Source: a bacterium (GTDB taxonomy: Bacteria > Hinthialibacterota > Hinthialibacteria > Hinthialibacterales > Hinthialibacteraceae). From it: 14,029 nt of DNA. This document shows positions 1 to 14,029 of this stretch, one piece after another. The notes beneath the pieces are model-generated. The model had not been told where the DNA came from, ran no database searches, and worked only from the letters and a program-made list of their open reading frames with translations. Every line of letters begins with the position of its first letter. The first letter of the stretch is position 1. The stretch lies in contig CAXXSM010000039.1 in NCBI GenBank assembly GCA_963663405.2, forward strand, positions 1 through 14,029, in the 5' to 3' direction. Both the position numbers and the translations under genes were made by a program.

Positions 1-2
1 TC

Positions 3-1085
3 CTGATCGGCATGAGACAGAAACTGACGCCCACCCCCTACGCGATTCATGCGTCGTCGGCGTCTAGATTAACCAACGGCGCGGTCACGAGTTTAAACTC
101 TCTGCAGGATGATGTCACGCTGCTCGAAGGCTCGAATGTAACGATCACACCGGGCGCTAATTCACTCACGATCGCAGCCAGTGGCGCGCCTGGCCCTCCA
201 GGGCCAGAAGGACCTCCGGGGCCAATGGGGCTACAAGGTGATACTGGACCGAGAGGACCAGAAGGGCCTCCGGGTCCAATGGGGCCTAAAGGGGATACTG
301 GTTATCCCGGTCCACAAGGTGATCCGGGGCCTCAAGGTCCAAAAGGTGATCCCGGTATCCAAGGACTCAAAGGCGAACCGGGTCCACAAGGGCCCAAAGG
401 TGACAGCGGTCCACAAGGGATTCAAGGCGAACCAGGGCCTCAAGGATTCCAAGGTGAGCCGGGTTCTCAAGGGCCCAAAGGTGACATTGGTCCACAAGGG
501 ATTCAAGGCGATCCAGGGCCTCAAGGGTTCCAAGGTGATCCGGGTCCTCAAGGGCCCAAAGGTGACATTGGTCCACAAGGGCCTCAGGGTGAATCCGGTG
601 AAAATCAAATTCGAAAAATATATCGAAGCGCCGGAAAAGGATCAATGATTAATAATCTCAATGAAAATGATATTGTGCCGGGAAGAGAATTGACATTCTA
701 CAAAGAATTCGAAAATACGACGATACGCTTTGCCTATTGTGATAATTTCATGCTACGATGGTTGTCTGGTGATGAAACGAAAGCTGTAAGAATAGAAGTC
801 GTTATTGACAATACTCCTCATCCTCCTGATTCTCCTTCTACTCCAAATGTGTTTTTTGATTTTATTCATAATTCAGATGAGCAAAAAGTTTCTAAAGCTG
901 AACCGTCAACTTTGTTCGCCTATTTAGATAATCTTTCAGTAGGAGAACATACAATAACCCTTAAGGCTGAACAAGTTCATACTTATAGTTTTCCAAATTC
1001 CCAGGAGTTTGTGATAGGTTCATATGGTTCCCGATGGACCATGGAAGCGGAGGAAGTTGAATTAGGAGAGATACCCGTTGAATGA
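3..1085 (+). CDS. Collagen-like (Gly-X-Y) surface/fibre protein, 5'-truncated by the window edge, with a globular C-terminal domain (CTHRC1-C-like)
   Basis: The frame is open from nt 3 (CTG ATC GGC ATG...), so ATG12 is probably internal. The sequence shows an [10 protein letters not shown] motif, then a [31 protein letters not shown] neck-like segment, 47 consecutive GXY triplets (183-605) and a ~160-aa C-terminal domain, with stop TGA at 1083-1085. Confidence 0.9.
183..605 (+). repeat. Collagen triple-helix repeat region (47 Gly-X-Y triplets) containing an 81-bp tandem duplication
   Basis: GAP GPP GPE ... GES GEN runs without interruption. A DNA unit starting CAAGGGCCCAAAGGTGACA recurs at 387, 468 and 549 (period 81 bp = 27 aa). 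Confidence 0.95.
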
Positions 1086-1160
1086 TATGAAATTGTAGAA
1101 AGTTGACCTTTCATTTAAGGGGGAAACGTATTTTTCCATCTCCATGAAAGGAGAATTGAA

Positions 1161-2011
1161 ATGAAAACTACCCTTTATGTATGTTTTCTACTTGTGAGTA
1201 TATTCGGATTGACCGCTTATGCGGATTACGCGATTCTGTGGCATACGGTGAATGGCGGGGGAAGCGTCCAACAAACCGGGGGGGATTTTACTATAAGCGG
1301 CACGTTCGGGCAGACCGACGCCAGCGCGGGGTGGCCGGCTGCGCCGTATAAACTCACGGGAGGTTTCTGGTTTGGCGTGTCAGCGGTTCTATACGATCTT
1401 GATTATCTTGTGAACGGTGACGGTTTGGGAAATGGCAGTGGGAAATACTGGCCTACTCCTGATGTATCCACTATTGACGACGGCTATTTCGATGCGCGAT
1501 TCGTTCCGGCGGTGGCTTTGAGCGGGCAAGACATTTATCCCGGTTGGTGCGCGGATAATGATACGTATATCAAACTGGGCCGGTGGTATGAGAATGTCAG
1601 TTGTTATTCGTCCCTAAACTTTTCCAATACCTGCGCTCAATTTGTGAATATTGGAATTCTGACAACCTGTCATCCGTGAACGCTTTGTTAGCGTTATACC
1701 GTGAGGGGGAATGGGACGGAGGAATTACGATTGGCTCCCAAGTCTATACCGTTACCAATAACGATATTCAGGCGGTTATCTGGACGCTGCTGTTCAATGG
1801 CGTTCCCAGCGGAGGCGGTATCTCTTGGCAGCAACCGGTTGTGGATGAGTTATCCAGCTTAGTCAGCGGAATGGCTCCCACTTACATTTCCGGTTCCGAT
1901 ACGCCGATTGTTATTATTATTGACACGACCGATCAGGTGAATTTGCTTGAGGCGCCTTATTGGATGTATGAAGAGTTATTGGCTTTGGGGATTGTGGATG
2001 ATTGTTTGTAG
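1161..2011 (+). CDS. Secreted protein with a putative Cys-Gln thioester (TED/TQXA-like) domain; split by a 1-nt frameshift near 1600-1650 (~283 aa if repaired)
   Basis: RBS AAGGAG precedes ATG1161. Signal peptide MKTTLYVCFLLVSIFGLTAYA|DY is followed by a Gly-rich module WHTVNGGG..GGDFTISGTFGQTDA..YKLTGGFW. WCAD (1545-1556) lies in ORF 1161-1679, while DIQAVIW (1763-1783) and DQVNLL (1931-1948) lie in overlapping ORF 1601-2011. Adding one base (e.g. GTG [G]AA TAT TGG at 1646) joins the two ORFs. Confidence 0.75.
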
Positions 2012-2045
2012 GTTTTTTTTGATACAGGCTTAGTGTGGAATTATG

Positions 2046-2113
2046 CCAGGGCAGATGAAAAGCCTTGCCCTGGGTACCCAGTATGATTTCGTTTGGTTTT
2101 TATTGTGGGTGGG
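2046..2113. repeat. REP-like palindrome copy 1 plus conserved linker
   Basis: CCAGGGCA-gatgaaaagcct-TGCCCTGG (2046-2073), then GTACCCAG and TATGATTTCGTTTGGTTTTTATTGTGGGTGGG. Nearly identical to 2773-2839. Confidence 0.85.
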
Positions 2114-2149
2114 ATGTTTGGGGTTGATTGGAGATGTGGTAGATTTAGA

Positions 2150-2183
2150 CCAGGGCAGGAAAAAGCCTTGCCCCGGGCGCCCC
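2150..2183. repeat. REP-like palindrome copy 2
   Basis: CCAGGGCA-ggaaaaagcct-TGCCCCGG (2150-2176) followed by GCGCCCC. The one stem substitution gives a G-T wobble on the minus strand. Confidence 0.8.
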
Positions 2184-2191
2184 TAAAAGGT

Positions 2192-2449
2192 TCATTGGTT
2201 TGTACGCTTGGAATGACGCTCGTGTAAGCGCCGCCGGATATCTTTCCAGTCTTCCTCCGTCATCTCACTGGCTTCCGATTGCAGGCCTTCCAGAAGCAAC
2301 GTTTCCAACCGTTCATTGGCTTTTCGTTTTTGATCTTCTCGAAGCAACGCGCGAACGTATTCGCTGACTGTGCCAAATCCGCCGTTTGAGACTTCGCGAT
2401 CAATAAATTCCTTCATACTCTCTGGGAGAGAAATCGTGATGGTAGTCAT
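2192..2449 (-). CDS. parD: Type II toxin-antitoxin ParD-family antitoxin (ribbon-helix-helix, CopG/Arc/MetJ), orphan
   Basis: MTTITISLPESMKEFIDREVSNGGFGTVSEYVRALLREDQ is the RHH pattern of CC2985-like ParD antitoxins, and LETLLLEGLQS matches their C-terminal L..L.EG..S motif. ATG at 2449 is preceded by GGTGA; the ORF track starts at an upstream TTG (2455). Confidence 0.88.
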   Translation of the reverse strand: MTTITISLPESMKEFIDREVSNGGFGTVSEYVRALLREDQKRKANERLETLLLEGLQSEASEMTEEDWKDIRRRLHERHSKRTNQ

Positions 2450-2491
2450 ATGCAATTCACCAGTTCTTCCATGTAGATCGAGATCACAACT

Positions 2492-2545
2492 GAAAATGAG
2501 TCGCGGAAGAGTTTGCGAATGAGATAGTTATTGAGACTCATTTTC
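2492..2545. promoter_or_regulatory. Inverted repeat upstream of parD, candidate operator
   Basis: GAAAATGAGTC (2492-2502) and GACTCATTTTC (2535-2545) form a perfect 11-bp inverted repeat 32 nt apart, next to an AT-rich tract (2546-2600). Confidence 0.4.
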
Positions 2546-2704
2546 GTATTAATTGAGAAAAATTAAGAATATTTATTAATTATTATATCCTTTCTTCGAT
2601 TTTTAGACTAGGAAAGATTGTTTGAATCACGGAGGGTTTAGATATACGCGGATTTCACGGGAAAAAAACTACGATCATTATGACTTTTTCGTAGATTTCG
2701 TGAT

Positions 2705-2759
2705 GTATGATTTTATTTGGTTTTTTATTGCGGGCGGGACGCATGCGGTCCATTGGATT
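2705..2759. repeat. Linker-only copy of the REP-associated repeat
   Basis: GTATGATTTTATTTGGTTTTTTATTGCGGGCGGGACGCATGCGGTCCATTGGATT is a close copy of 2807-2859 (GTATGATTTCGTTTGGTTTTTATTGCGGGTGGGGCGCCTGCGGTCCATCGATT). Confidence 0.8.
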
Positions 2760-2772
2760 TGTGGGATTTGCG

Positions 2773-2859
2773 CCAGGACAGAAAAAAGCCTTGTCCTGGG
2801 TACCCAGTATGATTTCGTTTGGTTTTTATTGCGGGTGGGGCGCCTGCGGTCCATCGATT
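2773..2859. repeat. REP-like palindrome copy 3 plus linker
   Basis: CCAGGACA-gaaaaaagcct-TGTCCTGG (2773-2799) carries a compensatory G-C to A-T change relative to the other copies. GTACCCAG and the linker follow. Confidence 0.85.
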
Positions 2860-2863
2860 AGAA

Positions 2864-2901
2864 AACGCGCCGGGTTTCCTGTTGTGGGCACCCGGCGCGT
2901 T
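2864..2901. terminator. 12-bp perfect hairpin; possible intrinsic terminator for minus-strand transcription, or a second repeat family
   Basis: AACGCGCCGGGT (2864-2875) pairs with ACCCGGCGCGTT (2890-2901) around a 14-nt loop. On the minus strand the stem runs into TTTTCTAAT. The right arm plus flank (CCGGCGCGTTGTTGTTTCCGCT) is repeated exactly at 3018-3039. Confidence 0.45.
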
Positions 2902-2947
2902 GTTGTTTCCGCTGCTACGAACTATTCGAAAGTGATCTAGAATTACA

Positions 2948-2982
2948 CCAGGGCAGAAAAAAGCCTTGCCCTGGCTACCCAG
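2948..2982. repeat. REP-like palindrome copy 4 (GTAG-footed on the minus strand)
   Basis: CCAGGGCA-gaaaaaagcct-TGCCCTGG (2948-2974) followed by CTACCCAG. The minus strand reads GTAG-CCAGGGCA...TGCCCTGG. Confidence 0.85.
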
Positions 2983-3084
2983 CTGGAATGAGAGGGTGGT
3001 AAATGAAAGTCAATTTTCCGGCGCGTTGTTGTTTCCGCTATTTGAGTTTGCGCTGATTTGCGCTCTATTATAGCTATATTATTT

Positions 3085-5013
3085 CTATTCCATCAATGTC
3101 CAATCATTGATGATGGAACCGTTTAGTGTTGGGATGGTGAACGGTTCGGACCAGAGGACGCCCATCATGTTATCGCCACCGCCGGAGGTGTTGCGGTCGG
3201 CGGAATCGACGCCGAATTCACCGTCAAGCCAGACGCATCTCTCTACGCGGTTCATAAACCAGTCTGTCGCCAAACCCGCTTCTACATTCTCTGGCGTAGA
3301 GACAAGCCATCCCGAGAAATTATCCGGTGTTTCGATTTCTTCGTTCCAGTTAGTTAGATCGCCCATTTCAAAGTCCGCGTTGGGGAAGGCGAGGCTGGCT
3401 GTTTGACCGTCCCAGAAGTAGAAATCGTCCGCGGCCATCCAGGCCCACGCGCCGGTCAGGTGGTCTTCGACATAGATTTGGCCTGTTTTGCCTTGATGTC
3501 CGGTTTCAATGTAAAACCGGTATTCGGGAAACTGCCATTCATCCACGCCGTCTTTCTGCGCGCCATTCCAAGCGATCCCTTGGTTTCTTTGCCGGTAGGT
3601 GAAGTCCTCATCGTCTTCGAATGAACCATTCTCGTTCATGTCGACCCGGAGTTCGATCGAGGCTTTTTTGTCTTCTCCACTGCCATCCACCGGATTGACG
3701 GCGTCATCGATCCGTGTGGTTTGCTGCGCCGCGCTGAAGGACATAAAGACGCTTTGCGATGGATCGGGGATGGGTTGAATCGTAAACACATCCGACCGGA
3801 GTTCAACGCCTTTCAGATCGGGAAACTCGCCGCCCGCGTCCGCCAAGGAACCGGAGCCGACCCAGACACGCCCTGCGCGAGCGTATCCATCGGCGGGTCT
3901 GCCAAAGAACGTAAAGGTCGCGTCCGGATCGTCCGCATTGCTTCCATCCAATAGGGGAACGTTATTCACTGTCCAGCCGGGGATGCTTCCATTTGGATGC
4001 GCTTCCGGGGGAGGAGTTAAGCCGGTTAGTTCATCCGGGAGAACGCCGTTTTCTACGCCCGCTTCGAAACCGCCGTTTGTGATGACGCTGTTATCCCAAT
4101 TCATGCGGATGGCGTCGAGGCTGATTCCATGAGTGCTGGAGACATCCACGGCGACGAACTGCGCCCTTCTTCCTTCGTAACCGGATGTATTGATGATAAC
4201 GGTTTCCATTCCCGCGTCAAAGTTGCTCCAGGTAAAACCGATTAGAGGAATATCCATTCCTTCGGTATACACGCCGTCCGGATTCTCTGTTTCTGTGCCC
4301 AGATCGACGTAGGCGAAGATTCCGTTATCACTGCCATACGCGCCGGGTTTATCCCAGCGGGAAGAAGCGGGACCGGCAAAGACGCCATAAATAAAACTGC
4401 TGATTGGAGTCAGTTCAAACGGATCGGATTCAATCACCGCTGTGTCGCTCAATCCATTCACTTGGGTTGTTAAATACCGTGTGCTATAAGCCGTCGCGGC
4501 CAATTCAGTATCGGCGCCGATTAACTGATCGGCGGTGAGATTTCCGGAGATAATATTCCATCCCGTGAGGGGAGGATCTTCTTCAAAGAAGCCGTTTGGC
4601 GCCCCGTTGACCGTCATGATTCCATCCGCGTTGTTCAGGCGGACAACGTTGACGGCGATGTATCCGGTTTCGCTGTTATCGACGATTCGGATTTTGGCGA
4701 TCTGTCCGGCGAACTCATCGAGACGGACGATGATCCGCTTCCAGTTGTCCGGACCGACATTGTTTCTCGGTTCGGAGGATTGACGGGTGACGATTGAGGT
4801 GTCGGCGGACATCCAATAGTCGAATGTTCCATCATTCCCGGCGTCAACGCCAATATCAACCGTCTCTGGTGAGAATTCGTGATACATATTTGATACGATG
4901 TCAAATACTAAAAATGTGGGATTGTTTCCGGTGTTGTTCGTATCGGCTAAACCAGGATAACAACCGCTGAGAATCAATCCACAGCATCCTGCGATCAACA
5001 ATGTTCTTTTCAT
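3085..5013 (-). CDS. Exported acidic hypothetical protein (642 aa) with three ~200-aa beta-sandwich/CBM-like repeats
   Basis: RBS CAGGAG precedes ATG5013. The N-terminal signal MKRTLLIAGCCGLILSGC could be a lipobox (LSGC) or an SPI site (GLA|DT). Motifs N.(G/D/F)FE...W, S..F(T/E)(I/L) and G..A.I..VD...I..D each occur three times. The protein ends SIINDWTLME. Confidence 0.85.
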   Translation of the reverse strand: MKRTLLIAGCCGLILSGCYPGLADTNNTGNNPTFLVFDIVSNMYHEFSPETVDIGVDAGNDGTFDYWMSADTSIVTRQSSEPRNNVGPDNWKRIIVRLDEFAGQIAKIRIVDNSETGYIAVNVVRLNNADGIMTVNGAPNGFFEEDPPLTGWNIISGNLTADQLIGADTELAATAYSTRYLTTQVNGLSDTAVIESDPFELTPISSFIYGVFAGPASSRWDKPGAYGSDNGIFAYVDLGTETENPDGVYTEGMDIPLIGFTWSNFDAGMETVIINTSGYEGRRAQFVAVDVSSTHGISLDAIRMNWDNSVITNGGFEAGVENGVLPDELTGLTPPPEAHPNGSIPGWTVNNVPLLDGSNADDPDATFTFFGRPADGYARAGRVWVGSGSLADAGGEFPDLKGVELRSDVFTIQPIPDPSQSVFMSFSAAQQTTRIDDAVNPVDGSGEDKKASIELRVDMNENGSFEDDEDFTYRQRNQGIAWNGAQKDGVDEWQFPEYRFYIETGHQGKTGQIYVEDHLTGAWAWMAADDFYFWDGQTASLAFPNADFEMGDLTNWNEEIETPDNFSGWLVSTPENVEAGLATDWFMNRVERCVWLDGEFGVDSADRNTSGGGDNMMGVLWSEPFTIPTLNGSIINDWTLME

Positions 5014-5041
5014 CGAGTTTCTCCTGTTTTTGCTCGCTTGC

Positions 5042-5083
5042 GGGATATGTGAATCAAAGGACTCAACGTATTCACATGATCCC
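5042..5083. promoter_or_regulatory. Imperfect hairpin/inverted repeat upstream of the 642-aa gene
   Basis: GGGATATGTGAAT (5042-5054) pairs with ATTCACAT-g-ATCCC (5070-5083): 13 bp with one bulge, 30-70 nt upstream of the start codon. Confidence 0.4.
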
Positions 5084-5236
5084 TATCGAGAATCATTGTA
5101 CTGGGGAAACATGGCTTAACGAAGAGTATAGTTCACAGATATAGGATATCTCGTGAGATTCTAATAATTTTAATGGATTTTCAATAATTGGGTGGTTGAT
5201 TGGTATGGGGGGAGGGGGAAGGTATAATGGATTTAG

Positions 5237-5269
5237 CCAGGGCAGATGAAAGCCTTGCCCTGGGTACCC
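5237..5269. repeat. REP-like palindrome copy 5
   Basis: CCAGGGCA-gatgaaagcct-TGCCCTGG (5237-5263) followed by GTACCC, in the same orientation as copies 1-4. Confidence 0.85.
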
Positions 5270-5367
5270 GTGTATGAAAACTAGTTACTGGTGGATCGAT
5301 AAGGCGTGACTTTTACCCTACGAAAGATGGGTGAACATGGTTCCGTATTCTTTCATGAAAATTATTT

Positions 5368-5396
5368 GGTGGGCCGATAAAGCCGGCCCACCCTAC
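5368..5396 (-). repeat. Classical GTAG-type REP element of a second family
   Basis: The minus strand reads GTAG-GGTGGGCCG-gctttat-CGGCCCACC: a GTAG foot plus a perfect 9-bp GC-rich stem, 27 nt after the RND stop codon. A degenerate copy lies at 5274-5325. Confidence 0.75.
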
Positions 5397-5423
5397 GAGA
5401 GCCGCATATCCAGTAAGCTTTGT

Positions 5424-8400
5424 TTATGGTGAAGTGAGTAGGCCTTCCGCGCTTTCTCGTTCTGGTTGTTCCAGTTTGACGCCGAAGAGGTTTTTGATGT
5501 CTTCGACCATCATGTAGAGGGCGGGGACGAGGAATAAGGTGATTAAGGTTGCGAACATGACACCGTATCCGAGGGAGATCGCCATTGGAATTAAGAAGCG
5601 GGCCGAACGGGCTGTTTCATAGATCATCGGCGCCAGTCCAAAGAATGTGGTGAAGGAAGTCAAGAGAATTGGCCGGAACCGCCGGGTTCCCGCCATCACA
5701 AACGGCTTTGAAGGGATCGCCGGTTTTATCCCGATCCTGGTTGGCGGTGTGGACGAGGATAAGTGAGTCGTTCACGACAACTCCCGACAGCGCGACGATG
5801 CCGAACATGCTGATGATGCTGAGATCGTAGCCCATGATGATGTGTCCAAGCACGGCGCCGACAAAGCCGAACGGGATGGCGGTCATCACTACAAGTGGTT
5901 GGACATAACTCCCGAAGGGGATCGCCAGCATCGCGAAGATCGCCAGCATCGCGATCATGAATCCCCGCCATAAACTCTCGAGAGATTCATCCCGTTCCCG
6001 CGATTCCCCCTCCAAGGAATAGCCGAGAGAAGGATAACGGGACAGCAGATCGGGCAGCACGTTCGCTTCGAGATCGGTGAGGACCTTTTCCGCGTTGGTT
6101 ACTTCCGTTTCCACATCGCCTGTTACGTTGACGACTCTGCGGCCGTCTGTGCGGTTGATTTCTGTATAGGCCCGGCCCCGGATCACTTCCGCCGCTTCGC
6201 CGAGAGGGATCTCTCCACCACTCGGCGTACGGATGAGGAGTTCTTCGATGTTGTACTCGGATGTGCGTTCGGATTCCGGCAGGCGGACCATGACCCAGAT
6301 TTCCTCCCGTCCGCGTTGTTGGCGGAAGGCGCGGGCGCCGTAAAACGCGCTGCGCACTTGCTGCGCCAAATCCGAAGCGGTGATGCCCAGACTGCGGGCG
6401 GCGGGTTTCAGTTTCAAGTCGAACTGCGGTTTCCCTAACGTGAATCCATCATCGATATCTTTGACGCCGGTGAATGATTGCAAGGTGTTCGCCAATTCCG
6501 CCGCCGCGGTTTCGAGAACGTCAATATCCGGATGGCTGAGTTCCACATCGATTGGAGAACCGGCGGAAAATCCAGAACTGAAGAGGAAGGTCAACGATTC
6601 CAGACCCGCCATTTCGCCGGTCTTTTCGCGCCAGATCTTGGCGAATTGCGTAGCGGAAATACTTCGTTCTCCGCTGGGCACCATATAGACCTGTACGCTG
6701 CAAAGATGACTCCCAGTCCCACCCCCCGAAGGCCCCGGGCCTCTCCGTCCCGCGTTGTTGCCGACCAACGCCATAATTCCCCGCAGGATATTATCTCCGC
6801 CATTTTCCGCGAGCACTTCCCGCGCGGTTTCCAATAAGCGTTCTTCTACTTTCTTGGTTTCGGCTACGGGCGCGCCAAAAGGCAGGACCGCATTCGCGGT
6901 GACGACATCACCGTCGACGCGGGGGAAAAACGTGAAATTGATGTGGCCACCTACAACCACACCTAGCATCAGGATCAACACCGCCACTCCCGCAGCGATA
7001 GTTAAATACCGATTTCGAAGCGCTAAGCGAAGAAAAGGCGCATAGCAAGTATGAACAAACCACGACAATCCCCGGCTGACCTGTTGCTGCCGCCGGAAGA
7101 GAAACGCGAACAGGCCATGATCTTTCGGCGGGTGTTGATGCCCCAGATGCGCGGGGAGAACGTAGAGCGATTCAATCAGCGAAATCGTAAAGACCGAGAT
7201 AACAATAATAGGGATCACGCGGAAAAATTTCCCCATGATGCCCGTGACGAACATGAGTGGGACAAAGGTCGCTATATTAGTCAGAATCGAAAAGGTGACG
7301 GGCACAGCGACCTGCCGGGCGCCTTGAATCGCCGCTTGGATGTAGCTGTATCCCCGCTGCCGGAGTTCGTAGATATTTTCTCCTACGACAATCGCGTCAT
7401 CGACGACGATTCCGAGCGTGACGATAAACGCGAAGAGCGAGAGCATATTGATCGACACATCAAAAGTGGGAAAAAGAAGAAACGAACCCAAAATCGAGAT
7501 GGGAACCCCCATCATAACCCAAAACGCGAGCCGGATTTCGAGGAACAATCCCAATGTGATGAGAACCAGCGCCAGGCCCATCGACATATTGCGCAACAGG
7601 AGACTGATACGATCGCTCAATAATTCCGATTGGTCTTCCCACATGGCGACACCGACGCCGGGGGGGAGTGTGGGACGCAGGTTTTCGATATAGTCTTTGG
7701 TGATTTGTGCGATTTCGATGGGGGATTGATCACCGGTGCGGTAGACGCTAACGCGGGCGGCGGGCATTCCGTTATAGTATCCCGCTTGGTCTGTATCGCG
7801 GAATCCATCGATAATCGTTCCGATATCGCGCAGCCGGACCTCGGTTCCGTCTTTGCTGCTGATGACGGGGATATCTTCAAACTGGCTGCCGAAATCGCGC
7901 CGTTCCGCGGTGCGCAGCAGAATTTCCCCTCCATCTGTTTTTACACCGCCCGCGGGGATTTCCACCGCGGTTTTAGAGATTTCCTGCGCGATGCCATTCA
8001 ACGTCAGATTGTAGGCGCGCAGATTCTCTTGGGGCACTTCCACCCCAATTTCCAATGGACGGACGCCTTGCATTTCGACATAGGTGATATTCGGATTTTG
8101 GAGAATTTCCTCGCGAACGCGTTCCGCCAGCTGCCGGATGATGTATTCATCCTGATCTCCATAGAGCACGATTGATGTCACTTCGTGCCGGCGGACCAGC
8201 AGACTTACAATCGGGCGTTCCGCGTCTTGGGGGAAGGACGTGATTCGATCGACTTCGTTTTTGATATCTTGGAGGGCTTTTTTGGAATCGGCGCCGGTCA
8301 TCAATTCGACGACGACAGACGCTGATCCTTCGGTCGCTGTCGCTTCGATTCGTTTTACGCCGTCCACACCGCGCACGTTCTCTTCGATCGAAAGAAGGAT

Positions 8401-8607
8401 TCCCTGTTCCACTTCCGCCGGGCTCGCTCCTGGATAGGGGACGCTGATTGTAACGCGGTCCAGTTCAAATTCAGGAAAGATTTCGATCCGGACCTGTGTA
8501 CAGATCATGAATCCGCCCACGAGCAAGATAATCATGAGCAAATTCGCCGCGACCGAATTGTGCGCCATCCACGCGATCGGTCCTGTATCCTGCGTGGGCG
8601 TTTTCAT
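5424..8607 (-). CDS. RND efflux transporter permease (AcrB/AcrD/AcrF family), with an apparent +1 frameshift at ~5700-5702 (~1060 aa if repaired)
   Basis: TM4 reads [17 protein letters not shown]10 reads [11 protein letters not shown], and there are two large periplasmic loops. The TM11 motif RFRPILLTS and TM12 lie in ORF 5424-5699. Removing one T from GCC GTT T GTG ATG restores ...[18 protein letters not shown]. Confidence 0.95.
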
Positions 8608-9929
8608 TGCGATCTCTCCTGTTCTGCGGGGATCGGTGATGATCCTGGTTGGTTCGATTGACTCTGGGCCAAGCTTTTTGTATCCGCGTCAAAAAGTTGA
8701 AGGGGCATACCCGGCAATGGGGAGCCGATGCGGGTCATGACAATCTGATCGCCGTCTTCCAGTCCCCGTCGAATCCAGACCTCATCCCGGTTTTGATCAT
8801 GGTACCGCCAAACAATCTCAATGGAACGGATTTCCAGTTCATTCTTTTCATTCATGATCCAGATCCGGTCTCCTTCGCGGATGGCTTTGCGGGGAACGAC
8901 GAAGATGTTTTTCATGATGGGGCCTTCGATCATTACCTGGACGTAATCACCAATCAGAAGAGGCAGTTCATGTGTTTCCGTCTGACCGCCGTCGATTTCC
9001 TCTGGCGATAAAACCATCGCCGGTTGCTTCTCTTTTACTTCGAAGCCCAAGGGATCATCGATCGCGATGAGAGACCGCGCCATCAATCCTCCCTGTCCCA
9101 CATCGCCATAGAGGCGGATCAAATGACCTTCCTTTTCAATGTGGAGATCACGGCTTCCTTCCCGGATCACTGTTACAGGCGAACCAGGCGTCCCATTGGT
9201 TCCCGGCAGGATCAAGAAGGGAAGGTCATCAACGCTGATCGCCGCTTGGACCCAATACTGGTCGGTTCCGATAAGCGTAGCGATTGTGGTTTGGGGAGTG
9301 AGATACTGCCCGGTATCAATATTTTCCTCCAACACCATCGCATTGAACGGCGCGCGGATGGTGGTTCGTTCGAGATTGAGCCGGGCGTTTTTCAGGGCGC
9401 TGCTGGCGGCTTCCAGTGTCGCCTTCGCGTATTGAAGATGGGGTTTGCGCAAGGCCAAGTCGCGGCCGGCGGGTGTCGTCGCGACTTCTTTGCCGAGGAG
9501 TTTCCATTCGCGTTCAGCGATATACTGCTGACCTTCTTCTTGTTTCAGAGCAAAGACAGCGCTTTCTAATTTGGCTTTTTGTTGATCGACGGCGTATTGG
9601 TAGTCACGCGGATCGATACGGACGATCACATCCCCTTTTTTGAAAAATCCGCCGGGGATTAATTCAGCGCTTTGATTAATCACTTGGCCGCTGACTTCAG
9701 GTCGCAGATCGATCCGCTGCGCGGGCATGACATTGCCGCCGCCCTGGACGATCACCTGTTGATCGGATTGTTTCGCGGTCATGGTTTGCACCAAGATCGC
9801 CATGGCCTTTTTCTCGAAACGCTTGGCTTGGGGCGCGTGTTCGATCAACCAGATCGCGCCGTAGATTCCGGCGGCCAGCACGAGAAAAGGCGTGATAATC
9901 TTGAAAGCGTATTTGAAAAATGTTTTCAT
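8604..9929 (-). CDS. RND efflux periplasmic adaptor (membrane fusion protein)
   Basis: N-terminal TM anchor, lipoyl-like half motifs IDLRPEVSGQV and LERTTIRAPFNAMV, an alpha-hairpin, and C-terminal VVPRKAIR...GLEDGDQIV. It has 4-nt ATGA overlaps with both neighbours. Confidence 0.95.
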   Translation of the reverse strand: MKTFFKYAFKIITPFLVLAAGIYGAIWLIEHAPQAKRFEKKAMAILVQTMTAKQSDQQVIVQGGGNVMPAQRIDLRPEVSGQVINQSAELIPGGFFKKGDVIVRIDPRDYQYAVDQQKAKLESAVFALKQEEGQQYIAEREWKLLGKEVATTPAGRDLALRKPHLQYAKATLEAASSALKNARLNLERTTIRAPFNAMVLEENIDTGQYLTPQTTIATLIGTDQYWVQAAISVDDLPFLILPGTNGTPGSPVTVIREGSRDLHIEKEGHLIRLYGDVGQGGLMARSLIAIDDPLGFEVKEKQPAMVLSPEEIDGGQTETHELPLLIGDYVQVMIEGPIMKNIFVVPRKAIREGDRIWIMNEKNELEIRSIEIVWRYHDQNRDEVWIRRGLEDGDQIVMTRIGSPLPGMPLQLFDADTKSLAQSQSNQPGSSPIPAEQERSQ

Positions 9930-11356
9930 TCGATCTCTCCAGAAGCAATAGAAGAAGATTTGGGTGAAACTGGTTGAAGTTCAGAGGTCCACGATCCCCC
10001 CAACGCGAGATATAATGCGACACGGTATTGCAATTGGTTCAAGCAAGCGGTTAGATAACTGCGTTCCAGGCTTTGCAGACTCTGCAGCGCGGTCAGAACC
10101 GGCAGGTAATCACTCAGACCATTGACGTACCGGGCTTGGGATTCCTCCAACGTTCGTTCGGTGGTTTCAATTTGTTTTTGTAACGCCTCCACATATTCCG
10201 CTTGTTTGGCTTCCTGGATCAGGGCGTCTTCCACTTCTTTCAACGCGGTTAAGACGGTGTTCTCATATTCGAGAAGCCGTTGATCGAGGACAGCCCTTGT
10301 CCGTTCCACCTCCGCCCGGCGCCGGACGCCATCCAGAATCGGCGCCGTCAATCCCGACGCCAGATTCCAGAACCAGTTGCTGAACACATCGCCGAGCTGC
10401 GCGGCTTGGTGGCCGCTCTGGGCGGAGAGTGTGATGGCGGGATACCGGTCAGCGATCGCGGTTCCTATGCGGTAATCGGCGGCGATGATGGCGTATTGCG
10501 CCGAACGGATATCGGGGCGCCGTTGCAATAAATCCATGGGCACGCCCAGTTCCGGCAAGTCAGGCAGAATGGGATAGCCGCTATGAATTGTGGAGATTTC
10601 CGAGTTGGGTGGTTGGCCGAGAAGAATCGCGAGCTGGTGTTTCTGCAGCTGCAGTCCGCGCTGCGCCAGGGGTTCCTGCGCGTGGATGGAGGCCAGCTGG
10701 GATCGTTGTTGATAGACGTCCACGGCGGAGGCGCGTCCTTGACTCATGCGCAATTCGTTCAAATCGAGAAAGGTCTGGCTGACTTTTGTTTGCTCGCCGA
10801 GGAGTTTGAGTTGCGCGTTTTGTTCGATGGCTTGAAACCAAGTTAGCGCGACCTGCGCCGCCAACGAGAGGGCGGCGGTTTCCACATCCTGCCGCGCCTC
10901 CAGCCAATCGTAATCCGCGGCCTTTTTTTGATAGGCGATCCGTTTCCATAAATCGACTTCGTAGGAGACCAGGAAATCGATATTGAACCGGTTGCTTTCA
11001 TTGGAGATGTTATTGACTTCGGTTCTCGATCGCGCCACATCGCCGCCTAATGTGAGCTGGGGATAGAGAAGCGAACCGCTTTGAACGGCGACCGCGCGGG
11101 CTTGTTCCAAGCGGGTCCAGGCGGTTCGAAGATTGAGATTGGCGCCAAGGGCTTGTTCGATCAGCGCGTTGAGCGCTGGATCGTCAAACGCTTCCCACCA
11201 GCGGTCCGGACTTGGGGCGGTTCCTGATTCGGAATAGGATTCCGGCAGTAAGGTTAGTGAAGGCGCCTCTTCGCGCACTGGATGCAGCGCGCAGGAGGCC
11301 ATGATTGAGCATAAGAAACACAACAGTAGATGGGAACGTAAGCGCATGAATTTCAT
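9926..11356 (-). CDS. Outer membrane efflux factor lipoprotein (NodT/OprM/TolC family)
   Basis: Lipobox MASC; WWEAFDDPALNALIEQALGANLNL; SYEVDLW; PMDLLQRRPDIRSA; EVEDAL; LYLALGGSW. Confidence 0.95.
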   Translation of the reverse strand: MKFMRLRSHLLLCFLCSIMASCALHPVREEAPSLTLLPESYSESGTAPSPDRWWEAFDDPALNALIEQALGANLNLRTAWTRLEQARAVAVQSGSLLYPQLTLGGDVARSRTEVNNISNESNRFNIDFLVSYEVDLWKRIAYQKKAADYDWLEARQDVETAALSLAAQVALTWFQAIEQNAQLKLLGEQTKVSQTFLDLNELRMSQGRASAVDVYQQRSQLASIHAQEPLAQRGLQLQKHQLAILLGQPPNSEISTIHSGYPILPDLPELGVPMDLLQRRPDIRSAQYAIIAADYRIGTAIADRYPAITLSAQSGHQAAQLGDVFSNWFWNLASGLTAPILDGVRRRAEVERTRAVLDQRLLEYENTVLTALKEVEDALIQEAKQAEYVEALQKQIETTERTLEESQARYVNGLSDYLPVLTALQSLQSLERSYLTACLNQLQYRVALYLALGGSWTSELQPVSPKSSSIASGEIE

Positions 11357-11413
11357 TCTTATACAATCCTAAAAAAATGTGTCCTCTTTATTTTTATTTA
11401 AGTGAATTACGAA

Positions 11414-11929
11414 TTAAAGCCCGATTTGTTGAGCGGCGTCCGCTTCTTGTTCCATTTTTTTCAGTAGGGATACTAATTGTTTACGATCGGATTCAGACAA
11501 TTGTTTCATGAGCGCCGCCACACGCTGGAAATGGAAAGGAAGCATATCCTTAAGAAGTTGTTTCCCTTTTTCTGTTAAGTGGATGGTAATCGTCCGTCGG
11601 TCTTCATCGTTCTGTCTCCGTTCAACCAGTTCATCCCTTTCTAATCCATCAAGAAGCCCCGTCATAGTCGCTCGTGTCACTCCAATTCGCTCTGCCATAT
11701 CAGATGGATGAAATCCCCTAGTGGAATCCTGGTCAAGCAACATCAGCACGACGAAACGGCCATGGGAAATACCATGTTTAGCAAAGAACGTTTCCCCAGC
11801 GGCCATGATATCCGTTGAGAGCCGCAGCATCGTAAGAAGGGTAAATGTCCCTGACGGATCGATGTCCGGAAACCGTTTTTTCAACGATTGAATGAATTCT
11901 AGAGGTGGAATATCACGAAGCAAGAACAT
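11414..11929 (-). CDS. MarR-family transcriptional regulator
   Basis: Winged-helix pattern PSDMAERIGVTRATMTGLLDGLERDELVERRQNDEDRRTITIHLTEKG. It is the first gene of the efflux operon. Confidence 0.95.
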   Translation of the reverse strand: MFLLRDIPPLEFIQSLKKRFPDIDPSGTFTLLTMLRLSTDIMAAGETFFAKHGISHGRFVVLMLLDQDSTRGFHPSDMAERIGVTRATMTGLLDGLERDELVERRQNDEDRRTITIHLTEKGKQLLKDMLPFHFQRVAALMKQLSESDRKQLVSLLKKMEQEADAAQQIGL

Positions 11930-11947
11930 ACTATCCGCCTTCTTTCT

Positions 11948-12001
11948 TTAGGGGCCGAACTATTCGAGTCCTAATTATATGTTCGCTAATTACTTTGTCT
12001 A
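11948..12001 (-). promoter_or_regulatory. Sigma70-type promoter and probable MarR operator of the efflux operon
   Basis: On the minus strand TAGACA (11996-12001) is separated by 16 nt from TATAAT (11974-11979). Immediately downstream is the inverted repeat TTAGGggcCGAA-cta-TTCGagtCCTAA (11948-11974). Confidence 0.65.
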
Positions 12002-12091
12002 GGCCTTTTTTGGAAAAAAGTGAAAGTAAACGATAAAATTGCATGAATCTGGATCGTGGAATTTGAGAATAGTCCCCATGTGTCATTTCTA

Positions 12092-12147
12092 TTGTTAAAG
12101 GTTTACATATCATGCTATAATTCATAATTGTAAACTATAAATGGAGG
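12092..12147 (+). promoter_or_regulatory. Promoter, palindromic operator and RBS of the Xre-ImmA/PIN operon
   Basis: Extended -10 TGcTATAAT (12113-12121) with a weak -35 TTGTTA (12092-12097). GTTTACA (12101-12107) and TGTAAAC (12129-12135) bracket the -10. GGAGG is at 12143-12147. Confidence 0.55.
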
Positions 12148-12155
12148 TCAATAAA

Positions 12156-13252
12156 ATGATTGGCGCCCGTATTAAGATGGCACGGAAGAAGGCGGGATTT
12201 TCTTTGCGGGGACTTGCTGACGCTATAGGAAAAATAGTAACCGCACAAGCCATTGGAAAATACGAACGCGGCAAAGCCATCCCTCGTTCAAGTGTATTGA
12301 TTGCGTTGAGTAAAACGCTAAATGTGTCCATTCCTTTTTTATTAAATACCCAGGGGATTGAATTGGACACGGTGGAGTTTCGTTCGAATTCGGGCACGAC
12401 TAAAAAGGACCGCGCCCGCGTCGAAACCGAGGTCGTGGAATGGGTGGAACGTTACCTTCAAATTGAAGCCATTTTAGGGATCGAAAGCGTGTCCTGGGAG
12501 AAGCCGTTTGGGGAACAAAAAAAAATCGAGCGGATCGAAGACGCTGAAGATGTGGCTGAAAGCGTTCGGGAAAAATGGAAACTGGGGATTGATCCTATTC
12601 CAAATATGACTGAACTGTTGGAAGAAAAAGGCCTAAAAGTACTGATCGTAGACCTTCCAGAGAACGTTTCCGGTCTGACCTGTTTGGTCAAAGGAATGAA
12701 CTATCCGGACGGATTGCCCGTGATTGTGGTGAATCGAGACTATCCATTAGAACGTCGGCGCTTGACCTTGGCTCATGAACTCGCGCATAGGATGATTGAT
12801 TCCGAATGTCTCGAACAAAAAGAACTGGAAAAAGCCGCTCAACGATTTGCGGGAGCGTTTCTTGTTCCAAGAAAACATCTGGAAAAAGAGGTGGGGAAAT
12901 CGCGGCGATCATTTGGGTATAAAGAGCTGATTGGTTTGAAACGATTGTATCGTGTCAGTGGAGCCTCATTATTGGTCCGATTGCGGATATTGGTGTTATT
13001 TCTGAAAACAAATTGGTCTATGCGTTTCAATCCATTGCCCGGACTTGGAGAACGAATGAACCGGAGCCACTCGAAAGATCTGGAAATGAAGGAAAGTGGG
13101 AACCGGCGAAACGGTTTGAACGGCTCTGTTACCGGGCATTGGCGGAAGATCTAATCTCCCTTCCAAAAGCAACCGAACTCTTACGAATTCCATTGGAGGA
13201 CGTTTTTAGCGGTTTGAGGGGGCCTTGCCGGGAACATGCGCATTGTCGTTAG
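12156..13252 (+). CDS. Xre-family HTH fused to ImmA/IrrE (COG2856, DUF955/M78) metallopeptidase; 1-nt frameshift at ~12985 (~365 aa if repaired)
   Basis: N-terminal HTH IGARIKMARKKAGFSLRGLADAIGK.VTAQAIGKYERG. RRRLTLAHELAH contains HExxH, followed by EKAAQRFAGAFLVP. Adding one G (CGG [G]AT) gives RLRDIGVISENKLVYAFQS, which runs into ORF 13013-13252 (RALAEDLISLPKATELL). Start 12156 is preferred because GGAGG lies 8 nt upstream. Confidence 0.9.
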
Positions 13253-13747
13253 TGACACATCCTGTTTAATTGACTTGCGAAAGACAGATTTATTGGAAGC
13301 ATTCGCCCGGCTTCCATACGATATACTGATTTCCGACATCCTTTTCGAACAAGAATTTGTTAAATTCTCTCCAGCGGATCGAATGGCTTTAACCAGCAAC
13401 GGTGTTCAAATAATAGAACTCACGGAATCTGGAATCGAGCGTGTTATAGATATTCAATCCAAGAATACTGCTTTATCCATTCATGATTGTTTTGCTTTTG
13501 TTGTCGTCGAGAATCATCCCGGTGGAATTTTGTTGACTGGGGATAAAGGCTTCGATCTTTGGCGCACCGATCCAGTATTGAAACGCATGGTGTGTTATGG
13601 GTTATTGATGAAATCTATAAACATGGATTAGCGTCTGCGAAAGAATTACATGCGGCTCTCATTTGCTTTGACAATGATGAAACAGTACGTCTTCCCGCAA
13701 ACGATTTACGAATTCGGATTCGGAAGTTTGAGGAATTCTTTGACTAA
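13236..13747 (+). CDS. PIN-domain protein (VapC-like/DUF3368-like putative ribonuclease toxin); 1-nt frameshift at ~13545-13549 (~170 aa if repaired)
   Basis: Acidic PIN motifs VVSDTSCLIDL, EQE, LSIHD and LLTGD are present. One added base gives LLTGDKxLRSLAHRSSIETHGVLWVIDE, joining ORF 13559-13747. It overlaps the upstream gene by 17 nt. Confidence 0.85.
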
Positions 13748-13770
13748 CGAGCGCATTGGAGGAGAACACT

Positions 13771-14029
13771 ATGATTTTCGGTCCTGATGGTTTTTTAGAT
13801 TGGTTAGATTCACCCGAAGGGGAACTTGCAGAACAAGTTCTTCATGTTGTACTCGATTATTTGGAAGGCGCATCCACCGATCTTGGTAAGAGGAAAATTA
13901 TTCTACGTGATGGCGAATCCCTATCTATCAAAGAGACTGCTGAAAAGATTTATTCCGAATTTGAACTCCCCCTCGAAGAAATTGAAAGCCATATTATTCT
14001 TTGGCTTGAAATGGATTACATGCCGCAAG
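13771..14029 (+). CDS. Hypothetical acidic protein, 3'-truncated by the window edge
   Basis: Not in the ORF track because it has no stop. Strong RBS GGAGGAG (13758-13764) precedes ATG13771, and the frame is open to the end: MIFGPDGFLDWLDSPEGELAEQVLHVVLDYLEGASTDLGKRKIILRDGESLSIKETAEKIYSEFELPLEEIESHIILWLEMDYMPQ. Confidence 0.75.
   Translation, partial: MIFGPDGFLDWLDSPEGELAEQVLHVVLDYLEGASTDLGKRKIILRDGESLSIKETAEKIYSEFELPLEEIESHIILWLEMDYMPQ

Follow-up and report, generated by a model that had tools for sequence, protein, structure and literature searches.

The gene with which this contig opens ends in a domain that directly follows a long collagen repeat, and the question it raises is whether that domain, here called the head, shares ancestry with the C-terminal domain of the animal protein CTHRC1 and, if so, what a bacterium would use it for. 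The stretch analysed, referred to as the window, runs from the start of the contig over 14,029 bases. A sequence-only reading had pointed to four motifs behind the collagen, in an order that it likened to human CTHRC1. All four are found in that order in the translation of 12..1085, and the motifs that it gave for the human protein match, order included, the human row of a trimmed alignment published as a supplement by Leclere et al. 2020 (PMC7058181). Judged from sequence comparisons, the resemblance of the head to CTHRC1 is more than chance.

The start of the contig cuts the fibre gene at its 5′ end. The source assembly (8.44 Mb in 170 contigs, completeness 82%, contamination 2.4%) holds a single copy of the head and a single copy of the N-terminal module, and the full-length form has to be read from a 555-amino acid public metagenome protein, P0002, which is 99% identical over the head. 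Its order is a hydrophobic signal-like segment, an N-terminal domain of about 110 residues, a short neck, 74 GXY triplets and the head. In a global alignment nucleotides 3..182 of the window correspond to residues 115-174 of P0002, and by that alignment 114 residues at the start of the protein, the signal-peptide-like segment among them, are off the contig. The ATG at position 12 was considered as the true start and rejected, as the frame stays open right up to where the contig begins and P0002 extends 117 residues further upstream; that ATG is internal and equivalent to Met118 of P0002. Counted in the frame of this ATG the collagen run occupies residues 58-198, with X mostly Pro and Y mostly Gln and Pro. 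The head (nucleotides 606-1082) begins QIRK..., immediately after the last GXY triplet. The stalks of the two sequences differ in length, 47 triplets in the window (183-605) against the 74 of P0002 (its residues 175-396), by in-frame blocks of 9 and 18 triplets, which is either real length variation or assembly collapse of repeats.

Features of the window discussed in the text, with positions counted from its first base
Feature	Position	Strand	Remarks
Fibre ORF	3..1085	+	Frame open from base 3; stop codon 1083-1085
3′ end of conserved N-terminal fibre module plus short beta 'neck'	3..182	+	60 non-collagen residues
Collagen triple-helix stalk	183..605	+	47 uninterrupted GXY triplets; Pfam PF01391, E 3.7e-24
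C-terminal head plus stop codon	606..1085	+	159 aa; divergent CTHRC1_C-type by sequence comparison, predicted TNF/C1q-like jelly roll
Signal-peptide ORF	1161-1679	+	75 nt after fibre stop; preceded by AAAGGAG (good ribosome-binding site)
Second ORF, in another frame	1601-2011	+	Overlaps 1161-1679
ParD/RHH antitoxin-like gene	2192-2455	-	No obvious toxin partner called
AcrB-type RND pump ORFs	5617-8607 and 5424-5699	-	Look split near 3′ end
HTH_3 plus Peptidase_M78 (ImmA/IrrE-like) gene	12141-13154	+	
131-aa ORF	13236-13631	+	After HTH_3/Peptidase_M78 gene; no family match

Direct searches with the head alone are silent on its affinity. There is no Pfam match at E<=10, including to PF25815 (CTHRC1_C), C1q (PF00386) and TNF (PF00229), no NCBIfam match and none to PDB sequences at E<=10, and PHROGs give only E 0.13 and 0.16; a search of the whole genome with PF25815 at E<=1 is likewise empty. 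Operational membership of PF25815 is a Pfam HMM score at or above the gathering score, 27 bits, and the window head does not reach it. The searches that go through relatives are of a different kind. With phmmer, 41 relatives of the head were retrieved at E<=1e-3 from 1.84 billion representatives, and PF25815 is present at E<=0.1 in 36 of them, 32 being at or above the 27-bit cut-off; it is missing from P0002 and from four long repeat-rich proteins (P0003, P0006, P0033 and P0039). The relatives' heads align with the window head over their full length at 28-35% identity. An HMM built from 30 related heads, with the window sequence left out, scores 96.3 bits on the window head and no more than 2.8 bits on any of 200 shuffles. 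In an ESM-Atlas feature search the three nearest clusters are animal CTHRC1_C (scores 0.95, 0.95 and 0.94, with 200-205 of 256 features in common). BLASTP aligns the head with a protein of Candidatus Methylumidiphilus alinenensis (from locus L007) at E 5e-15, with 51 of 154 positions identical, and this protein was recognised by eye as a row of the trimmed 'Figure S5' alignment of Cthrc1 C-terminal domains in the supplement of PMC7058181, an alignment that also contains human CTHRC1 and other animal sequences. Independently of one another, the ESM-Atlas features, the phmmer relatives with their HMM and the BLASTP match place the head with the CTHRC1 C-terminal domain family, and its homology to that domain is supported transitively, via intermediate sequences. 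Of the profile comparison that the sequence-only reading had called for, the direct PF25815 match failed to appear and strong matches came through PF25815-bearing relatives; its Cys-poor bacterial CTHRC1-type head behind collagen thus holds at one remove, by the 36 of 41 relatives, the HMM score and the BLASTP match. Going by the same comparisons, the head is a divergent CTHRC1_C homologue that the current Pfam model misses, and not a Pfam-defined member.

How divergent it is can be seen from its motifs. The order characteristic of the family is kept (F-x-K, T-x-I-R, Y-C/S-D-N-F-R, R-W-E, G-x-H-x-I, T-G-W and S-R-W-x-I-E-A-E-E-V), and K33, T38, R41, Y44, D46, R62, G113, H115, G138, W144, E147 and E150 are among the conserved residues present. 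Three positions depart from the family: the Arg of CDNFR is Met49, and the Trp residues of R-W-E and T-G-W are Ile63 and Ser139, respectively. These replacements are probably why the Pfam model misses the head. There is a single Cys, at head position 45; the human CTHRC1 row of the trimmed PMC7058181 alignment has seven. By its residues the head appears as an outlier within the CTHRC1 C-terminal domain family.

The predicted structure is informative on fold and less so on family. AlphaFold2 with a 31-row alignment gave an all-beta sandwich (pLDDT 89.1, pTM 0.83), and on comparison with 48,161 PDB representatives by VIA-align the highest-scoring matches include the Photorhabdus TNF-like lectin PLTL (11.5; rmsd 2.6, 127 residues aligned), the C-terminal domain of Chlamydia Pgp3 (10.7), F-BclA (10.3), the Bdellovibrio Bd2734 fibre tip (9.9), BclA (9.7), Eiger and EDA of the TNF family (9.2-9.0), C1q (8.3) and the NC1 domain of collagen VIII (7.9). 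Foldseek concurs, with Bc2L-C-N, Pgp3 and PLTL at TM 0.56-0.62. The modelled head fold is a TNF/C1q-type jelly roll. In BFVD the matches are confined to collagen proteins of giant viruses and to phage proteins, whose C1q/TNF-like heads are generic and show 6-19% identity. No CTHRC1 chain was found in the PDB, either in the Foldseek and VIA-align lists or in PDB sequence searches with the family profile and with P0011, a strong PF25815 protein: the profile found only Bdellovibrio fibre shafts (8ond at E 0.0033 and 8ojn at E 0.23) and nothing on the head, and P0011 had no match at E<=10. Because generic heads match equally well and no CTHRC1 chain was found there, structure alone cannot single out CTHRC1. 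The structural comparison that the sequence-only reading had called for yields a C1q/TNF-like fold and does not tell CTHRC1 apart from generic TNF, C1q, BclA and lectin heads.

It is from this even spread of structural matches over lectins, Pgp3, BclA, TNF and C1q, together with the lack of a direct Pfam match, that a case could be made for the resemblance to CTHRC1 not being homology and the head being just one more TNF/C1q-fold domain. Such a reading is very improbable in the face of the strong and specific chain formed by phmmer, the PF25815 scan, the HMM and BLASTP, and of the finding that at E<=0.1 neither C1q nor TNF of Pfam turns up in any of the 41 relatives; the profile results obtained refute it. 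The similarity to the NC1 heads of collagens VIII and X and to C1q is one of fold, Pfam C1q being absent from the head and from 41 of 41 relatives, and with the TNF-like lectins (the Bc2L-C N-terminal domain and Photorhabdus PLTL) and Chlamydia Pgp3 there is 8-16% identity and no profile match. Homology of the head to the CTHRC1 domain and its jelly-roll fold, taken jointly, are put forward with high confidence.

Prediction of a three-copy complex of the head gave a score of 0.88, the best of three controls reaching 0.23; at least 86% of contacts agree between runs and partner pLDDT is at least 80. Among proteins solved as pairs of one chain, 20 of 30 reach the mark used for the complex score, and among those solved as single chains 1 of 23 does; these counts hold only roughly here, the prediction having used three copies and a custom alignment. 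The models thus predict a C1q/TNF-like beta-sandwich able to trimerise, keeping in mind that the trimer's pass may reflect likeness to TNF/C1q-type trimers, which are abundant among solved structures.

A bacterial CTHRC1-type head behind collagen is, as a class, already published. Leclere et al. reported the Cthrc1 C-terminal domain in several bacterial metagenomes, some of the proteins having a collagen repeat as well, and proposed a C1q-like model for the animal head, for which HHpred matches included BclA (PMC7058181). In their account the collagen-bearing bacterial sequences nest within the bacterial ones (100% bootstrap) and have collagen most like other bacterial collagens, from which they argue that the pairing of collagen and head arose independently in Bacteria and Metazoa. 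No other paper on the bacterial Cthrc1 domain was found in a literature search. The protein described here has in common with theirs the head family, the bacterial origin and, for their subset, the collagen-then-head order. It differs in that its head is an outlier missed by the Pfam model, and the available portions of that paper do not mention the N-terminal mosaic-fibre module or the contractile injection system (CIS) tail-fibre context of relatives that are dealt with below.

With animal CTHRC1 the likeness extends to a signal peptide (in P0002), a collagen repeat, a C-terminal domain of the same family and a presumed trimer, and the motif order that matches human CTHRC1 is F-x-K, T-x-L/I-R, R-W/I-x, G-x-H/V-x-I/V and S-R-x-I-I/E-E-E-V/L. 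The contrasts are a stalk of 47-74 triplets, the animal one being termed short in PMC7058181, the extra N-terminal module, one Cys instead of seven, and the fusion argued there to be independent; there is no sign here of Wnt/PCP or TGF-beta roles. The candidate identification as an orthologue of animal CTHRC1 was rejected on the Cys pattern, on the long stalk and extra module, and on the independent fusion argued in that paper. Mimicry of the animal protein, which had been suggested for this gene and would have the fibre act on a host's matrix or its Wnt/PCP signalling, draws what attraction it has from the homology to the CTHRC1 head, from the same collagen-head order and from the proposal, in a 2026 catalogue of receptor-binding domains of extracellular contractile injection systems (eCIS; PMC12923769), that eCIS fibres use eukaryote-like domains for host binding. 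We found no evidence for it, and it is highly improbable given that identity is only 28-35% even to other bacterial heads, that the animal-based Pfam model gives no match, that the animal Cys pattern is absent, that collagen-bearing bacterial sequences fall in a bacterial clade with independently acquired collagen (PMC7058181), and that the source genome has no known host association. The result has no bearing on disease or mimicry.

The other end of the protein speaks to what sort of fibre this is. With the N-terminal 175 residues of P0002, 133 proteins were found at E<=1e-3 among proteins of 305-972 amino acids, and in the 120 listed the C-terminal parts comprise a Peptidase_S74 chaperone in 35 and collagen in five; YadA-head repeats, Sortilin/BNR-type propellers, GDSL lipase and FGE-sulfatase also occur. 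Some of these relatives, from Verrucomicrobiota or Phycisphaerales, are named 'tail fiber domain-containing protein'. Four CTHRC1_C proteins (P0020, P0025, P0034 and P0036) have signal-like starts and 20-33% identity to the N module. The closest relative of the module within the lineage, at 60% identity, is in another genome (L011:97-1278, minus strand, in G024), where it lies mid-way in a 393-amino acid protein lacking both collagen and a CTHRC1-like head, which illustrates how the module is used in mosaics.

Design with an N module and a swappable tip is shared with the MAT fibres of Bdellovibrio, whose N domain, next to the cell, is described as invariant and whose tips are exchangeable, two of them being TNF-like (Caulton et al. 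2024; PMC10769870). Unlike MAT fibres the present protein has a collagen stalk in place of a beta-helix or meander, it is present as a single copy and not as a repertoire, there is no known predatory context, and P0002 has no match at E<=1 to NF053851 (Bdello_MAT_N, cut-off 60 bits), which 18 of the 60 N-module relatives scanned, and also P0025 and P0034, match at 16-32 bits, all below the cut-off. It would work like a MAT fibre but is not assigned to that family. Nor does it group with the collagen-like Scl and Lcl adhesins, whose models (NF038329, NF038330 and NF046116) score 80-135 bits, on the GXY region only, against cut-offs of 325-500.

With BclA and F-BclA of Bacillus, which belong to the exosporium and the tip of Ena fibres, there is no Pfam or PDB sequence match and the N-terminal module is different. 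The source, unlike Bacillus, is a diderm and not a spore former, as shown by genes for an RND pump and its outer-membrane factor. An alternative reading has the product as a structural coat or matrix collagen, as in a BclA-like 'hairy nap', a sheath or a biofilm matrix, with a head that only nucleates the trimer and has no specific ligand. We regard that as quite improbable, since homologous heads tip fibres whose job is target binding, the N module is common to fibres with clearly adhesive or enzymatic tips, and no spore or coat context is seen in the window.

The occurrence of related heads in other genomes is patchy. Among 40 lineage relatives (19 of the same family, six of the same order, nine of the same class and six more distant) the head was found in none and the N module in seven, which is compatible with tip swapping or lateral acquisition and is not proof of either, many of the genomes being incomplete. 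Scanning of metagenomes with the window head itself confirmed none of 110 stretches. Seven loci came from species-representative genomes, of Accumulibacter, Methylumidiphilus, other Pseudomonadota and a Clostridia MAG. In three of the seven the head gene is directly downstream of Baseplate_J, gp25 or CIS-spike-tip genes (the CTHRC1_C ORFs being L004:5338-6411, L007:5644-6420 and L008:5416-6351), in a fourth (L003) it comes after a gene for an S74-tipped fibre, and the short flanks of the remaining three have no baseplate, CIS or S74 genes. In 10 of 27 metagenome loci the head ORFs have in common an N-terminus 'MADRPDPYVRK...DWNELQ'. Three of these ten have enough upstream flank to be informative: two (L029:7644-8420 and L034:7626-8456) follow Phage_base_V, Baseplate_J and Collar genes and the third (L039:1330-2109) a Collar gene, keeping in mind that L029 is seemingly the same sequence as L007, so that these two are not independent. 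Three further metagenome head genes (L017, L019 and L022) come after genes for S74-tipped fibres and one (L024) after a second CTHRC1_C gene; others of the head ORFs have signal-like starts and ordinary neighbourhoods.

Several individual arrangements are worth recording. A CTHRC1_C gene is near the type VI secretion genes FHA, IcmF/TssM and VasE/TssK (L031:1502-12208), one of signal-peptide type is preceded by that for a 731-amino acid protein with an animal-type Fibrinogen_C domain (L040:949-3141), and another is followed by that for an H-type lectin protein (L038:840-1862). Tandem arrays of three to nine CTHRC1_C heads, with no stalk, are found in P0005, P0011, P0015, P0018 and P0045, and the P0018 cluster contains a protein of the dinoflagellate Cladocopium. 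Collagen is rare in this company: among the 41 phmmer representatives it is confined to P0002 and P0024, and in the 25 metagenome head ORFs that could be delimited there is no run of four or more GXY triplets.

The baseplate neighbourhoods bring up the alternative that the fibre is borne by a particle, as tail fibre of a prophage or of an extracellular contractile injection system, instead of by the cell surface. Apart from the six loci with Baseplate_J, gp25, spike-tip or Collar genes just upstream (L004, L007, L008, L029, L034 and L039) and the four adjoining genes for S74-tipped fibres (L003, L017, L019 and L022), it has in its favour that the collagen part matches many PHROG tail-fibre families and that the upstream flank of the window gene is off the contig. 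Yet P0002 starts with a signal-peptide-like segment and a secreted-type N module and is without the MADRPDPYVRK-type N-terminus, and it is the proteins with that N-terminus that sit by Baseplate_J and/or Collar genes in L029, L034 and L039. Furthermore, no phage or CIS genes are seen in the window, of which 13 kb is downstream of the fibre gene, and a scan of viral contigs yielded no relative, none of 14 candidate stretches being confirmed. A particle-borne fibre is therefore unlikely here. For the family at large, heads of this type are carried by CIS tail fibres, by mosaic surface fibres that have a signal peptide and, in rare cases, by collagen stalks. A tentative generalisation, which we consider doubtful but worth keeping in view, is that bacterial CTHRC1-type heads are general swappable receptor-binding tips of trimeric fibres, and that the animal CTHRC1 head shares ancestry with this module, transfer being possible either way. 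A literature search found no paper naming CTHRC1 together with 'tail fiber' or 'contractile injection', and in PMC12923769 CTHRC1 is absent from the main text, and CTHRC1 and PF25815 from two supplementary files.

Downstream of the fibre gene, the signal-peptide ORF and the ORF overlapping it have no Pfam or NCBIfam match, and no terminator-like site was found between them and the fibre gene; the two may be one frameshifted gene co-transcribed with it. Beyond the antitoxin-like gene come a 642-amino acid lipoprotein-like ORF without a family and an RND efflux operon (outer-membrane factor, HlyD-type adaptor and AcrB-type pump) with a MarR regulator. The closest relatives of the RND pump are at 65-66% identity and the best named ones, from Acidobacteriota, Candidatus Hinthialibacter, Myxococcales, Oligoflexia and Planctomycetes, at about 59-62%. 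Homologues of the AcrB-type pump are about 1050-1060 amino acids long; here a 996-amino acid ORF ends non-homologously and an overlapping 91-amino acid ORF in another frame resembles the usual last transmembrane helices, an apparent split that is due to a frameshift or to sequencing error. From 12 kb on, the G+C content is lower, at 0.43-0.44, and that region may be a mobile or defence islet.

Taking both ends of the protein together, the product is likely to be a Sec-exported homotrimeric surface fibre composed of the N module, a collagen stalk and a CTHRC1-type head. Three chains would be exported, going by the signal-like start of P0002, and their C-terminal heads would trimerise, as in the predicted model that passed its controls. 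C1q, BclA and collagens VIII and X are established cases of C-terminal head trimers setting the collagen register, and the head trimer here probably sets the register of the triple helix as in C1q and BclA. By analogy with MAT fibres, the N modules, as beta-sandwiches, are presumed to be the cell-proximal anchor at the cell surface. Collagen rises about 0.29 nm per residue, and a stalk of 141-222 collagen residues would present the head's binding surface very roughly 40-70 nm away. For the head itself, the balance tips modestly towards an adhesive, ligand-binding tip of adhesin or lectin-like character. That the ligand could be a glycan is a guess, made because the nearest structural neighbours are lectins; with the loss of three residues conserved in the family, the head may bind something else, or nothing.

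The outcome illustrates that a distant animal-type domain can be recognised from raw sequence, and the window adds to the family a strongly divergent example, missed by the Pfam model, that could help to widen that model. What is new here is the architecture of signal peptide, mosaic-fibre N module, long collagen and head, and its setting among swappable bacterial fibre tips. Were the tentative generalisation on bacterial tips true, it would indicate that the CTHRC1 head, which is still poorly understood, has an activity of lectin or adhesin type. From a wider perspective, the presence of such heads capping tail-fibre genes of contractile injection systems may help in annotating fibres and may guide ideas on the ligand of the CTHRC1 head.
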